Of a DNA stretch of 64,000 nt, positions 1-64,000 are shown in pieces. The notes under the pieces are model-generated. The model made no database searches. It saw only the letters and a list, made by a program, of their open reading frames with translations, and had not been told where the DNA came from. This stretch comes from Hyphomonadaceae bacterium (lineage in GTDB: Bacteria > Pseudomonadota > Alphaproteobacteria > Caulobacterales > Aquidulcibacteraceae): the NCBI GenBank assembly GCA_050184605.1, contig JBFXAE010000004.1, positions 217,723 to 281,722 on the forward strand, written 5' to 3'. The number at the start of each line of letters is the position of its first letter. Within the stretch, counting starts at the first letter, position 1. A program made the translations under genes and the position numbers.

Positions 1-2967
1 CAATCGCGCCGCATGGTCGAAAAGGAGCGTCCGGAAGTTTGGGACGTGCTCGAAGAGGTCATCCGCGAGCACCCGGTTCTTCTGAACCGCGCGCCGACGC
101 TGCACCGCTTGGGCATCCAGGCGTTCGAGCCGAAGCTGATCGAAGGCAAGGCGATCCAGCTGCACCCGCTGGTCTGCGCCGCGTTCAACGCTGACTTCGA
201 CGGCGACCAGATGGCCGTGCACGTTCCGCTGTCGCTCGAAGCGCAGCTGGAAGCGCGCGTGCTGATGATGTCCACGAACAACATCCTCTCTCCGGCGAAC
301 GGCAAGGCGATCATCGTGCCGTCGCAGGATATCGTGCTTGGTCTCTACTACCTCTCGCTGATGAAGGAAGGCGAGCCAGGTGAGGGCAAGCTGTTCGGTT
401 CGATCGGTGAAATCGAGTCTGCGCTCGAAGCGGGCGTCGTGACGCTGCACACCAAGATCAAGGCGCGCTACGAAACCGTCGATGCCGATGGCAAGCCGGT
501 GCGCAAGACGATCGAGACGACGCCGGGCCGCATGAAGCTCGCGGAAGTGCTGCCGAAGCATCCGAAGGTCAGCTATTCGCTGCTCGATCAGACGCTGACG
601 AAGAAGGAAATCGGCAACCTGATCGACAACGTCTATCGGTTCTGCGGCCAGAAGGCGACGGTGATCTTCGCCGATCGCATGATGCAGCTCGGCTTCAAGG
701 AAGCGGCGCGCGCCGGCATTTCGTTCGGCATGGCGGACATGGTCGTGCCGAAGGCGAAGGAAACGCTCGTCGAAGAAACGCGCAAGCGCGCTGCGGAATA
801 CGAGCAGCAATACGCCGACGGCCTCATCACCAAGGGCGAGAAGTACAACAAGGTCGTCGACGCCTGGTCGAAGTGCACCGACAAAGTTGCCGACGCGATG
901 ATGGAAGAGGCGTCGAAGCCGGCCAAACTCAAGGATGGCCGCACGGGCGAACTCAACTCCGTCTTCATGATGGCGCACTCGGGCGCGCGTGGTTCGAAGA
1001 ACCAGATGAAACAGCTCGCCGGCATGCGTGGCCTGATGGCCAAGCCGTCGGGTGAAATCATCGAGACGCCGATCATCTCGAACTTCAAAGAGGGCCTCTC
1101 GGTTCTCGAATACTTCAACTCGACCCACGGCGCCCGTAAGGGCCTCGCGGACACCGCGTTGAAGACCGCGAACTCGGGTTACCTCACGCGCCGTCTCGTT
1201 GACGTCGCGCAGGACTGCATCATCACCGAAGAAGATTGCGGCACCCAGGACGGCATCCAGATGACCCCGGTCATCGATGGCGCCGACATTGTCGTGTCGC
1301 TCGGCACCCGCATTCTCGGCCGTACGACGGCTCTGCCGGTCAACGATCCGGGCACGGGCAAGCAGATCGTGCCGGCGGGCGCCTTCCTCGATGAAGACAC
1401 CGTCGCGATGATCGAAAAGGCGGGCGTGCAAGCCGTTAAGGTCCGCTCTGTGCTGACCTGCGAAACGCGCACGGGCGTCTGCGGCGCTTGCTATGGCCGT
1501 GACCTCGCGCGCAACACGCAGGTGAATATCGGCGAAGCTGTCGGCGTCATCGCGGCGCAATCGATCGGTGAGCCGGGCACCCAGCTCACGATGCGCACGT
1601 TCCACATCGGCGGTGCGGCTCAGCTGGCTGAATCGTCCGTCATGGAATCGGCGCACGACGGCTCGGTGAAGTTCATCGACCGCAACACCGTGAAGAACGC
1701 CCAAGGCGATCTGATCGTGATGAGCCGCAACATGAAGGTCACGATTGTCGATGACGACGGCAAGGAGCGCCAGACCTTCAAGCCGCCGTTCGGCGCCCGC
1801 CTTCGCGTTGACGAGAAATCGAAGATCAAGCGCGGCGATCGCATCGCCGAGTGGGATCCCTACGCGACGCCGATCCTTACCGAAGTGGCCGGCAAGGTTC
1901 GCTTCGAGGATCTGACGGATGGCGTGGCCGTCCGTGACGAGTTCGACGAAGCCACCGGCATCTCGTCGAAAGTCGTCATCGATTGGCGCTCGACCACGAA
2001 GGGTACGGACCTGAAGCCGAGCATTTCGGTGCTCAATGCCAAGGGCGTTGCGACCAAGACGTACTCGCTGCCTGTCGGCGCCATTCTCTCGGTGGCCGAT
2101 GGCGACGAAGTTACGCCTGGCCAAGACCTTGCGCGGATGCCGACGGGTGGCGCGAAAACCCGCGACATCACGGGTGGTTTGCCGCGCGTCGCGGAACTGT
2201 TCGAAGCCCGCCGCCCGAAGGATCACGCGATCATCTCCGAAGGCGATGGCCGCGTGGAGTTCGGCAAGGACTACAAGAACAAGCGCCGCCTGCGCGTTGT
2301 GCCGGAAGATGAGAGCCTCGAGCCGATCGAGTACATGATCCCGAAGGGCAAGCACATTCCGGTGCAAGAAGGTGACTTCGTGAAGAAGGGTGACTACCTG
2401 CTCGACGGCAACCCCGCACCGCAGGACATCCTCTCGATCATGGGCGTCGAAGCGCTGGCGAATTACCTCGTTGAGGAAATTCAGAAGGTGTACCGCCTGC
2501 AGGGCGTGCCGATTAACGACAAGCACATCGAGGTGATCGTTCGCCAGATGCTGCAGAAGGTCGAGATCATGGAAGCGGGTGACACCGAATTCCTGAAGGG
2601 CGAAGCCGTCGAAGCGCTCGACCTCGAAGACGAGAACAAGCGCGTCAAAGAACTTGGTCTGCAGCCGGCGACGGCTCAGCCCATGCTGCTCGGCATCACC
2701 AAGGCCTCGCTGCAAACGCGCTCGTTCATCTCGGCGGCCTCGTTCCAAGAAACCACGCGCGTGCTCACCGAAGCTGCCTCCTACGGCAAGTCGGACACGC
2801 TCGAAGGTCTCAAGGAAAACGTCATCGTCGGCCGTCTCATCCCGGCCGGCACCGGCGGTCAGCTGCGTCGCTATCAAAAGCTCGCGGCGGAGCGCGATGC
2901 GCAACTGGCGATCGAGCGCGGCGAAGACGCCCGTCTGGCGCAGCCGCAAACCGAAGCGGCCGAATAA
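1..2967 (+). CDS. rpoC: DNA-directed RNA polymerase beta' subunit, 5'-truncated by the window edge
   Basis: Frame 1 is open from base 1. It contains the universal NADFDGDQM catalytic motif and [21 protein letters not shown], and is collinear with RpoC through to the C-terminus. Confidence 0.97.
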
Positions 2968-2993
2968 GACTCAGGGAAGAAACGTCCATAAAC

Positions 2994-3030
2994 AAGCGGC
3001 CCGGGAGCGATCCCGGGCCGCTTCAATTTG
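2994..3030 (+). terminator. Rho-independent terminator after rpoC
   Basis: Stem aagcggcccggg, loop agcga, stem cccgggccgctt, followed by caatttgtg. Confidence 0.6.
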
Positions 3031-3034
3031 TGAC

Positions 3035-5206
3035 TCAGAACTGGGGTACTGGGGGTCCGCCGGGCTGTTGCTGGTCCTGCGGCGGCCGCTGCGGGCCTGA
3101 GCCGAATTGGTAGGTCAGCCCGAACCGCACGCGCGCGCCGGGGCTCGCGAACTCGGTGCGTTCGAAATAGTCGTCGGTCGTGATCTCGGAGACGTTGTTC
3201 TGCGAGCTGAAGATGTCTTGCGCCATCAGGTTGGCGTAGAGGCGATCCGTGAGTTTTCGCCGCCAAGTGAAGTTGGCCGTGACGAACTCATCCAGATCGC
3301 TTTGCAGCGTGTGGCGCGGACCTTGGAAGCGTAGTTCGAACTGCAGCTGATCGGCGCCGATCGCGTTTTGATCGACATCGCGATAATCGAGCGAGGCGGA
3401 GCCGTCATATTCGAACTCGCTGCGACGCGTGGTGACGCCGCCGCTCAGCGCGTCGAACTCCCGCTCCATCAGGTTGATGTTGGCGGAATAGCGCCAGTTC
3501 TCGTTGATCGGCGCGCGGAGGATGGCTTGCACCCCGCGTTGCTCGCTTGTGCCGGCGTTGACGGTCGTCGTCAGGATCACGCCATCGGGCGTCACTTCCG
3601 TGAATGGTGAGAAGATGTCGTCGCTGATGCGGTTGTAGAAGGTGAGGCTGAAGCTCTTGCCAGCATTCTGGTAGGTGAAATTGGCCTCGTACGCATCGGT
3701 AAGGGACGGCTCCAGCAATGGATTGCCGCCTATGGCGCGGTTGGTGTCGATGAAGCGAAGATTGGGATCCAACTGCTGGAAACCTGGGCGCTGAATGCGG
3801 CTGGTGTAGCTCAGATCGACATTGATGTTGTTGCCGAGCCCGCGCCGGATATGGATGCTCGGGAAGTATCGGGTGTCGACGTCGTCTGTCTCCAGTCCGC
3901 CGGAGACGACTTCGCGGCGATAGCTCTCAGCACGCAGACCGGGTTGCCAGGTCCAATCGCCGGTCTCGAACTGGAACGTGCCGTAAGCGGCGAGCGTCTG
4001 CTGGCGGCCTTCGAGCAAAGTCGTGAAATCCGGCGGGACCGCGGGGCCGGACAGCGTTTCGCGCCGGTTTTCGATGTCTTGGTCGGAGGTGTCAAACGCG
4101 AGGCCCATGCTGAGAAAGCGATCTTCGCCGAAGGGGCGATCGTATTCGAGGCGCGTATTGGTGTTGGTCTGATCAGCGGAATTGCTGGCGAGCACTTCGC
4201 TCGCGACACCGATGACGGGCGTGAACGAGAACGTCTGATCGAAATCGACGCCGTGCTCCTGAACCATGGTGTTGAAGCGCAATTGTTCGCGTGGGCGCGT
4301 GCCGTCTTGCTGGAAATCGAAGGTGAGCTGATCGTTGCGGAATTCGACTTCGTTCAGGATTGCTTGCGAAGAGAAGGGCGCGCCGTTCAGGGCCGTCTCC
4401 GTTTCGCGCAGAATGTCATTGCCGCCGCGCACGTTGTCGAAGGCGAGGCTGAGGCGGCGGCGCTCGTTCGGGCGGTAGCCGAGTGTCAGGCGGCTTAGAT
4501 AGCGGCCGCCGAACTCGACTTGCTGATCGCCGTCTTCCTGCGTCGTGTCGCCTGAACCGAAGATCTCACGCTCGCGTTGAAAATCTTGCGTCTGTTCGCC
4601 GGTCCAGAAGCCGGCGCCGCCGCTCAGGGACCAGGGCCCGCGCGACCAGGTGGCGGACACGCCGCCGTTTGCGCTGTTCAATGTATCGACGCCGGCTTGA
4701 ATCGAGCCGTTGAACCCGCCGGTGAGGCGCTGGCGCGTGATGATATTGATAATCCCGCCGGACGCTGCAGCCGAATATTGCGCCGACGGGTTGGTGATGA
4801 CTTCGATGCGCTCGACCTCGGCGCCGGTTATCCCGCGTAACACCTGCTCGAGGTTCGTGCCGGGCACCGGCTGGCCGTTGATCTGGATAGTGACGTTATC
4901 GGCGCCCAGCAGCGTCACCGCGCCCGATGGCGCGACGCTGACCGAGGGAATGCGGCCGAGCACATCATACATGTTGGTGCTTTGCGCCGTCGCGTCGTCG
5001 CGGAGCGCATAGGTGCGGCGATCGATGCGGACCCGGTCGCCCGGCTCGGCCACGACGATGATGTCGTCGCCAAGGTCTTCCTCTTCCTCGGCTTGGTCAG
5101 CAGCAGCGGCAGGCGGGGCCGGCGGCGAAGCTGGCGCCTGTTGGGCGTAGGCGACGCTCGCGCTCGCCAACAGGGCGGCAACGCCTGAATAAATGACCCG
5201 ATTCAT
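3035..5206 (-). CDS. TonB-dependent outer-membrane receptor
   Basis: Signal peptide MNRVIYSGVAALLASASVAYAQQ. It has a plug-domain-like N-terminus, a long beta-barrel-type composition and a C-terminal aromatic residue (..PVPQF). Confidence 0.85.
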   Translation of the reverse strand: MNRVIYSGVAALLASASVAYAQQAPASPPAPPAAAADQAEEEEDLGDDIIVVAEPGDRVRIDRRTYALRDDATAQSTNMYDVLGRIPSVSVAPSGAVTLLGADNVTIQINGQPVPGTNLEQVLRGITGAEVERIEVITNPSAQYSAAASGGIINIITRQRLTGGFNGSIQAGVDTLNSANGGVSATWSRGPWSLSGGAGFWTGEQTQDFQREREIFGSGDTTQEDGDQQVEFGGRYLSRLTLGYRPNERRRLSLAFDNVRGGNDILRETETALNGAPFSSQAILNEVEFRNDQLTFDFQQDGTRPREQLRFNTMVQEHGVDFDQTFSFTPVIGVASEVLASNSADQTNTNTRLEYDRPFGEDRFLSMGLAFDTSDQDIENRRETLSGPAVPPDFTTLLEGRQQTLAAYGTFQFETGDWTWQPGLRAESYRREVVSGGLETDDVDTRYFPSIHIRRGLGNNINVDLSYTSRIQRPGFQQLDPNLRFIDTNRAIGGNPLLEPSLTDAYEANFTYQNAGKSFSLTFYNRISDDIFSPFTEVTPDGVILTTTVNAGTSEQRGVQAILRAPINENWRYSANINLMEREFDALSGGVTTRRSEFEYDGSASLDYRDVDQNAIGADQLQFELRFQGPRHTLQSDLDEFVTANFTWRRKLTDRLYANLMAQDIFSSQNNVSEITTDDYFERTEFASPGARVRFGLTYQFGSGPQRPPQDQQQPGGPPVPQF

Positions 5207-5281
5207 CGAATGCTCCCGCTAACGCGCGGAGATTGAGAAATCGAAGCTAAGCGTCAATGAACAAGCGATAGCCGCCGTTTA

Positions 5282-5309
5282 TCTGAAACATGTGGCAGAG
5301 TGTTTCAGA
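5282..5309. promoter_or_regulatory. 9-bp perfect inverted repeat upstream of the TonB-dependent receptor (candidate operator or weak terminator)
   Basis: tctgaaaca-N10-tgtttcaga lies between the receptor start (5206) and the end of the zinc-ribbon gene (5342). Confidence 0.3.
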
Positions 5310-5341
5310 CAAGAGTGGCGATTTGGCCGACGGCCAGCCGG

Positions 5342-5665
5342 TCAGTCGCCGAAGATATCCAAGAGATCGAAGCCTCCGCGACGCCGGCGTTGGCCGCCGC
5401 GCTGGTCGTAGCCGCGCTCGCCGTATTCACCGCGTTCGCCATATTCGCCTCGTTCACCGTAGCTATGCTGCGGGCGTTGCTGCTGCTGGCGCGGATCCTG
5501 GCCGAAGCCGCCGCCATGCTCCGCCTGCACGCCGGCGATGATCTTTTCCAGTTCGCCGCGGTCGAGCCAAACGCCCCTGCAGCTTGGGCACATGTCAAAC
5601 GCCACGTCGTTCCGTTTCACCTCGGACATCGAGGCGTTGCAGTTCGGGCACATCAAAAGCGGCAT
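5342..5665 (-). CDS. TFIIB-type zinc-ribbon protein with Gly/Arg/Glu-rich repeat tail
   Basis: Trimmed to MPLLMCPNCN, which has GGAGG upstream. Two CxxC pairs (CPNC, CPSC), a LDRGELEKI motif, YGERGE repeats and an acidic FDLLDIFGD C-terminus typical of this family. Confidence 0.75.
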   Translation of the reverse strand: MPLLMCPNCNASMSEVKRNDVAFDMCPSCRGVWLDRGELEKIIAGVQAEHGGGFGQDPRQQQQRPQHSYGERGEYGERGEYGERGYDQRGGQRRRRGGFDLLDIFGD

Positions 5666-5763
5666 GGGTCCTCCAATGTTCCGCTGGATATAGGGCGGCC
5701 ACGGCGGACGGCAAACGCGCATATCCGCGACTGATTTTCGCAACGTAAGTTGAATTGCCATAG

Positions 5764-6999
<1,236 letters not shown>

Positions 7000-7089
7000 G
7001 ATAGCGATGAACAGCATGCGCCTCCCGGGAATGTGAATTGCCGGGCGGCGCGCTGAGGCGCTTCCTCGACGTCGCGAGGAGGTACGCCC

Positions 7090-7647
7090 ATGAAGCAAGC
7101 ATTACTTGCTGGCGCCGTTATCGCCGCCAGCCTTTTCACATCACCGGCCCACGCACAGATGGTGGTCGTCCACGGACGCGGGCCGGCGCAAGATTGCTAC
7201 GTCGCAGCGGCAAGGGGCGACAGCGACAGGCGCGCGATCGACCTCTGCGATCTGGCACTGGACCACGATTTCCTGACCCGCCAGGATCGCGCCGCCACGC
7301 ACGTCAACAGAGGCGTGCTCCATCTGCGCCGTGGCGCGGATGCGCGCGCACTTTCGGATTTCAACAACTCGATTGAGATCGATCCGGGGGCAGGTGAGGC
7401 CCATCTGATGCGCGGCATCGCGTTGTTGCAGCTTGGACGCCTCGGCGAGGCGAACGCCGCCATCACGCAGGCACTTTCGCTCAACGTCGTGCGGCCTGAG
7501 CGCGCCTACTATTATCGTGGCGCAGCAAACGAGGAGGCTGGCAATGCGCGCGCCGCTTACGCCGACTATCGCCGCGCTGCCGATCTCGCGCCCGGCTGGC
7601 GTTCGCCGCAAACTGAGCTGGCGCGGTTTCAGGTTCGCAGGAACTGA
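7090..7647 (+). CDS. Exported tetratricopeptide-repeat protein
   Basis: Signal peptide ..SPAHA/QM. TPR-like helical repeats (NRGVLHLRRGADARALSDFNNSIEIDP, YYYRGAANEEAGNARAAYADYRRAADLAP). Confidence 0.7.
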   Translation: MKQALLAGAVIAASLFTSPAHAQMVVVHGRGPAQDCYVAAARGDSDRRAIDLCDLALDHDFLTRQDRAATHVNRGVLHLRRGADARALSDFNNSIEIDPGAGEAHLMRGIALLQLGRLGEANAAITQALSLNVVRPERAYYYRGAANEEAGNARAAYADYRRAADLAPGWRSPQTELARFQVRRN

Positions 7648-7653
7648 GCCGCT

Positions 7654-8871
7654 TTAGTTTTCGAGCTTGAACGTCAGCCCGGCCTTTTCTTGCAGGCGTG
7701 CGATCAGCGCGTCGCCCATGGCCGCGGCCGGCGTCCAGATGCCGCCTGGCGTTGTTTGACGGCTCGTGTCGTTCAACGTCAGCGCGGCTTCTGAGATCAT
7801 TTTCGAGGTGGAGCCGTAGCCAGGATCCTTGTCGCCATAGACGCTGGCGCGCAACGTTCGGCCATCGGCTGTCGTGCCGACGACGAGCACCTCATACATG
7901 CCTGTCTCGCGCTGCTCCTTGTCCGGGCCCTGACCCGGTTTCGGCAGAGCAAATTGCTGAAGCAAGGCGCGCGTCGGCGCAAAGCCGAGGAGCGCGCGCT
8001 GCATATTTGAAGCACTAAGCGCGGACTTGGCGCGCTGGCGCCCTTTGGGGCCGGGGCCGGTCAGCATCATTTCGCTGTAGGTGAAGTCGCGGCCGTAGGC
8101 GTACTTGGTGAGCGCATTGGTGCGGTGGACGTTCTTGGTGTTGATCGAGGCCATCACGAACGGCGCCGACCACGAATTGATGTCAGCATCTTCGGTGACG
8201 ACATCGCCATTGGGCTGTGGCGCGAGCCGCTCGGGCGAGAGCATGAACGGGTCGCCCATTCGCGTGGCGAGGCTTGGGTCACGGCGCACGGCCTCGAACG
8301 TCGCCAGCATCGAAGCCATCGTGCCGCCAGAGAATGTGCCCTTCATCTTGCGCACGCGGCCGCGCACGTCGCGGAGCGGCTGGCCGAAGCGCGCCTTCGC
8401 CTCCTGTTGGGCAAACCACACGCAGCCGTCGAAGGGAATCGAGTCGAAGCCGCACGAGAACACGATGCGGGCGCCGCTTTCCTTGGCCGTGTTTTCGTAC
8501 TTGGCGATCATTGCCGCCATCCAGTTCGGCTCGCCGCACAGGTCGACGTAGTCCGTGCCGGCCTTAGCGCACGCCGCCAGCAGGCCCTCGCCGTAGCGCT
8601 GATAGGGGCCAACCGTGGTTATGACGACGCGGGTACGATGGGCGAGCGCGTCGAGCGCGTTCGAATCCGTCGCGCCGGCGACGATGATGGGCAGCGCATA
8701 CGGCGCGCCGATCTCGGTGCGGACCGCCTTGAGCTTTTCCTCGTCGCGCCCGGCGATGGCCCAGCGCACAGCGCCTTCCGCTCCGTAAGTCTTGAGCAAA
8801 TGCTCGGCTACCAGTTTGCCGGTGAAACCGGTCGCGCCATAGACGATGACGTCGAATTCCTGTGCGCTCAT
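7654..8871 (-). CDS. Saccharopine dehydrogenase family NAD(P)-binding protein
   Basis: N-terminal Rossmann motif VIVYGATGFTGKLV. Length and overall similarity fit the saccharopine dehydrogenase/trans-acting enoyl reductase family. Confidence 0.8.
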   Translation of the reverse strand: MSAQEFDVIVYGATGFTGKLVAEHLLKTYGAEGAVRWAIAGRDEEKLKAVRTEIGAPYALPIIVAGATDSNALDALAHRTRVVITTVGPYQRYGEGLLAACAKAGTDYVDLCGEPNWMAAMIAKYENTAKESGARIVFSCGFDSIPFDGCVWFAQQEAKARFGQPLRDVRGRVRKMKGTFSGGTMASMLATFEAVRRDPSLATRMGDPFMLSPERLAPQPNGDVVTEDADINSWSAPFVMASINTKNVHRTNALTKYAYGRDFTYSEMMLTGPGPKGRQRAKSALSASNMQRALLGFAPTRALLQQFALPKPGQGPDKEQRETGMYEVLVVGTTADGRTLRASVYGDKDPGYGSTSKMISEAALTLNDTSRQTTPGGIWTPAAAMGDALIARLQEKAGLTFKLEN

Positions 8872-8893
8872 GCCCGCCCTCCGTGCGGCGTCT

Positions 8894-8957
8894 TATGGAC
8901 CGCCGGCGTCCCGCCGGCAAACGCGAGCGCTGGCCGGCGGGGCGCCGGCGGTCCATA
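8894..8957. repeat. GC-rich REP-like long hairpin (25-bp arms)
   Basis: tatggaccgccggcgtcccgccggc, 14 nt, gccggcggggcgccggcggtccata, with one mismatch. It lies in a divergent intergenic region. Confidence 0.7.
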
Positions 8958-8970
8958 GAGCGTCAGACAC

Positions 8971-9804
8971 ATGCCGCCTCTCGCCGTTGCCGCCGCCATT
9001 GCCTCCGCCGTGATCCACGCCAGTTGGAACGCCGCGCTGAAGGGCGGGACCGATCGGGTCACGGATTCGTTCTTGATCGCGGTGGGCGGGCTTGGCGCCG
9101 GGCTGCTGATTGTCCTGTTCATGGGCGCGTTGCCGGAGGCCGCCTGGCCTTATCTGGCGATGACGGTTTGCATCCATCTCGCCTACTGGTTCTGCCTCTT
9201 CAAAGGCTACGACGCCGGCGACATGAGCCATGTCTACACGCTCTCGCGCGGCATGGCGCCAATGCTGGTTGGGTTTGGCGCGGCGCTGTTTGCGCAGGAA
9301 ATTCCACCGCCGCTGAAAATGCTTGGCATCGCTTTTGTCTCGATTGGCGTGTTCACCGTGGGGGCCAGTCCGCGTGCGCCTTTGAAGGCGACGCTATGGG
9401 CGGCGGCGATCGGACTTTGCATTGCTTCTTACTCATTGGTCGATGCGCTTGGATCGCGCGCCGCCGGCAATGCAGTGACTTTCCTCGGCTGGTCGATGGC
9501 GTTGATGTCCGTGCCGATGGCGGCTTTCGCCTTCTGGCGCCGTGGCGTGAAGCGCTTGCTGCGGGATGCGGCCGTCGCGCCATGGCGCGGGATAGGCATT
9601 GGCGTGATCAGCTTCGCCGGCTACGGCCTCGTGCTTTGGGCGCAGACTTTTGCGCCGATCGCGCAGGTCACGGCGCTGCGCGAAACCTCAGTTGTTTGGG
9701 GCGCTCTGATCGCGTTTCTCTTTCTGAACGAACGGCTAGGCGTCCGGCGCTGGCTCGGCGCCTCCATTGTGGCGCTGGGTGCTGGCTTGATTGCGTTTGC
9801 CTGA
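8971..9804 (+). CDS. EamA/DMT-family transporter
   Basis: About 10 predicted TM helices and a duplicated EamA-like architecture. Confidence 0.75.
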   Translation: MPPLAVAAAIASAVIHASWNAALKGGTDRVTDSFLIAVGGLGAGLLIVLFMGALPEAAWPYLAMTVCIHLAYWFCLFKGYDAGDMSHVYTLSRGMAPMLVGFGAALFAQEIPPPLKMLGIAFVSIGVFTVGASPRAPLKATLWAAAIGLCIASYSLVDALGSRAAGNAVTFLGWSMALMSVPMAAFAFWRRGVKRLLRDAAVAPWRGIGIGVISFAGYGLVLWAQTFAPIAQVTALRETSVVWGALIAFLFLNERLGVRRWLGASIVALGAGLIAFA

Positions 9805-9817
9805 GTAGTTTGTGCGA

Positions 9818-10180
9818 ATGGCCGACCTTCAGATCATCCGCATCGACGACGCCAAGGCGCTGGTGCGCGTCGGCGTGCCAGACCCTGAACGCGCGACGCC
9901 GCAAGAGGTGCGCATTTCGGTTACGCTGGCGCTTGGCGAGCCGCCGGACTTTCCGGCGCATGACCGCATCGGCGCCACCGTCGATTACGATCAGATCATC
10001 GGATTCATCCGCGGCGATCTCGGTGAACCGGCGCATTTGATTGAAACGCTGGCCGATCGCGTGGCCGGGCACTGCCTTTCACTTTCGACGCGTGCGCTGT
10101 GGGTTGAGGTCACGGTGAAGAAGCCGTCCGTGCTCTCCGGTGATGGCCTAGTCGCGGTGACGATCCGGCGCGAGGCCTAA
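9818..10180 (+). CDS. folB: Dihydroneopterin aldolase family protein (FolB-like, copy 1)
   Basis: Shows the FolB pattern: the ..VGVPDPERATPQEVRISVTLAL.. tunnelling fold and DYDQIIGFI. The start could instead be GTG at 9812. Confidence 0.7.
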   Translation: MADLQIIRIDDAKALVRVGVPDPERATPQEVRISVTLALGEPPDFPAHDRIGATVDYDQIIGFIRGDLGEPAHLIETLADRVAGHCLSLSTRALWVEVTVKKPSVLSGDGLVAVTIRREA

Positions 10181-10920
10181 TCGTACATTACGTCCCGTGC
10201 GCTCGGCACGAGGTGCTGGCCGCCATCTACAGGGATGAGCGCGCCGGTCACGTTCTCGGCTTTTGCCAGGAAGGCGACAGCGTCAGCGACGTCCTCAATG
10301 CGCGTGCCAACGCCAGTGAGGTTTTGGGTGTGCACGCGCTTGAAGTTCTCCTCGGTCTGATCGCCGCTCATTAGCATCAGGCCCGCTGCGATGCAGTTCA
10401 CGCGAATGTTTGGCGCCATCGCCATCGCCAGCGGGCTGGTGCCGTGCGCGAGACCTGTTTTGGCGAGCGTGTAGGAGAGGAAGTCGGGATTTTGGTTCAA
10501 CACCTTCTGGTCGGCGATGTTGGTGACGAAGCCGCGCCGTGATCCAATCTGCTCGCGTAGTTTCCGCGCGAGATAAACGGGCGCGAGCAAGTTGAGGCGC
10601 ACCTGCGCTTGCGCCGCGTCCATACTGATGTCGTCGATCGTATCCAGCGAGAACGAAGCAGCGCTGTTGACGAGGCCGACCCAATCGCCCCGCTTGGCGA
10701 TCTCACTCGCCATGGCGTCAATAGCGCGCTGATCGGTGAGGTCGGCGCCAAAGAGTTCCGCCGCGCCGCCGTCAGCGCGAATGGCATTGGCGACATCATC
10801 GGCGCCTTGTCGCGAGCTGTTGTAGTGAACGCCTATCGTCCAGCCATCGCGTCCAAGACGCCGCGCAATGCCGGCGCCGACACGGCGTCCGGCGCCGGTG
10901 ACAAGAACAAATCCGCTCAC
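10177..10920 (-). CDS. Short-chain dehydrogenase/reductase, pteridine-reductase-like
   Basis: TGAGRRVG cofactor motif and catalytic YTLAK. Its start overlaps the stop of the upstream FolB-like gene by 4 bp. Confidence 0.8.
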   Translation of the reverse strand: MSGFVLVTGAGRRVGAGIARRLGRDGWTIGVHYNSSRQGADDVANAIRADGGAAELFGADLTDQRAIDAMASEIAKRGDWVGLVNSAASFSLDTIDDISMDAAQAQVRLNLLAPVYLARKLREQIGSRRGFVTNIADQKVLNQNPDFLSYTLAKTGLAHGTSPLAMAMAPNIRVNCIAAGLMLMSGDQTEENFKRVHTQNLTGVGTRIEDVADAVAFLAKAENVTGALIPVDGGQHLVPSARDVMYD

Positions 10921-11300
10921 GCGCGGAAATCCTCTCGCGCCACGTCGAACTCAAGCCCGACCGCTTGCATCTCGAGGAAGATGTCGGGTTTCAGAATCGA
11001 AAGCTGCACGCGTTGCGCGGGGGTGGTTTCGAAGCAAGTCGCGATAATGAATTGCGCGATGTCTTCGAGATGCGCGGTGTGTTCGCGCTGCTCGAGCGAC
11101 TTCAGGAATTTGCGCAACGGATCGTAATCGACGTAACCGCCGTGCTTGCCGAAATAATCACTGTAGCCAAACACCAGAGTGATGTTGACGGCGATGCGCG
11201 TCGGCCGCTCCGGATGGCGCTCCCACGGATGCTCGCCGACTTGCACGACAAGCTCGACGCCGCGCATGGCGATCGAGACGGTGGACGGTGCGTCAGCCAT
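10917..11300 (-). CDS. Dihydroneopterin aldolase family protein (FolB-like, copy 2)
   Basis: VELVVQVGEHPWERHPERPTRIAVNITL and VDYDPLRKFL match the FolB fold pattern. Confidence 0.65.
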   Translation of the reverse strand: MADAPSTVSIAMRGVELVVQVGEHPWERHPERPTRIAVNITLVFGYSDYFGKHGGYVDYDPLRKFLKSLEQREHTAHLEDIAQFIIATCFETTPAQRVQLSILKPDIFLEMQAVGLEFDVAREDFRA

Positions 11301-11409
11301 TCAAGCTCCTTTGCGCATCCCGTGACGCGTGTCACATCCATAAGGCAAACGGCCTATTACCTTCCACTCATCGGATCGATGGACGGTTCGACGAGAGATG
11401 GAGCAGGAA

Positions 11410-11502
11410 ATGACCAAGTTGTATTGCCTCGTTGCGGCGCTGGCGGTGTTTGCCCCCTTTGCGTTCGTCACCATGAACCAAGCCGCGCAGATCGTTGCGT
11501 AA
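11410..11502 (+). CDS. 30-aa signal-peptide-like mini-protein, fifth paralogue of the 56951-57925 family
   Basis: MTKLYCLVAALAVFAPFAFVTMNQAAQIVA, with SD GGAGCAGGAA directly upstream. It has the same FAP..QAAQIVA-stop architecture as the four array copies. It is not in the ORF track because it is too short. Confidence 0.6.
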   Translation: MTKLYCLVAALAVFAPFAFVTMNQAAQIVA

Positions 11503-11590
11503 CGGGTCGCTGACCTGAACTTTCCCAGGCTCTCCAGGGTAACGGAGAGCGCAAGAACCAGGCAGATCCCATGAAAAGCCCACAAAAGTG

Positions 11591-11615
11591 AGGGCGCCGG
11601 TCCGACCGGCGCCCT
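11591..11615. terminator. Shared hairpin terminator between two convergent mini-ORFs
   Basis: agggcgccgg tccga ccggcgccct. On the minus strand it is followed by cacTTTTgtg, and on the plus strand by ttcgc. Confidence 0.55.
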
Positions 11616-11622
11616 TTCGCTA

Positions 11623-11712
11623 TCAAAGATGACTGGCGATGTAGGCGTAGACACCGGCCGCCACCGCCAGCGCTAGTAGCAGACCAAAGAACGGGAAGAT
11701 GAGGGCGCGCAT
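11623..11712 (-). CDS. 29-aa hydrophobic mini-protein (single TM)
   Basis: MRALIFPFFGLLLALAVAAGVYAYIASHL. It ends 8 nt before the hairpin. The SD is weak and I recognise no family. Confidence 0.35.
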   Translation of the reverse strand: MRALIFPFFGLLLALAVAAGVYAYIASHL

Positions 11713-11813
11713 CGTTTTCCGGTCCATGCATCCGGTCTTGAAGCGGATTCCTGTCCAAACTTCCATCCCGCGAGTTCTTGAAATGTTCCTATCTTAGGAC
11801 TACAGTCCCATGC

Positions 11814-12887
11814 ATGAAATCAGATCCCCTGCATGGCCGGGGCGCTCGCACGAACGCGAGTGGCCGCTACGAGCGCTTTGCCCGCGAAGCCTTCGATGAC
11901 GGCTGGGTTGGGGAGGATGGCGCCAAGGCGTTGGAGACGATCGTCACGCCGGAGCTGGCCAAGAGCATCATCTCCACCAATCAAAGCCCCGACATTTCCT
12001 TCGATCAGTCGATCAATCCGTACCGGGGCTGCGAGCACGGCTGCATCTATTGTTACGCGCGCCCGAACCACGCTTATGTGGGCTTGTCGCCCGGGCTCGA
12101 TTTCGAAACCAAGCTGTTCGTGAAGGCCAATGCGGTCGAGCTGCTTGAGCGCGAGTTCGCGAAGCCAAGCTACAAGCCGAAAACGATTATGCTCGGCGGC
12201 GTTACGGACATCTATCAGCCGATCGAACGCGGCTACGGCATTACGCGTGGTCTTCTCGAAGCGATGGAGCGTTGGCGCCATCCAGTCGCGTTGATCACCA
12301 AGTCGCAATTGGTCATTCGCGACATTGATGTGCTGGCGCGATTGGCGGAGCGCGGGCTGGCGAAGGCCGCGATCTCCGTGACATCGTTGGAACGGCGCAT
12401 CGCGCGCGTGATGGAGCCCCGCGCAGCCGCCCCACACCGCCGCATTGAAGCGATCCGCATGCTTGCCGACGCCGGCGTGCCCGTGACCGTGATGGTCGCG
12501 CCGATTGTGCCTGCCATCAATGACAGCGAGATCGAGGCCATACTCGAAGAATGCTCCAAGGCGGGCGCCAGCGCTGCGGGCTATGTGGTGTTGAGGCTGC
12601 CGCTGGAGATCAAGGATCTCTTCCGCGAATGGCTGCACACACACTTCCCGGATCGCGCGACGCGGGTCATGACGCTGGTGCGTCAGATGCGGAGCGGGCG
12701 CGACTACGATCCTGAGTGGGGCAAGCGTCAAAAGGGCGAGGGCCCTTATGCAAGGCTCATAGCCGATCGCTTCGCCTCGGCGTGCCGCCGGCTCGGCTTG
12801 GACAAGCCTAGGTTGCCGCTCGATCACACCCAATTCCGCCGCCCTTTGGAACTCGACGGTCAGCGGGATCTGTTCGCCTCGGAGTAG
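11814..12887 (+). CDS. PA0069-family radical SAM protein
   Basis: CEHGCIYCYA matches the CxxxCxxC cluster motif. The N-terminal GRGARTNASGRYERF is typical of this family. Trimmed from the TTG at 11778 to the ATG at 11814. Confidence 0.85.
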   Translation: MKSDPLHGRGARTNASGRYERFAREAFDDGWVGEDGAKALETIVTPELAKSIISTNQSPDISFDQSINPYRGCEHGCIYCYARPNHAYVGLSPGLDFETKLFVKANAVELLEREFAKPSYKPKTIMLGGVTDIYQPIERGYGITRGLLEAMERWRHPVALITKSQLVIRDIDVLARLAERGLAKAAISVTSLERRIARVMEPRAAAPHRRIEAIRMLADAGVPVTVMVAPIVPAINDSEIEAILEECSKAGASAAGYVVLRLPLEIKDLFREWLHTHFPDRATRVMTLVRQMRSGRDYDPEWGKRQKGEGPYARLIADRFASACRRLGLDKPRLPLDHTQFRRPLELDGQRDLFASE

Positions 12888-12938
12888 CGCCGCGCCGATG
12901 TGCGGGTTAAGACCGCCGGGAGGGCAGGAGACGTACCT

Positions 12939-13841
12939 ATGCGCACAGATGGCCAACGCCGTTCCGACAATTTCGAAGATCGTGGCCGCGGCAGCGGCGG
13001 CGGCGGTGGTTTGCCCGGCGGCGTCCTGTTCGCGCTCCTGCGCCGCATTGGGCTTCGCGGCATCCTGATCGTCGGCGTCGTGCTGGCGGGCATCTGGTTC
13101 TTCGCGCCGGCAAACATCAAGCAAATGGTTTTCGGTGCTCTGTTGGGCGGCGTGCCGGGGCAAACGCAGACGAGCGGCGAAGGCAGTGTCTGCGAGACCG
13201 AGGCGCAAGCATGTGACTTCTCGCGCGCCGTTCTTGGTTCAACGGAAGACGTGTGGACCGCGCAGTTTGCCCAGGGCCGGTTGCCGAACTATGGCCGCCA
13301 GGTTGGCGCCTACCAGCATCCGACTTTGGTTGTGTTCCAAGGCGGCGTCTCGACTGAGGGCTGTGGCAACGCGAGTTCGGATGTGGGCCCATTCTACTGC
13401 CCAGGCGACCGCAAGCTCTACATTGACCCCGGCTTCTACCAAGTGATGGAAAGCCGCCTGCGCGCGCCAGGCGATTTCGCGCAAGCGTACGTCATCGCGC
13501 ACGAAGTCGGCCACCATGTGCAGAACCTGATCGGCGCGACGCAAATCCAGGTGCAGGGCGAGTCACAAAATCAGACGTCTGTGCGGGTTGAGCTGCAGGC
13601 CGATTGCTTGGCCGGCGTTTGGGGTCACACCGCCCGTGCCGATCTCGCGATTGACGAAGCCGATCTGCGCGAGGCGCTGAACGCCGCGCACGCGATTGGC
13701 GACGATGCGCTTGGGCATCAAAACGAAAGCCAATTCACGCACGGTTCCAGCGCTCAGCGTATGAATTGGTTCCGCCGCGGCTTCAACAGCGGCGACGCGC
13801 GCCAGTGCGACACGTTCAATGTGCCGGCCAATCAGCTTTAG
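12939..13841 (+). CDS. Neutral zinc metallopeptidase (YpfJ-like), membrane-anchored
   Basis: HEVGHH matches the HExxH motif. Gly-rich N-terminus plus a TM helix. SD AGGAGA precedes the ATG at 12939. Confidence 0.85.
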   Translation: MRTDGQRRSDNFEDRGRGSGGGGGLPGGVLFALLRRIGLRGILIVGVVLAGIWFFAPANIKQMVFGALLGGVPGQTQTSGEGSVCETEAQACDFSRAVLGSTEDVWTAQFAQGRLPNYGRQVGAYQHPTLVVFQGGVSTEGCGNASSDVGPFYCPGDRKLYIDPGFYQVMESRLRAPGDFAQAYVIAHEVGHHVQNLIGATQIQVQGESQNQTSVRVELQADCLAGVWGHTARADLAIDEADLREALNAAHAIGDDALGHQNESQFTHGSSAQRMNWFRRGFNSGDARQCDTFNVPANQL

Positions 13842-13874
13842 CAAGGTGTCAGGTATCAGGTGTCTGGAGTCAGG
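13841..13874. repeat. Left arm of the inverted repeat bracketing the four-helix-bundle gene
   Basis: gcaaggtgtcaggtatcaggtgtctggagtcagg, built from GGTGTCA-like heptamers. It pairs with 14250-14280. Confidence 0.75.
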
Positions 13875-14250
13875 ATGCGTTTAGCTTCGAGATGAGGCCA
13901 TTCAGCATCCTGGCGATCTCGCGAAACTGCTCATGGAGTTGGGCGTACTGATCGTCACCGAGATATCCAAGATCTTTGGCGAACCTGCACCAAAGTGCCG
14001 ATTCATCAGCGCTTCCCAAAGCGATCAACGCGAAGCGCCTGAAATCAGCGCTTGAGCCCTGTTGCCGCGCTCGGCCCTCAGCCAGATTCGCACAGATTGA
14101 CTTGCTTGATCTGCGCAGTTGGCTCGCGAGTTCATATTGCTCATGCTTCGGAAATGTTTGCGCTATGCGATGAGCCTCAAGCGCTGCGGCATATGCCTTC
14201 TGGAAAACGACCATGTCCCACACCGAAGGCGATCCGCGTGTCTCGCTCAT
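13870..14250 (-). CDS. Four-helix-bundle protein (23S rRNA intervening-sequence protein family)
   Basis: FQKAYAAALEAHRIAQTFPKHEQYELASQLRRSSKSICANLAEG is the hallmark of the TIGR02436 family. Trimmed to the ATG at 14250. Confidence 0.85.
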   Translation of the reverse strand: MSETRGSPSVWDMVVFQKAYAAALEAHRIAQTFPKHEQYELASQLRRSSKSICANLAEGRARQQGSSADFRRFALIALGSADESALWCRFAKDLGYLGDDQYAQLHEQFREIARMLNGLISKLNAS

Positions 14251-14280
14251 GACACCTGACACCCGAAACCTGACACCTGC
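14250..14280. repeat. Right arm of the inverted repeat bracketing the four-helix-bundle gene
   Basis: tgacacctgacacccgaaacctgacacctgc. Its reverse complement aligns to 13841-13874 with 4 mismatches and 1 gap over ~30 bp. Confidence 0.75.
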
Positions 14281-15171
14281 TTACGGCTCCCAGTCGGCCG
14301 CCTGATCGATCAGGAATTGGCGGAACGCGGCGATGCGCTTGGAGCGCTTCAGGTCGCTCGGGTAGATGAAATAGACCTCGAAGCTCGGGCCCTGCAGGTT
14401 TGGCAGCACCTTCACGAGGTTCGGGTTTTCGCGCGCCATATAGTCCGGGGCGCTGCCAATGCCGAAGCCGGATTCGACCGCGCGCAGCATGCCGTAGACG
14501 TTGTTGATCTCGAGCAGCGGCGGGCGCGGCTTTGCATCTTCGCGGCCGGCGCGTTGCGCCCAATCGAGTTCGCGCATCGGCGTCGGCACGCCAGCCTGGT
14601 AGGCGATGATGCGGTGATTATCGAGATCCTCGACGTTCTTCGGCGTTCCATGCTTCTGCAGATACGAAGCCGAGGCGTAGAGGCTGACGCGCACTTCGAG
14701 CAGCTTGCGCTGAATGAGATCGGCGTGCGTCGCCGCCCACAAGCGGATCGCGCATTCGGCTTCGAGCTTCAGCAGATCGTACTCGCGGTCGTCGAGCAAG
14801 ATTTGCAGACGCGTCTCTGGATAGGTGTCGGCGAACGCGCCAAGGCGCGGCGCAAGCCACGTCGAGCCGAATGCGACTGGCGCCGTCACTTTGAGGTCGC
14901 CGATGACCTTTTCGCGCGCATCCTTCAGCGTCGATTCCGCGATCACGGCGGCGCCGGCCATTTCGCGCGTGAACTCGCGCAGCGCCATGCCCGGCCCGGT
15001 GAGCAGGAGCCCCCGCGCGTGACGCTGGAACAGCGGCACGCCCATGTCGCTTTCCAGCGCCGCGATCTGGCGGCTCACCGAGGATTGGCTGACGCCGAGC
15101 TTCTCAGCGGCTGCCGTCAGGCTGCCGGTCTCGGCGGCAAAGTGAAACGTTTTGAGCTTGTCCCAATCCAT
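14281..15171 (-). CDS. LysR-family transcriptional regulator
   Basis: Trimmed to MDWDKLKTFHFAAETGSLTAAAEKLGVSQSSVSRQIAALE (LysR HTH). Divergent from the MscS-family gene. Confidence 0.9.
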   Translation of the reverse strand: MDWDKLKTFHFAAETGSLTAAAEKLGVSQSSVSRQIAALESDMGVPLFQRHARGLLLTGPGMALREFTREMAGAAVIAESTLKDAREKVIGDLKVTAPVAFGSTWLAPRLGAFADTYPETRLQILLDDREYDLLKLEAECAIRLWAATHADLIQRKLLEVRVSLYASASYLQKHGTPKNVEDLDNHRIIAYQAGVPTPMRELDWAQRAGREDAKPRPPLLEINNVYGMLRAVESGFGIGSAPDYMARENPNLVKVLPNLQGPSFEVYFIYPSDLKRSKRIAAFRQFLIDQAADWEP

Positions 15172-15277
15172 GTGACGCCCGCCCTGAGGCGCCCCATGGC
15201 GGCCTCGTCCGATGCAATATTGCATAGCTCGACACGGGGGTCGATAGATGAGGCTCTGAATTCCGAGGATTCGCCCC

Positions 15278-16303
15278 ATGTTCGATGGCCTAGCCGATTT
15301 TTCCCACGTCACGCTCTTCAGGCTTGGCGCCTCGCCGGTGACGGTGGGCGGCGTCGCCGGTGCGGCGTTCGTGGTGTTGGCCTTCATTGTCGCGTCCGTG
15401 CTGATCGGCACAGCGCTGAAGCGTCTCCGGATGCGCACCGAGCCGGGCAATGCCGCGCTCTATATTGCCGAGAAAGTGCTGGGCTACGGGTTGGTGCTCG
15501 TTGGCCTGATAGCTGGGCTTTCGACGCTTGGCCTCGATCTCACATCGATCGCGGTTTTCGCGGGCGGTCTCGGCATCGGCATCGGGCTCGGACTTCAGGG
15601 CATCATCAAGGAGTTCGTCTCGGGGCTTACGCTGGTCTTCGATCGCGCTGTTCAGATCGGCGATTACGTCGAGATGCACGATGGCACACGCGGGGTTGTG
15701 CAGGAGATCGGGCCGCGCGCGACGCGCGTGCGCAATAACGACAATGTCTACCTGCTCATTCCCAACTCAAAACTCATTGAGAACACGATGATCAACTGGA
15801 CGCGGCGTGGGGAGACGCGGCGTATCCATGTGCCCTTTCAAGTTGCGATCGGCGCTGACAAGGAGAAGGTTCGCGAGTGCGTTCTCGCCGCGGCGCGCGA
15901 TGTACCCTTCACGCTGCCGGACACGGAGCAGCATCGCACGCAGGTCTGGCTCGTGGGCTACGGCGACAGCGCTCTGAAGTTCGAACTGATTGTCTGGCCC
16001 ACGCTCGAAGCGGTGAAGCGTCCGAAAGCGATGAACGCCGCCTATACCTGGGCGATCGATGATGCGCTGCGCAGCGCCGGCATCGAGATTCCATATCCCC
16101 AGCGTGACATCCGCTTGCGCGCGTTCTTTGGCGAGGAGGGCGACGAAGCGCTCGCCGCCCTCAATATGCGCCCCGCGGCGCACGTCCCGCCGCCGCCGCA
16201 AACTCACACCGTGAACGATGCCGCCGACGACTTGCTGCGCCCCGATCAGCCGGATGAGCCGGAGAACCCGCCCGCGTCTTCGCCAGATCAGCGCCGCGCC
16301 TAA
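15278..16303 (+). CDS. Mechanosensitive ion channel (MscS family)
   Basis: Three N-terminal TM helices followed by the MscS beta-domain pattern (IGDYVEM..GVVQEIGPRATRVRNNDN). Confidence 0.85.
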   Translation: MFDGLADFSHVTLFRLGASPVTVGGVAGAAFVVLAFIVASVLIGTALKRLRMRTEPGNAALYIAEKVLGYGLVLVGLIAGLSTLGLDLTSIAVFAGGLGIGIGLGLQGIIKEFVSGLTLVFDRAVQIGDYVEMHDGTRGVVQEIGPRATRVRNNDNVYLLIPNSKLIENTMINWTRRGETRRIHVPFQVAIGADKEKVRECVLAAARDVPFTLPDTEQHRTQVWLVGYGDSALKFELIVWPTLEAVKRPKAMNAAYTWAIDDALRSAGIEIPYPQRDIRLRAFFGEEGDEALAALNMRPAAHVPPPPQTHTVNDAADDLLRPDQPDEPENPPASSPDQRRA

Positions 16304-17736
16304 GCGCCGCGCCAGGTTCCGTGGAAGCCGAGGGGCGCGGCGTAGCGGCTGCGCCACGTCGCCACCGGGCCATCGCTTACTCGGGCTGCGTCGAAAACAT
16401 GCAGCTCGGTCGCGCGCTCTTCCGCGTTGAGCGTCACACCCACAAGCCACGCGTCGCGCTCGGCGCTGGCGCCGGGCTTCGGCACGAAGAGGTGCTCTTG
16501 CACCATCTGGCCCGCGCCGAACGTGTAGCTTTCGCTTACGCCACTGCGCCAGTTCATGAGGCCGAGAGTTGAAACCTCGCGATCATTGGCGATGACGACG
16601 AGATCGCGTGCGAGGCCCTGGCGGCGGCGATCGGTTTGAGGGAATTCGCCGAACTGGCCGCTACGCTGCAGCTCGGCGCGGCCGTCTGCGTGGAGCACCG
16701 CGAGCACAAGTTCAGCTGAGGGCGTCTCGCCGCTGTCCGACTGGATCATGCTGCGCGCTTGCTCGGTGACGAAGTGCGCGTTGGCCGAGGCGCAGAGATC
16801 GAAGCGGATCGTGCCGTCGCTGTCTTCCCAGGCGTCGCCGGTATGGAAGTAGAACATGGCCGGCAGTTCGTAGGTGCGCCGGTTGGCGTAATCGTTCTTG
16901 TCCAGCACCAGGATGCGGAACGGCCGATCACCGTGCCATGTGTACCCATCGACCATCGGCGCGGTCATGTGGTCGTGCACCCATGGCTGTAACGGGATGA
17001 TGAGATAGCGCTCGGTCACCGCCCAATCGTGCAGATACGAGGCTTGGCCGATGTCGATGACTTGGGCGTCTTCAAGCGTTCCGTCGGCGGAGAGACGCCA
17101 GATGATTACGCGTGGCCCGTAGGCGCCGATGTTCCAGATGCGCCCGTTCGGTTCGACCTTGGGGTGGGCCGTGAACGGCATGGCGGCGAGATCCGGGCGG
17201 AAGGGACGGATGCCAATGGTCTCCAGCGTGTCGGGGTTCATGCGGGTGGGCGAGCCGCCCTCCCACAGGGCCCAAAGTTCGCCGCCAGCCATCATCACTG
17301 AGGTGTTGGCGGCGTTGATGTCGTCGGGCGACTCCACCGGCGCGCGCGGCTGACCGCGGGTGCCGAAGCCGGGAAAGATGATCTCTTGGCGCTGCATCTC
17401 GACGCGGCGCTTCAGGGTGTCAGCGAACTTGCCGCTGTGGCGCACGCGGCCATCCTCGATGGCGAAGCGCTGAACGAAGCCATCGCCGTCGAACCAGTGG
17501 CCTGTTGAACTGGAGGGATAGCGGAACCAGCCCGGGCCGTTGCGGTAGAGCGAGCCTGCGAGGCCCCGCGGCGCGCGGCCTTGGACGAGGCGCATTGCGG
17601 CCGGCGCGTAGCCTTCGGCCGGGGCGTTCTCGACGCCGAGGCCCCACGGATTCTCGCTGGCGAGAGCGGCGGGGGCGGCGGCGAGGGCCCCTACGGCCGC
17701 CGCGCCAGCAAGGAGTTTACGGCGAGAGGCGATCAT
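16300..17736 (-). CDS. Carotenoid oxygenase family protein (CCD/RPE65-type) with Tat signal
   Basis: Twin-arginine leader MIASRRKLLAGAAAVGALAAAPAALA. Family motifs FDGDGFVQRF, AHPKVEP, HDWAVTERYLII and FHTGDAWED. Confidence 0.85.
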   Translation of the reverse strand: MIASRRKLLAGAAAVGALAAAPAALASENPWGLGVENAPAEGYAPAAMRLVQGRAPRGLAGSLYRNGPGWFRYPSSSTGHWFDGDGFVQRFAIEDGRVRHSGKFADTLKRRVEMQRQEIIFPGFGTRGQPRAPVESPDDINAANTSVMMAGGELWALWEGGSPTRMNPDTLETIGIRPFRPDLAAMPFTAHPKVEPNGRIWNIGAYGPRVIIWRLSADGTLEDAQVIDIGQASYLHDWAVTERYLIIPLQPWVHDHMTAPMVDGYTWHGDRPFRILVLDKNDYANRRTYELPAMFYFHTGDAWEDSDGTIRFDLCASANAHFVTEQARSMIQSDSGETPSAELVLAVLHADGRAELQRSGQFGEFPQTDRRRQGLARDLVVIANDREVSTLGLMNWRSGVSESYTFGAGQMVQEHLFVPKPGASAERDAWLVGVTLNAEERATELHVFDAARVSDGPVATWRSRYAAPLGFHGTWRGA

Positions 17737-18173
17737 TGCGCGCCTCCGACAGCGATCTGGTGGACGTTCTCGCCGGGGTTGAGCGTGAACACCGCTTGTT
17801 GCCAGCTGGCCGGGCCGAAGCTGCCGCGGGCATTGTTGGAGAAGGCGAAGGGCTCGGTTGGGATGCCGAACGGGTTGGTATCGAGTTCGCCGTTGCCGTT
17901 CAGGTCATGGAACAGGCGCACGGCGTATTGGCCGGTGGGCACATCGTTGAATTCGACGCTGGCCGTTGGGCCGGTGATCGGAATCTGGCGACCGGCGATG
18001 CCGTTGCCGGCGCGGTAGCTTTCCTCGGAATTGAACACCTGCAACAGCACTTGGCCCTGAGGCTGGAGTCCGGTCAGCTCGATCCGCACGGAGGCGGTGT
18101 CGGCGCGGGCTGGCGTTGCGGCGGCGGCGGCGCCAATGACGGCGAAGGCGAGCAGGGCGGTACGAAGCAGCAT
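17733..18173 (-). CDS. DUF2141-domain exported protein
   Basis: Sec signal peptide. GQYAVRLFHDLNGNGELDTNPFGIPTEPFAFSNN is the DUF2141 signature. Its stop overlaps the start of the downstream oxygenase gene by 4 bp. Confidence 0.7.
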   Translation of the reverse strand: MLLRTALLAFAVIGAAAAATPARADTASVRIELTGLQPQGQVLLQVFNSEESYRAGNGIAGRQIPITGPTASVEFNDVPTGQYAVRLFHDLNGNGELDTNPFGIPTEPFAFSNNARGSFGPASWQQAVFTLNPGENVHQIAVGGAQ

Positions 18174-18340
18174 TTTGGTTCTCCGGTCCGGCGGGTTTGC
18201 CGTTGACCGGAGTTCGCCATCGCCGCCCGACCGAAGCGAGCCGGTCTGCGTGAATGCGCTGTTTCAGTACGCGAGCTGCGGGGTCAGCCGTTCGCGTATC
18301 GCGAGTTGCGCCCCGGATTTTATTGGCGTTTCGCCGGTTG

Positions 18341-19330
18341 CTAAGCGGCTGCGCCGGCCTTGGCGCCGCGCGCGCGGTCGAGTTCCAGAGCGGCCAGATA
18401 GCGCTCAGCTTCGAGCGCCGCCATGCAGCCTAGGCCTGCCGCCGTGACCGCCTGGCGATAAGTGTCGTCGGCGACATCGCCGGCGGCGTAGACGCCAGGG
18501 ATGTTCGTTTCGGTCGTGCCTGGTTTGACGATGATGTAGCCGCTGTCCTTCATCGCCACTTGGCCTTTGAAAAGTTCCGTCGCCGGGGCGTGACCGATGG
18601 CGATGAACACGCCGTCGAGCTTGCGCTCTTCGCGAGCGCCGGTTTTCAAGTTTTTGATCACGATGCCGGTGACGCCCTTGGGGTCTTCCGTGCCCTCGAT
18701 TTCCTCAAGCGCCGAGTCCCAGACAACCTCGATCTGCGGGTGATTGAACAAGCGCTCCTGAAGCACCTTCTCGGCCTTCAGCGAGTCGCGGCGGTGGATG
18801 AGCGTGACCTTGCTGGCCAGGTGGGCGAGATAGAGCGCTTCTTCGACCGCGCTGTTGCCGCCGCCGATCACAGCGACTTCTTTGCCGCGATAGAAGAAGC
18901 CGTCGCAGGTGGCGCAAGCCGAAACGCCGAAGCCTTGGAACTTTTGCTCGCTGTCGAGGCCCAGCCACTTGGCTTGAGCGCCAGTGGCGATGATCACGGC
19001 GTCGGCCAGATAGACCTGTCCGCTATCGCCGGTGAGCTTGAACGGCCGCTGATCCAGTTCGGCCTTCACAATGATGTCTTCGACAATCTCAGTCCCGACA
19101 TGCTTGGCCTGGGCGCGCATCTGTTCCATCAGCCAGGGGCCTTGGATGGTGTCGGCGAAGCCTGGATAGTTCTCGACGTCGGTCGTGATCGTCAGTTGGC
19201 CGCCCGGTTGCAGACCCGCAATGAGCATCGGCTTGCGTAGGGCGCGGGCCGCATAGATGGCGGCGGTGTAACCCGCCGGGCCGGAGCCGATGATGATGAT
19301 GGGGGCGTGACGGGCGGCGTTCGAGGTCAT
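18341..19330 (-). CDS. trxB: Thioredoxin-disulfide reductase
   Basis: Trimmed to MTSNAARHAPIIIIGSGPAGYTAA. Redox-active CATCDG and GGGNSAVEEA NADPH motifs. Confidence 0.93.
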   Translation of the reverse strand: MTSNAARHAPIIIIGSGPAGYTAAIYAARALRKPMLIAGLQPGGQLTITTDVENYPGFADTIQGPWLMEQMRAQAKHVGTEIVEDIIVKAELDQRPFKLTGDSGQVYLADAVIIATGAQAKWLGLDSEQKFQGFGVSACATCDGFFYRGKEVAVIGGGNSAVEEALYLAHLASKVTLIHRRDSLKAEKVLQERLFNHPQIEVVWDSALEEIEGTEDPKGVTGIVIKNLKTGAREERKLDGVFIAIGHAPATELFKGQVAMKDSGYIIVKPGTTETNIPGVYAAGDVADDTYRQAVTAAGLGCMAALEAERYLAALELDRARGAKAGAAA

Positions 19331-19487
19331 TCTGCGCTCTTGCTGGGATTCGTGTGCTGCCAATATGGCGTCGCCGCCACCACTCTGAAAGCCGCGGATT
19401 TGCAGGTGAGGCTGCGAATTGCGCCCGGATTTTCCACAGCTATTCTGGGGCCGGGGATAAGTCACACTTAGGCGGGCGAACGGGAAC

Positions 19488-19844
19488 TTGCCGAAGATTT
19501 TGGTTGTGGAAGATGACGCGCTGATCGCCATGGAATTGTGCGAGCGGCTGACGGACATGGGCTACGAGGTCATGGGCCCCGCGCACTCGATCCCCGAGGC
19601 GGAAACGCTGCTTGCCCGCGAAACGCCGGACGGCGCACTGCTAGACGCGACGCTCGCGGGCGGCGTTTCAAGCCTGCCCCTCGGCATGATCTTGCATGGG
19701 AAAGGCGTGCGCATCGCGTTCTGCACCGGCTACGACAAGGTGAAGGGGGCGCCGCCGGAGCTGGCGCAGGCGCCGGTGCTGACCAAGCCCGTCAGCGACG
19801 CCGACATCAAGACCTGTCTCGATAACCTACTCGCGAAAGGCTAG
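19488..19844 (+). CDS. Single-domain response regulator (receiver only)
   Basis: LVVEDDALIA, LLDATL (acceptor Asp) and TKP receiver motifs. TTG start. Confidence 0.75.
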   Translation: MPKILVVEDDALIAMELCERLTDMGYEVMGPAHSIPEAETLLARETPDGALLDATLAGGVSSLPLGMILHGKGVRIAFCTGYDKVKGAPPELAQAPVLTKPVSDADIKTCLDNLLAKG

Positions 19845-20842
19845 CGTTTGCGCGCGGCCCAGGCGGTGAGCACTGTTGCTGCTGCGCGATCTGTTTCCAG
19901 CAGCGGCGGGTAGGACCAGGTCTCGAGCTTGCCGTTAAACGGGCGCGCGCAGCCGCGGCGGGCGAGGCTCTGATGAAAGCGCGCGAGTTTTCCAAGTTGG
20001 CCATCGACAGCCAGGATGTGCACCGGCTTGCCGGTGGCTGATGCTTCCGTCGCCATGTTCACACTGTCGGCGGTGACGAAGATATGGTCGGCGACGCCAA
20101 GGATCGCCGGATACGGATTGGCGCCCTCGTCCTCATAGAAAACCGCGCAATGCGGCGCGAGCCAGGTACGGAATTGCAGGCGCGCGGCGTGACTGGTGCG
20201 GCGTGACAACGTCGCCATCAGGGAGCCGCCGGTTTCGCGTTGCACGGCTGCGAGTGAATCGGAAATCGCGCGCGCGCGCGCCGGCGAAATGTCCTGGCGC
20301 TTGGATTTGCCGCCAATGAGAATGGCGAAACGGGGCGACGGCAGCTCTTCGAGATTGACAGGCTTATACTCGGAAACCGCACGATCCATGCGCTCTTGGG
20401 TGATGCGGTTGCAGGCGCCGACGATCGGCAGAACGTTTTGCCCCTCAAGTCCGTCGTGCATTGGCGGAATGACGGCATCGAACTCGCGCGGGTTCATGCG
20501 CGGGTCCTGCAGCTGCACAACAAAGGTTCGGCCGTTCGACCAATCGCGTACGCCGAGCGAAAACGGAATCGAAGCACGGCCACAGCCGATGAAGATGTCC
20601 GGCCAGGGCGGCTCGATGGCGTCAGAGTCTAGTGAGGTCGCCTGGCGCGGCGCGGGCACCATGCCTGCCGGCAGCCAGCGCCACGGCGTCCGCAACCGCA
20701 CCCGTTTGGTCGTGAGTGAGATCGGCGCGCGCCGCGCGATCGCTTCGGCCAGCCCAAGAGCTTGCGCTTCGATACCGGCGCGCCCGTCCGTGACGATCCA
20801 GACGTTCAGAGGCTCTGCGGGCTGATAGCCAGCGCTGCGCAT
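19841..20842 (-). CDS. ELM1/DUF1022-family (mitochondrial-fission-ELM1-like) protein
   Basis: N-terminal VWIVTDGRAGIEAQALGLAEA and length match the alphaproteobacterial ELM1 family, judged from memory. Confidence 0.6.
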   Translation of the reverse strand: MRSAGYQPAEPLNVWIVTDGRAGIEAQALGLAEAIARRAPISLTTKRVRLRTPWRWLPAGMVPAPRQATSLDSDAIEPPWPDIFIGCGRASIPFSLGVRDWSNGRTFVVQLQDPRMNPREFDAVIPPMHDGLEGQNVLPIVGACNRITQERMDRAVSEYKPVNLEELPSPRFAILIGGKSKRQDISPARARAISDSLAAVQRETGGSLMATLSRRTSHAARLQFRTWLAPHCAVFYEDEGANPYPAILGVADHIFVTADSVNMATEASATGKPVHILAVDGQLGKLARFHQSLARRGCARPFNGKLETWSYPPLLETDRAAATVLTAWAARKR

Positions 20843-20865
20843 TCAGCCCCCAACCGCCCCGAACC

Positions 20866-21339
20866 TCAGAGGTACTTCACCTTGGTAATTTCGTACGACT
20901 TCGGCCCGCCTGGCGCCATGACCTCGACGACGTCGCCTTCCTCTTTGCCGATCAGCGCGCGCGCGATCGGGGAGGTGATCGAGATCTTGCCGCCCTTCAC
21001 GTCGGACTCGTCTTCACCGACGATCTTGTATTTGGCCTTCGCGCCGGAATCCTCGTCTAGCAGGTTCACGGTCGCGCCGAATTTCACCTGCTTGCCCGAG
21101 AGCTTCGAGACATCGATGATCTGAGCCCGGGCGATTTTGTCCTCAAGCTCGGCCACCCGGCCTTCGATGAAGGCCTGGCGCTCTTTCGCCGCATGGTATT
21201 CGGCGTTCTCGGAGAGGTCGCCGTGGGCGCGCGCCTCTGCGATCGCCTGGATTACCGCCGGGCGCTCTTCGGTCTTAAGACGTTTTAGCTCTGCGTCGAG
21301 GGCGGCGTAACCCTCGGCGGTCATTGGTATTTTTTCCAT
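20866..21339 (-). CDS. greA: Transcription elongation factor GreA
   Basis: [42 protein letters not shown] is the canonical GreA N-terminal coiled coil. Confidence 0.95.
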
Positions 21340-21396
21340 GGGGGTGTGTAAAAGTCCGTCTAGGAAATGAGAATCTGTGTCCGATCCGGCCCGGCG

Positions 21397-24300
21397 TCAA
21401 GCATAGGCCTGAAGGGCTCGAACGCCTAGGGGCGCCCCGGCTTTGAGCAACCGGATGGCCTGGATGGCCGCCCGCGCGCCGGAAACAGTCGTATAATAGG
21501 GAATGTTCTGCACCAGCGCCGTGCGACGGATTGAATAGCTGTCCCGATAGGATTGGGCGCCCTCGGTTGTGTTGAAGACCAGCTGAACCTCGCCGTTCTT
21601 CATGGCGTCAACGATGTGGGGGCGGCCTTCGGCGACCTTGTTGGTCTTCTGGACCTCGATCCCTTTGCTGCTGAGGTAATCGGCGGTGCCGCCGGTCGCC
21701 ATCACGCGGAAGCCCAGCTCGATCAGGTCCTTGGCGACTGGTACGAGCGCCGGCTTGTCGGCGTTCTTCACCGAGATGAAGCAGCAGCCTTCGACGGGCA
21801 GATTGATGCCAGAGGCGATCTGGCTCTTGGCGAAGGCGGCGACGAAGCTTTCGTCGAGACCCATGACCTCGCCGGTCGAGCGCATTTCCGGGCCGAGTAC
21901 CGGATCGACGCCGGGGAAGCGCGCGAACGGAAAGACGGCTTCCTTCACAGCAACATGCTTCTTCGAGGGCCGGTCTAGCTTCAGCTCCTTCAGCTTCACG
22001 CCGGCCATGACTTTTGCCGCGGCCGCCGCGATCGGGCGATTGATCGCCTTCGCCACGAACGGGGCGGTGCGCGAGGCGCGCGGGTTGGCTTCGAGGATGA
22101 AAATCTCGTCGTCCTTCACCGCGAACTGAATGTTGATCAGGCCGCGGACGTCGAGCGCAAGCGCGAGCTTCTTCGTCTGCGTCTCAATCTCGTCGACCAG
22201 CTTTTTTGGCAGTGAGTAGGGCGGCAGCGCGCAGGCGCTATCGCCCGAGTGCACGCCGGCTTCCTCGATGTGCTCCATGACGCCGGCGACGAACACATCG
22301 TCGCCGTCGCAGATGGCGTCGACATCGACTTCGATGGCGTCGCGCAGATAGCGATCCACGAGCAGGGGTTTCTTTTCTGAAACTGCGAGCTCGGTCGGTC
22401 CGCCGAGTGCGCGGGAGACACGTGCGATGTATTCGTCCAGCTCGCCCTCGTTGTGCACGATCTGCATGGCGAGCCCGCCGAGGACGTAGGAGGGGCGCAG
22501 CATCACCGGATAGCCGATTTTTGCGGCGCCGGCGCGCGCGGCGTCGGGCGATGGCGCGATGGTGTTTTCCGGTTGCTTCAGGCCAATCTTGCGCAGGAGC
22601 GCCTGGAAGCGATCGCGGTCTTCGGCCAGATCGATGGCGTCGACGCTGGTGCCGAGGATCGGCGCGCCTTCGTCAGCCAGCGGTTGAGCGAGTTTCAGCG
22701 GTGTTTGACCGCCGAACTGCACGATCAGGCCTTGAACCGTACCGCGCGACTTCTCCGTCTCGACGATTTCGAGAACGTCTTCGGTTGTCAGCGGCTCGAA
22801 GTAGAGGCGGTCCGAAGTGTCGTAGTCGGTCGAAACCGTCTCCGGATTGCAATTGACCATGATCGACTCGACGCCGATCTCCGCACACGCGAACGCGGCG
22901 TGGCAGCAGCAATAATCGAACTCGATGCCCTGGCCGATACGGTTCGGCCCGCCGCCGAGGATGATGATCTTGTTGCGGTCGCTCGGATCCGCCTCGCAAT
23001 CGGCGACATCGGAGCCGTAAGCCGGAAACTCATACGTCGAATACATATACGGCGTCGTCGCGCGGAATTCGGCGGCGCAGCTATCGATGCGCTTGAACTG
23101 CGGGCGTACGCCGAGTTTGCGCCGCGCCGCGCGCACGTCGCGTTCACGTTGGCCGGTGAGCTTGGCGAGGCGCGCATCGGAGAAGCCTTGCGCCTTCAGC
23201 GCGCGGAACGCGACGGCGTCCTTCGGCAGCCCATTGGCGCGGATTTCCGCTTCTTTCTCGATGATTTCAGCGATCTGGCGCACGAACCACGGATCGAAGT
23301 GCGATGCCGCGCAGATCTCCTCGACGCTCAGCCCGCGGCGCAGCGCTTCAGCGCAAACAAGCAAGCGATCGGATTTCGGCGTCACCAGGCGCGCGCGCAC
23401 GGCGGCGCGGCCGTTGTCTTCATCCGACGCGCCTTCGATGTCGATCTCGTCCAAGCCGGTGAGGCCGGTGTCGAGCGAGCGCAGCGCCTTTTGCAGCGAT
23501 TCCTGGAAGGTTCGCCCGATCGCCATCGCTTCGCCGACTGACTTCATCGACGTGGTGAGCGTCGTGTCCGAGCCTTGGAAGCGTTCGAACGCAAAGCGGG
23601 GGATCTTGGTGACGACGTAGTCGATCGTCGGCTCGAAGCTCGCCGGCATCGCGCCGCCGGTGATGTCGTTGGCGATTTCGTCGAGCGTGTAGCCGATTGC
23701 GCACTTGGCGGCGACTTTCGCGATCGGAAAGCCGGTGGCCTTCGAGGCTAGCGCCGAACTCCGCGACACACGCGGGTTCATTTCGATAACCACCATGCGG
23801 CCGTTTGCAGGATTCGCGGCGAACTGCACGTTGGAACCGCCGGTCTCGACGCCGATCTCGCGCAGCACCGCGATCGAAGCGTTGCGCATGATCTGATATT
23901 CGCGATCCGTCAGCGTCAGCGCCGGCGCCACGGTGATCGAGTCGCCCGTGTGCACGCCCATCGGATCGATGTTCTCGATCGAGCAGACGATGATGCAATT
24001 ATCCGCGCGGTCGCGGACGACCTCCATCTCGTATTCTTTCCAGCCGATGATGCTTTCTTCGACCAGAATTTCCGAGATTGGCGAAGCGGAGAGGCCGCGC
24101 TCAACGATCTCTTTGAACTCTTCCAGATTGTAGGCCACGCCGCCGCCCAGGCCGCCAAGCGTCAGCGATGGGCGAATGATCGAAGGCAGCTGCACGTGTT
24201 CAAGCGCCTCTAGCGCTTGCTCCATCGTGTTGACCAAACGCGAGCGCGGGCTCTCAAGCCCGATCTTATCCATTGCATCGCGGAACTTCATCCGGTGCTC

Positions 24301-24678
24301 GGCCTTCTCGATCACGTCGGCCTTCGCGCCAATCATCTCGACGCCGTGCTTGGCCAACACGCCGGTACGCTCCAACGTCAGCGCACAGTTCAATGCCGTT
24401 TGTCCGCCCATTGTCGGCAGCAGCGCGTCCGGCTTTTCCTTCTCGATGATCTTTTCGACCGTCTCGGGCGTGATCGGCTCGATGTAGGTCGCGTGCGCTA
24501 GCCCCGGATCGGTCATGATCGTCGCCGGGTTCGAGTTCACGAGGATGACGCGATAGCCCTCGGCCTTCAGCACCTTCACGGCCTGAACGCCGGAATAATC
24601 GAACTCGCACGCCTGGCCGATAATGATCGGCCCGGCCCCAATGATCAGGATCGAGTTGATGTCTGTACGTTTCGGCAT
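21397..24678 (-). CDS. carB: Carbamoyl-phosphate synthase large subunit
   Basis: Trimmed to [30 protein letters not shown]. Duplicated ATP-grasp halves and an MGS-like C-terminus. Confidence 0.97.
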
Positions 24679-24810
24679 GCGTCTCCGCCCGCGTTCAGCG
24701 GCCAAGAATCGATCCATTCAGCGGATCGCGCGTGCTTAAGCCCCTGGGCCCTGCCGTGCAAGGGCAGGGCAGCCTTACGTTGCTGCAACCGCCCCTGCAC
24801 GTTCCCGTCC

Positions 24811-25689
24811 TCAGACGGTCGCGGCCTTGTGTGGCCGCAACGCCGCCACCACCAACAGTCCGATCGCCAGTGCGAGATAGCCGCCGATGCCGACGATGCC
24901 GTTCCACGGGAATGTCGGATTGGAGATGGCGGCGATGGTCAGGCCGCCGAGGGCGTTGAACATGCCGTGGAAAAGACCGGCGCTCCACACGGAGTTCGTA
25001 CGGTCGCGGATCAGCGTCATCAGCGGCGACAGCAGCATGCAGAAGATCACAAACAGCCCGACACCCATGAGGCGATCGTTCGGATCGGGATAGTTGTGGC
25101 CGACGAGATAGATCATCGGCGCGTGCCAGAAGCCCCACACCAGGCCTGTGCCCAGCGACGCGCGCCAGAAGCCGGCGGGGCGCCACAGATGATGCAGATA
25201 ACCGCGCCAGCCGAGTTCTTCGGTGAAGGTGAGGATAAGCCAGTTCACCAAACCACCGACGACAATCGACATGCCGATGATGAACGCTGTGCTCAGAACG
25301 AAGGGCGGGACCTGAGAAAGATCCTGACCTTGCGCCTCCGCGGCGGCGGCGGCTGAGGTTCCGATGTCGACATAGGTGCGATCCGAAAGCGCCAGCGTAA
25401 GCGCGACTGAACCGGCGGCAAGCGCGATCGGCGCCAGCCACGCGACCATCCACCACCAGCTCCAGCGTCCGCCAAGGCCGAGCGCTTTCACGCGCTGCCC
25501 CTTCTCGAAGGCAAAGGCGCAGATCAGGGCCGCGACGGTTGGGCCTACCATGGAGATGCCGAGCAGGAGCACCGCCGTTTGCGGCGATTGCTCGTGCAGA
25601 CCCATGCTCCAGCCAGTGATCACGATGGCCCAGGTCACCGCGTAGGCGATCGCCAGGAAAATTATGGACTTCGCAGTCGTGGACATCAT
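24811..25689 (-). CDS. CPBP-family intramembrane glutamic endopeptidase (CAAX/Abi-type)
   Basis: TEELGWRGY (EExxxR), FWHAP and HGMFN motifs in a polytopic membrane protein. Confidence 0.8.
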   Translation of the reverse strand: MMSTTAKSIIFLAIAYAVTWAIVITGWSMGLHEQSPQTAVLLLGISMVGPTVAALICAFAFEKGQRVKALGLGGRWSWWWMVAWLAPIALAAGSVALTLALSDRTYVDIGTSAAAAAEAQGQDLSQVPPFVLSTAFIIGMSIVVGGLVNWLILTFTEELGWRGYLHHLWRPAGFWRASLGTGLVWGFWHAPMIYLVGHNYPDPNDRLMGVGLFVIFCMLLSPLMTLIRDRTNSVWSAGLFHGMFNALGGLTIAAISNPTFPWNGIVGIGGYLALAIGLLVVAALRPHKAATV

Positions 25690-25877
25690 TCACCCCCGTC
25701 TTTGTCGTTGCCAGTTGTCGTTTCCCCAAGCTTCACGCCTCTGGCGCGCAGCGCTTCGCGCAGCAGGAATTCGATCTCGGCGTTGACGCTGCGCAGTTCT
25801 GCGCTCGCTAGTCTGGCGACGGCGTCGTGGAGCGCGGGATCAAGTCTGAGCGCGAAAGCTTTGCGGTCGGACGCCAT
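25686..25877 (-). CDS. Arc/MetJ-type ribbon-helix-helix DNA-binding protein
   Basis: KAFALRLDPALHDAVARLASAELRSVNAEIEFLLREAL shows the Arc-like beta-alpha-alpha pattern. It overlaps the CPBP start by 4 bp. Confidence 0.7.
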   Translation of the reverse strand: MASDRKAFALRLDPALHDAVARLASAELRSVNAEIEFLLREALRARGVKLGETTTGNDKDGGE

Positions 25878-25885
25878 CAGCTCCT

Positions 25886-26776
25886 CTATTGATAGAGCGA
25901 ACCTGCGTTCACGACCGGTTGCGCGTCGCGATCGCCGCAGAGCACGACCAAAAGATTGGACACCATCGTGGCGCGGCGTTCGTCGTCGAGCTTGACGATA
26001 TCGCGCTCATTGAGCTGATCGAGCGCGTGCTGCACCATCTCGACGGCGCCTTGCACGATGTAGCGGCGCGCGGCGAGCACAGCTTCGGCTTGCTGGCGAC
26101 GCAACATGGCGCTGGCGATTTCCGGCGCATAGGCGAGGTGGCTCAGCTTGCTTTCGTCGACCACCACGCCGGCGACCGCGACGCGTTCCTGCAGCTTCTC
26201 GCGCAGCAAATTCGACACCTGATCGGCATCGCCGCGCAGAGTGGGCTCGTCATCTTCGGCATGGTCATACGAGAAGTGCGAAGCGATCTCGCGCACTGCG
26301 GTTTCGATCTGGATGTCGACGAAGGTCTGATATTCGTCGACATCGAACAGCGCTTGCGCCGTGTCGGTGACGCGCCAGACCACGACAGCCGCGATCTCGA
26401 TCGGATTGCCGCGCTTGTCGTTAACTTTGAGCTTTTCGCCGGTGACGTTGCGGACGCGCAGGCTGATCTTCTTGCGCGAATACCAGGGCAGCACCCAGCG
26501 GAGACCCGGCTGGCGGTCGGTGCCTTTGTAGTTGCCGAAGAGCGTGATCGCCGCGCCTTCGTTTGGCTGCAGCGTGTAGAAGCCGCAGATCACCAGGGTG
26601 AAGGCTAGCGACAGCACCAAAACGGACGTGAGAGTCGCGCCGCTTTCGTAGCGGATGAGCTCGATCACCATCCACACCAGCGCCACCAGCAGCAGAAGGC
26701 TGACCAGCAGCATCAGCCCACCATTGGACGTATTGGCTTTGCGTTCTTGCGTCCGATTCAACTCAACTGCGGCCAT
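25886..26776 (-). CDS. SPFH/band-7 domain membrane protein
   Basis: N-terminal TM helices followed by an SPFH-domain pattern. The start is taken as the ATG at 26776 (SD AGAGGG); the alternative is 26791. Confidence 0.8.
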   Translation of the reverse strand: MAAVELNRTQERKANTSNGGLMLLVSLLLLVALVWMVIELIRYESGATLTSVLVLSLAFTLVICGFYTLQPNEGAAITLFGNYKGTDRQPGLRWVLPWYSRKKISLRVRNVTGEKLKVNDKRGNPIEIAAVVVWRVTDTAQALFDVDEYQTFVDIQIETAVREIASHFSYDHAEDDEPTLRGDADQVSNLLREKLQERVAVAGVVVDESKLSHLAYAPEIASAMLRRQQAEAVLAARRYIVQGAVEMVQHALDQLNERDIVKLDDERRATMVSNLLVVLCGDRDAQPVVNAGSLYQ

Positions 26777-26797
26777 GACATACCCTCTCATGCCATC

Positions 26798-26813
26798 AAA
26801 GTGATATCACTTT
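26798..26813. promoter_or_regulatory. Perfect 16-bp palindrome upstream of the SPFH-RHH-CPBP operon (candidate operator)
   Basis: AAAGTGATATCACTTT, 22 bp upstream of the ATG at 26776. Confidence 0.45.
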
Positions 26814-26934
26814 AATAGCAAAAAGTTCCCTGGCGCAAGCGAAATCGGCGTCGTTCACCATGCTTCCAAAGCCGGTGTTAAGCGCAATCTGATACCCCAG
26901 ACCATCGGCTAAGGGTCCGTTTTTGAGGCGGAAA

Positions 26935-28764
26935 ATGGTTATCGGGCGGTTCACCAAGAAGCGTACGACGCGTGCGATGCTGCACGATCGCGCGGGCAAC
27001 GTGGCGATGATGTGGGCGCTGATGGGCACGGTGCTGATCGGCTTGGTCGGTCTGACGGTGGATTTCACCCGCGCTCAGGGCATCCGCAACGCCATGCAGA
27101 ACGCCGCCGATGGCGCGGCGCTGGTGGCTGAGCGCAGCTCGAACCAATCCATGGCCGCGCGCACCGCCGCGGCGCGCGCGTTCTTCGATGCCGAGATCGG
27201 CGACATGATCTCCGGCGTGACGTTCACCGTCACACAATTGGCGGATGGCGGACACCGCGTCGATGTCTCGGCGCCCATGCCCATGAGCTTGGCGCGCATC
27301 ATCAGTGACGATCCCTGGAACATCGCGGTCGTCGCCGAGGCGCAGGCCAACGCGAGCCCGCCGATCGAAGTGGCGCTGGTGCTCGACAACACCGGCTCGA
27401 TGTCGAACGACATGCAGGCGTTGCGCGATGCCGCCAGCGATCTCGTCGACGATTTGCTTTCGCTGGACGGCGACACCGTGCGCGTGGCGCTCGTTCCATT
27501 CGTGGCGCAAGTGAACATCGGCAACAGCCAGGCTCACATGGCTTGGATGGATACGGCCGGCAACGCCGCCTATAACGGCGAGATCCTGGAAGATCGTGCG
27601 ATCGCTTACCGCACTTGGCAATCAAGCTTCGGCAACAATTGTCAGAATCTCTCGACGCTCCCGTTCACAGGATACAGTGGTCCTTACCGGATCACTTGGC
27701 GGCGCGGCGATGCTTCTGTGCTTGGTTCTCTGTTTGGCAGTTCAGGGGGCCAATCAAGTCGTTGCTACGCATGGACGCCGGAAGATGGCATCAATCATTT
27801 CGAGTTGTTCAATCTGATTTCGAATGAAACCTGGAAAGGTTGCGTCGAAGCGCGTCCGGAACCTTACGACGTCAACGACGCGACGCCGACGCCGAGCAAC
27901 CCGGACACGATGTTTGTGCCGTTCTTCTGGGTCGATACAGTCGATGGCATCAGCGGCTTGTCGTCGTCAAACTCTTACATCACCGACAGCCAGGGCAATA
28001 TTTCGGGCGCGACTATGAGCACGCGCATGGCGTCGGGTAGCACGACGACAGGCGAGCGCGCGCAAGCGCAAACCTTCAACCCGTTCAAGTATCGCAACAA
28101 CACTGCCTCGATTGATACCACCGCGCCTACCACGCGCGGTCCGAACCGCGGGTGTCCAACCCCGATCGTGCCGCTGACCACGAACAGGGCGACGATGCAA
28201 GCCGCGGTCGCCGGGATGCAACACTGGAATGGCGGCGGCACCAATCAGGCTGAAGGCTTGGCTTGGGGCTGGCGTGTACTCTCGCCAAACGCGCCATTCA
28301 CAGAAGGCGAAGCGTTCAACGCCGCGCGCGACAACGTCCGCAAAGTCATCGTGCTGATGTCGGACGGCGAGAACACCAACGTCGGCTCCGACCCGGTGCT
28401 GGATAGTGATTACTCGGCCTACAATCATTTGGGCGTGTGGACTGAACTCGCGGATGGCGGCAATTTGGGGCAGCTCGTAAGCGGCATCGTGCGCGGCATT
28501 CTCGCGCCGCAATATCGTCGCAACATCACTTCGTCCGGTAGCTACGTCACCTACGTCAACAACCGCCAGCGCCAAGTCTGCGATAACATCAAGGCGGCCG
28601 GCATCGAGATCTACGTCGTGCGCTTCCGCAATGGCGACGACAGCGTCATGCGCTACTGCGCCTCCGGCGATGATCACTATTTCAACGCCAACAATGCCAG
28701 CGAACTCGCCGCGGCATTTGACGCTATCGGCACCGGCATCGGCGCGCTGCGCCTGACGCGCTAA
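26935..28764 (+). CDS. TadG-like pilus-assembly/vWA-domain protein
   Basis: N-terminal TadE/G-like segment (GNVAMMWALMGTVLIGLVGLTVDFTRA) and a vWA MIDAS-like motif (LVLDNTGSM). ATG at 26935 with GAGG SD. No other tad genes are nearby. Confidence 0.7.
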   Translation: MVIGRFTKKRTTRAMLHDRAGNVAMMWALMGTVLIGLVGLTVDFTRAQGIRNAMQNAADGAALVAERSSNQSMAARTAAARAFFDAEIGDMISGVTFTVTQLADGGHRVDVSAPMPMSLARIISDDPWNIAVVAEAQANASPPIEVALVLDNTGSMSNDMQALRDAASDLVDDLLSLDGDTVRVALVPFVAQVNIGNSQAHMAWMDTAGNAAYNGEILEDRAIAYRTWQSSFGNNCQNLSTLPFTGYSGPYRITWRRGDASVLGSLFGSSGGQSSRCYAWTPEDGINHFELFNLISNETWKGCVEARPEPYDVNDATPTPSNPDTMFVPFFWVDTVDGISGLSSSNSYITDSQGNISGATMSTRMASGSTTTGERAQAQTFNPFKYRNNTASIDTTAPTTRGPNRGCPTPIVPLTTNRATMQAAVAGMQHWNGGGTNQAEGLAWGWRVLSPNAPFTEGEAFNAARDNVRKVIVLMSDGENTNVGSDPVLDSDYSAYNHLGVWTELADGGNLGQLVSGIVRGILAPQYRRNITSSGSYVTYVNNRQRQVCDNIKAAGIEIYVVRFRNGDDSVMRYCASGDDHYFNANNASELAAAFDAIGTGIGALRLTR

Positions 28765-28784
28765 AGAGGGCGGCGGCCCTAGGC

Positions 28785-30464
28785 CTATTGCGGCGCTTGG
28801 AAGTTCACGGCGATGCGTGTCGATGAACCCACCGCGCTTGAGCCGTCGGACAGTGTGGCGCGGGCGCGATAGGAGTTGGCGGCGCTGAGCGCGGCGCGCC
28901 CGAAGCCCGCGCCTGACGGTGTCTCGGACGCAACCGAGCAGCTGACCGAGAGATCGCCAAGCACGCGGCAATCCAGCACGACACGGCCGCCGACCCCGTC
29001 ATTCAACGCCGAACGCGGATAAAGATCCGCGATACGGCGCGACGAAGGACGTTGCGCCCAGACGACAGTCCCGGTCGGGGGACGTTGAGCTTGTTGTGGC
29101 GTGGCTGAGCCGAGGATCGATGGCTCGACGTTCGCGGTCTGCGGCGCGGCCGGCGATGGGCCGAGCGGCACGACGTTGCCTTGGATGGAATTCGGAGAGA
29201 GCGGCACCGGCCCACTGTTCGGTGCGGCGGCGTTGTTATTGGGATTGGCGGCGGTTTGCTGCGGCTCGCGGCGCGGCTGCTCGCGCTCGACAGTGCGCTG
29301 CGGCTCTTCGCGGGTGGCGCGCTGTGGTTGCTCGCGCTCACTGCGCGCCGCCTGCGTCTGCCGGTCGGGGCGGTTGGTCACCGCTTGCGAGAGCGGCACG
29401 CTCGGCGCTTCTTCGAGTTCAGAGAACTCCTCGCCGCCGGCGGTTTCTTCAATCGGCGCGGCTTGCGTTTCGAGCGCTTGCTCAGTCGCCGGCGGCGTGC
29501 CCATGCCGCCGCCAAAATAGAGGCCGCCGAAGAGAGCCGCACCGCCAAGCAGTGCAATCAAGACAAAGGCGCGCAGCGGTCCGCCTTGGCCTTTCGGCGG
29601 ATCGCGCAGATCGCGCGTGTAGTCGCGATCGATGGGCGGACGCCGCGAAGGTTGAAGCGGCGGGTCAAGGCGGCGTTGCGTTGGCGGCAGCGCACCGTCG
29701 CGGCGCGGTGGCGGATCGGCGCGGCGCGGCGCTTCGGCGCGCGGCGCCGGTTGGCGAACAGTGGGACGCGGCGGCGCTGCGGGCGCCTCGCCCGGGCCGG
29801 TCAGCTGTTTCAAGCGGAGTTCGGCGACTTCGGAGAACGCGCCATCGGGGCCGTAGCGAGCCAGATAATCCATGAAGTCCGCCGGATTGCGGCTGTCGCG
29901 GATCGCGCGCCAGTGCTCCGCCTCCGAACCCAGCGGATCGGATGACGGTGGTACGCGATAGCTTTGCGGCGGCTCCGGCGGCGCGCGATATTGCGGCTCT
30001 TGCCGGCGCGGCGGCGGTTCAGCCTGGATCGCCGTGCGGCGTGGCGGGGGCGGGGGATCGTAATCGCGGCTTTCGCGCTGCGTTGCTCCGACGCCGGCGC
30101 GCGCTGCGTTCACCATGCGGTCGACGGCGAAGAAGAGCGGATCGAGCGCGGGATCGTTGGGATCGCCATCCCAGCGCGAGAGGTCAAAAGCAGGGGACTC
30201 GCCGATACTTGAGGGCGGCGGCGGTTCTATCAGGCTCGCGACCACCGCCTTGTTGGCGTTGATCACGCGCTGGGCCGCATCGAGGAATGGCCGAGAGCGG
30301 ATCGAGGCCTGCGACCAGACGACGACGCCGGCGCCGCTCGAACGCAGCGCGCCGTCGCTCGAAGGCGCTCCACCAATTGAGAAACCGGCAGCCTCGAACA
30401 TGTCCGCAAGCGCCTTAGCCTGCGGTTCGTCCTCGCGGACACAAACTATGAGTACGTCCGCCAT
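28785..30464 (-). CDS. TIR-like domain / Pro-rich linker / TM / TonB C-terminal domain fusion protein
   Basis: The N-terminal ADVLIVCVREDEPQAKALADMFEAAGFSI..VVVWSQASIRSRPFLDAAQRV resembles TIR_2. It has one TM helix (LRAFVLIALLGGAALFGGLYFGG). The C-terminal YPRSALNDGVGGRVVLDCRV..GFGRAALSAANSYRA resembles TonB_C. SD AGGAGA. Confidence 0.6.
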   Translation of the reverse strand: MADVLIVCVREDEPQAKALADMFEAAGFSIGGAPSSDGALRSSGAGVVVWSQASIRSRPFLDAAQRVINANKAVVASLIEPPPPSSIGESPAFDLSRWDGDPNDPALDPLFFAVDRMVNAARAGVGATQRESRDYDPPPPPRRTAIQAEPPPRRQEPQYRAPPEPPQSYRVPPSSDPLGSEAEHWRAIRDSRNPADFMDYLARYGPDGAFSEVAELRLKQLTGPGEAPAAPPRPTVRQPAPRAEAPRRADPPPRRDGALPPTQRRLDPPLQPSRRPPIDRDYTRDLRDPPKGQGGPLRAFVLIALLGGAALFGGLYFGGGMGTPPATEQALETQAAPIEETAGGEEFSELEEAPSVPLSQAVTNRPDRQTQAARSEREQPQRATREEPQRTVEREQPRREPQQTAANPNNNAAAPNSGPVPLSPNSIQGNVVPLGPSPAAPQTANVEPSILGSATPQQAQRPPTGTVVWAQRPSSRRIADLYPRSALNDGVGGRVVLDCRVLGDLSVSCSVASETPSGAGFGRAALSAANSYRARATLSDGSSAVGSSTRIAVNFQAPQ

Positions 30465-30563
30465 GACGTCTCCTGCGCCCCGTGCCAGTCACCACCGTGA
30501 CCGGGATACCACGGAACAAAAGTCATGCCACCCGGCTACGCGCGGCAATACTGTGAATTCGCG

Positions 30564-31169
30564 TCAAAGCACCGGCTCAAAGGCGCCCGTCGCAGTATTC
30601 AACAGTTCAAGCCCGCCGTCCGCCACGCCGTAGCGCATGCCAACAAGGTTAAGCCCTCGCGTCTTGATTGCATCCTGAACGAACGGAAATGTGGCGAGGT
30701 TCTCCAGGGTGACGCGGATGCTTTCGTGCTCAAGCTTCGTGAGCCGGTCACCGTCTGGCGGGATGCGGGACTTGGCGGTGTCGAGGAGGCTGATCCAGGC
30801 GTCCAGGAACGAGTGCGGATCGCGCGCGCGCTCTTCCAGGGCTGCCGCGCAGCCGCCGCATTGGGCGTGCCCCAGCACCAGCACGGTATCGACCTTCAGG
30901 TGCTTCACCGCGAACTCGATGGCGGCGCTGACCCCATGAAATCCGGGCGCCTCTTCAAAGGGCGGAGCGAGGTTTGCGACGTTGCGCACAACGAAAAGCT
31001 CGCCGGGGCCGGCGTTGAAGATGGTCGCCGGATCCACGCGGCTGTCCGCGCAAGCAATAACGAGCGTCCGCGGCGCCTGTCCGCGGTCGGCGAGATATCT
31101 GTGCAGGCTCCGCAGCTCGGGCCAGCGCGTTTCCCGGTAGATCCGGTAGCCTTCGATCAGATGCTCCAT
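30564..31169 (-). CDS. can: Beta-class carbonic anhydrase
   Basis: Zinc ligand motifs CADSR and HAQCGG. Confidence 0.9.
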   Translation of the reverse strand: MEHLIEGYRIYRETRWPELRSLHRYLADRGQAPRTLVIACADSRVDPATIFNAGPGELFVVRNVANLAPPFEEAPGFHGVSAAIEFAVKHLKVDTVLVLGHAQCGGCAAALEERARDPHSFLDAWISLLDTAKSRIPPDGDRLTKLEHESIRVTLENLATFPFVQDAIKTRGLNLVGMRYGVADGGLELLNTATGAFEPVL

Positions 31170-31243
31170 GCGCGCCCTTCAAGCGAACCTGCTTGGCCAC
31201 GTCAACCAGGCGCGCAATCTGCTAAGCGTCCGGAGGGGGAGCC

Positions 31244-32416
31244 ATGAAATCTTTTGTCGCCGCCTGCGCCGCTGCTTTGCTGGCCGCGTCGTGCGCTACC
31301 ACGCCCGATATTCCCTCACAGCGCGAACGCCTGACGCGCCAAATCGCCGACGACGCGGTGGCCTTCAATGAAGCCTACGCGCAGGCCGTCTCGGCGCAAA
31401 TTCTGCTGAACATTCTCCGTTCGCGCGATCGCATGCCGCGTCACTACCTCGCCATGACGGGCATTTCCGATAGCCCATCTTGGACCACATCGCGCTCCGC
31501 CACGCTTGGTGGTGTGCCGCTTGGGGACATCGACTCGCCTTGGGGTTTCGGTGAATTAAGCGCCTCGCGCGAACGAACCTCTCGCCCAAGTTACGCTGTG
31601 CAGCCCTTCAGCGCCGAAACGCTAACCCGCACCGCTTTCCAGCCGACGCCAGCGAACGTCTTCGAGCACTATTGGTACAGCGGCTGGCCGCGCGATTTGT
31701 TGTTGTTGATGATGGTCGAGACGATCGAGAAGACCGGCCCCGACAACCACCTTTACACCTACACAAACGAAGCGAACACCATCTTCGACGATTGCGTCGC
31801 CAGCGTGCAAACCGAGGGGTGCGATTTTGTGCGCGAAGTACGCGCCTTCTTGGCCGCGGCGGACGAGCATCCGCGCCAGCGCGGTATCGATCTGCAAAGC
31901 GGCCGGCCGTTGTGCGGTCTCGTGGACGCCTACGGCCCGACAGCGCCGGTGAGGCCGGTTGCACCGCGCGAAGGCCAGGTCTGCGATCCGGTGTTTGTCG
32001 TGGGCGGCTACACGCTGCACCTGCGTCTGCGTTCGTTGGATGACATGGTTTATTATGTCGGCGAGTTACTGCGCGCCGATACGACGCGCGCTGGACCCGG
32101 CGCCGCGATTGAAGCGCAAGTTACAATTCGCGCCGCCGGCCTGCGCGGCGGCGGCCGTGGCGTGCCGCTCTTTCGCGTCGTGCCGGCAACAGGGAGCGGC
32201 CGCTACGCCGCCGAGATCGCCTATGGCGGCCACCGCTATCGCGCCGGTCCGGCCATTGGCCGTTCATGCGGTGACGAAACCGCCGAAGGCCTGTGCCGCG
32301 ATGTAGCGGACGAGGGTGATCGTTCGTCATCGGTGATTTCGTTGATCGCGGAAATACTCGCGCTCAATCAATCGCCGGATGCGATCCGCGCGCCGAGCCG
32401 GCTGATCGCGGAATAA
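31244..32416 (+). CDS. Hypothetical lipoprotein
   Basis: Lipobox LLAASC after a signal peptide. I recognise no domain. Confidence 0.6.
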   Translation: MKSFVAACAAALLAASCATTPDIPSQRERLTRQIADDAVAFNEAYAQAVSAQILLNILRSRDRMPRHYLAMTGISDSPSWTTSRSATLGGVPLGDIDSPWGFGELSASRERTSRPSYAVQPFSAETLTRTAFQPTPANVFEHYWYSGWPRDLLLLMMVETIEKTGPDNHLYTYTNEANTIFDDCVASVQTEGCDFVREVRAFLAAADEHPRQRGIDLQSGRPLCGLVDAYGPTAPVRPVAPREGQVCDPVFVVGGYTLHLRLRSLDDMVYYVGELLRADTTRAGPGAAIEAQVTIRAAGLRGGGRGVPLFRVVPATGSGRYAAEIAYGGHRYRAGPAIGRSCGDETAEGLCRDVADEGDRSSSVISLIAEILALNQSPDAIRAPSRLIAE

Positions 32417-32550
32417 CGCCATGTCTCAAGCATGACTGCGTTTGGTCTGGACGCGCGCGGCGTTCGTCGCAATCGCGCAAGCGTGAGGGGCGGCGCGCGC
32501 CCATGCGTGGTCTAAACGCGTCGAGACACCTGCAGTGACGGGAGAGGCGC

Positions 32551-32856
32551 ATGAAACGGATCATGCTTGCGGCGGCGGCTTTCGCGGCGTTGAGCGCGGC
32601 GTCGGCCTCGGCGCAGACCTATCGGACCTACCGCTGTTCGAACAGCACGGCGCTTCGTGTCATCTTCAATGACGAGCGCGGCACGGCGACCGTTGTTCCG
32701 TTCGGGCGCCCAAGCATCCGCCTAACGCGCGCCAGTAGTGCGGGCGTCGGTTTTCGTTACACGCGTAATGATTCGCATGAACTCAGCGGCAACCGCGAAG
32801 AAGTGAGGTGGCGCGCTGGTAGCGCCACTTGGACCTGCCGGCGCGTCGGCAGTTAG
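32551..32856 (+). CDS. Small exported protein, MliC-like (lysozyme-inhibitor fold candidate)
   Basis: Signal peptide ..ASASA/QT. A two-Cys pattern Y.C...L.V.F....A.V..... with GFRY and a terminal C resembles the MliC family. Confidence 0.45.
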   Translation: MKRIMLAAAAFAALSAASASAQTYRTYRCSNSTALRVIFNDERGTATVVPFGRPSIRLTRASSAGVGFRYTRNDSHELSGNREEVRWRAGSATWTCRRVGS

Positions 32857-32919
32857 GGTGCGCTTGAGACTTAAGGCTGCGCGTGTGAACATTGCGGCTG
32901 GCGATTCAGCGGAGCTTTC

Positions 32920-33411
32920 ATGCGCGGCACCATTCTCGGCATCCATGACGGACGCGGCGTTCTCCTCGGCGAGGGCGAGCGGCGGTTGGAATTTCCGCTG
33001 ACCGAGTGGCGGTCGGGCGGGTCGCCATATCCGGGCCAGATCGTCGACTATTTGGAGGAGGGCGGCCAAGCGCGCGCGGTGTTTGCCGTGCCTGGCATGG
33101 GCAGCGCCGCAGGCTTCAGCGCGCCCCAATCCAGCTCGCGCGTGCTCGGGATTATTGGCGTCATCTGTCTGGTGTTCGGATTCGTCGTGCCGCTGATACC
33201 AACGATCGCGGCCTTCGTGGTTGGCGTGATCGCGGCGGGCCAAGCGCAGCAGGAACGCGACGACACTTCACTACTGCTCGCGCGCATTTCCTGGATTGGC
33301 GCGATCGTGATGCTGGGCCTTGGGCTTTTGCTCGTGCTTTCGATTATCGCGTTCGTCGGCACGATCGGCTTTGCGGGTCTCTGGCACGGCTGGGGCGACT
33401 GGAACTTCTAG
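32920..33411 (+). CDS. Hypothetical membrane protein
   Basis: Soluble N-terminal ~70 aa followed by three hydrophobic helices. I recognise no family. Confidence 0.5.
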   Translation: MRGTILGIHDGRGVLLGEGERRLEFPLTEWRSGGSPYPGQIVDYLEEGGQARAVFAVPGMGSAAGFSAPQSSSRVLGIIGVICLVFGFVVPLIPTIAAFVVGVIAAGQAQQERDDTSLLLARISWIGAIVMLGLGLLLVLSIIAFVGTIGFAGLWHGWGDWNF

Positions 33412-34043
33412 AACTCGAAGGTCGTCTCGCTGCTTTCCACGAATGCGCGGATGCGATCATGCCGTGCGGCGGCTTCCTCTGGCCATTCGGCTTCCATCAT
33501 CGCCAGCAGCTCGAAGAGATTGTAAGGCCCGAGCGACGTTTTGAAGTCAGCGTAGCGCTCCTGAAATCCGCGCCAGGCGTCGAGGCTCGCATCGCGCTTC
33601 ACGATTGCCCACTTCGCGCCGTCTCGAATGATCAGGTGCAGGTTGTTGTCGCCGGGTGGCGCATCGATGCGCCATGGCGGAAAGCGCCGGTTCTCACCGG
33701 CGTGATAGAGGCAGATCGAATTGCCGGCCGGATCGCGCAGCCACGCCTCGCGCCAAAGCCAGCGTTGCATCATCAGGTCGCGCTCGAACGGGATTCCCGC
33801 CGCCTTTAGCCTTTCGATTTCAGCGTCGAGGCCCGTATTCGAAAGCTCAAAGTAGAGCTGCGGCGCATTCTCGCGCGGGATCGCGCCGTCAACGAGATGG
33901 AGCGAAAACGTCGCTTCGCCTTTGGGTAGCTCGAAGCGCGCGTAGTGGTCCGATTTCACAATGAGGCGCAGGCCGAGCAATTGATAGAAGGCAATCGATG
34001 CCTCCAGGTCGGTTGCGGCGGCGGTGATTTGGTTGAGGCGCAT
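33408..34043 (-). CDS. VOC/glyoxalase-family domain protein with C-terminal extension
   Basis: Trimmed to MRLNQITAAATDLEASIAFYQLLGL (VOC beta-alpha-beta-beta-beta pattern), with WLRDPAGNSICLY at the end of the VOC domain. Confidence 0.65.
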   Translation of the reverse strand: MRLNQITAAATDLEASIAFYQLLGLRLIVKSDHYARFELPKGEATFSLHLVDGAIPRENAPQLYFELSNTGLDAEIERLKAAGIPFERDLMMQRWLWREAWLRDPAGNSICLYHAGENRRFPPWRIDAPPGDNNLHLIIRDGAKWAIVKRDASLDAWRGFQERYADFKTSLGPYNLFELLAMMEAEWPEEAAARHDRIRAFVESSETTFEF

Positions 34044-34105
34044 CAGGTCAGCATAAGGTCCGAATTCGGCCAGCGCACGCGCGCGATTTGTTCCACACTC
34101 GCCGC

Positions 34106-34570
34106 ATGACATTCCAGATCACCGGCCTTGATCCCGCGCCCTTCGCGCATCTCCACGCCTTGAGCGATGAACAACTTGCGTCCGGCGGCATGAGCCGCGT
34201 CCGCGTCGAGCAAGAGAACTTCGCGCCCTGCCGCGTCTCGCTGGACGACGCGGAGATCGGCGAGGCTGTGATCCTGCTCAATTTCACGCACCAAGCCGCC
34301 GATACGCCGTACCATCAGCAAGGCCCAATCTTCATCCGCGAGGTCTCCGAACGGGTGGTTGTGCGCGACAAGATCCCGCCCGCGCTCGCCCGGCGCACCC
34401 TGTCGTTGCGCGGCTTCGACGCCGCTAACATGATGATCGAAGCCGAACTCACCGAAGGGGCGGAGGCCACCGCGCTCATTGAGCGCTTTTTCGCCAACCC
34501 GGCCGTCGCTTACATCCACGCCCACTACGCCCGCCGCGGTTGTTTCGCGGCCCTGATTGAGCGCGCCTAG
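34106..34570 (+). CDS. DUF1203-domain protein
   Basis: MTFQITGLDPAPFAHLHALSDEQL..PCRVSLDDAEIGEAVILLNFTH matches the DUF1203 pattern. Confidence 0.6.
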   Translation: MTFQITGLDPAPFAHLHALSDEQLASGGMSRVRVEQENFAPCRVSLDDAEIGEAVILLNFTHQAADTPYHQQGPIFIREVSERVVVRDKIPPALARRTLSLRGFDAANMMIEAELTEGAEATALIERFFANPAVAYIHAHYARRGCFAALIERA

Positions 34571-34649
34571 ATCGGCTTTCCGCACGGAGAACATTGCCAT
34601 CCGCCCGCGTCGGCGCCTCTATTGGCGCAAACATAACGGGAGGATCGCG

Positions 34650-36389
34650 ATGCACGATCTGGTCATCCGCAACGGCACGATTGTCGACGGCTCCGGCGCG
34701 CCGCGTTTCGTCGCTGACGTCGCCATCGATGGCGGCCTCATCACCGCGATCGGGCCGAACCTCGGCAAGGGCAAGGAAGAGATCGACGCGACAGGCAAGA
34801 TCGTCTCGCCCGGCTGGGTCGACATTCACACGCACTATGACGGCCAGGCCACCTGGGATCAGGAAATGGCGCCGTCGTCGTGGCACGGCGTCACCACTGT
34901 CGTGATGGGCAATTGCGGCGTCGGCTTCGCGCCCGCCAAGCCCGACAAACACGATTGGCTCATTGGCCTTATGGAAGGCGTCGAAGACATTCCCGGAACC
35001 GCGCTCGCCGAAGGCATGACGTGGAATTGGGAAACCTTCCCCGAATACCTGGACGAACTCGAACGCCTGCCGCGCACCGTCGATGTCGGCACGCATGTCC
35101 CGCACGGCGCGGTGCGTGCATACGTCATGGGCGAACGCGGCGCGCGCAATGAGGAGCCGACCGAAACCGACATCGCGCAAATGTCGAAGGTCGTGGAGGA
35201 GGGCTTGCGCGCCGGCGCGCTCGGCTTCTCGACCTCGCGCACGATCCTGCACAAATCCGTCGACCGCGAACTCGTGCCGGGCACAACCGCGACGAAGGAA
35301 GAGCTCATTGGCATCGGCCGCGCTATGGGCCGCGTCGGTCATGGCGTGTTCGAGATGGCGTCAGACTTGAAGCGCGAATGGAACGAGTTCGAGTGGATGG
35401 GCGAACTCTCGCGCGAGACCGGCTTGCCTGTCACGTTCGCGGCGCTGCAATCCATCGCCAAGGAGCTGCCGCTCCCAGAACAGATCAGCGAAATGCGCGC
35501 GCAGAACGCCAAAGGCGCAAACATCGTCGCGCAGATTGCGCTGCGCGGGAATGGCATCGTCATGGCTTGGCAAGGCACGGTGCATCCGTTCCGCTTCAAG
35601 CCTGCTTGGCTCGAAATCATCGACAAGCCGTGGGCCGAACAGCTCGCGCACTTGAAGGATCCTGCGTTCAAGCAACGCATGATCACCGAAGACAGCGTCT
35701 TCCCGGAGAGCGACGTCATCGGCTTGCTGATGATCATCGCCGGCGGCTGGTCGCTGCAATTCGAGATGGGACCGGACTTCAACTACGAACCCACGCAGTC
35801 CGAAACCATCGCCGCGCGCGCCGCTGCGGCGGGCGTTTCGCCGGCCGAGTACGCGTACGATCTGCTGATGCAGAATGAGGGAACAGGCTTCGTCTACTTC
35901 CCGATCCTGAACTACGCCGATGGCAATCTGAATTTCCTCGAAGGCTTGCAGATGTCGGACGATTGCGTGAATTCGCTTTCGGATGGCGGCGCCCATTGTG
36001 GCACGATTTGTGACGCCGCTTCGCCAACCTTCATGCTGCAGCACTGGGTGCGTGATCGAGCCGGCAAGCGCATTAGCCTCGAGCACGCTGTAAAGCGCCA
36101 AGCGCGCGATACGGCTGTGCTCTACGGGCTCTTGGATCGCGGCCTCATCGCGCCAGGCTACCTCGCCGACATCAACATCATTGATTTCGACGCGGTGAAA
36201 CTTGGAAAGCCGTGGCTCGCCTTCGATTTGCCCGCCGGCGGCAAACGTCTGCTGCAAAAGGCCGACGGCTACGTCGCCACGATCAAGTCAGGGCAGGTGA
36301 CGTTCCGCAACGGTGAGTACCAACGCGTTCATCCTGGCAAACTCATCCGCGGTCCGCAGACTGCGCCGACCGCGATGGCGGCGGAGTAG
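34650..36389 (+). CDS. N-acyl-D-amino-acid deacylase (D-aminoacylase) family amidohydrolase
   Basis: Trimmed to MHDLVIRNGTIVDGSG (SD GGGAGGA). The metal motif is GWVDIHTHYD. Confidence 0.85.
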   Translation: MHDLVIRNGTIVDGSGAPRFVADVAIDGGLITAIGPNLGKGKEEIDATGKIVSPGWVDIHTHYDGQATWDQEMAPSSWHGVTTVVMGNCGVGFAPAKPDKHDWLIGLMEGVEDIPGTALAEGMTWNWETFPEYLDELERLPRTVDVGTHVPHGAVRAYVMGERGARNEEPTETDIAQMSKVVEEGLRAGALGFSTSRTILHKSVDRELVPGTTATKEELIGIGRAMGRVGHGVFEMASDLKREWNEFEWMGELSRETGLPVTFAALQSIAKELPLPEQISEMRAQNAKGANIVAQIALRGNGIVMAWQGTVHPFRFKPAWLEIIDKPWAEQLAHLKDPAFKQRMITEDSVFPESDVIGLLMIIAGGWSLQFEMGPDFNYEPTQSETIAARAAAAGVSPAEYAYDLLMQNEGTGFVYFPILNYADGNLNFLEGLQMSDDCVNSLSDGGAHCGTICDAASPTFMLQHWVRDRAGKRISLEHAVKRQARDTAVLYGLLDRGLIAPGYLADINIIDFDAVKLGKPWLAFDLPAGGKRLLQKADGYVATIKSGQVTFRNGEYQRVHPGKLIRGPQTAPTAMAAE

Positions 36390-36410
36390 ATCAGCCACTG
36401 ACCTTGCCGG

Positions 36411-36992
36411 TCAGTTCGCGAGGAGGGAGGCCGCGAACGCTTGCATGGCGCGCGAGGCATTGATGTGCGGCGCTGATGAGCGCTGCGCCTTGGAGACGAC
36501 GAACGCGCCTTCGATCGCCACCAGCATGGCGGAAGCAAACACTTTCGCGTTGATGGGGCTCATGCCGCGCGCTTCGGCGGCGGCGGCGATCTCGCGCTCC
36601 CACAGCGAGAAGGCTTCGCCGACGGCGGCGCCGAGCTTTGGGTTGCCCTCGCCGAAACCTGTCGCAATCGCGGCCATCGGGCACGAGGCGACATAACACC
36701 GGTCTTTGCACTCTTTTGCGGTGGTTTTGAAAACCATCTCGATGAACTTGATCAGATCGACGCCGCTATCGTGCAGCCCGCGAAAGCGCGCGGCGACTTC
36801 GGCGCCGACGCGGCCGACGACCTCGATGCCGATCTGCTCTTTGCCGCCTGGGAAGTGGAAATAGAGAGAGCCGCGCGGCGCTGACGAGCGCGCCAGCAAT
36901 TCGGCGATGCCGACGCCCTCGTAGCCACGCTCGCCGAACAGATCGACGGCGGCGGCGAGCATGTCTTCACGAGCCGATGAAACTTTTGCCAT
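36411..36992 (-). CDS. TetR/AcrR-family transcriptional regulator
   Basis: Trimmed to MAKVSSAREDMLAAAVDLFGERGYEGVGIAELLARS (TetR HTH). Confidence 0.85.
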   Translation of the reverse strand: MAKVSSAREDMLAAAVDLFGERGYEGVGIAELLARSSAPRGSLYFHFPGGKEQIGIEVVGRVGAEVAARFRGLHDSGVDLIKFIEMVFKTTAKECKDRCYVASCPMAAIATGFGEGNPKLGAAVGEAFSLWEREIAAAAEARGMSPINAKVFASAMLVAIEGAFVVSKAQRSSAPHINASRAMQAFAASLLAN

Positions 36993-37011
36993 GACCCAAA
37001 AATAGCACTTG

Positions 37012-37056
37012 TATGACGACCGGTCTAGTGATATCCAACAAATAGACCGGTCATCA
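37012..37056. promoter_or_regulatory. Candidate TetR operator (15-bp inverted repeat)
   Basis: atgacgaccggtcta-N15-tagaccggtcatcat, with 1 mismatch. It lies in the divergent region between the TetR gene and 37093. Confidence 0.5.
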
Positions 37057-37092
37057 TAGTTCGGCCGGTCCCTCATCTCCCCGGAGGGTCAA

Positions 37093-37407
37093 ATGAAGAA
37101 TTTTGTTATGTCTGCCATGGCGTTAGCCGCTGTTCTGGTCATCCCGAGCGTCGCCAATGCCAACGATCTCACTGCCGAACGCAACCAGGCGATCGCGCTC
37201 TGCCGGGCGGAAGTCCAAGCCCAGGCCGGCGCCGACGCCACGGTGCGGCTCGACCAAATCCGCGTTCGCCCGCGCGTTGTCCGCGTCGATCTCGATCTGT
37301 GGCGCGGCGGCAATCTGCAGAACGTCCGTTGTGACGTGCAACGCGGCGAACAGCTGACGATCGCTTCGATCACGCCGGCCGTGCGGACCGCGCAACTCGC
37401 CCGATAG
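37093..37407 (+). CDS. Small exported hypothetical protein
   Basis: Signal peptide ..VANA/ND and two Cys residues. SD GGAGGG. Confidence 0.55.
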   Translation: MKNFVMSAMALAAVLVIPSVANANDLTAERNQAIALCRAEVQAQAGADATVRLDQIRVRPRVVRVDLDLWRGGNLQNVRCDVQRGEQLTIASITPAVRTAQLAR

Positions 37408-37542
37408 CTCCTGCCCTGCACGAAGCGTCCTCCGCCTCCCGCGTGGACGTGTAACCTGGCGCCTTCCGTTCCCCGGAAGGCGCCACTTTCTTCCGAGCGA
37501 ATGAATTTGCGCGAGACACGTCGGCGCCCGTAAGCAGCGCGC

Positions 37543-38145
37543 ATGGAGATCAAGACGCTTTTCGTCACCAAGCTTTATCGCGCCGAGCTCGCCGGCGTGG
37601 ACAATGCGGCGCTGCTGAAGAGCTGCCGGGCGATCGCGGAAGATGATGTCGCCGGGCAGGGGTGGAGCAGGGCGCACGGCTATAAGGGCTACACCTCCTA
37701 TGCTTCGCTGGATGATCTGCCGAAACGCGATCCAGACTTTAACACGCTGGTGAAGGTGTTGGATAAGCACGCAGCGGTTTTTGCGCGCGAACTGCATCTG
37801 GATCTTGGGCGCCGCAAGCTGAAGCTCGACTCGATCTGGATCAACGTGCTTGAGCCAAACGGCGTTCATGCCGGCCACATCCATCCGCATTCGGTGCTGA
37901 GCGGGACGTATTACGTCGATGTGCCGAACAATGCGTCGGCGCTGAAGCTCGAAGATCCGCGTCATGCCATGATGATGGCGGCGCCCGGACGCACGGAAGA
38001 TGCGCCGGAGAGCGAGCGAAGCTTTGTCTACATCGCGCCGAAGGCCGGCGAAGTGCTGATGTGGGAAAGCTTCGTCCGCCACGAAGTGCCGATGAATCAG
38101 GCGAAGAAGAGCCGAGTCAGCGTGAGCTTCAATTACGGCTGGTGA
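37543..38145 (+). CDS. TIGR02466-family (2OG-Fe(II)-oxygenase-like) protein
   Basis: The motifs ...HIHPHSVLSGTYYV... and WESFVRHEV match the family pattern. Confidence 0.6.
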   Translation: MEIKTLFVTKLYRAELAGVDNAALLKSCRAIAEDDVAGQGWSRAHGYKGYTSYASLDDLPKRDPDFNTLVKVLDKHAAVFARELHLDLGRRKLKLDSIWINVLEPNGVHAGHIHPHSVLSGTYYVDVPNNASALKLEDPRHAMMMAAPGRTEDAPESERSFVYIAPKAGEVLMWESFVRHEVPMNQAKKSRVSVSFNYGW

Positions 38146-38591
38146 CGCGCGGGCGCGGCCGGCGATCCGGGTTTGCTGAAATGCGCTCCGCGAAAGATCG
38201 GGAGCAGGGCGCGTGAGACGCGCTGGGTAGTGCCTTGGGATGCGTTGCACGTCGCCGTGCAACGCCGCGTGTCTTCACGCGCCCTGTCGTGGATCGTTTG
38301 GCCCGGATTGGCCAAGGGCGTTGCTACCGGCGTATCCAAGCGACTGAGCCGCCAGGCCGCCTTAGCGCCGTAGCCATGTGCCGGTGATGCGCGCACGAAC
38401 GTCCGCCGTTCGTGGACCCTGCGGTTTTCGCAGGCAATGTGGACGCCGTTCGCTTCACTCTTACGCTTTCGGCGGCGGCGTACCCATGAGGGCCTTCTCG
38501 CGCGCCAAAGCTTGGGAGCTTGCTCGGTGATGTTCGGCTTTCGCTTTTCATCGCCGCGACGCCACCGCGCCGATCCCGTTCCGCACGTTTC

Positions 38592-38606
38592 AAAGTTTCG
38601 GACGTC
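38592..38606. repeat. 15-bp direct repeat, copy 1
   Basis: aaagtttcggacgtc, identical to 38965-38979. Confidence 0.8.
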
Positions 38607-38867
38607 TCAGAAACCTCCCGTGTGCGGACGGAGGGATTATGCGCGAGCTTTGGGAGGGTGAGGATAGATTTCGGTGCGAGGGCCGATTTTGAAGGGCGGG
38701 AGCGGGATTTGGTGTGGGATAGATACCGCACGCACCTCGCCCCCGGGTGAGGGTGTGTGTCTCAGGATAGAGCCCTGCGTTCGATGCCGTGCTCGACCTT
38801 CTAGCGCCCGCCCTCATCCGGTCGCTTCGCGACCACCTTCTCCCGCCCATGCGGGAGAAGGGAAGTT

Positions 38868-38998
38868 CAGCGCGGGCGTTTTGGAGGCTGTGCCAGACGC
38901 GCGTGATCGTCACGGCGCCGTCGCTGACGCGATAGCGCAAGACGAAAGCCGATTTGCCAGACTTAAAGTTTCGGACGTCCGGGCTGCGCGAACCCCGC
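38868..38998 (-). pseudogene. ParE/RelE-family toxin remnant (C-terminal ~45 aa only)
   Basis: GSRSPDVRNFKSGKSAFVLRYRVSDGAVTITRVWHSLQ matches the ParE C-terminal pattern. The N-terminal half and the antitoxin are missing, and the frame runs into REP-like sequence. Confidence 0.45.
38965..38979. repeat. 15-bp direct repeat, copy 2
   Basis: aaagtttcggacgtc, inside the parE remnant. Confidence 0.8.
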
Positions 38999-40267
38999 TT
39001 AAGCCGTCGCAATTGCTGGCGCTTCGGGCGGGCGCCGTCCCATCACCACGAACGCCAGCGCCCCGATGCAGAACAGCACCGCGCCGATCGTAAGACCAAT
39101 GTCGTACGAGCCGGTGGCGTCGTGGATTTGGCCGAATGAGACGAGCGCGATCGCCGTCGATAAAGCGCCGGCCATGGCGATGACGCCGTAGATCGCGCCA
39201 TAATGCTTCAGTCCGAAACTACGGCTGATGAAGTAGGCGAAGAGATCGACCTCCGCCCCTTGCTGCGCGCCAATCATCCCCACCGCCAGCGCCGCGATCG
39301 CAAACGATGGCTCCGGCAGCATCAGCAGGATGATGCCAATGGCGGGCACCGATGTTGTTATCGCGCCGACCCAAGGGGCAGGGAAGCGATCGAGCGCAAA
39401 GCCCGTAAGCACGCGCCCAATCAGCAGGCCCGCCGCATATACGCTCATCACCAGCGCCACCGCGCCGTCATCGAGGCCGGTATCGCTCACCAGCGGCGCT
39501 AATTGTCCGAGGACGCCGGAGCCTGGAATGTTGATGCAGGCAATCGCCAGCACCAAAAGCCAGAACCGGTTGGTCCGCAGCGCTTCGCGAAGCGTCACGT
39601 CCGCGACGCGTGGCGCGTGTTCGTCAACGTCATCGGAAGCATGCGCCGCCGCTTCTCGCGCGCGGCCAATGAATGCGAGCGCCAGCGGAAGCCCAATAAG
39701 CGCCGTCAGCGTCGCCAGCGTGAAGAAGCCGGCGCGCCAGCCATGTTCGCCAATCACATATCCAAGCAGCGGCGGCGCGATCATCGCCGCGATGGAGGTG
39801 CACGCCGTCGCAAATCCAAGCGCGAGGCCGCGCTGGCGCGCAAACGTTGCGATCACCGGCCGCGTGTACACCATCGCCGAGGTGCCGCCGCCGAAAATGC
39901 CGCCGGCCACCATCAACAGCAGGTACACTGCAAACACACCCGGCTGCAGCGCCGTCAGCGCATACACCGAAGCGAGCCCCAACGCGCAAGCGATGGCGAC
40001 GCGGCGAAAGCCGATGCGGTCGACAAACCGCCCAATGATCGGAAGTGCGATGGCGCCGGTGACAAAGGACACCATGCCGCCAATGCCAAGATCGCCGCGC
40101 GACCAGCCGAACTCGGTGCGGATCGGTTCGATGAAAATGCTGGCGACGTAGAGATAGAGCGAAACGCCGGTGCCCATGCCGATGCCCGCGCCGAGCACGA
40201 CCCGCCAGCCGTTCCGCCATTCGGCAGTGTTCGTAGCGTGTTGGGAAGGAGTATTGGTTGCCGTCAC
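38999..40267 (-). CDS. MFS transporter
   Basis: Twelve predicted TM helices and an MFS loop motif (GRFVDRIGFRR). Confidence 0.85.
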   Translation of the reverse strand: MTATNTPSQHATNTAEWRNGWRVVLGAGIGMGTGVSLYLYVASIFIEPIRTEFGWSRGDLGIGGMVSFVTGAIALPIIGRFVDRIGFRRVAIACALGLASVYALTALQPGVFAVYLLLMVAGGIFGGGTSAMVYTRPVIATFARQRGLALGFATACTSIAAMIAPPLLGYVIGEHGWRAGFFTLATLTALIGLPLALAFIGRAREAAAHASDDVDEHAPRVADVTLREALRTNRFWLLVLAIACINIPGSGVLGQLAPLVSDTGLDDGAVALVMSVYAAGLLIGRVLTGFALDRFPAPWVGAITTSVPAIGIILLMLPEPSFAIAALAVGMIGAQQGAEVDLFAYFISRSFGLKHYGAIYGVIAMAGALSTAIALVSFGQIHDATGSYDIGLTIGAVLFCIGALAFVVMGRRPPEAPAIATA

Positions 40268-40382
40268 ACGCGCGCCTCAGCTGAAACTCGTCAGCTAGCA
40301 GGCGTGTATTACGGGCCTACGTCAAGCGCCGTGCGGTGTTTGAATGATGTTGACGCGCGTCAGCGATGACGGGCGTCAGGGT

Positions 40383-41207
40383 TCACGCTGCGGCGACGCG
40401 CGCGTTCACCGGCTTGCGTGCGACGCCGGCTTCCAGCGTGAACGTATCGCAACCTTCCGGCAGCGTTTCGCCCGCGCCCAAGAGCAGGACCCCGTTCGGC
40501 GTCAACGCATCCGCCACGCGGCGGAGCACGTCGATGCGCGTTTCATGGTCAAAGGAGGGCAGGACGTGCGCGAGCAGGATGATGTCGAACTGGCCGAGCT
40601 GGCCTGGGTGCTTCATCAGATTTTGCTGCTCAAACCGCACGCCCGCGCGCATGCGATCGGAAATGCGCCAGAGGTCGCCGGCTTTTTCGAAATAGGCGAT
40701 CAGCTTCCGGATCGGCAAACCGCGCTGCACCTCAAACTGGGTGTAGAGGCCAGCACGGGCTTTATCGAGCAGGCGCTCGGAAAGATCCGTCGCCACGATT
40801 TCGACCGCTGGGCTCAGGCCTTCGTTGCGCAATTCATCGACGATCATCGCTAGCGAATAGGCTTCCTGCCCAGTCGCGCACGCAGCAGACCAAATCCGCA
40901 CGCGCTCGTGCCCGCGCTGCTTCAGCGCAGCCGGCAGCAGAGTGGTGCGCAGCTTTTCAAACTGCGAGCGATCGCGAAAGAAGCGCGTGTCGCTCTGCGC
41001 GAGATTGTCGGCGATGGCGTTCCAGAGCGCGCCGTCCGGGCGGATGCGGGCCGCGCCGATCAGCTCCGGCACGCTGGCAAAGCCTTCGCGGCGCGCGAGA
41101 GGCTGCAAGCGAATAGAAATGGCCCCGGCCATATCTTTGGTCAGCACTGCGCCCGAGCGCGCTTTCACTTCACGGGCAACTAGCGCAATCTCGGCGTCGT
41201 TCAACAT
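40383..41207 (-). CDS. cheR: CheR-type protein-glutamate O-methyltransferase
   Basis: TRFFRD motif and SAM-binding VRIWSAACATGQEAYS. Confidence 0.85.
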   Translation of the reverse strand: MLNDAEIALVAREVKARSGAVLTKDMAGAISIRLQPLARREGFASVPELIGAARIRPDGALWNAIADNLAQSDTRFFRDRSQFEKLRTTLLPAALKQRGHERVRIWSAACATGQEAYSLAMIVDELRNEGLSPAVEIVATDLSERLLDKARAGLYTQFEVQRGLPIRKLIAYFEKAGDLWRISDRMRAGVRFEQQNLMKHPGQLGQFDIILLAHVLPSFDHETRIDVLRRVADALTPNGVLLLGAGETLPEGCDTFTLEAGVARKPVNARVAAA

Positions 41208-41572
41208 CAGATGAGGCCCGCCTCGGCGAACTTGGAATGGAGGATGTCGCCGTCGAACGGCTTCATCATGTATTCGTCCGCGCCAGCCTTCAGCGCTTCG
41301 GAAATGCGCTCGACGTCGTTCTCTGTCGTGCAGAATACGACCGTCGGTTTATCGCCGCCGGGCTCTTGGCGGAGCTGACGCAGGAAATCGATGCCGCTCA
41401 TCACCGGCATGGTCCAATCGAGCAGGATCGCGTCCGGCATGCGCCGGCGCACCGCCTGCAGTGCTTCCAGGCCATCGGCGGCTTCCTCGATCTCGAAGCG
41501 CATGTCTTCGAGAATGCGGCGTGCGACTTTGCGGATTACGCGGCTGTCGTCGACGACAAGGCAGCGTCTCAT
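41207..41572 (-). CDS. CheY-like single-domain response regulator
   Basis: Receiver motifs VVDDS, LLDWTMP (acceptor Asp), TT and KP. Confidence 0.85.
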   Translation of the reverse strand: MRRCLVVDDSRVIRKVARRILEDMRFEIEEAADGLEALQAVRRRMPDAILLDWTMPVMSGIDFLRQLRQEPGGDKPTVVFCTTENDVERISEALKAGADEYMMKPFDGDILHSKFAEAGLI

Positions 41573-41644
41573 GAGCGTGCTCCCGGATTTGCCGGGAACT
41601 GTTGGGATGCGCCGGTTAACGGAGCCTTTAGGCTTGTGGCGAGC

Positions 41645-42286
41645 TTAGAGTTTGAACGCCGCCGAACGCGCGATCAGCTCAATCTTGCCTTCCGGGTCGC
41701 CAGGGGTCTCGCGGGCAGAGAGTTCGACCCCGCCTTGGCGTGCAAGCAAGCCCGTAAGCGTCGGCTGGATGGTGTGGCCGGTGAGCTCTTCGCCCTGACC
41801 GCTCAGCGCTTGCAGCGTCGCGTCCTTCAGCTTCGCGCGCGGGCCGGTGGCGGTGACGATGACTTCGCCGCCTTCTCCTAGTTGCGAGGCCGTAACTTCC
41901 ACCTTGCCGCCGCGGGGGAGGCATTCGTTGGCGATGAGCAACAAGTTGACAATCACGCGCACGGCCGGGCGAGGCATTGCCACGTTCGGCGCCGACCAGA
42001 CCAGGTCGGCCTTCAGCACGCTGTAGAGCTTCTCGGCGACCGCCCTGCCTTCCTCGATCGTGCTATCGCCTTCGGCCATCGCTCCGGCCATGGCGAAGCG
42101 AAAAAATTCGAGCTTGGCCCAAGCTTTGCCGACGCCGTGATCAAGCAGATTGAGCGCATCCGGATCGGCCTTGCCGTCGCCGTCCTTGATCATCTCGAGG
42201 CCCTGGATGATCGCGCTCATCGGCTCGACCATGTCGTGGCAAATGCGGGAAGCGACAAGCGCGGTCAGCTTCGTGTTCTCGATCAT
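41645..42286 (-). CDS. chpT: Histidine phosphotransferase ChpT family
   Basis: Trimmed to MIENTKLTALVASRICHDMVEPMSAIIQGLEMI (phospho-His in ICHD). C-terminal degenerate HATPase-like fold. Confidence 0.75.
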   Translation of the reverse strand: MIENTKLTALVASRICHDMVEPMSAIIQGLEMIKDGDGKADPDALNLLDHGVGKAWAKLEFFRFAMAGAMAEGDSTIEEGRAVAEKLYSVLKADLVWSAPNVAMPRPAVRVIVNLLLIANECLPRGGKVEVTASQLGEGGEVIVTATGPRAKLKDATLQALSGQGEELTGHTIQPTLTGLLARQGGVELSARETPGDPEGKIELIARSAAFKL

Positions 42287-42401
42287 AACGCGCTCCGAAT
42301 CGGGGAAGGGGCCAACATAAACGATTCGAGCCGTGTGCAGGGGGTTCAAAGCCCAGTGAAAGGGCGCCACATGGGGGCTTCTCGTTGAAAAGGTTGCGCT
42401 G

Positions 42402-44249
42402 ATGGCGGCTGAGGCTGTGGCGGATGGTGGATTAGGCTTGGAGCACGCTGTGGCGCTGCTCGGCACGGCAGTGGTCGCCGCGCCATTGTTTCGGCGTTTG
42501 GGATTGGGCTCGGTGCTGGGCTACCTCGCGGCGGGTTTGGTCATCGGCCCGTTCGGCATCGGTATTTTCCGCGATCCGGAAAACATCCTGCATGTCGCCG
42601 AATTCGGCGTGGTGATGTTCTTGTTCATTATCGGACTCGAAATGCGCCCGGCGAAGCTTTGGGCGCTACGCAAGGAAATCTTCGGCCTCGGCGCCGCGCA
42701 GGTGATCACCTGCATCATTCTACTTTCGTTTGTCGGCATCGCCGCCGGGCTGCCGTGGGCCGCCGCCACGATCGGCGCGGCCGGCTTCGTCCTCTCATCC
42801 ACCGCCGTCATCATGAAGATGATGGACGATGCGGGCGAGACATCGAGTGAAGCGGGGCAACGCAATGTCTCTATTCTTCTCTTCGAAGACCTGATGATCG
42901 TGCCACTGCTCGCGGCTGTGGCAGTCATCGCGGGGCTCACGGTTGGCGTTCAGGAGAACGCGCCGCCGCTTTGGCAGAGCGTCGCGATAGGCGCGGGCGC
43001 GGTGGCGATCGTGTTTCTGGCCGGCCGCTATGTTCTCAATCCCTTTTTCGGTATCCTGGCGCGCTCGGGCGCGCGCGAGGTGATGACGGCCGCGGCGCTG
43101 CTGGTTGTTCTTGGCACAGCTTTGCTCATGGACATCAGCGGGCTTTCAATGGCCATGGGCGCCTTTCTCGCGGGCGTGCTGCTCTCCGACTCCGTTTTTC
43201 GGCATCAGCTTGAGGCCGATGTCGAACCCTTCCGCGGCATCCTGTTGGCGCTTTTCTTCATCAGCGTCGGCATGTCGCTGAATTTGGCGCTGGTGGCGTC
43301 TGAGTGGCAGCTGATCGCCGCCGGCGTCGCAGCCTTCATGCTGGTGAAGGGGATCGGCATCTATTTCGTCGCGCGAGCGTTCAAGGCGGATCATCGCGAA
43401 TCCATTCGCCGGGCGGCGTTGTTTGCGCAGGGCGGCGAGTTCGCGTTCGTGCTCTATGCTGCGGCGCTCTCCAGCGGCGTGATGGACGAGCGCATCTCCG
43501 CGATCATGACCGCGATCGTGATCATCTCGATGGCGCTGACGCCGCTGGTTGTGATCGCGCTCAATCGTCTTATGCCGGCGCCGAAGGTGTCGCTTGATGG
43601 GGTTGAGCAGGCGCATGATTTGAGCGGGCAGGTGCTGTTCATCGGCTTCGGCCGTTTCGCGCAGGTCGTCAGCCAGTCGTTGCTGGCGCGCGGCGTCAAC
43701 ATCTCGCTCATCGAGACCGACGTTGAGATGATTCAGGCCGCAGCCAATTTCGGTTTCAAGGTCTATTACGGCGACGGCACACGCCTCGACGTATTGCACG
43801 CTTCGGGCGCGCACACGGCGGAAGCAATCCTCGTTTGCGTCGACAAGCCGGACGTGACCGATCGCATTGTCGCTTTGGTGAAGGCCGAATTTCCGCACGC
43901 CAAAGTCTTCGCGCGCGCCTTCGATCGCGGCCATTCGATGCGGCTGGTGAAGGCGGGCGTCGACTATCAGCTGCGCGAATTGTTCGAATCTTCGCTCACC
44001 TTCAGCGGCGCCGTACTGCGCGAACTGGGCTTCTCCGACTTCGAAATCGCCGAGACGATCGAGGATGTGCGCGAACGTGATGCCGAGCGGTTTGAAATGC
44101 AGCTCGCCGGCGGCATCGAGGCGGGCCGCGGCCTCTTCCGCAACAACACAACGACGCCGCAGCCGACGCCGTTCACGGTGCCGCGCGAAGAAGGCCGGGC
44201 GCTGAACAAGGAAGCGGAAGACATTATCGGCGAAGCCGGGGAGGCGTGA
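42402..44249 (+). CDS. CPA2-family K+/H+ antiporter with RCK/TrkA-N domain (KefB/KefC-like)
   Basis: Na+/H+-exchanger TM domain plus VLFIGFGRFAQ, the Rossmann (GxGxxG) motif of the RCK domain. Confidence 0.85.
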   Translation: MAAEAVADGGLGLEHAVALLGTAVVAAPLFRRLGLGSVLGYLAAGLVIGPFGIGIFRDPENILHVAEFGVVMFLFIIGLEMRPAKLWALRKEIFGLGAAQVITCIILLSFVGIAAGLPWAAATIGAAGFVLSSTAVIMKMMDDAGETSSEAGQRNVSILLFEDLMIVPLLAAVAVIAGLTVGVQENAPPLWQSVAIGAGAVAIVFLAGRYVLNPFFGILARSGAREVMTAAALLVVLGTALLMDISGLSMAMGAFLAGVLLSDSVFRHQLEADVEPFRGILLALFFISVGMSLNLALVASEWQLIAAGVAAFMLVKGIGIYFVARAFKADHRESIRRAALFAQGGEFAFVLYAAALSSGVMDERISAIMTAIVIISMALTPLVVIALNRLMPAPKVSLDGVEQAHDLSGQVLFIGFGRFAQVVSQSLLARGVNISLIETDVEMIQAAANFGFKVYYGDGTRLDVLHASGAHTAEAILVCVDKPDVTDRIVALVKAEFPHAKVFARAFDRGHSMRLVKAGVDYQLRELFESSLTFSGAVLRELGFSDFEIAETIEDVRERDAERFEMQLAGGIEAGRGLFRNNTTTPQPTPFTVPREEGRALNKEAEDIIGEAGEA

Positions 44250-44310
44250 CGCGGCGGCGCCCGTTCGCGCCGCTGGTTTTGCTGCTAAGGTCGGCGTCGA
44301 GGAGACGCCG

Positions 44311-45285
44311 ATGAAGCCCGAATTCCGCATGATTGAGACGAATGGGATCAAGGTTCGCGCCGCGATCCAGGGCGAGGGGCCGCTGGTCGTCATGGTCCAC
44401 GGCTTTCCTGAGAGCTGGTATTCGTGGCGTCATCAAATGGCGCCGCTGGCGGCGGCGGGTTTCACCGCATGCGCCATCGATGTGCGCGGCTACGGCGGCT
44501 CGGACAAGCCGCACGCGGTTGAAGCCTATGCGATGAAGGAAATCGCCGCTGACGTCGCGGGCGTCATCGAAGCGCTTTCGCCCGGCAAGCCTGCGGTTAT
44601 CATCGGTCACGATTGGGGCGCGCCGATTGTTTGGCACACGGCGGTGCTGCATCCCAAGCAAGTTCGTGCTGTCGCGGGCTTGAGCGTGCCGTGGTTCGGC
44701 TTGCCGCCGATGTCGCTCGATGACCTGATCAAGATGATGTACGTCGATCAGGGCAAGTTTTTCTATCAAGCCTACTTCAAGGACGAAGGCGTCGCGGAAG
44801 CCGCGTTCGAAGCGGATGTGCGCGGCGGCCTGCGCAAGCTCTACTACGCCGGCAGCGGCGACTCCGTCGGCTATTGGGGCGCGCCAGACAAGAAGCATGG
44901 CGACGCGCTACTCGACGGTTTGCCCGATCCGCAGCCGTTTCCGGCTTGGATGAGCGAAGAAGACATCGACTATTTCGTGCAAGAATTTACGGCGTCTGGG
45001 TTCCGTGGGCCGCTTAACCGGTATCGCAATCATACGCGCGATTTCGAATACATGAGCACGATCCCGGATCGCGTGATCCACCAGCCTTCGCTGTTCATCG
45101 TCGGTGAGCAGGACCTGGTGCTGAAGATGTTCGGCGGCAGCGCCGAGGCGGCGTTTGAGCGGATGGCGGCGAACACGTCCGATCATCGCGGCTCGCACAT
45201 GATCCCGCGCATCGGCCACTGGACCCAGCAAGAAGCGCCCAAGGAAACCACCGGGCTGATCATCGATTGGCTGGCGACGCTCTGA
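44311..45285 (+). CDS. Alpha/beta hydrolase, epoxide-hydrolase-like
   Basis: HGFPESWYSWRHQ oxyanion motif and GHDWGA nucleophile elbow. Confidence 0.85.
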   Translation: MKPEFRMIETNGIKVRAAIQGEGPLVVMVHGFPESWYSWRHQMAPLAAAGFTACAIDVRGYGGSDKPHAVEAYAMKEIAADVAGVIEALSPGKPAVIIGHDWGAPIVWHTAVLHPKQVRAVAGLSVPWFGLPPMSLDDLIKMMYVDQGKFFYQAYFKDEGVAEAAFEADVRGGLRKLYYAGSGDSVGYWGAPDKKHGDALLDGLPDPQPFPAWMSEEDIDYFVQEFTASGFRGPLNRYRNHTRDFEYMSTIPDRVIHQPSLFIVGEQDLVLKMFGGSAEAAFERMAANTSDHRGSHMIPRIGHWTQQEAPKETTGLIIDWLATL

Positions 45286-45385
45286 CGATAGAAAAGGCCG
45301 ATTGAAAATGGGCCTCATATCTATGGGTGATTGCGTTGCCGGGCGCGGCGGGCGAGCCCATATCTGAGACGTCAGGAGAGATGCC

Positions 45386-45859
45386 ATGCCGACCACCCGT
45401 AACGATCTGCCGGACAACACGCGCAAAGCCATGATCGCGCTTTTGAACGCGCGCTTGGCGGATGCGGTGGACCTGCGGCTGTCGATCAAGGAAGCGCACT
45501 GGAACGTGAAAGGCCCGACGTTCATCGCGCTGCATGAGCTGTTCGATCAGATCCAGGCGCGTGTCGATGCGTTTACCGACGACATCGCCGAGCGGGCGGT
45601 TGCGCTCGCTGGCTTTGCCGAGGGCACGCTGCAATCGGCGGCGAAGAACACGAACCTTCCGCCGTTCCCGACGAACCTTTCGGCCGAGAAAGACGTGACG
45701 AAAGCAGTGGCGGATCGCTTGGCGGCGTTCGGTAAGCTGGCGCGCGCGGCCATCGATGTGGCGGATGAGGCGGGTGACAAGAACACCGCTGACCTCTTCA
45801 CGGGCATCTCACGCCAAATCGACAAGGACCTCTGGTTCGTCGAAGCGCATTTGCAGTAG
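45386..45859 (+). CDS. dps: DNA starvation/stationary-phase protection protein Dps
   Basis: HWNVKGPTFIALHELFD ferroxidase-site motif. Confidence 0.92.
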   Translation: MPTTRNDLPDNTRKAMIALLNARLADAVDLRLSIKEAHWNVKGPTFIALHELFDQIQARVDAFTDDIAERAVALAGFAEGTLQSAAKNTNLPPFPTNLSAEKDVTKAVADRLAAFGKLARAAIDVADEAGDKNTADLFTGISRQIDKDLWFVEAHLQ

Positions 45860-45866
45860 CCGCATC

Positions 45867-45925
45867 GAGCCCTGAGCTTGTCGAAGGGCGGGACGTTTCA
45901 CCGGCCTTCGACAGGCTCAGGCCTC
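45867..45925. repeat. REP-like palindromic element, copy 1
   Basis: gagccctgagcttgtcgaagggcgg..ccttcgacaggctcagg, with 17-bp arms and 1 mismatch. Confidence 0.8.
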
Positions 45926-47334
45926 TACTCAGCTAGTCTCGCCGCAATCTCCGTGATGACATCATAAGCGCTCATGACGTCGGCTTCGGTGCATTCGAAC
46001 TGGCCGACTTGGAAGCGGATGGCGACGGCGCCGTCGACGCGCGTCTGCGTGAGATAGATGCGGCCATCGGCGTTTATCGCCTCGACAAGCTCCAGGTTGA
46101 GATCGTCGACATTCGCGCCACTCTTGCCGCGATAGCGGAACGAAAAGAGCGAGTAGTTCGGTTCGGTGACAATCTCGAAGCCCGGCGTCGCGCGTAGCTT
46201 CTCACATAACGCGCGCGACCAGGCGATGTGGTTGCGGATCATGCCGCGCAGCTTTTCGAGGCCATAGGCGCGCAATAAGAACCAGAGTTTCAGCGCCCGG
46301 AATTGGCGCCCGAGCGGGATGCCCCATTCGCTGTAGTTCACGACCTCGTCTTGGCCGAGAGTGTGCAGGTAATCCGGCCGCGCGGCGAGCGTGCGCGTGA
46401 GTGAGGAAGGGTCGCGCACGAAATGCGCGGTGCAGTGCTGTTGGGCGCCGAGCCATTTGTGCGGGTTGATGACGATGCTGTCGGCGCCCTCGATGCCGGC
46501 CCATAGGTGGCGCAGCTCCGGGCAGATCATTGCCGTGCCTGCCCAAGCGGCGTCGACATGCAGATAAAGATTGAACTCCCTCGCAATCGCGGCGAGCGCG
46601 CCTATGGGATCGGTGGCGCCGACGCCGGTGGCGCCGACATTGCCGATGATCCCAGCCGGCTTCATGCCGGCGGCGATGTCCGCTTGGATCAGCTCGCGCA
46701 GCGCTTCGGGATCTGCGCCGCGCAGAGGGCCCTCGATCGGGATGCGCACGAGATTGTCGGCGCCAATGCCGGAAAACCAGATAGCGCGATCGATTGAGGA
46801 GTGCGCCTCCGGCGAGCAATAAACGCGCAGGCGCTGCGCGCCGAACAGGCCGGCGGTGTTGCCGGTGAAGCCCAGCGCGCGCTCGCGCATCACCAGAACG
46901 GCGGCGAGCGTTGCGGTTGAGGCGGTGTCCTGGATGCAGCCTTTGAAGCCTTCCGGCAAGCCGAACGCCTGGCGCAGCCAATCGATCATCTTGGTTTCGA
47001 GTTCTGTCGCGGCCGGCGAGGTCTGCCAAAGCATGCAGACAGCGGCCATCGCTTTCACGAGATACTCGGCGACGACGGAGGGCGGCGCGGCGTTGGCGGC
47101 GAAATAGGCGAAGAAGCGCGGGTGCTGCCAGTTGGTCATGCCCGGCGCGATGATGCGCTCGAAATCGGCGAACACGTCCTTGAACGCTTCCGCTTGCTCG
47201 GGCGGCGCCGCCGCGATCTGCGCCGCGATCTCGCCTGGCTGCACGTCTGGACGAACCGGTAGCTCGCGTATGCGGGCGCGATAATCTACGCCCCATTCGG
47301 CGGCGCGCACCGCCCATTTGCGAAAGTCTTCCAT
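45925..47334 (-). CDS. Pyridoxal-dependent (group II, aromatic-L-amino-acid-type) decarboxylase
   Basis: INPHKW PLP-lysine motif and overall family similarity. Confidence 0.88.
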   Translation of the reverse strand: MEDFRKWAVRAAEWGVDYRARIRELPVRPDVQPGEIAAQIAAAPPEQAEAFKDVFADFERIIAPGMTNWQHPRFFAYFAANAAPPSVVAEYLVKAMAAVCMLWQTSPAATELETKMIDWLRQAFGLPEGFKGCIQDTASTATLAAVLVMRERALGFTGNTAGLFGAQRLRVYCSPEAHSSIDRAIWFSGIGADNLVRIPIEGPLRGADPEALRELIQADIAAGMKPAGIIGNVGATGVGATDPIGALAAIAREFNLYLHVDAAWAGTAMICPELRHLWAGIEGADSIVINPHKWLGAQQHCTAHFVRDPSSLTRTLAARPDYLHTLGQDEVVNYSEWGIPLGRQFRALKLWFLLRAYGLEKLRGMIRNHIAWSRALCEKLRATPGFEIVTEPNYSLFSFRYRGKSGANVDDLNLELVEAINADGRIYLTQTRVDGAVAIRFQVGQFECTEADVMSAYDVITEIAARLAE

Positions 47335-47351
47335 GCGCGCGTTATGAACGA

Positions 47352-47417
47352 GAGCCCTGAGCTTGTCGAAGGGCGGTGAAGTGATCGATCCGCAGCTCTT
47401 CGACAGGCTCAGGGCTC
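47352..47417. repeat. REP-like palindromic element, copy 2 (same orientation as copy 1)
   Basis: gagccctgagcttgtcgaagggcgg..cttcgacaggctcagggctc. Confidence 0.8.
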
Positions 47418-47430
47418 GTGTTGTGTGTGC

Positions 47431-47676
47431 TCAGTTCTTATCGATGATATCCACTTCGGGGCGATCATCGCCCGGCGAAATTTCATCGTGCCAGCGGCCA
47501 CGCTCATCTTCCCACGAGATGCCGGCGGTCTGACCAGGTCGCATCTGTTCGATGGCGACGCGCTTGGCGGCCGCGTACGCAGCGTCATGCGTGGGATAGG
47601 TGTTCGAAAGCGTCCCATCGAGCTTGAACGCCCAGCCGCCATCGTGACGGACGATTTCATAAACGATCTTGGTCAT
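47431..47676 (-). CDS. DUF2188-domain protein
   Basis: YEIVRHDGGWAFKLDGTLSNTYPTHDAAYAAAKRVA matches the DUF2188 pattern. Confidence 0.6.
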   Translation of the reverse strand: MTKIVYEIVRHDGGWAFKLDGTLSNTYPTHDAAYAAAKRVAIEQMRPGQTAGISWEDERGRWHDEISPGDDRPEVDIIDKN

Positions 47677-47743
47677 GGGCGAAGTCTCCTAGCTTCGTAT
47701 CAAGCTAAGACGCATGTCGCGAAACTCAAGCGCAGTTGTTATG

Positions 47744-47820
47744 GAGCGCGGGCGTCCTCGCCCGCATCTTTGGTCCGCGACGCGTTAGACAAGCTCATGC
47801 GGGCGAGGACGCCCGCGCTC
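47744..47820. repeat. GC-rich REP-like long hairpin (24-bp perfect arms)
   Basis: gagcgcgggcgtcctcgcccgcat, 29 nt, atgcgggcgaggacgcccgcgctc. Confidence 0.75.
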
Positions 47821-47825
47821 AATAA

Positions 47826-49571
47826 TCAGAACTGCGGGTTTTCGATCTGTGTTTTCAGTTCGCGCTTCATGATCTTGCCGTTGGCGTTGCGCGGCAGCGT
47901 CTCGGGCCAGAAGATCACTTCGACCGGCACTTTGAACGCGGCGATTTTCTGCGCGCAGTGATGGCGCAATTCTTCGCTCGTCGCAGACGTGCCAGGTTTC
48001 AAGTGCACGACCGCGAGCGGTTCCTCGCCGAGCGTGGGATGCGGCTTGCCGACGACGGCCGCGTCCATGACGGCGGGGTGATCGTAGAGCGCGTTCTCGA
48101 CCTCGACGCAGTAGATGTTCTCACCGCCGCGGATCAGCATGTCCTTGGCGCGATCGACGATATAGATGAAGCCTTCATCGTCGATTTTTGCGAGGTCGCC
48201 GGTTTTCACCCAGCCGTCGACGAAGGTTTCGGCGGTGGCCTTTTCGTTCTGCCAGTAGCCGCGCACGACGATCGGGCCCTTGTACCAAAGCTCGCCAACT
48301 TCGCCGCGCGGCAACTCATTGCCTTTGTCATCGACGATCTTGGCTTCGCCCGTGGCCGACGGCACGCCGGTCGAGGCGGGCTTGCGCATGTAGTCCTCCG
48401 CGCCGTTCGAGACGGCGGTGGCGGAGGTTTCCGTCATGCCCCAGCCTTGGCCAGGTTGGGCATTGGGAAAGCGCGCTTTGATGCGATTCACAAGCTCAGG
48501 CGCGGCCGGCGCGCCGCCATAGCTGACGCCTTCGATAGAGGAGAGGTCGTATTCGTCGATCTTCGGATGTTCGAGCACTTGCCAGGCGATCGTCGGCACG
48601 CCGCCGAAATGCGTGACCTTCTCTCTTTCCATCAGCGGCAGCGCTTGGTCGCAATCCCAGCGGCGCTGCATGACGATCTTATTTCCCGTCATCATCGAGG
48701 GGATCATGATCGCGAAGCAGCCGGTGGCGTGGAAAAACGGCACCGAGATCAGGAACGCCTTCTGCGGGCCGTTCGGATCGGGTGCAGGTGGGGCTTCGCC
48801 GCGGCGCAGGAAGGCGCGCGCTTGCGCCGACATGCCGTTGAACATGTTCGAGATGATGTTCCGGTGCGAGATGACCGCGCCCTTCGGGTTTCCGGTGGTG
48901 CCGGAGGTGTAGAAGATGGCGACATCGTCGTCGGGCTTCGCCGGGATTGCGGGCGGCGCACTCGCTGGGATCGATGACCAGTCATTGGTGACGCCGATGA
49001 AGCTCTCAAGCTTAGTCACGCGCGGATCGGCGATCTCTTCGCGCGAACGCGAGACATAAATTTTGCGCAGGTCGGGGCACTTATCGATGTGCTCGCGGAT
49101 GCGCTCGTAACGCTCGACGTCAACGATCGCGAGCGAGGCGCCCGAATTGGTGAGCCCGTACTCAAGCTCCGGGCCGGTCCACCATGCGTTCAGCGGCGTG
49201 ACGATTGCCCCAGCGAGAACCGCCGCCCAGAACGCCACCGGCCATTCCGGCAGGTTGCGCATGATAATGGCGACGCGGTCGCCAGGCTTCACGCCGTCAG
49301 CGATGAGTTGGTGCGCCAGCTTGTTGGCGGCGGCCTGGAAGGCGGCGACGGTAGCGCGCTCCTCCTCAAAGACGAGATGATCGCGCGGACCGAACATAGC
49401 GCCGAGCGCGTAAACTTCACGCAGTGTCGGTGGCGCGTTTTTCCATACTTTCATACGGATGCCGCGCACCTCTTCCTCGCCCACCTCGAGCGGAGAACCC
49501 GGCGCCGTAAGCATGGCGTGCGCCTGCTCGATGGACATCACTGGAAAGCCGGGCTTTGCGGCGTCGCTCAT
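47826..49571 (-). CDS. AMP-dependent acyl-CoA synthetase/ligase
   Basis: Trimmed to MSDAAKPGF (SD GGGAGG). The AMP-binding motif is YTSGTTGNPKG. Confidence 0.88.
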   Translation of the reverse strand: MSDAAKPGFPVMSIEQAHAMLTAPGSPLEVGEEEVRGIRMKVWKNAPPTLREVYALGAMFGPRDHLVFEEERATVAAFQAAANKLAHQLIADGVKPGDRVAIIMRNLPEWPVAFWAAVLAGAIVTPLNAWWTGPELEYGLTNSGASLAIVDVERYERIREHIDKCPDLRKIYVSRSREEIADPRVTKLESFIGVTNDWSSIPASAPPAIPAKPDDDVAIFYTSGTTGNPKGAVISHRNIISNMFNGMSAQARAFLRRGEAPPAPDPNGPQKAFLISVPFFHATGCFAIMIPSMMTGNKIVMQRRWDCDQALPLMEREKVTHFGGVPTIAWQVLEHPKIDEYDLSSIEGVSYGGAPAAPELVNRIKARFPNAQPGQGWGMTETSATAVSNGAEDYMRKPASTGVPSATGEAKIVDDKGNELPRGEVGELWYKGPIVVRGYWQNEKATAETFVDGWVKTGDLAKIDDEGFIYIVDRAKDMLIRGGENIYCVEVENALYDHPAVMDAAVVGKPHPTLGEEPLAVVHLKPGTSATSEELRHHCAQKIAAFKVPVEVIFWPETLPRNANGKIMKRELKTQIENPQF

Positions 49572-49766
49572 CAAATCCTCCCGCGCTTTGCGGGCAAAGG
49601 CGCCGCCAGCGTCATTTTTGATTGGGACTGTTGAAACATGCCCGCGCGTGCACCGCAACAGCAGCGCCGAACTAAACTTTGCCGGAATTTAATGGTGGCT
49701 TGTCGGTTGCGCGAGCCTCGGGCAAGCATGATGCCAACGCCCTAGGCGGGATGGGAGACGCGCGAC

Positions 49767-52700
49767 ATGGCCTTCGATTGGAAAGCGCTCGCGGAGCGCG
49801 TTGACCCGCGTAAATGGAACTGGTCTTGGGCCGCGCCCGCGCGCGACTGGGCCGTGGCGAACAGAGCCGTCGTGCTGGCGAGCTCGATTGCGCTGCTCGT
49901 TGGCCTATGGGGCGGGGCGGTGCTTGGCCGCGTCTCGCTCGGCGCGCCGGCGTTTGATTTCGCGCAGCTTGGTTCGATTGGCGCCGCCGAGAATGCGCGC
50001 GGCGCCAACGCGCCACGCGCGGGTCTGCCTGAAGTTGATGGCATGGCGTTCTTGCGCCTGCGCGCTGAGATGGATCGCGTCGAACCGCGTGCGTGTTTGG
50101 AATTCTCGCAGAATCTTTCGACCGACCCATCGGTCAACTTCGCAGACTATCTGCAACTGGAGCCGGCGGCGCCGTTCCAGGTCGATGTATCGGGCAATCT
50201 GTTGTGCTTGGGTGGTCTGCCTCTGGAGCCGGAGCGTCAGGTCACGATCCGCCAGGGTCTGCCGTCGCAGACCGGCGAACGCACCGAATTCGACGAAACC
50301 TTCACGCTCACCTTCGGCGACCGCCCCGCTTATGTCGGCTTTGCCGGCGGCGGCGTGATCCTGCCGCGTTCGGAAGCGGACGGCATCGCCATCGAAACGG
50401 TGAACGTGGCGCGCATCGAAGTCGAAGTGCTGCGCGTTCCGGACCGCATCCTCTCGCAGCATCAGCTCGACGAGGGCGACACCAACCAGGAGGGCGGTTG
50501 GGGCTATTGGAGTTTCAATAGCGCTGGCGAAGACGTCGGTGTTTCGGTCTATAAGGGCGAGATCGACATCGATACCCGCGTAAGAAATAGCGCGGTGACG
50601 ACCGTATTTTCGCTGGCCGGTGCGCTGCGCGAAATGCGGCCCGGCGCTTATGTCGTCAAGGTGAGAGACGTCACGCCGGGCGCAGGCCAGCGCGGCGAAA
50701 GCGATTATGACTCGCCGGCGTCATCCTATCGCTGGATTCTCTACACAGACATGGCGCTGCAGAGCTTCTCCGGCGCCTCAGGTCTCGATGTCGTTGTGCG
50801 GTCGCTGCGCACGGCGCGGCCGATGAGCAATGTGACGCTGACGCTGATCGCGGCGAACAATGAGGAACTGGCGCGCACGCGGACGGACCGTGATGGCCGC
50901 GTTCATTTCAATGATGCGTTGGTGAACGGAGAAGGCCCGTCGCGCGCCCGTTACGTGATGGCCTATGGCGCCGAAGGCGATTTCGCCGCGCTCGATCTGC
51001 AGCGCCCGAGTCTCGATCTCTCCGACCGCGGCGTCGATGGCCGCCGCGCGCCGGGTGATGTCGATGCGTATCTCTACACGGAGCGCGGCATCTACCGGCC
51101 GGGTGAGCGCGTGCGCCTCATGGGTCTCATCCGCGATCAAGTCGGCCGCGCAATCTCGAACCGGCAATCGACGCTCGTCGTCTATCGCCCGAATGGCACC
51201 GAGGCGCGCCGTATTCGTCTATTGGAAGCGGCTGACGCCGGCGCCATCGCAAAGAATATCGATCTCGATCGCTCGTCGCCGCGTGGCGTTTGGCGGGCGC
51301 AACTCATTGTCGATGGGCAGGAGGAAGTCGCCGGCTCGGTGAGCTGGTCGGTTGAAGACTTTGTGCCGGAACGTCTGCGGGTGCAGATCGAAGCTAGCGA
51401 AGACGTGCTCCGGCGCGGGCAATCGCGGCCGATCAATGTGCAGGCTGATTTCCTCTATGGGGCGCCGGGCTCTGGCCTCGCGGTTGAGGCGGAAGGTCGG
51501 CTGATGATTGACCCGAACCCGTTCCCGGAGATGGAGGGGTATAGCTTTGGCGTCTCCGATGAGAGCTTCGACGAGCGTTATTTCCAACTACCCGGCACGG
51601 TGACGGATGGCAGCGGCGCCGCGCAGCTTTCCTTCCAGCTGCCGGAGGAACCGCAGGTCACGCAGCCGCTGCGTGCGCGCATGATCGCAAGTGTCGCCGA
51701 TCCGGGCGGGCGCGTGGTGCGTGAAAGCTTCACGGTGCCGGTGCGCCTGAACGATTTCTATTTCGGCGTGAGGCCGACGTTCGAGAACCGGCGCGCCGGC
51801 CAGGGCGAAGTCGTTGGCTTTGATGTGATCGCGCTCAACGGTAACGGGCAGCGCGTCGCCGTGCGCGGCGTACAATGGCAGGTCGTGCGTGAGGAATGGA
51901 ATTACGACTGGTACTTGGACGGTGGCCAGTGGCGTTGGCGGCGGACAGGACGCGACATTCCGGTCGACGGCGCCACGGCTGATGTCAGCGCCGGGCAGGC
52001 GCTGCGCATCACTGAAGAGGGCCTGCGCTCGGGTTCGTATCGGTTGATCCTGCGTCGCGGCGATCAGATCGTCGCCTCGCAACGCTTCGGCGTCGGTTGG
52101 GGTGGCCCGGCTGATGATGACCAAACGCCGGACATGGTCAGCGTCGTTGCGCCGACAGAGCCGGTGCGTCCGGGTGCGCGTGCGCGTGTGCAAATCCGTC
52201 CGCCCTATCCTGGCGAGGCGCAAATCGTGGTGGCGACGGATCGTGTGATCGAAACACGCACCGTTCGTGTCGGCGCCGACGGCGCAACCATCGATCTGCC
52301 GGTGACGGCGGAGTGGGGCTCGGGCGCTTATGTGCTCGTGACCGTGATGACGCCGCGCGATCCGGTGAATCTGCCAGTGCCGCGTCGCGCGATTGGCGTC
52401 GGGTATGTGCCGGTTGATATGGGTGGGCGCACGCTCACCGTTGAAGCTGGCGAAGGCCTGCAGAATGTACGTCCGCGGACGCGCATCGAAGTGCCTGTGC
52501 GCGTGACCGGAGGCGGCTCGGGCGAGCGCGTGCGCGTTGCGATCGCGTTGGTGGATGAGGGCATCCTCAATATCACGAAGTACGAAAGCCCGAACCCGGT
52601 GAACTATTTCTTCGGCCGGCGCGCGCTGGGCGTGGAAATTCGTGACGATTACGGCCGCTTGCTCAATCCGAATCTTGGCGCACCGGCGACGGCGCGGCAG

Positions 52701-54800
52701 GGCGGCGACTCGTTGGGCGGCGAGGGGCTAACCGTTGTGCCGACCCGCACGGTCTCGCTCTATTCCGATATCGTCGAAGTGCGCGGCGGCCGGGCGATGA
52801 TCCCGATCGATGTGCCTGACTTCAACGGCACGCTGCGGCTCATGGCGGTGGCGTGGAGCGAGAATGCGCTGGGGCAGGACGCCGAGCAGATCGTCGTGCG
52901 CGATCCTGTCGTCGCTGAACTGATTCTGCCGCGCTTCCTGGCGCCGGGCGATCAAGCGCAAGGCGCGTTGAACATCGACAACGTCGAAGGGCCGAACGGC
53001 GCTTACACGGTGACGATCAGTGGCTCATCGACAGCGCAGATCGAAACGCAGCCGCGCCGCTTCAACCTGACCCGCGGCAATCGCCAACAAGCGATGATCC
53101 CGATCACGGGCGGACCGCTGGGAGTTGGCGAAATCCGTCTGCGTCTTGAGGGCCCGCAAGGCTTCACGCCGGTGGAACGCAGCTACGACATCCAATCGCG
53201 AGCGCCGTTCTTGCCGATCACCATCACCCGCACTGAGCCGCAAGCGGCCGGCGCGCAGTGGCGGGCGCCCTCCGATGCCTTGGCCGGCTTCCAGCCAAGC
53301 GCGCAGGCGTTGATCTCGTTCTCGAACCTGGCTGGCATCGATCCTGCGCCGTTGCTGGATTCGCTCTATCGCTATCCGTACGGTTGCACCGAGCAGCTCA
53401 CCTCGGTGGCGATGCCGCTACTCTACTACAATACGCTTGCGGCCGAAGCGAACCGCGCCGCCGATCCGCGCATTCGCCGCCGCATCCAAGAAGCGGCGAC
53501 ACAATTGCTCGATCGCCAAGCGCCGGACGGTTCGTTTGGACTATGGAGTGCGGGCGATGGCCACGCGACGCCGTGGCTCGGCGCCTACGCGACGGATTTC
53601 TTGTTGCGGGCGCAACGCGCAGGTTACGCCGTGCCACGTCAGCCGATGCAGCAAGCCTACAGCGCGCTTCGGCGTGTCGCGCGGCTGAACGATTTCGGCT
53701 CCGTGCGCTACGAGTTCGACGTCTATCGCTGGCCCGGTTCGAACGACACAAGCGAGTTGCTGCGTTCGCGCGCCGCCGCCTATGCGCTCTACGTTCTGGC
53801 GCGCGCGGGTGAAGCCGATATCGGCCAGCTCCGGTATTTCCACGATAACCGCCTGAACAATGAGCCTTCGCCGTTGGCGCGGGCGCAGATCGGTGCGGCG
53901 CTGGCCCACATGGGCGACCGTGCGCGCTCGCGCAACGCCTTCCGTCTGGCGGAGCGGGCGCTTGGCTATCGCAATATTGGTGACTGGTATCAGACACCGC
54001 TGCGCGATCTCGCTGGCGTGCTGGCGTTGGCCGCTGAAGCGGGTGAGACCGAGTTGGTCGATCGTCTGCGCCGCCGCCTCGAACGCGACGCACCGGACGC
54101 AGGCGACCTGATGACGCAAGAGCAAGTGCAATTGCTGCTCGCGGCGAATGCACTGCAAGAGCGCGCTGGCCCCGTGAACGTGACGCTGAACGGTCAAGCC
54201 TTGGCGGAACGCCGCACGATGGCGAACGCGCAGCAGCTTGCCGCTGGCCTCGTGTTCCGCAACGCGGCGCGCGGCCCGGTGTGGCGGACGACCGCGCTCA
54301 CCGGCGCGCCGATCCAAGCGCCGCCTTCGATGCGTGCCGGCTACACGATCGATAAGACCATCTACCGTCTCGACGGAACGTTGGCTGATCTAGGTTCGTT
54401 GCGCCAAGGCGATCGGGTCGTCGTCGTGCTCTCGGGCCAGCCCGAAGGCGCGCGCAACTTCCCGACAGTGCTCGTCGATCTGCTGCCGTCCGGCTTGGAG
54501 ATCGAGACGCTGCTTAATCCGAGCGATGGCGCGGGCGCGACGGGCTATGATGGCGCGACGCGCAACGGGCCGTTCGCCTGGATCGGCTCGATCACCTACA
54601 CGCAAGTGCAGGAGATGCGCGACGATCGCTATGTGGCATCGGCGAATCTGCGCGGCCAGTTCCGATACGCGTACATCGCGCGTGCGGTGACGCCAGGCCG
54701 CTACACGCTGCCGGCGGCGCAAGTCGAGGACATGTATCGCCCAGGCGTGATGGCGCGGACCGAGACCGGCACGATCGTGATCGCGCCGCGGGGCGGCTAA
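49767..54800 (+). CDS. Bacterial alpha-2-macroglobulin family protein (thioester-containing)
   Basis: 1677 aa with an N-terminal TM anchor, MG-domain repeats and the thioester motif YPYGCTEQ. Confidence 0.9.
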   Translation: MAFDWKALAERVDPRKWNWSWAAPARDWAVANRAVVLASSIALLVGLWGGAVLGRVSLGAPAFDFAQLGSIGAAENARGANAPRAGLPEVDGMAFLRLRAEMDRVEPRACLEFSQNLSTDPSVNFADYLQLEPAAPFQVDVSGNLLCLGGLPLEPERQVTIRQGLPSQTGERTEFDETFTLTFGDRPAYVGFAGGGVILPRSEADGIAIETVNVARIEVEVLRVPDRILSQHQLDEGDTNQEGGWGYWSFNSAGEDVGVSVYKGEIDIDTRVRNSAVTTVFSLAGALREMRPGAYVVKVRDVTPGAGQRGESDYDSPASSYRWILYTDMALQSFSGASGLDVVVRSLRTARPMSNVTLTLIAANNEELARTRTDRDGRVHFNDALVNGEGPSRARYVMAYGAEGDFAALDLQRPSLDLSDRGVDGRRAPGDVDAYLYTERGIYRPGERVRLMGLIRDQVGRAISNRQSTLVVYRPNGTEARRIRLLEAADAGAIAKNIDLDRSSPRGVWRAQLIVDGQEEVAGSVSWSVEDFVPERLRVQIEASEDVLRRGQSRPINVQADFLYGAPGSGLAVEAEGRLMIDPNPFPEMEGYSFGVSDESFDERYFQLPGTVTDGSGAAQLSFQLPEEPQVTQPLRARMIASVADPGGRVVRESFTVPVRLNDFYFGVRPTFENRRAGQGEVVGFDVIALNGNGQRVAVRGVQWQVVREEWNYDWYLDGGQWRWRRTGRDIPVDGATADVSAGQALRITEEGLRSGSYRLILRRGDQIVASQRFGVGWGGPADDDQTPDMVSVVAPTEPVRPGARARVQIRPPYPGEAQIVVATDRVIETRTVRVGADGATIDLPVTAEWGSGAYVLVTVMTPRDPVNLPVPRRAIGVGYVPVDMGGRTLTVEAGEGLQNVRPRTRIEVPVRVTGGGSGERVRVAIALVDEGILNITKYESPNPVNYFFGRRALGVEIRDDYGRLLNPNLGAPATARQGGDSLGGEGLTVVPTRTVSLYSDIVEVRGGRAMIPIDVPDFNGTLRLMAVAWSENALGQDAEQIVVRDPVVAELILPRFLAPGDQAQGALNIDNVEGPNGAYTVTISGSSTAQIETQPRRFNLTRGNRQQAMIPITGGPLGVGEIRLRLEGPQGFTPVERSYDIQSRAPFLPITITRTEPQAAGAQWRAPSDALAGFQPSAQALISFSNLAGIDPAPLLDSLYRYPYGCTEQLTSVAMPLLYYNTLAAEANRAADPRIRRRIQEAATQLLDRQAPDGSFGLWSAGDGHATPWLGAYATDFLLRAQRAGYAVPRQPMQQAYSALRRVARLNDFGSVRYEFDVYRWPGSNDTSELLRSRAAAYALYVLARAGEADIGQLRYFHDNRLNNEPSPLARAQIGAALAHMGDRARSRNAFRLAERALGYRNIGDWYQTPLRDLAGVLALAAEAGETELVDRLRRRLERDAPDAGDLMTQEQVQLLLAANALQERAGPVNVTLNGQALAERRTMANAQQLAAGLVFRNAARGPVWRTTALTGAPIQAPPSMRAGYTIDKTIYRLDGTLADLGSLRQGDRVVVVLSGQPEGARNFPTVLVDLLPSGLEIETLLNPSDGAGATGYDGATRNGPFAWIGSITYTQVQEMRDDRYVASANLRGQFRYAYIARAVTPGRYTLPAAQVEDMYRPGVMARTETGTIVIAPRGG

Positions 54801-54809
54801 GGAGGCGTG

Positions 54810-56876
54810 ATGCGTCGCGGCCCCCGTGTCGCGCTGCCGCTAACGGCGAGTGGCAAGCGTTGGGCCGCTGCGCTCGGCGTCTTGCTGCTGACCGTGCTGG
54901 CGCTGGACTTGGCGTTCGCGCCGCCGCTGCATCGCGTGCGTGAGGTTTCGCCGGTTGTGCTCGATCACAACGGCGAATGGCTGATGGCGTTCACGACGCG
55001 CGATGGCGCATGGCGGCTTGAAGCGCGGCTCGACGAAATCGATCCGGAGTTTCAGCGGCGGCTGATCGCAATCGAAGATGAGCGCTTCTGGTTTCACCCC
55101 GGCTTCGATCCGATCGCGCTGACGCGGGCGAGTATTTCCTATGTACGGGCAGGGCGCGTCACTCAGGGCGGCTCGACGATCACGATGCAATTGGCGCGGC
55201 TGCTCGAGCCGCGCCCGCGCACGATTGGCTCGAAGCTCATTGAGATACTCCGCGCCATGCAGATCGAAGCGCGGATGTCGAAGCGCGAGATTTTGGCGGC
55301 GTATCTGACGATGGCGCCCTACGGCGGCAATCTCCAGGGCGTTCGCGCCGCTTCACGCGCGTATTTTCAACGCGACCCCCAATGGCTCGACGATTCCGAG
55401 ATGGCGCTTCTGATCGCGCTGCCGCAAGCGCCGGAAGCGCGGCGGCCGGACCGGCATCCGCAAGCGGCGCGCGCGGCCCGCGATCGCGTGCTCGACATGT
55501 TTGTTCGTGCGAACCTGATCACGCGCCGCCGCGCGGCGGAAGGCAGAGAGAGCGCTATTCCGACGCGTTCGCCATTCCCATACTCGGCGCCGCATGCGGC
55601 CTATGCGCTGGTGCGGGAGAATCCGGGCGCGGGCGTGATCCATTCTTCGCTGGACGCGACGCTGCAGCGCGACCTGGAAGCGCTGGTGCGCCGCAACGCC
55701 GGATCGTTGGAACGCGATGCGCAGATTTCCATCCTGGCCGTGCAGATTGACAGCCGCGCGGTCCGTGCGCGGGTCGGGGGCGCCGGCCGTGATCGGGCCG
55801 GCGGCTATATTGATATGACGCGCGCCGTGCGTTCGCCGGGTTCGGCGCTAAAGCCGTTCCTTTATGCGATCGCCTTCGATGAAAACATCGCGGCGCCGGA
55901 GACATTGGTGCGCGATGCGCCGCGGCGCTTCGGCGGCTATCTGCCTGAAAACTTCGACCGGCGTTTCCACGGCGACGTTACCCTCGAAGACGCGCTTCGC
56001 CATTCGCTGAACTTGCCTGCGGTGGCGACCTTGGAGCGAATTGGCGCCGGCCGTTTCCGGTCGGCGCTGCTGCGCGCTGGAGCGCAGGTGCGGATGCCGC
56101 GGCGTGCCAACGCCGAGCCGGGCTTGGCGCTGGCGCTCGGCGGTGTTGGGATGACTCTCGAAGATTTGGTGCAACTTTATGCGGCGCTGGGCGATGAGGG
56201 CGATGCGCGGCCGCTGGTGACGGGCGATGTCGCACCGTTCGCGTTCTCGCGGCGATTTGTGCGTCCGGAAACGGCAGAGCGTGTGCTGGAGATTCTGGCG
56301 AGCTCGCCGCATCCCGCCGGACGCGTGCCGGCGCAGATTGCGCAAGGCGCGCCGCAGGTGGCGTTCAAGACAGGTACATCCTACGGCTTCCGTGACGCCT
56401 GGGCGCTCGGGGTTTCGAACGGGTACGCCATTGGCGTGTGGGTCGGGCGTCCGGACGGCGCGCCGCGTCCGGGCGCGACGGGGCGAAGCGAGGCGTTGCC
56501 CATTCTGTTCGAAGCGTTTGATCTGATCGGCGCGCCGCCGCCGCCGGAGCATGAGCAGGAGCTGCATGAGCCTGTTGCGCCGGCGCTGGCGCGGTTCGAG
56601 GGCGGCGAGCGCGAAGGGCTCTCGATTCTGTTTCCGCCGTCAGGCGCCGAAGTGCTTGTGCTGGACTACGGTGCGGAGTCGCGCGGGCTCTCGCTTTCCG
56701 CGCGCGGCGGGCGTGGGCCGCTGACCTGGTACGCCGAAGGCGCGCGCGTGCCGGATGAAGAAACCAGCGGCCGCGCGATCTGGCGGCCTTCGGCGCCGGG
56801 CTTCTACGACGTCACCGTCGTCGATGCTGATGGCCAAAGCGCCAATGTGCGCGTGCGTATTCGCGACCGCGGCTAG
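54810..56876 (+). CDS. pbpC: Penicillin-binding protein 1C
   Basis: Glycosyltransferase motifs [10 protein letters not shown] and GGSTITMQ. Transpeptidase SxxK motif SPGSALKP. It lies immediately downstream of the alpha-2-macroglobulin gene. ATG at 54810 follows GGAGG. Confidence 0.9.
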
Positions 56877-56880
56877 TGCA

Positions 56881-56918
56881 AAGGAAAAGGCGCGGACCGT
56901 GGGAGGACGGTCCGCGCC
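56881..56918 (-). terminator. Rho-independent terminator of mini-gene A (hairpin also follows pbpC)
   Basis: ggcgcggaccgt/acggtccgcgcc stem followed by TTTTCCTT on the minus strand. Confidence 0.75.
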
Positions 56919-56950
56919 TGGCAACTGATGTCGCGATCTCGGGGGAGGGA

Positions 56951-57043
56951 TTACGCGACGATCAGAGCAGCTTGGTACAGCGCCGCATACGCGACGGGTG
57001 CGAAGAGCACGAACGCTGCGAGGACAAAGGCGAGCTTTTTCAT
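56951..57043 (-). CDS. Mini-gene A: 30-aa signal-peptide-like precursor ending QAALIVA
   Basis: MKKLAFVLAAFVLFAPVAYAALYQAALIVA. It has an SD-like GGAAG, its own terminator and the conserved upstream motif. Confidence 0.7.
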   Translation of the reverse strand: MKKLAFVLAAFVLFAPVAYAALYQAALIVA

Positions 57044-57077
57044 CTTACTTACTTCCGAACTGACTTGTTGTTGCCGT

Positions 57078-57115
57078 GTTGACTATGAGATGCCGGTGAG
57101 GCTCTCGGTGGATGC
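57078..57115 (-). promoter_or_regulatory. Conserved upstream motif of mini-gene A
   Basis: Minus strand reads GCATCC-N16-GCATCTCATAGTCAAC. Confidence 0.6.
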
Positions 57116-57147
57116 GGCGCCGCGAATTTTCGCGTTGCGTTTGCCCA

Positions 57148-57181
57148 ATACAAAAGGCGCGGAGCCCAAGCTCCGCGCCTT
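57148..57181 (-). terminator. Rho-independent terminator of mini-gene B
   Basis: aaggcgcggagc ccaa gctccgcgcctt followed by TTTTGTATT on the minus strand. Confidence 0.75.
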
Positions 57182-57213
57182 CGTTTTTGACCGTCGCTGG
57201 CGGGTGGGCAGGA

Positions 57214-57306
57214 TTAGGCGACGATCTGGGCAGCTTGCGCAAAGATCGCGACGGCGACCGGAGCAAACAGGGCGAAGGCGGCGGCGATAGAAGCAATCTT
57301 GGTCAT
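57214..57306 (-). CDS. Mini-gene B: 30-aa precursor ending QAAQIVA
   Basis: MTKIASIAAAFALFAPVAVAIFAQAAQIVA. SD GAGGGAAA. Confidence 0.7.
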   Translation of the reverse strand: MTKIASIAAAFALFAPVAVAIFAQAAQIVA

Positions 57307-57333
57307 TTCGTTTCCCTCAGTGTTTCAAACTCT

Positions 57334-57371
57334 GTTGACTATGAGATGCCGGCGCCTCGGCGTTCGGATGC
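57334..57371 (-). promoter_or_regulatory. Conserved upstream motif of mini-gene B
   Basis: GCATCC-N16-GCATCTCATAGTCAAC, followed by a GTTTGAAAC leader. Confidence 0.6.
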
Positions 57372-57454
57372 GGCGTGATGAGATTTTTCTGCACTTCGTT
57401 TTCGCATCGCTGTCCGGGCAAAAGCGCGGACCTGGCGTTTCCGCAGATGACGCG

Positions 57455-57489
57455 CAAAAGAAAAGCGCGGAGCCTATTGGCTCCGCGCT
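57455..57489 (-). terminator. Rho-independent terminator of mini-gene C
   Basis: agcgcggagcc tatt ggctccgcgct followed by TTTCTTTTG on the minus strand. Confidence 0.75.
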
Positions 57490-57517
57490 TCGGGGGTTCG
57501 TCACGAGCTTGGGGGAG

Positions 57518-57619
57518 TTACGCGACGATTTGGGCGGCTTGCGTGAGCGTCGCCAGGGCGATGGGCGTGAACAGAGCCAGTGCGACGGCGAAAGCGGCGA
57601 GTTTAGAAATTGTGTTCAT
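57518..57619 (-). CDS. Mini-gene C: 33-aa precursor ending QAAQIVA
   Basis: MNTISKLAAFAVALALFTPIALATLTQAAQIVA. SD GAGGGAAA. Confidence 0.7.
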   Translation of the reverse strand: MNTISKLAAFAVALALFTPIALATLTQAAQIVA

Positions 57620-57647
57620 CTCATTTCCCTCAAGCGTTTCAAACTTC

Positions 57648-57685
57648 GTTGACTATGAGATGCCGCGCCGCGGCGGTTTGGATGC
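57648..57685 (-). promoter_or_regulatory. Conserved upstream motif of mini-gene C
   Basis: GCATCC-N16-GCATCTCATAGTCAAC, followed by a GTTTGAAAC leader. Confidence 0.6.
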
Positions 57686-57760
57686 ACGCTCCGCTCGCTC
57701 TCATGCAGAACAGTCCTGCGAAATCGGGATCTCTTACGCGCGCTCTGCTGGTGACCGCAC

Positions 57761-57797
57761 AAAAGAAAAGCCGCGAACCTCTAGGGTGGTTCGCGGC
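57761..57797 (-). terminator. Rho-independent terminator of mini-gene D
   Basis: gccgcgaacc tctagggt ggttcgcggc followed by TTTTCTTTT on the minus strand. Confidence 0.75.
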
Positions 57798-57832
57798 TTC
57801 CTTAATTGACCGTCGCAGGCGGGTTTGGGGGA

Positions 57833-57925
57833 TCAGGCGACGATCAAAGCTGCTTGGTTGAGGGTTGCGACCGCGGCAGGCGCGAAGAAAGCCAGCGCGG
57901 CGGCGATGCAGAGAAACTTGGACAT
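57833..57925 (-). CDS. Mini-gene D: 30-aa precursor ending QAALIVA
   Basis: MSKFLCIAAALAFFAPAAVATLNQAALIVA. SD AGGGAG. Confidence 0.7.
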   Translation of the reverse strand: MSKFLCIAAALAFFAPAAVATLNQAALIVA

Positions 57926-57955
57926 TTGCTAGCTCCCTTATTGGCGTTGCGGTTC

Positions 57956-57994
57956 GTCTGAACCTCTGATGCAGCTAAGGTACGGATTGGATGC
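57956..57994 (-). promoter_or_regulatory. Conserved upstream motif of mini-gene D (diverged proximal box)
   Basis: GCATCC-N16-GCATCAGAGGTTCAGAC, with the same 22-bp phasing of the GCATC boxes. Confidence 0.5.
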
Positions 57995-58074
57995 AGGGGG
58001 CGCTGTGACTCCCGTCACACGATCGTGGATAAGGCTCCCGGCCGGGGCTGGATGGGGCCCCGGCCGGGCCCGAA

Positions 58075-58917
58075 CTACCGCCGGCGCGGCGGTTCGGGTG
58101 GAGCGGGGGGCGCCGGCGGCTCCGGCGGCGGCGCAGGCGGCTCGAACCGGACCCGGCCATCGCCATTGGCGTCGCTGGCGTCGAAGAAACGCAGATGCTG
58201 GGCCACGAACTCTTCGCGGCTCAGAGCCCCGTCGCCGTTGCGGTCGGCTTCCTCGGAGTTCGCGATCAGCATCATGAAGGGCACGGCCGGAACCGGCGGC
58301 ACTGGCGGGATCGGCGGCACGGGCGCGACAGCGCCTTCGAGCGATGTCCATGAGCCGCCCTCGCCATCGCCACTGCGAATGATGATCACATCGCGATCGC
58401 CATCGCGGAAGCGCTGAACGTGGCGCTCGGCCCGTTCGGCGTCGCGCTCGGCACGCTCAGCGGCGCGCTCGGCCAACCGTTCAGCTCTCTCCGCGGCGCG
58501 TTCGGCGTCACGTTCAGCCCGTTCGATGTGAATCTCGGCTCGCTGCATTGCTTCTTCAATTTCGCGCTCGATGCGCGCTTCGGTTTCCGGGTCGAGGTCG
58601 CCGGTGATGACGCGCACATCGCCGTCGCCGTGGCCGCCGCGGAAGACGCGGACGTTCGGCGCATCAACGCGAACGCGGATGTCGCGGCGGTCGGCGCTGT
58701 CGAGGCGGCCGTCATTATTGGTGTCGAGCTCGCTGAAAATGCGTTCATACGCGGAAGCCGCCTCGGCGCGCGTGATCCAGCCGTCTTCGTTGGCGTCGAT
58801 GCGGCTGATCGAGTCGCTGTCGCCGTGGATGATGACGTGCCGGCTGGTGGATTGGGCGCTGGCGGCGGCCACGGTTAACGCCGCGGCCGCGATGCCCAGG
58901 GCGATTGGAAGCTTCAT
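58075..58917 (-). CDS. Secreted EF-hand calcium-binding-motif protein with Glu/Arg-rich coiled coil and Pro-rich segments
   Basis: Signal peptide ..AASA/QS. DxDxDG-type loops (DANEDGWITRAE, DTNNDGRLD, DRNGDGALSREE, DANGDGRV). ERAERDAERAAERAERLAERAAERAERDAERAERH repeats. Confidence 0.8.
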   Translation of the reverse strand: MKLPIALGIAAAALTVAAASAQSTSRHVIIHGDSDSISRIDANEDGWITRAEAASAYERIFSELDTNNDGRLDSADRRDIRVRVDAPNVRVFRGGHGDGDVRVITGDLDPETEARIEREIEEAMQRAEIHIERAERDAERAAERAERLAERAAERAERDAERAERHVQRFRDGDRDVIIIRSGDGEGGSWTSLEGAVAPVPPIPPVPPVPAVPFMMLIANSEEADRNGDGALSREEFVAQHLRFFDASDANGDGRVRFEPPAPPPEPPAPPAPPEPPRRR

Positions 58918-59065
58918 GTCTTTCCCCTCTTGGCCCGCCGTGCGGGCTGAACATGAGGCGGACCATGAGACTGCTTCGTTTCCCCAGTACGTCAGCGCTG
59001 AAACATTGCCGAAACAGTGCGTCCGTATCTGTCATGCCACGCTAACCGGCTGCGGGAGCCCTTGA

Positions 59066-60163
59066 ATGAGAACGAAATTCGCCTCGGTGGCGCTTGCTGC
59101 GGCGCTCTTTGCGGGGCCAGCGTTAGGCCAGGACGACGGGCCGCCGCGCCCGCAACTGCCGCCCTTGGCGCTCAATCCGCAGATGACCGACGGACAGATC
59201 CGGACCGCGCTTGGTCCTTGGCTCGCCGGTCTCAACCGTGACGGCGTCTTCAACGGCGCCATCCTGGTGGCGCGAAACGGGGAGGAGATTTATGCAGGCG
59301 TCCACGGGGTGCGGGATGTCGAAACCAATGCGCCGCTCAACCTCGACGATCGCTTTGGCATCGCTTCGATCGGCAAGGCATTCACACATGTCGCGGTCGC
59401 CCAGCTCATCCAGCAAGGGCGGCTGACGCCGGAAACGACGATCGCCGACGTCTTGCCAGACTATCCGAATGCTGTGTCGCGCACCGCCACCGTCGCGCAA
59501 TTGCTCGGACATCGCGCCGGAATCGCGGACTTCTTCGGGCCGGCGACGCGCGATGTGCCAAAGGCGCAGTTTTCTTCGAACCACGCGTACTTTGAAATCG
59601 TCAGCCGGCTCGAGCCGATGTTCGCGCCGGGCGCGGGCCAGGAATACTGCAACGGCTGCTATGTCGTGCTGGCCGAGATGGTCGAGCGTGTAAGCGGCCA
59701 GCCTTACGAGCAATATATCGCAGAGCATGTCTTTGCAGCGGCGGGCATGCAGCGCTCAGGCTTTTTGCGCCACGATCAGCTCCCGGCCGACGCCGCGCGC
59801 TTCCTTGGCCGTCCCCGTGGACCGGACTCGCCGCTTCAAGACGTAACGCGCTTTCATGGCGTGGCTGGGAGTGGCGCTGGCAACGCCTATTCGACGGTGC
59901 GCGATATGCTTGCCTTCGACAATGCGCTGCGCGAGCACCGGCTGCTCAACGCCGAAATGACAGCGCAAGTTCTCCGCAGTCAGCCAGAAGCGGGGCGCGC
60001 CACCGCCCGCATTGGTTTCGCCGGCGGGGCGCCAGGCGTGAGCACCCTTCTGTTCGGCAATGGCGCATGGACTGTGATTGTGCTGACCAATCTCGATGAA
60101 CCTGCCGGCGAGACCATCGGCTCAACAGTGTTTCCTCTGTTGGCGGGGCCAAGGCCGCAATAA
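59066..60163 (+). CDS. Exported serine hydrolase (beta-lactamase/PBP4-like family)
   Basis: Signal peptide. SIGKAF contains the SxxK nucleophile motif. Confidence 0.8.
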   Translation: MRTKFASVALAAALFAGPALGQDDGPPRPQLPPLALNPQMTDGQIRTALGPWLAGLNRDGVFNGAILVARNGEEIYAGVHGVRDVETNAPLNLDDRFGIASIGKAFTHVAVAQLIQQGRLTPETTIADVLPDYPNAVSRTATVAQLLGHRAGIADFFGPATRDVPKAQFSSNHAYFEIVSRLEPMFAPGAGQEYCNGCYVVLAEMVERVSGQPYEQYIAEHVFAAAGMQRSGFLRHDQLPADAARFLGRPRGPDSPLQDVTRFHGVAGSGAGNAYSTVRDMLAFDNALREHRLLNAEMTAQVLRSQPEAGRATARIGFAGGAPGVSTLLFGNGAWTVIVLTNLDEPAGETIGSTVFPLLAGPRPQ

Positions 60164-60164
60164 T

Positions 60165-60884
60165 ATGGCGCTCATGAACGAAACCGCACAGCCGCCGCGC
60201 GTCCTTATCGTCGATGACGACGCCGCCATCCGTGACGGATTGGTGGAGGTGTTTCAGCGCGCGGGCTTTGCCGCGTCCTCGGCCGGGGACGTACCGGCGA
60301 TGGAGAAGGTGCTGAACACGAAAGGTGCGGACGTGATCGTGCTCGACGTGATGATGCCGGGGGAGGATGGGCTCTCCGCCTGTAAGCGTCTCTCCGGCAA
60401 AGGCCGGCCCGCGATCATCATGCTTTCGGCTTTAGGCGATGACGCAGATCGTATCGTCGGCCTTGAGATCGGCGCTGATGATTACATGTCAAAGCCGTGC
60501 AATCCGCGTGAACTGGTGGCGCGCGCCAAGGCCGTGCTGCGCCGGCGCGACAACGACAGCGCGGCGCCGGGCGAGAGCGTGCGGTTCGCTGGCTTCCGCA
60601 TCGATATTGCACGCCGCGAATTGATTGATCCGGATGATGTCGTCATTCCGCTTTCAGCTGGCGAGTTCCGGCTATTGCGTGCATTTGTCGAACGGCCGCA
60701 GCGCGTGCTCTCGCGTGAGCAGCTGCTGGACTACGCCTTCGACAATGACAGCGACGTGTTCGACCGCGCCGTTGACGTTCAAGTCTCGCGCTTGCGCCGC
60801 AAGCTGGAGCGTCCGGGCGGCATTGAGATGATCCGCACGGTCCGGGGTGAGGGGTATCTGTTCGCGGTGAAGCCGACATCCTGA
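60165..60884 (+). CDS. OmpR/PhoB-family response regulator
   Basis: Trimmed to MALMNETAQPPRVLIVDDD. Receiver domain plus winged-helix output (LSAGEFRLLRAFVERPQRVLSREQLL..VDVQVSRLRRKLE..IRTVRGEGY). Confidence 0.88.
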   Translation: MALMNETAQPPRVLIVDDDAAIRDGLVEVFQRAGFAASSAGDVPAMEKVLNTKGADVIVLDVMMPGEDGLSACKRLSGKGRPAIIMLSALGDDADRIVGLEIGADDYMSKPCNPRELVARAKAVLRRRDNDSAAPGESVRFAGFRIDIARRELIDPDDVVIPLSAGEFRLLRAFVERPQRVLSREQLLDYAFDNDSDVFDRAVDVQVSRLRRKLERPGGIEMIRTVRGEGYLFAVKPTS

Positions 60885-62773
60885 TGCGTGAAGCCCGCGG
60901 CCTCCCGATTGCAGCCTATCTCGGCATACTGGTGGCGCTCGCCCTGGCGGCGGCCTTTGTCGCGACCCTGGCGATCGTTATCTTCCTGCCGCCGCGTCCG
61001 CCTGATGTGATGCGCACGGATATCGTCACCGACAATTTCCAGGCCGGATACGATCACATGATCGCGCTCAATCGGCCGATGAACGAACGGGGCATGATTT
61101 GGTCGATCCGCGCCGAGCCGCCGGAAGAGGTGGACTCGGCGGCGATGACGCCCGTGCAGCATCAGCTCGCCGCCGCCTTGGAACTCGATCCCGATCAGGT
61201 CCGCATTCGAGCCGCGAACGTTGTGCAGAGCGATACATTCGTCTTCCGTGTCGCGGAGTTGGAAAATTGGACGGAAGCGTCGCAGCAAGCGGTTGAAGAC
61301 GCGCAGGCTGCAGCGGACGAGGCGCGCCGCGCTCACGAAGAAGCAGTCGAGCGGCTCGAAGCCGCGCGCGAGCGGATTGACGACCTTGAGCGCGATCGAG
61401 AGGAGATGAACTCTCATCAGCTTGCTCTCGAAGTCAGTCGTGAACGCGAGCGCGAGCGCCGCGAAGCGCGCGCAGAGGCGATGGCGGAGCGCCAGGCGGC
61501 TGCCGCCGAACGCCTCGCGGAGCGGCTTGAGCAGCGCATCCGCGTAGAGGGCGGACGCGTCATCATTCGCCGTAGCAATGGCGAGACCGATACGGTCGAA
61601 ATTCACGGGCCCGATGGCGAGGTCCAGAACTTCGAAGTGCCAAGCTCGGAATTCAGAGTCGATGTGCCGACCGTGGTCTTGCCGACGCCGCCGGTTGCGC
61701 CGCCGGCGCCGTCAGCGCAAACGCCGCGCGTCACGCCGGTCGAGCGCGCTGAGCCGCCCGCACGCTCCGTCCCGGCGCCGGTTCCGACCCCGCGCGTCGC
61801 ACCGGCGCCGCCAATGCCGCCTATGTTTGCGCCGGCGCCGGAAGGCGTGGTGCTGATCTCCGGCTTCGAGATTGGCGCGCAACTGCCCGATGGTCGTTGG
61901 CTAGTGATGAGCCAAGGCCGCAACTGGGCCGAACTCGGTTGGATCGCACGCGCGGCCGGGATCATTGGCGGTACGCTTTTGGTGCTGCTGGTGCTCGCGG
62001 TGTTATTTGCGCGTTATTTGACACGCCCGATCCGCAGCTTCTCGGACGCCGTGCAAGCCGTCGGCGTCAATCCTCAGAGCGAGCCGGTGGTTGAGGAGGG
62101 GCCGCAAGAGCTTCGTGGCGCCGCGCGCGCGGTGAATACCATGCAAGCGCGCTTGCGGGCGTTGATCGCCGACCGAACCAAAACACTCGCTGCTGTAGCG
62201 CATGACATGCGCACGCCGCTGATGCGCCTGCGCTTGGCGGCCGAGAATTCGCCGCCGGAGCAGCGTGAGAGAATGGCCAAGGAGATCGGCGAAGTTGAAG
62301 CGCTGGTGGCGAGTTTCATCGCCTTCGCCCGAGATGATCCGGCGGAAGAGGCGCGGGTGCGCCTCGATCTCGCGGCGTTGCTTCAGAGCATCGCCGACGA
62401 TCATGCCGATCACAAACGCAGCGTCTCGTTTGAGGGCGTGGACCGTCTCATCATCACTGGCCAGTCGCTCGGCCTGAAGCGCCTGTTCGCCAACTTGGTC
62501 GAGAATGCTCTGAAGTACGGCGACGCGGCGCGCATCAAACTGCGCGCCGAAGAGGGCGTCGTGGTCATCGATATCGAGGACAATGGCCCCGGCATCCCCG
62601 CCGACCAGCGCGAGGCTGTGTTTGAGCCGTTCGTGCGGCTGAACGAGGAAGGCACCCGGGGCGCCGGGCTTGGCTTGGCCGCTGCACGCTCGATTGCCCG
62701 GGCCCACGGCGGCGATATCGTCATCCTCGATTCGGAGAACGGCGCGCTGATCCGAGTCACGCTGCCGGGTTGA
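60884..62773 (+). CDS. Sensor histidine kinase with an unusually long Glu/Arg-rich and Pro-rich periplasmic region
   Basis: TGATG overlap with the regulator gene. Two TM helices, HAMP domain, H-box AHDMRTPL, N-box ENALKYG, G-boxes DNGPGI and GAGLGL. Confidence 0.88.
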   Translation: MREARGLPIAAYLGILVALALAAAFVATLAIVIFLPPRPPDVMRTDIVTDNFQAGYDHMIALNRPMNERGMIWSIRAEPPEEVDSAAMTPVQHQLAAALELDPDQVRIRAANVVQSDTFVFRVAELENWTEASQQAVEDAQAAADEARRAHEEAVERLEAARERIDDLERDREEMNSHQLALEVSRERERERREARAEAMAERQAAAAERLAERLEQRIRVEGGRVIIRRSNGETDTVEIHGPDGEVQNFEVPSSEFRVDVPTVVLPTPPVAPPAPSAQTPRVTPVERAEPPARSVPAPVPTPRVAPAPPMPPMFAPAPEGVVLISGFEIGAQLPDGRWLVMSQGRNWAELGWIARAAGIIGGTLLVLLVLAVLFARYLTRPIRSFSDAVQAVGVNPQSEPVVEEGPQELRGAARAVNTMQARLRALIADRTKTLAAVAHDMRTPLMRLRLAAENSPPEQRERMAKEIGEVEALVASFIAFARDDPAEEARVRLDLAALLQSIADDHADHKRSVSFEGVDRLIITGQSLGLKRLFANLVENALKYGDAARIKLRAEEGVVVIDIEDNGPGIPADQREAVFEPFVRLNEEGTRGAGLGLAAARSIARAHGGDIVILDSENGALIRVTLPG

Positions 62774-63535
62774 TTATTCGCTCCCGCGAAAGCGTCCGTC
62801 GCCTTCTTCAGTGACGAGCACGACGTTCGGATTCTCCGGCGCTTGGTTCTCGAACAAACCAATGTCGAGTTCGGCCTGTGGCGCTTGGCCCTTGAGCGGC
62901 GCAGCCACACGCTCGGCCAGTTCGATCCGTTCGATTGGCGCCAACGGCGCGGCGACGCCTGGTGCGTGCATGGGGCGCCAGTAAAGGAGCGAGATCGCGA
63001 ACTTGCCTTCGCGCTCGACAATCTCTGCAAGTCCGTTGCGGACGACGTCGCCCCAACGTTTCAAGAGCTGCTTGTGGTCGGCGTAAAGCTTTGGCAGCAC
63101 CTCACTCGCGAGTTCAGCAGGGGCGCCAAGCAGTGCGCGCGCTTCTTCCGGTGTTCGCGCGTGGCCGAGCGGTTTTTTCGCCGCGGCGGCGCCTGTTCGC
63201 GCAACCGGCGCGGGGGGAGCAGGACGCCAATAGCGCATCGTCACGCGCCAGAAGCCGTCACGCCAAAGCAGTTCGTAGAGCCCCGTACCGTACAAATCTG
63301 GCACAGCGTCTTCCGCCGCTTGAGGCGTTTCAAATTGCTCCGGGAGTTCCTCAACGGCGAGGAACACAGGCCCGCCCGCCAGGGTGGTAGCCTCGTCCTC
63401 AGTCCGCACGCGCGGCGCGTTCGGATCGCGCGCCGCGGCGAGGTTCGCCGCCAGGGGGAAAATGCTCATGTCGTGCCGATAGCGGCCTTCTCCACGGACG
63501 TCCTCCGACTTCGCCTTGTCATCGGGGGCCGCCAA
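62774..63535 (-). CDS. Hypothetical protein with an internal repeat (..LLWRDGFWRVTMRYWRP / ..AISLLYWRP)
   Basis: Only coherent frame in this interval. The start is uncertain (TTG at 63535 or ATG at 63469). I recognise no family. Confidence 0.45.
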   Translation of the reverse strand: MAAPDDKAKSEDVRGEGRYRHDMSIFPLAANLAAARDPNAPRVRTEDEATTLAGGPVFLAVEELPEQFETPQAAEDAVPDLYGTGLYELLWRDGFWRVTMRYWRPAPPAPVARTGAAAAKKPLGHARTPEEARALLGAPAELASEVLPKLYADHKQLLKRWGDVVRNGLAEIVEREGKFAISLLYWRPMHAPGVAAPLAPIERIELAERVAAPLKGQAPQAELDIGLFENQAPENPNVVLVTEEGDGRFRGSE

Positions 63536-63579
63536 GCTAACGTCTCAGTGTCCTAGAATTTAGGTGGGGAGTTCAAGCG

Positions 63580-64000
63580 ATGACGCAACGCCGGTGGAGC
63601 CTGGCAGCCCTCGCGTTTGCGCCAATTCTCGCATTAGGCGCTTGCGACCAGCTCGGCGGCATCTGGGAGCGTATGACCGGAGGCGCTGGCGTCGAAGAGC
63701 CGGGCCCCGTGCCGATGGACGATGTGCCGCTCGAAGCGCGCGCGCTCTCCGGCGCGGTGCAACCGCAAGCGGAGATGGCCGCGCTCCTTGCGCCTGATCC
63801 GGTGCTGATCGCGCCGGGGCAGATCCTGATCGGCGCTCAGGTTGAGCGCGAGCTTTCTGAAGCGGCGACGGATATGGGCCTTGCCTCGAACTTCGCCCGC
63901 GCCGTGCGCACTGAGGGCGTCCAGGCGTTGGAGCAATTGCCGGAGAATGTGGCGGCGCAATTGCGTACGCGCGCGGAAACGGAAGCCTCAGCGATCGCCA
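63580..64000 (+). CDS. Hypothetical lipoprotein, 3'-truncated by the window edge
   Basis: MTQRRWSLAAALAFAPILALGAC-type reading: ATG at 63580 after GGTGGGGAG, lipobox LALGAC. The frame stays open to base 64000 and is not in the ORF track because it has no stop. Confidence 0.5.
   Translation, partial: MTQRRWSLAALAFAPILALGACDQLGGIWERMTGGAGVEEPGPVPMDDVPLEARALSGAVQPQAEMAALLAPDPVLIAPGQILIGAQVERELSEAATDMGLASNFARAVRTEGVQALEQLPENVAAQLRTRAETEASAIA

Follow-up and report, generated by a model that had tools for sequence, protein, structure and literature searches.

We found that the window, the whole stretch of 64,000 nucleotides analysed here, contains five paralogues, units A to E, of a conserved and hitherto unnamed family of 30-residue hydrophobic micro-proteins. 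Units A to D lie on the minus strand. A sequence-only reading had proposed four mini-ORFs of about 30 residues at this place, and re-reading of the DNA returned each of them with the proposed sequence: unit A at 56951..57043 (30 aa, MKKLAFVLAAFVLFAPVAYAALYQAALIVA), which matches the family HMM, unit B at 57214..57306 (30 aa, MTKIASIAAAFALFAPVAVAIFAQAAQIVA), unit C at 57518..57619 (33 aa, MNTISKLAAFAVALALFTPIALATLTQAAQIVA, the 30-residue core with three additional N-terminal residues) and unit D at 57833..57925 (30 aa, MSKFLCIAAALAFFAPAAVATLNQAALIVA). The start-to-start distances of 263, 313 and 306 bp agree with the spacing of 263–313 bp given in that reading, as do the purine-rich Shine-Dalgarno (SD) sequences seen at all four units and the differing synonymous codons used for QAA[QL]IVA among the copies. 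The fifth copy, unit E, is located on the plus strand at 11410..11502 (MTKLYCLVAALAVFAPFAFVTMNQAAQIVA) and provides the fifth match of the pattern CAAGCNGCNNNNATCGTCGCNTRA, which occurs five times in the window compared with 0.06 occurrences expected by chance.

To define the family, a profile built from the five window peptides was searched against 1.84 billion representative proteins at E≤1e-3. The search returned 187 clusters at 50% identity, most of them exactly 30 aa long; nearly all matches extended to the last or next-to-last residue of the protein, and family members end in QAA[QL]IVA immediately before the stop codon. The consensus is M-T-K-h-x-S-L-h-A-A-x-A-h-F-A-P-x-A-x-A-T-L-N-Q-A-A-Q-I-V-A, with K3, A10, F14, P16, A18, Q24, A25, A26, I28, V29 and A30 carrying 3.3–4.3 bits each, and Asp and Glu are almost absent. 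Related loci were collected with an IUPAC DNA pattern. Among the genomic copies, the match ended at the stop codon in 213 of 216 and the 30-aa core was present in 211 of 216. From K3 onwards the peptide has no indels, and the length of this part essentially never varies. Differences at codon positions 1, 2 and 3 numbered 23009, 15651 and 36600, respectively; third-position changes thus dominate, and the median dN/dS was 0.32. This comparison of the copies shows that purifying selection acts on the ORFs at the protein level and that their length is fixed. Such small ORFs are often skipped by gene callers, and their size alone would permit the view that they are chance frames within a repeated non-coding element. 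However, hundreds of diverged copies have kept the same frame, length, start and stop, and the +1 frame contains stops in 139 of 143 copies. Together with the excess of third-position changes, these comparative data effectively refute the chance-frame explanation, to which we give almost no credence. Annotation systematically overlooks proteins shorter than 50 aa, and comparative evidence has so far defined few families of them. With its fixed length, invariant C-terminus, hundreds of diverged members, several paralogues in each genome and own promoters, the present family is among the most tightly constrained of the tiny ones.

The peptides had been described as belonging to no named family, and this description held: no significant match was found in Pfam, NCBIfam, PADLOC, PHROGs or the PDB sequences, the only name given to members in the sources is “hypothetical protein”, and the tail motif returned nothing when searched for in the literature. 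A tblastn search against plasmids gave no family match, and viral contigs yielded a single chance match, within a longer ORF. Confirmed genomic matches came almost only from Terricaulis/Vitreimonas-like Caulobacterales and, as judged from these matches, the family is specific to this lineage of poorly studied, environmentally common stalked bacteria of soil and activated sludge or wastewater. Each genome carries at least 5–7 copies, arranged either in spaced arrays or in tight, bicistronic pairs. Many genomes retain the order D-(C)-B-A of the array, with an EF-hand gene on one side and pbpC on the other, which indicates that the array paralogues are old and individually maintained; orthologues of unit A occupy the equivalent array position in the related loci L001-L012, L020, L026, L047, L115 and L116. 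In clustering of neighbouring genes, only this array synteny and the synteny of copy E recurred among the related loci, and no universal partner gene and no conserved neighbour of the dispersed copies was found.

The family genes are preceded by two dedicated promoter layouts, each with rigid spacing. The class-1 layout is GCATCC-N16-GCATCT; it occurs 66 times upstream of family ORFs, and the spacer is invariant in 66 of 66. The class-2 layout consists of a CRP-consensus-like palindrome, TGTGAC-N4-GTCACA, positioned exactly 22 nt upstream of a TAnnTT box, and this distance was kept in 84 of 88 sites. In the window, class-1 blocks on the minus strand precede unit A (GCATCC-N16-GCATCTCATAGTCAAC, 57078..57115), unit B (57334..57371, extended to 57334..57389 by the upstream A/T-rich block GAAAAATCTCATCAC) and unit C (57648..57685). 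Unit D has a hybrid promoter at 57957..58018 on the minus strand, in which the palindrome GTGACGGGAGTCAC (58005..58018) is followed after a 22-nt gap (21 nt from GTCACA) by TACCTT at 57977..57982, with overlapping GCATCC-N16-GCATCA boxes at 57957..57994. Unit E has a class-2 promoter and leader at 11322..11390 on the plus strand, with the palindrome GTGACGCGTGTCAC at 11322..11335, TACCTT at 11358..11363 and a hairpin (CGGAUCG..CGGUUCG) in the 5'-UTR at 11372..11390. The class-2 palindrome was found in the intergenic DNA of the window at units D and E only.

The promoters look activator-dependent. In class II CRP/FNR-dependent promoters, a 16-bp palindrome TGTGA-N6-TCACA is centred near −41.5, upstream of the −10 element, and the sites of units D and E, (T)GTGAC-N4-GTCAC(A), have the right geometry for a promoter of this type by sequence alone. 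A scan with the sigma-70 consensus found nothing, and the sigma-54, RpoH, Caulobacter sigma-73 and known ECF consensuses failed to match the class-1 block. No CRP-family regulator was present among the ten window ORFs of 205–301 aa that were scanned against Pfam. The Caulobacter SpdR site, CTGCGAC-N5-GTCGCAG (PMC4830024), resembles the class-2 palindrome in its half-sites but differs in spacing. Of 58 class-2 composites in about 1 Mb, 55 lie upstream of family ORFs and 3 upstream of DUF883 genes, which encode ElaB/YqjD-like stress proteins. Because the class-2 promoter is common to the family and a DUF883 gene, expression may be condition-dependent, in stress or stationary phase; we infer this stress regulon from one co-regulated gene family. 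The two promoter motifs define a compact regulon that is experimentally tractable.

The transcripts also end in a conserved way. The sequence-only reading had assigned each array unit its own GC hairpin and T-tract terminator. A terminator scan detected a minus-strand GC hairpin with T tract at A, C and D and placed the hairpin of B on the plus strand only, and RNA folding recovered the terminator hairpin of every array unit (z = −3.4 to −7.6), which supports the assignment. With a conserved promoter block and a terminator at every unit, the proposal that A to D are separate transcription units was also sustained. In addition to the terminator, each array unit has an upstream hairpin (hairpin 1) that spans the stop codon, and all of these features are on the minus strand. 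In unit A, hairpin 1 (56930..56959, loop UAAUCCCUCCCCCGAGAU), which aligns weakly with ar14 at 28 bits, precedes the intrinsic terminator (56884..56918), which has a CCUCCC loop and a U tract. The corresponding modules extend over 57150..57226 in unit B (hairpin 1 at 57189..57226, loop CUAAUCCUGCCCACCCGCCA; terminator at 57156..57179), 57458..57528 in unit C (hairpin 1 at 57498..57528, loop UAACUCCCCCAAGC; terminator at 57465..57488) and 57762..57846 in unit D (hairpin 1 at 57807..57846, loop CUGAUCCCCCAAACCCGCCU; terminator at 57770..57797). Unit E has a terminator hairpin at 11592..11618 on the plus strand and is without the C-rich hairpin across the stop codon.

Several observations suggest that this module is maintained as RNA. 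The codons for I-V-A form the 5' arm of the conserved stop-codon-spanning hairpin with its C-rich loop, and codon choice is constrained at the nucleotide level for both V29 and Q24; the V29 codon is GTC in 94% of copies compared with 49% at internal Val codons. Hairpin-1 stems of at least 8 bp occurred in 35% of units and in 6.6% of shuffles. C-rich terminator loops were found in 39 of 80 units compared with 13 of 239 control terminator-like hairpins, a nine-fold enrichment; those of units B and C are not C-rich. Loop sequences specific to a paralogue type are better conserved than synonymous sites: the D-type loop has 87% identity between orthologues compared with 71% at codon position 3, and the hairpin-1 loop of unit D is nearly invariant in 16 aligned orthologue sequences. 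The differing synonymous codons had been taken to mean selection on the peptide rather than on a DNA or RNA repeat. Selection on the peptide is borne out, but the exclusion of selection on RNA is not, being countered by the GTC bias at V29, the conserved I-V-A hairpin and the enriched, conserved C-rich loops. Control DNA and an RNA hairpin tail are conserved at each gene, so that peptide and RNA alike seem to be functional.

The design of this module resembles that of the cuckoo RNAs, which comprise CcsR1-4 of Rhodobacter sphaeroides and ar14/NfeR1 of Sinorhizobium (RF02791, RF02344) and are, like the present units, alphaproteobacterial. Both have adjacent hairpins with anti-Shine-Dalgarno-like C-rich loops, and both are apparently stress-regulated (PMC4615179, PMC8034643). 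If the likeness were one of function, the transcripts would act mainly as riboregulators whose loops pair with the ribosome-binding sites of targets, and the ORF would be secondary or would control the RNA. The sub-threshold Rfam matches to ar14 (28 bits, E = 0.006), ar7 (26 bits) and CcsR1 (16 bits), the nine-fold enrichment and conservation of the loops, the nucleotide-level constraint at V29 and Q24, and the tandem clustering of the units, comparable to that of CcsR1-4 (PMC4615179, PMC8034643), are all in line with this explanation. Nevertheless, a gathering score was reached neither in the window nor in any of 18 related loci (ar14, 28.0 compared with 58.8 bits; CcsR1, 16.0 compared with 65.3 bits). 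In cuckoo RNAs, 2–4 hairpins adjoin one another and all carry the loop motif CCUCCUCCC (PMC4615179), whereas the present loops are CCCUCCCCC, GCUCCC, CCUCCC or UCCCCCAAACCC, and reading through units A to D and copy E gave no exact CCUCCUCCC. By unit, the loops are UCCCUCCCCC and CCUCCC in A, CCUGCCCACCC in B, CUCCCCC in C, and UCCCCCAAACCC and CACCCUAGA in D. Cuckoo RNAs have been found only in Rhodobacteraceae and Rhizobiales and not in Caulobacterales. They are non-coding and at most adjoin a DUF1127 ORF (the CIN1 context) for a basic RNA-binding protein, whereas every present module overlaps its own conserved ORF, the last codons of which form the first hairpin arm, and this ORF encodes a hydrophobic 30-mer unrelated to DUF1127. 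The units therefore resemble the cuckoo/CcsR/ar14 design but are not members by these tests. A primary role as riboregulators is very improbable in our judgement: protein-level selection is clear along the whole peptide, the peptide is kept without the C-rich stop-codon hairpin in copy E and in the first gene of tight pairs, and a search of the window for targets of the loops gave only self-antisense matches and matches to GC-rich coding DNA.

Regarding the peptide itself, the best reading, which we hold with slightly less than even confidence, is that the family members are predicted uncleaved single-span envelope micro-proteins, encoded by short, regulated transcripts whose 3' RNA module is functional. 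The peptide would insert with its N-terminus in the cytoplasm and Lys3 inside, would stay in the inner membrane as an uncleaved single-span helix, and would carry the invariant tail N-Q-A-A-Q-I-V-A-COOH at the periplasmic face. The tail may bind a conserved envelope partner or may pack into homo- or hetero-oligomers, with the tight pairs possibly providing two subunit types. The 3' hairpin module would act at the RNA level, with a role in stability or in base-pairing via anti-Shine-Dalgarno-like loops, which differ by paralogue type. AlphaFold predicted a single continuous helix over residues 2–29 (pLDDT 88.9). MgrB, MgtS, PmrR, AcrZ, CydX, KdpF and Caulobacter SidA are single-span proteins of about 30–50 aa with an N-terminal positive charge, often unannotated, that act by binding larger membrane proteins. 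The present family has no sequence similarity to them and, unlike them, occurs as at least 5–7 paralogues per genome in arrays or pairs, with a fixed length and an invariant C-terminal octapeptide. The idea that the conserved residues lie on one helical face was rejected, since conservation has no power near 100 degrees and follows a period of 2 instead of the 3.6-residue period of a helical face; a period of 2 is no less suited to an extended strand in the groove of a peptidase or partner than to a packed helix.

A serious rival to the uncleaved helix is that the peptides are Sec precursors, from which signal peptidase I would cut the first 20 residues after A-x-A and free a decapeptide, such as TLNQAAQIVA, to the periplasm or medium. 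This product would serve as a ligand, with a PDZ domain, tail-specific protease or sensor as examples of what might bind it, and would be comparable to the Phr peptides of Bacillus. Signal peptides of the Sec/SPase I type combine a positively charged n-region with an h-region of 7–15 hydrophobic residues and small neutral residues at −3 and −1. The peptides have the canonical layout for such processing: an n-region M-T-K with Lys or Arg at position 3 in 97% of members, an h-region of about 12 residues, Pro at −5, Ala18 (−3) conserved in 95% and Ala, Ser or Gly at position 20 (−1) in 83%. The period-2 conservation (A20, A18, P16, F14, A12 and A10; L22 and Q24) fits a strand that alternately faces an enzyme groove, and the C-terminal octapeptide, which always ends at the stop codon, is the most conserved block. 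The sequence-only reading had called this layout a textbook cleaved Sec signal peptide, which is not established: A-x-[AGS] at positions 18–20, with Pro at −5, is present in 248 of 301 distinct members (82%), and position −1 is V, P, T, I, L or F in 17%, copy E among them. Moreover, ordinary signal peptides are not known to have either position-specific conservation in the h-region or a fixed length, whereas the supposed h-region residues A10, F14, P16 and A18 are conserved equally to the tail. Phr of Bacillus and SHP of streptococci also derive from short precursors with M-K or T-K, a hydrophobic stretch and 5–10 functional C-terminal residues, and Phr precursors pass through Sec and signal peptidase. 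These are Gram-positive systems, each paired with a receptor gene (Rap or Rgg), and their mature sequences diverge for specificity. In contrast, the present tail is nearly identical across paralogues and species, and the family has no linked gene for a dedicated receptor or exporter. We consider the release of a decapeptide rather unlikely; if the peptide is cleaved, the family would offer a rare Gram-negative example of an oligopeptide system exported through Sec. A lipoprotein reading based on I-A-A-C11 was rejected because just 10 residues separate the Cys from the N-terminus and most members lack it.

The peptides could also be type-I-toxin-like, as the sequence-only reading had suggested, or pore-forming: their helices would assemble into oligomers by way of Ala stripes and would depolarise the membrane, and RNA structure would restrain translation, for example by C-rich 3' loops folding onto the SD as in hok mRNA. 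Type I toxins such as Hok, TisB, Ibs, Ldr and Zor are small, hydrophobic and often tandemly duplicated, and their translation is governed by mRNA structure, including the 5'–3' fold-back in hok. The present peptides are likewise hydrophobic, about 30 aa long and tandemly amplified; two opposite period-4 stripes of small residues are compatible with helix bundles, and the C-rich 3' loops are in principle complementary to G-rich SDs. However, the strong SDs are mostly unpaired in MFE folds. Pairing of the 3' loop in cis with its own SD was rejected, since it was not consistent in these folds and SD flavour was not associated with loop flavour (p = 0.25). No antisense or divergent antitoxin RNA gene was evident, PADLOC gave no match, and the 170–430-nt spacers, whose length is taken up by terminator and promoter blocks, contained no conserved antisense element or promoter that we recognised. 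In further contrast to the known toxins, the motif is much more conserved, the C-terminus has no charged residues, and the promoters are activator-type-looking and common with a stress protein. The toxin suggestion thus found no specific support, and we regard it as improbable.

A further reading, tentative and rather less likely than not, is that each transcript of about 200 nt is a dual-function RNA of a new type, in which a 30-residue envelope micro-protein is joined to a cuckoo-like 3' riboregulator. The last three codons together with the stop would make up the first hairpin, so that a terminating ribosome would have to melt it, and translation of the peptide would be coupled to whether a paralogue-specific C-rich seed is exposed or occluded. 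The paralogues, at least 5–7 per genome, would then form combinatorial peptide-plus-seed modules under the two dedicated stress-type promoters. If the 3' module is a true riboregulator, the anti-SD design of the cuckoo RNAs would extend to a new order and a novel arrangement, with ORF and small RNA physically interlocked.

These genes constitute a new, tightly constrained micro-protein family that has promoters of its own and, interlocked with the ORF, a 3' module of the anti-SD-hairpin type. In the tandem array of the window (56881..57994), four minus-strand ORFs each begin with ATG: unit A (56951..57043, 30 codons), unit B (57214..57306, 30 codons), unit C (57518..57619, 33 codons) and unit D (57833..57925, 30 codons). 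The encoded peptides are identical to those given by the sequence-only reading, the start-to-start distances are 263, 313 and 306 bp, and every ORF is preceded by a purine-rich SD and followed by a GC-rich hairpin and a U tract. The degenerate codon pattern for QAA[QL]IVA and a stop codon matched at five places in the window, where 0.06 matches would be expected. The additional match is copy E (MTKLYCLVAALAVFAPFAFVTMNQAAQIVA, 11410..11502, plus strand), which accounts for the "five peptides" of the earlier reading. The peptides had no significant match in Pfam, NCBIfam, PADLOC, PHROGs or the PDB sequences, and exact look-ups showed that public assemblies already include B, C, D and E as predicted genes, in every case under the name "hypothetical protein".

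A profile built from the five peptides recovered 187 clusters at E<=1e-3 among 1.84 billion representative proteins. Most are exactly 30 aa long, and the longer, over-called members nearly always matched up to the C-terminus. A degenerate DNA pattern scan with one genome per species gave at least 119 stretches; the family HMM, run on six-frame ORF tails of these stretches and of other related loci, confirmed at least 216 family ORFs, in about 93 pattern stretches and the other loci. Among the matches listed, the confirmed loci are labelled Terricaulis, Vitreimonas, "Hyphomonadaceae", "Caulobacteraceae", Caulobacterales MAGs and unclassified (alpha)proteobacterial MAGs, and no pattern match from other phyla was matched by the family HMM. 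Terricaulis silvestris has recently been transferred to Vitreimonas (PMC13109427). Single genomes carry several copies: at least five ORFs at four loci in CP096134.1, and at least seven in each of LNEK01 and JBFWYQ01. A 4.8-kb contig of a non-alphaproteobacterial MAG labelled Candidatus Binatia (DASPMA010000213.1, locus L056) holds a family ORF behind a promoter of the palindromic class 2 described below, which probably reflects mis-binning and not horizontal transfer. The only pattern match in a viral collection (IMG/VR, locus L132, 1614..1637) was an internal YQAAQIVAW in a longer hydrophobic ORF and was rejected as chance.

The ends and the core of the ORFs are fixed. Among the matches listed, the stop codon is the exact end of the HMM match in 213 of 216 ORFs, the 30-residue core is present in 211, and ATG stands at profile position 1 in 166, the rest having short N-terminal extensions. 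Differences among distinct ORFs fall most often at the third codon position (23009, 15651 and 36600 at positions 1, 2 and 3), the median dN/dS is 0.32, and the +1 frame is interrupted by stops in 139 of 143 copies. Together, these features make the gene model secure, and the selection on the peptide that the sequence-only reading had inferred from synonymous codons is borne out.

Two promoter layouts precede the genes. In class 1, found at units A, B and C, an A/T-rich block is followed by GCATCC, exactly 16 nt and GCATCTCATAGTCAAC. Of 80 two-box cores in the sequence examined, 66 lie upstream of family ORFs, all of these with an identical spacer. Class 2, found at copy E, at gene pairs and at singletons, has the palindrome (T)GTGAC-N4-GTCAC(A), which is the CRP consensus core TGTGA-N6-TCACA. 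The distance from the palindrome to TAnnTT is exactly 22 nt in 84 of 88 sites. Next come CATCG, a short hairpin in the 5' UTR, in which the copies show compensatory changes, and a GGAGC-type SD. This geometry fits a putative class II activator site. At the SpdR site of Caulobacter the half-sites are similar and the spacer is one base longer (PMC4830024). The array begins with unit D, whose hybrid promoter has the elements of both classes; in the 64-kb window the intergenic palindrome occurs only at D and E, and the window scan found no sigma-70-consensus promoter. Thus, the claim that the array consists of four separate transcription units is well supported by a conserved promoter block at each unit. 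About 1 Mb of sequence contains 58 full class-2 composites; 55 precede family ORFs and three precede orthologues of a DUF883_C gene (about 91 aa, ElaB/YqjD-like, C-tail-anchored; L031 5401, plus strand; L064 6820 and L076 6498, both minus strand), where the arrangement is palindrome-22 nt-TATCTC-CATCG, as before the peptide genes. This sharing hints at a common stress or stationary-phase regulon.

The 3' module consists of a hairpin spanning the stop codon (hairpin 1) and a terminator hairpin (hairpin 2). Folding gave the two-hairpin structure in all four array units (z = -3.4 to -7.6), and the terminator scan made minus-strand calls for A, C and D and called the hairpin of B on the plus strand only; the proposal that each unit has its own terminator is supported. 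The 5' arm of hairpin 1 is formed by the I-V-A codons ATC-GTC-GCN and the 3' arm by GCGAC(GRT); its C-rich loop opens with the stop codon. V29 is encoded by GTC in 94% of copies, against 49% at internal Val codons, and the main alternative, GTT, retains a G-U pair. A stem of at least 8 bp is present in 35% of terminal units, compared with 6.6% of shuffled controls, and 56% of hairpin-1 loops contain a C-rich pentamer. C-rich terminator loops (GCUCCC, CCUCCC) follow family ORFs in 39 of 80 cases; for the remaining terminator-like hairpins of these loci the count is 13 of 239. The loop sequence is particular to the paralogue type (D, UCCCCCAAACCCGCC; A, UCCCUCCCCC; B, UCCUGCCCACCCGCC), and that of D hardly varies when 16 orthologue sequences are aligned. 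Because pairwise identity in the D loop (87%) exceeds that at third codon positions (71%) among 15 distinct orthologues, its conservation argues for a sequence-specific RNA function, and the module as a whole would have a regulatory role. The earlier view of selection on the peptide rather than on an RNA repeat was right about the peptide but overlooked this conserved RNA layer. A reading of the units as pure sRNAs is less likely. The peptide is not a by-product of the RNA, since copy E and the leading genes of tight pairs retain it while lacking the C-rich hairpin at the stop codon. Tests for a cis SD/anti-SD fold-back were negative, and a search of the window found no loop targets. Codon 24 is also biased, Q24 being CAA in 165 of 186 distinct ORFs (89%) and Q27 in 47%, with CAA about as frequent as CAG; no RNA pairing partner for codon 24 was identified.

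The closest known design is that of the cuckoo RNAs (CcsR1-4 of Rhodobacter sphaeroides, ar14 of Sinorhizobium), in which two to four hairpins carry anti-SD CCUCCUCCC loops, and which form clusters of up to nine and, in Rhodobacter, are made from the UTR of a small ORF (PMC4615179, PMC8034643). Both systems tie clustered anti-SD-type hairpins to a small ORF. However, Rfam returned only sub-threshold matches, to ar14 (28 bits, E = 0.006), ar7 and CcsR1, with no gathering-level match in 18 related loci. Because the window units, on reading of their sequence, lack the defining loop motif and do not reach such covariance-model scores, because cuckoo RNAs were not found in Caulobacterales, and because the ORF of the window units forms part of the first hairpin, the units are not members of that family, although they would resemble cuckoo RNAs in working design.

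Among 301 distinct peptide sequences the best-conserved positions are K3, A10, F14, P16, A18, Q24, A25, A26, I28, V29 and A30, acidic residues are nearly absent, and there is no indel between K3 and the C-terminus. AlphaFold gives one helix over residues 2-29 (pLDDT 88.9), although a signal peptide would be predicted likewise. The main rival to an uncleaved peptide is the original proposal, in which Sec and SPase I release a decapeptide. The signal-peptidase motif is good in most members (A18 in 95%; A, S or G at position 20 in 83%) but not universal, since 17%, including copy E, have V, P, T, I, L or F at position 20. One conserved helical face was expected and ruled out, there being no power near 100 degrees. 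Instead, conservation over positions 8-24 has a period of 2 (A10, A12, F14, P16, A18, A20, L22, Q24; permutation p ~0.003), which would fit either an extended strand whose side chains at -1, -3, -5 and -7 occupy a groove or an oligomerising helix with period-4 Ala stripes on two opposite sides. A disposable signal peptide would not usually show position-by-position conservation in its "h-region" or be free of indels, and for this reason we rank insertion as a single membrane span without cleavage first, only modestly. We infer an envelope or stress function for the family.

The genes occur in spaced arrays with gaps of 170-430 nt, including that of the window, in tight pairs with gaps of 12-48 nt, and as singletons such as copy E; no universal neighbour gene was found across the family loci compared. 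On one side the array is flanked by an EF-hand protein gene on the same strand (58075..58917, minus), and on the other by a convergent pair, an alpha-2-macroglobulin gene followed by pbpC (PBP1C; 49767..56876, plus strand). Upstream of the array are the EF-hand gene, a gene for a beta-lactamase-family protein and an OmpR-type two-component system, and the neighbourhood is envelope-themed. Many genomes share the EF-hand ... pbpC synteny and have the paralogues in the order D-(C)-B-A, some of them without C; the paralogues are therefore old and individually maintained rather than recent amplifications. Toxin-like membrane peptides, a suggestion that had rested on their tandem amplification, are a less likely reading. 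In some relatives (loci L002, L004 and L005, ~1900-3900), an IS1595-family transposase and extra ORFs lie between the EF-hand gene and the first unit, and the array is intact. In tight pairs, peptides of the pattern MTKFYSLxLAALLxAPxAYATLNQAAQ[IM]VA are encoded first and those of the pattern MTKFYALIAACAVFAPVAMATLNQAAQIVA second, which suggests two subunit types.

The copy E unit (11322..11618, plus strand), with its class-2 promoter and 5'-UTR hairpin, is far from the array, with a FolB-like gene on one side and, on the other, a radical-SAM/SDR neighbourhood conserved among relatives. Just 3' of it, on the opposite strand, a 47-aa ORF (MEVWTGIRFKTGCMDRKTMRALIFPFFGLLLALAVAAGVYAYIASHL, 11623..11766, minus) whose C-terminal half is hydrophobic may encode one more small membrane protein missed by annotation, or may be spurious. 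A further singleton paralogue, MTKFYSLVAALAVFAPVAMATMTQAAQMVG, has pckA on one side and a gene for a chvI-like response regulator on the other, with an NtrZ gene nearby (L133-L138, ~2900-3150); it has a class-2 promoter and is present in many wastewater metagenomes.
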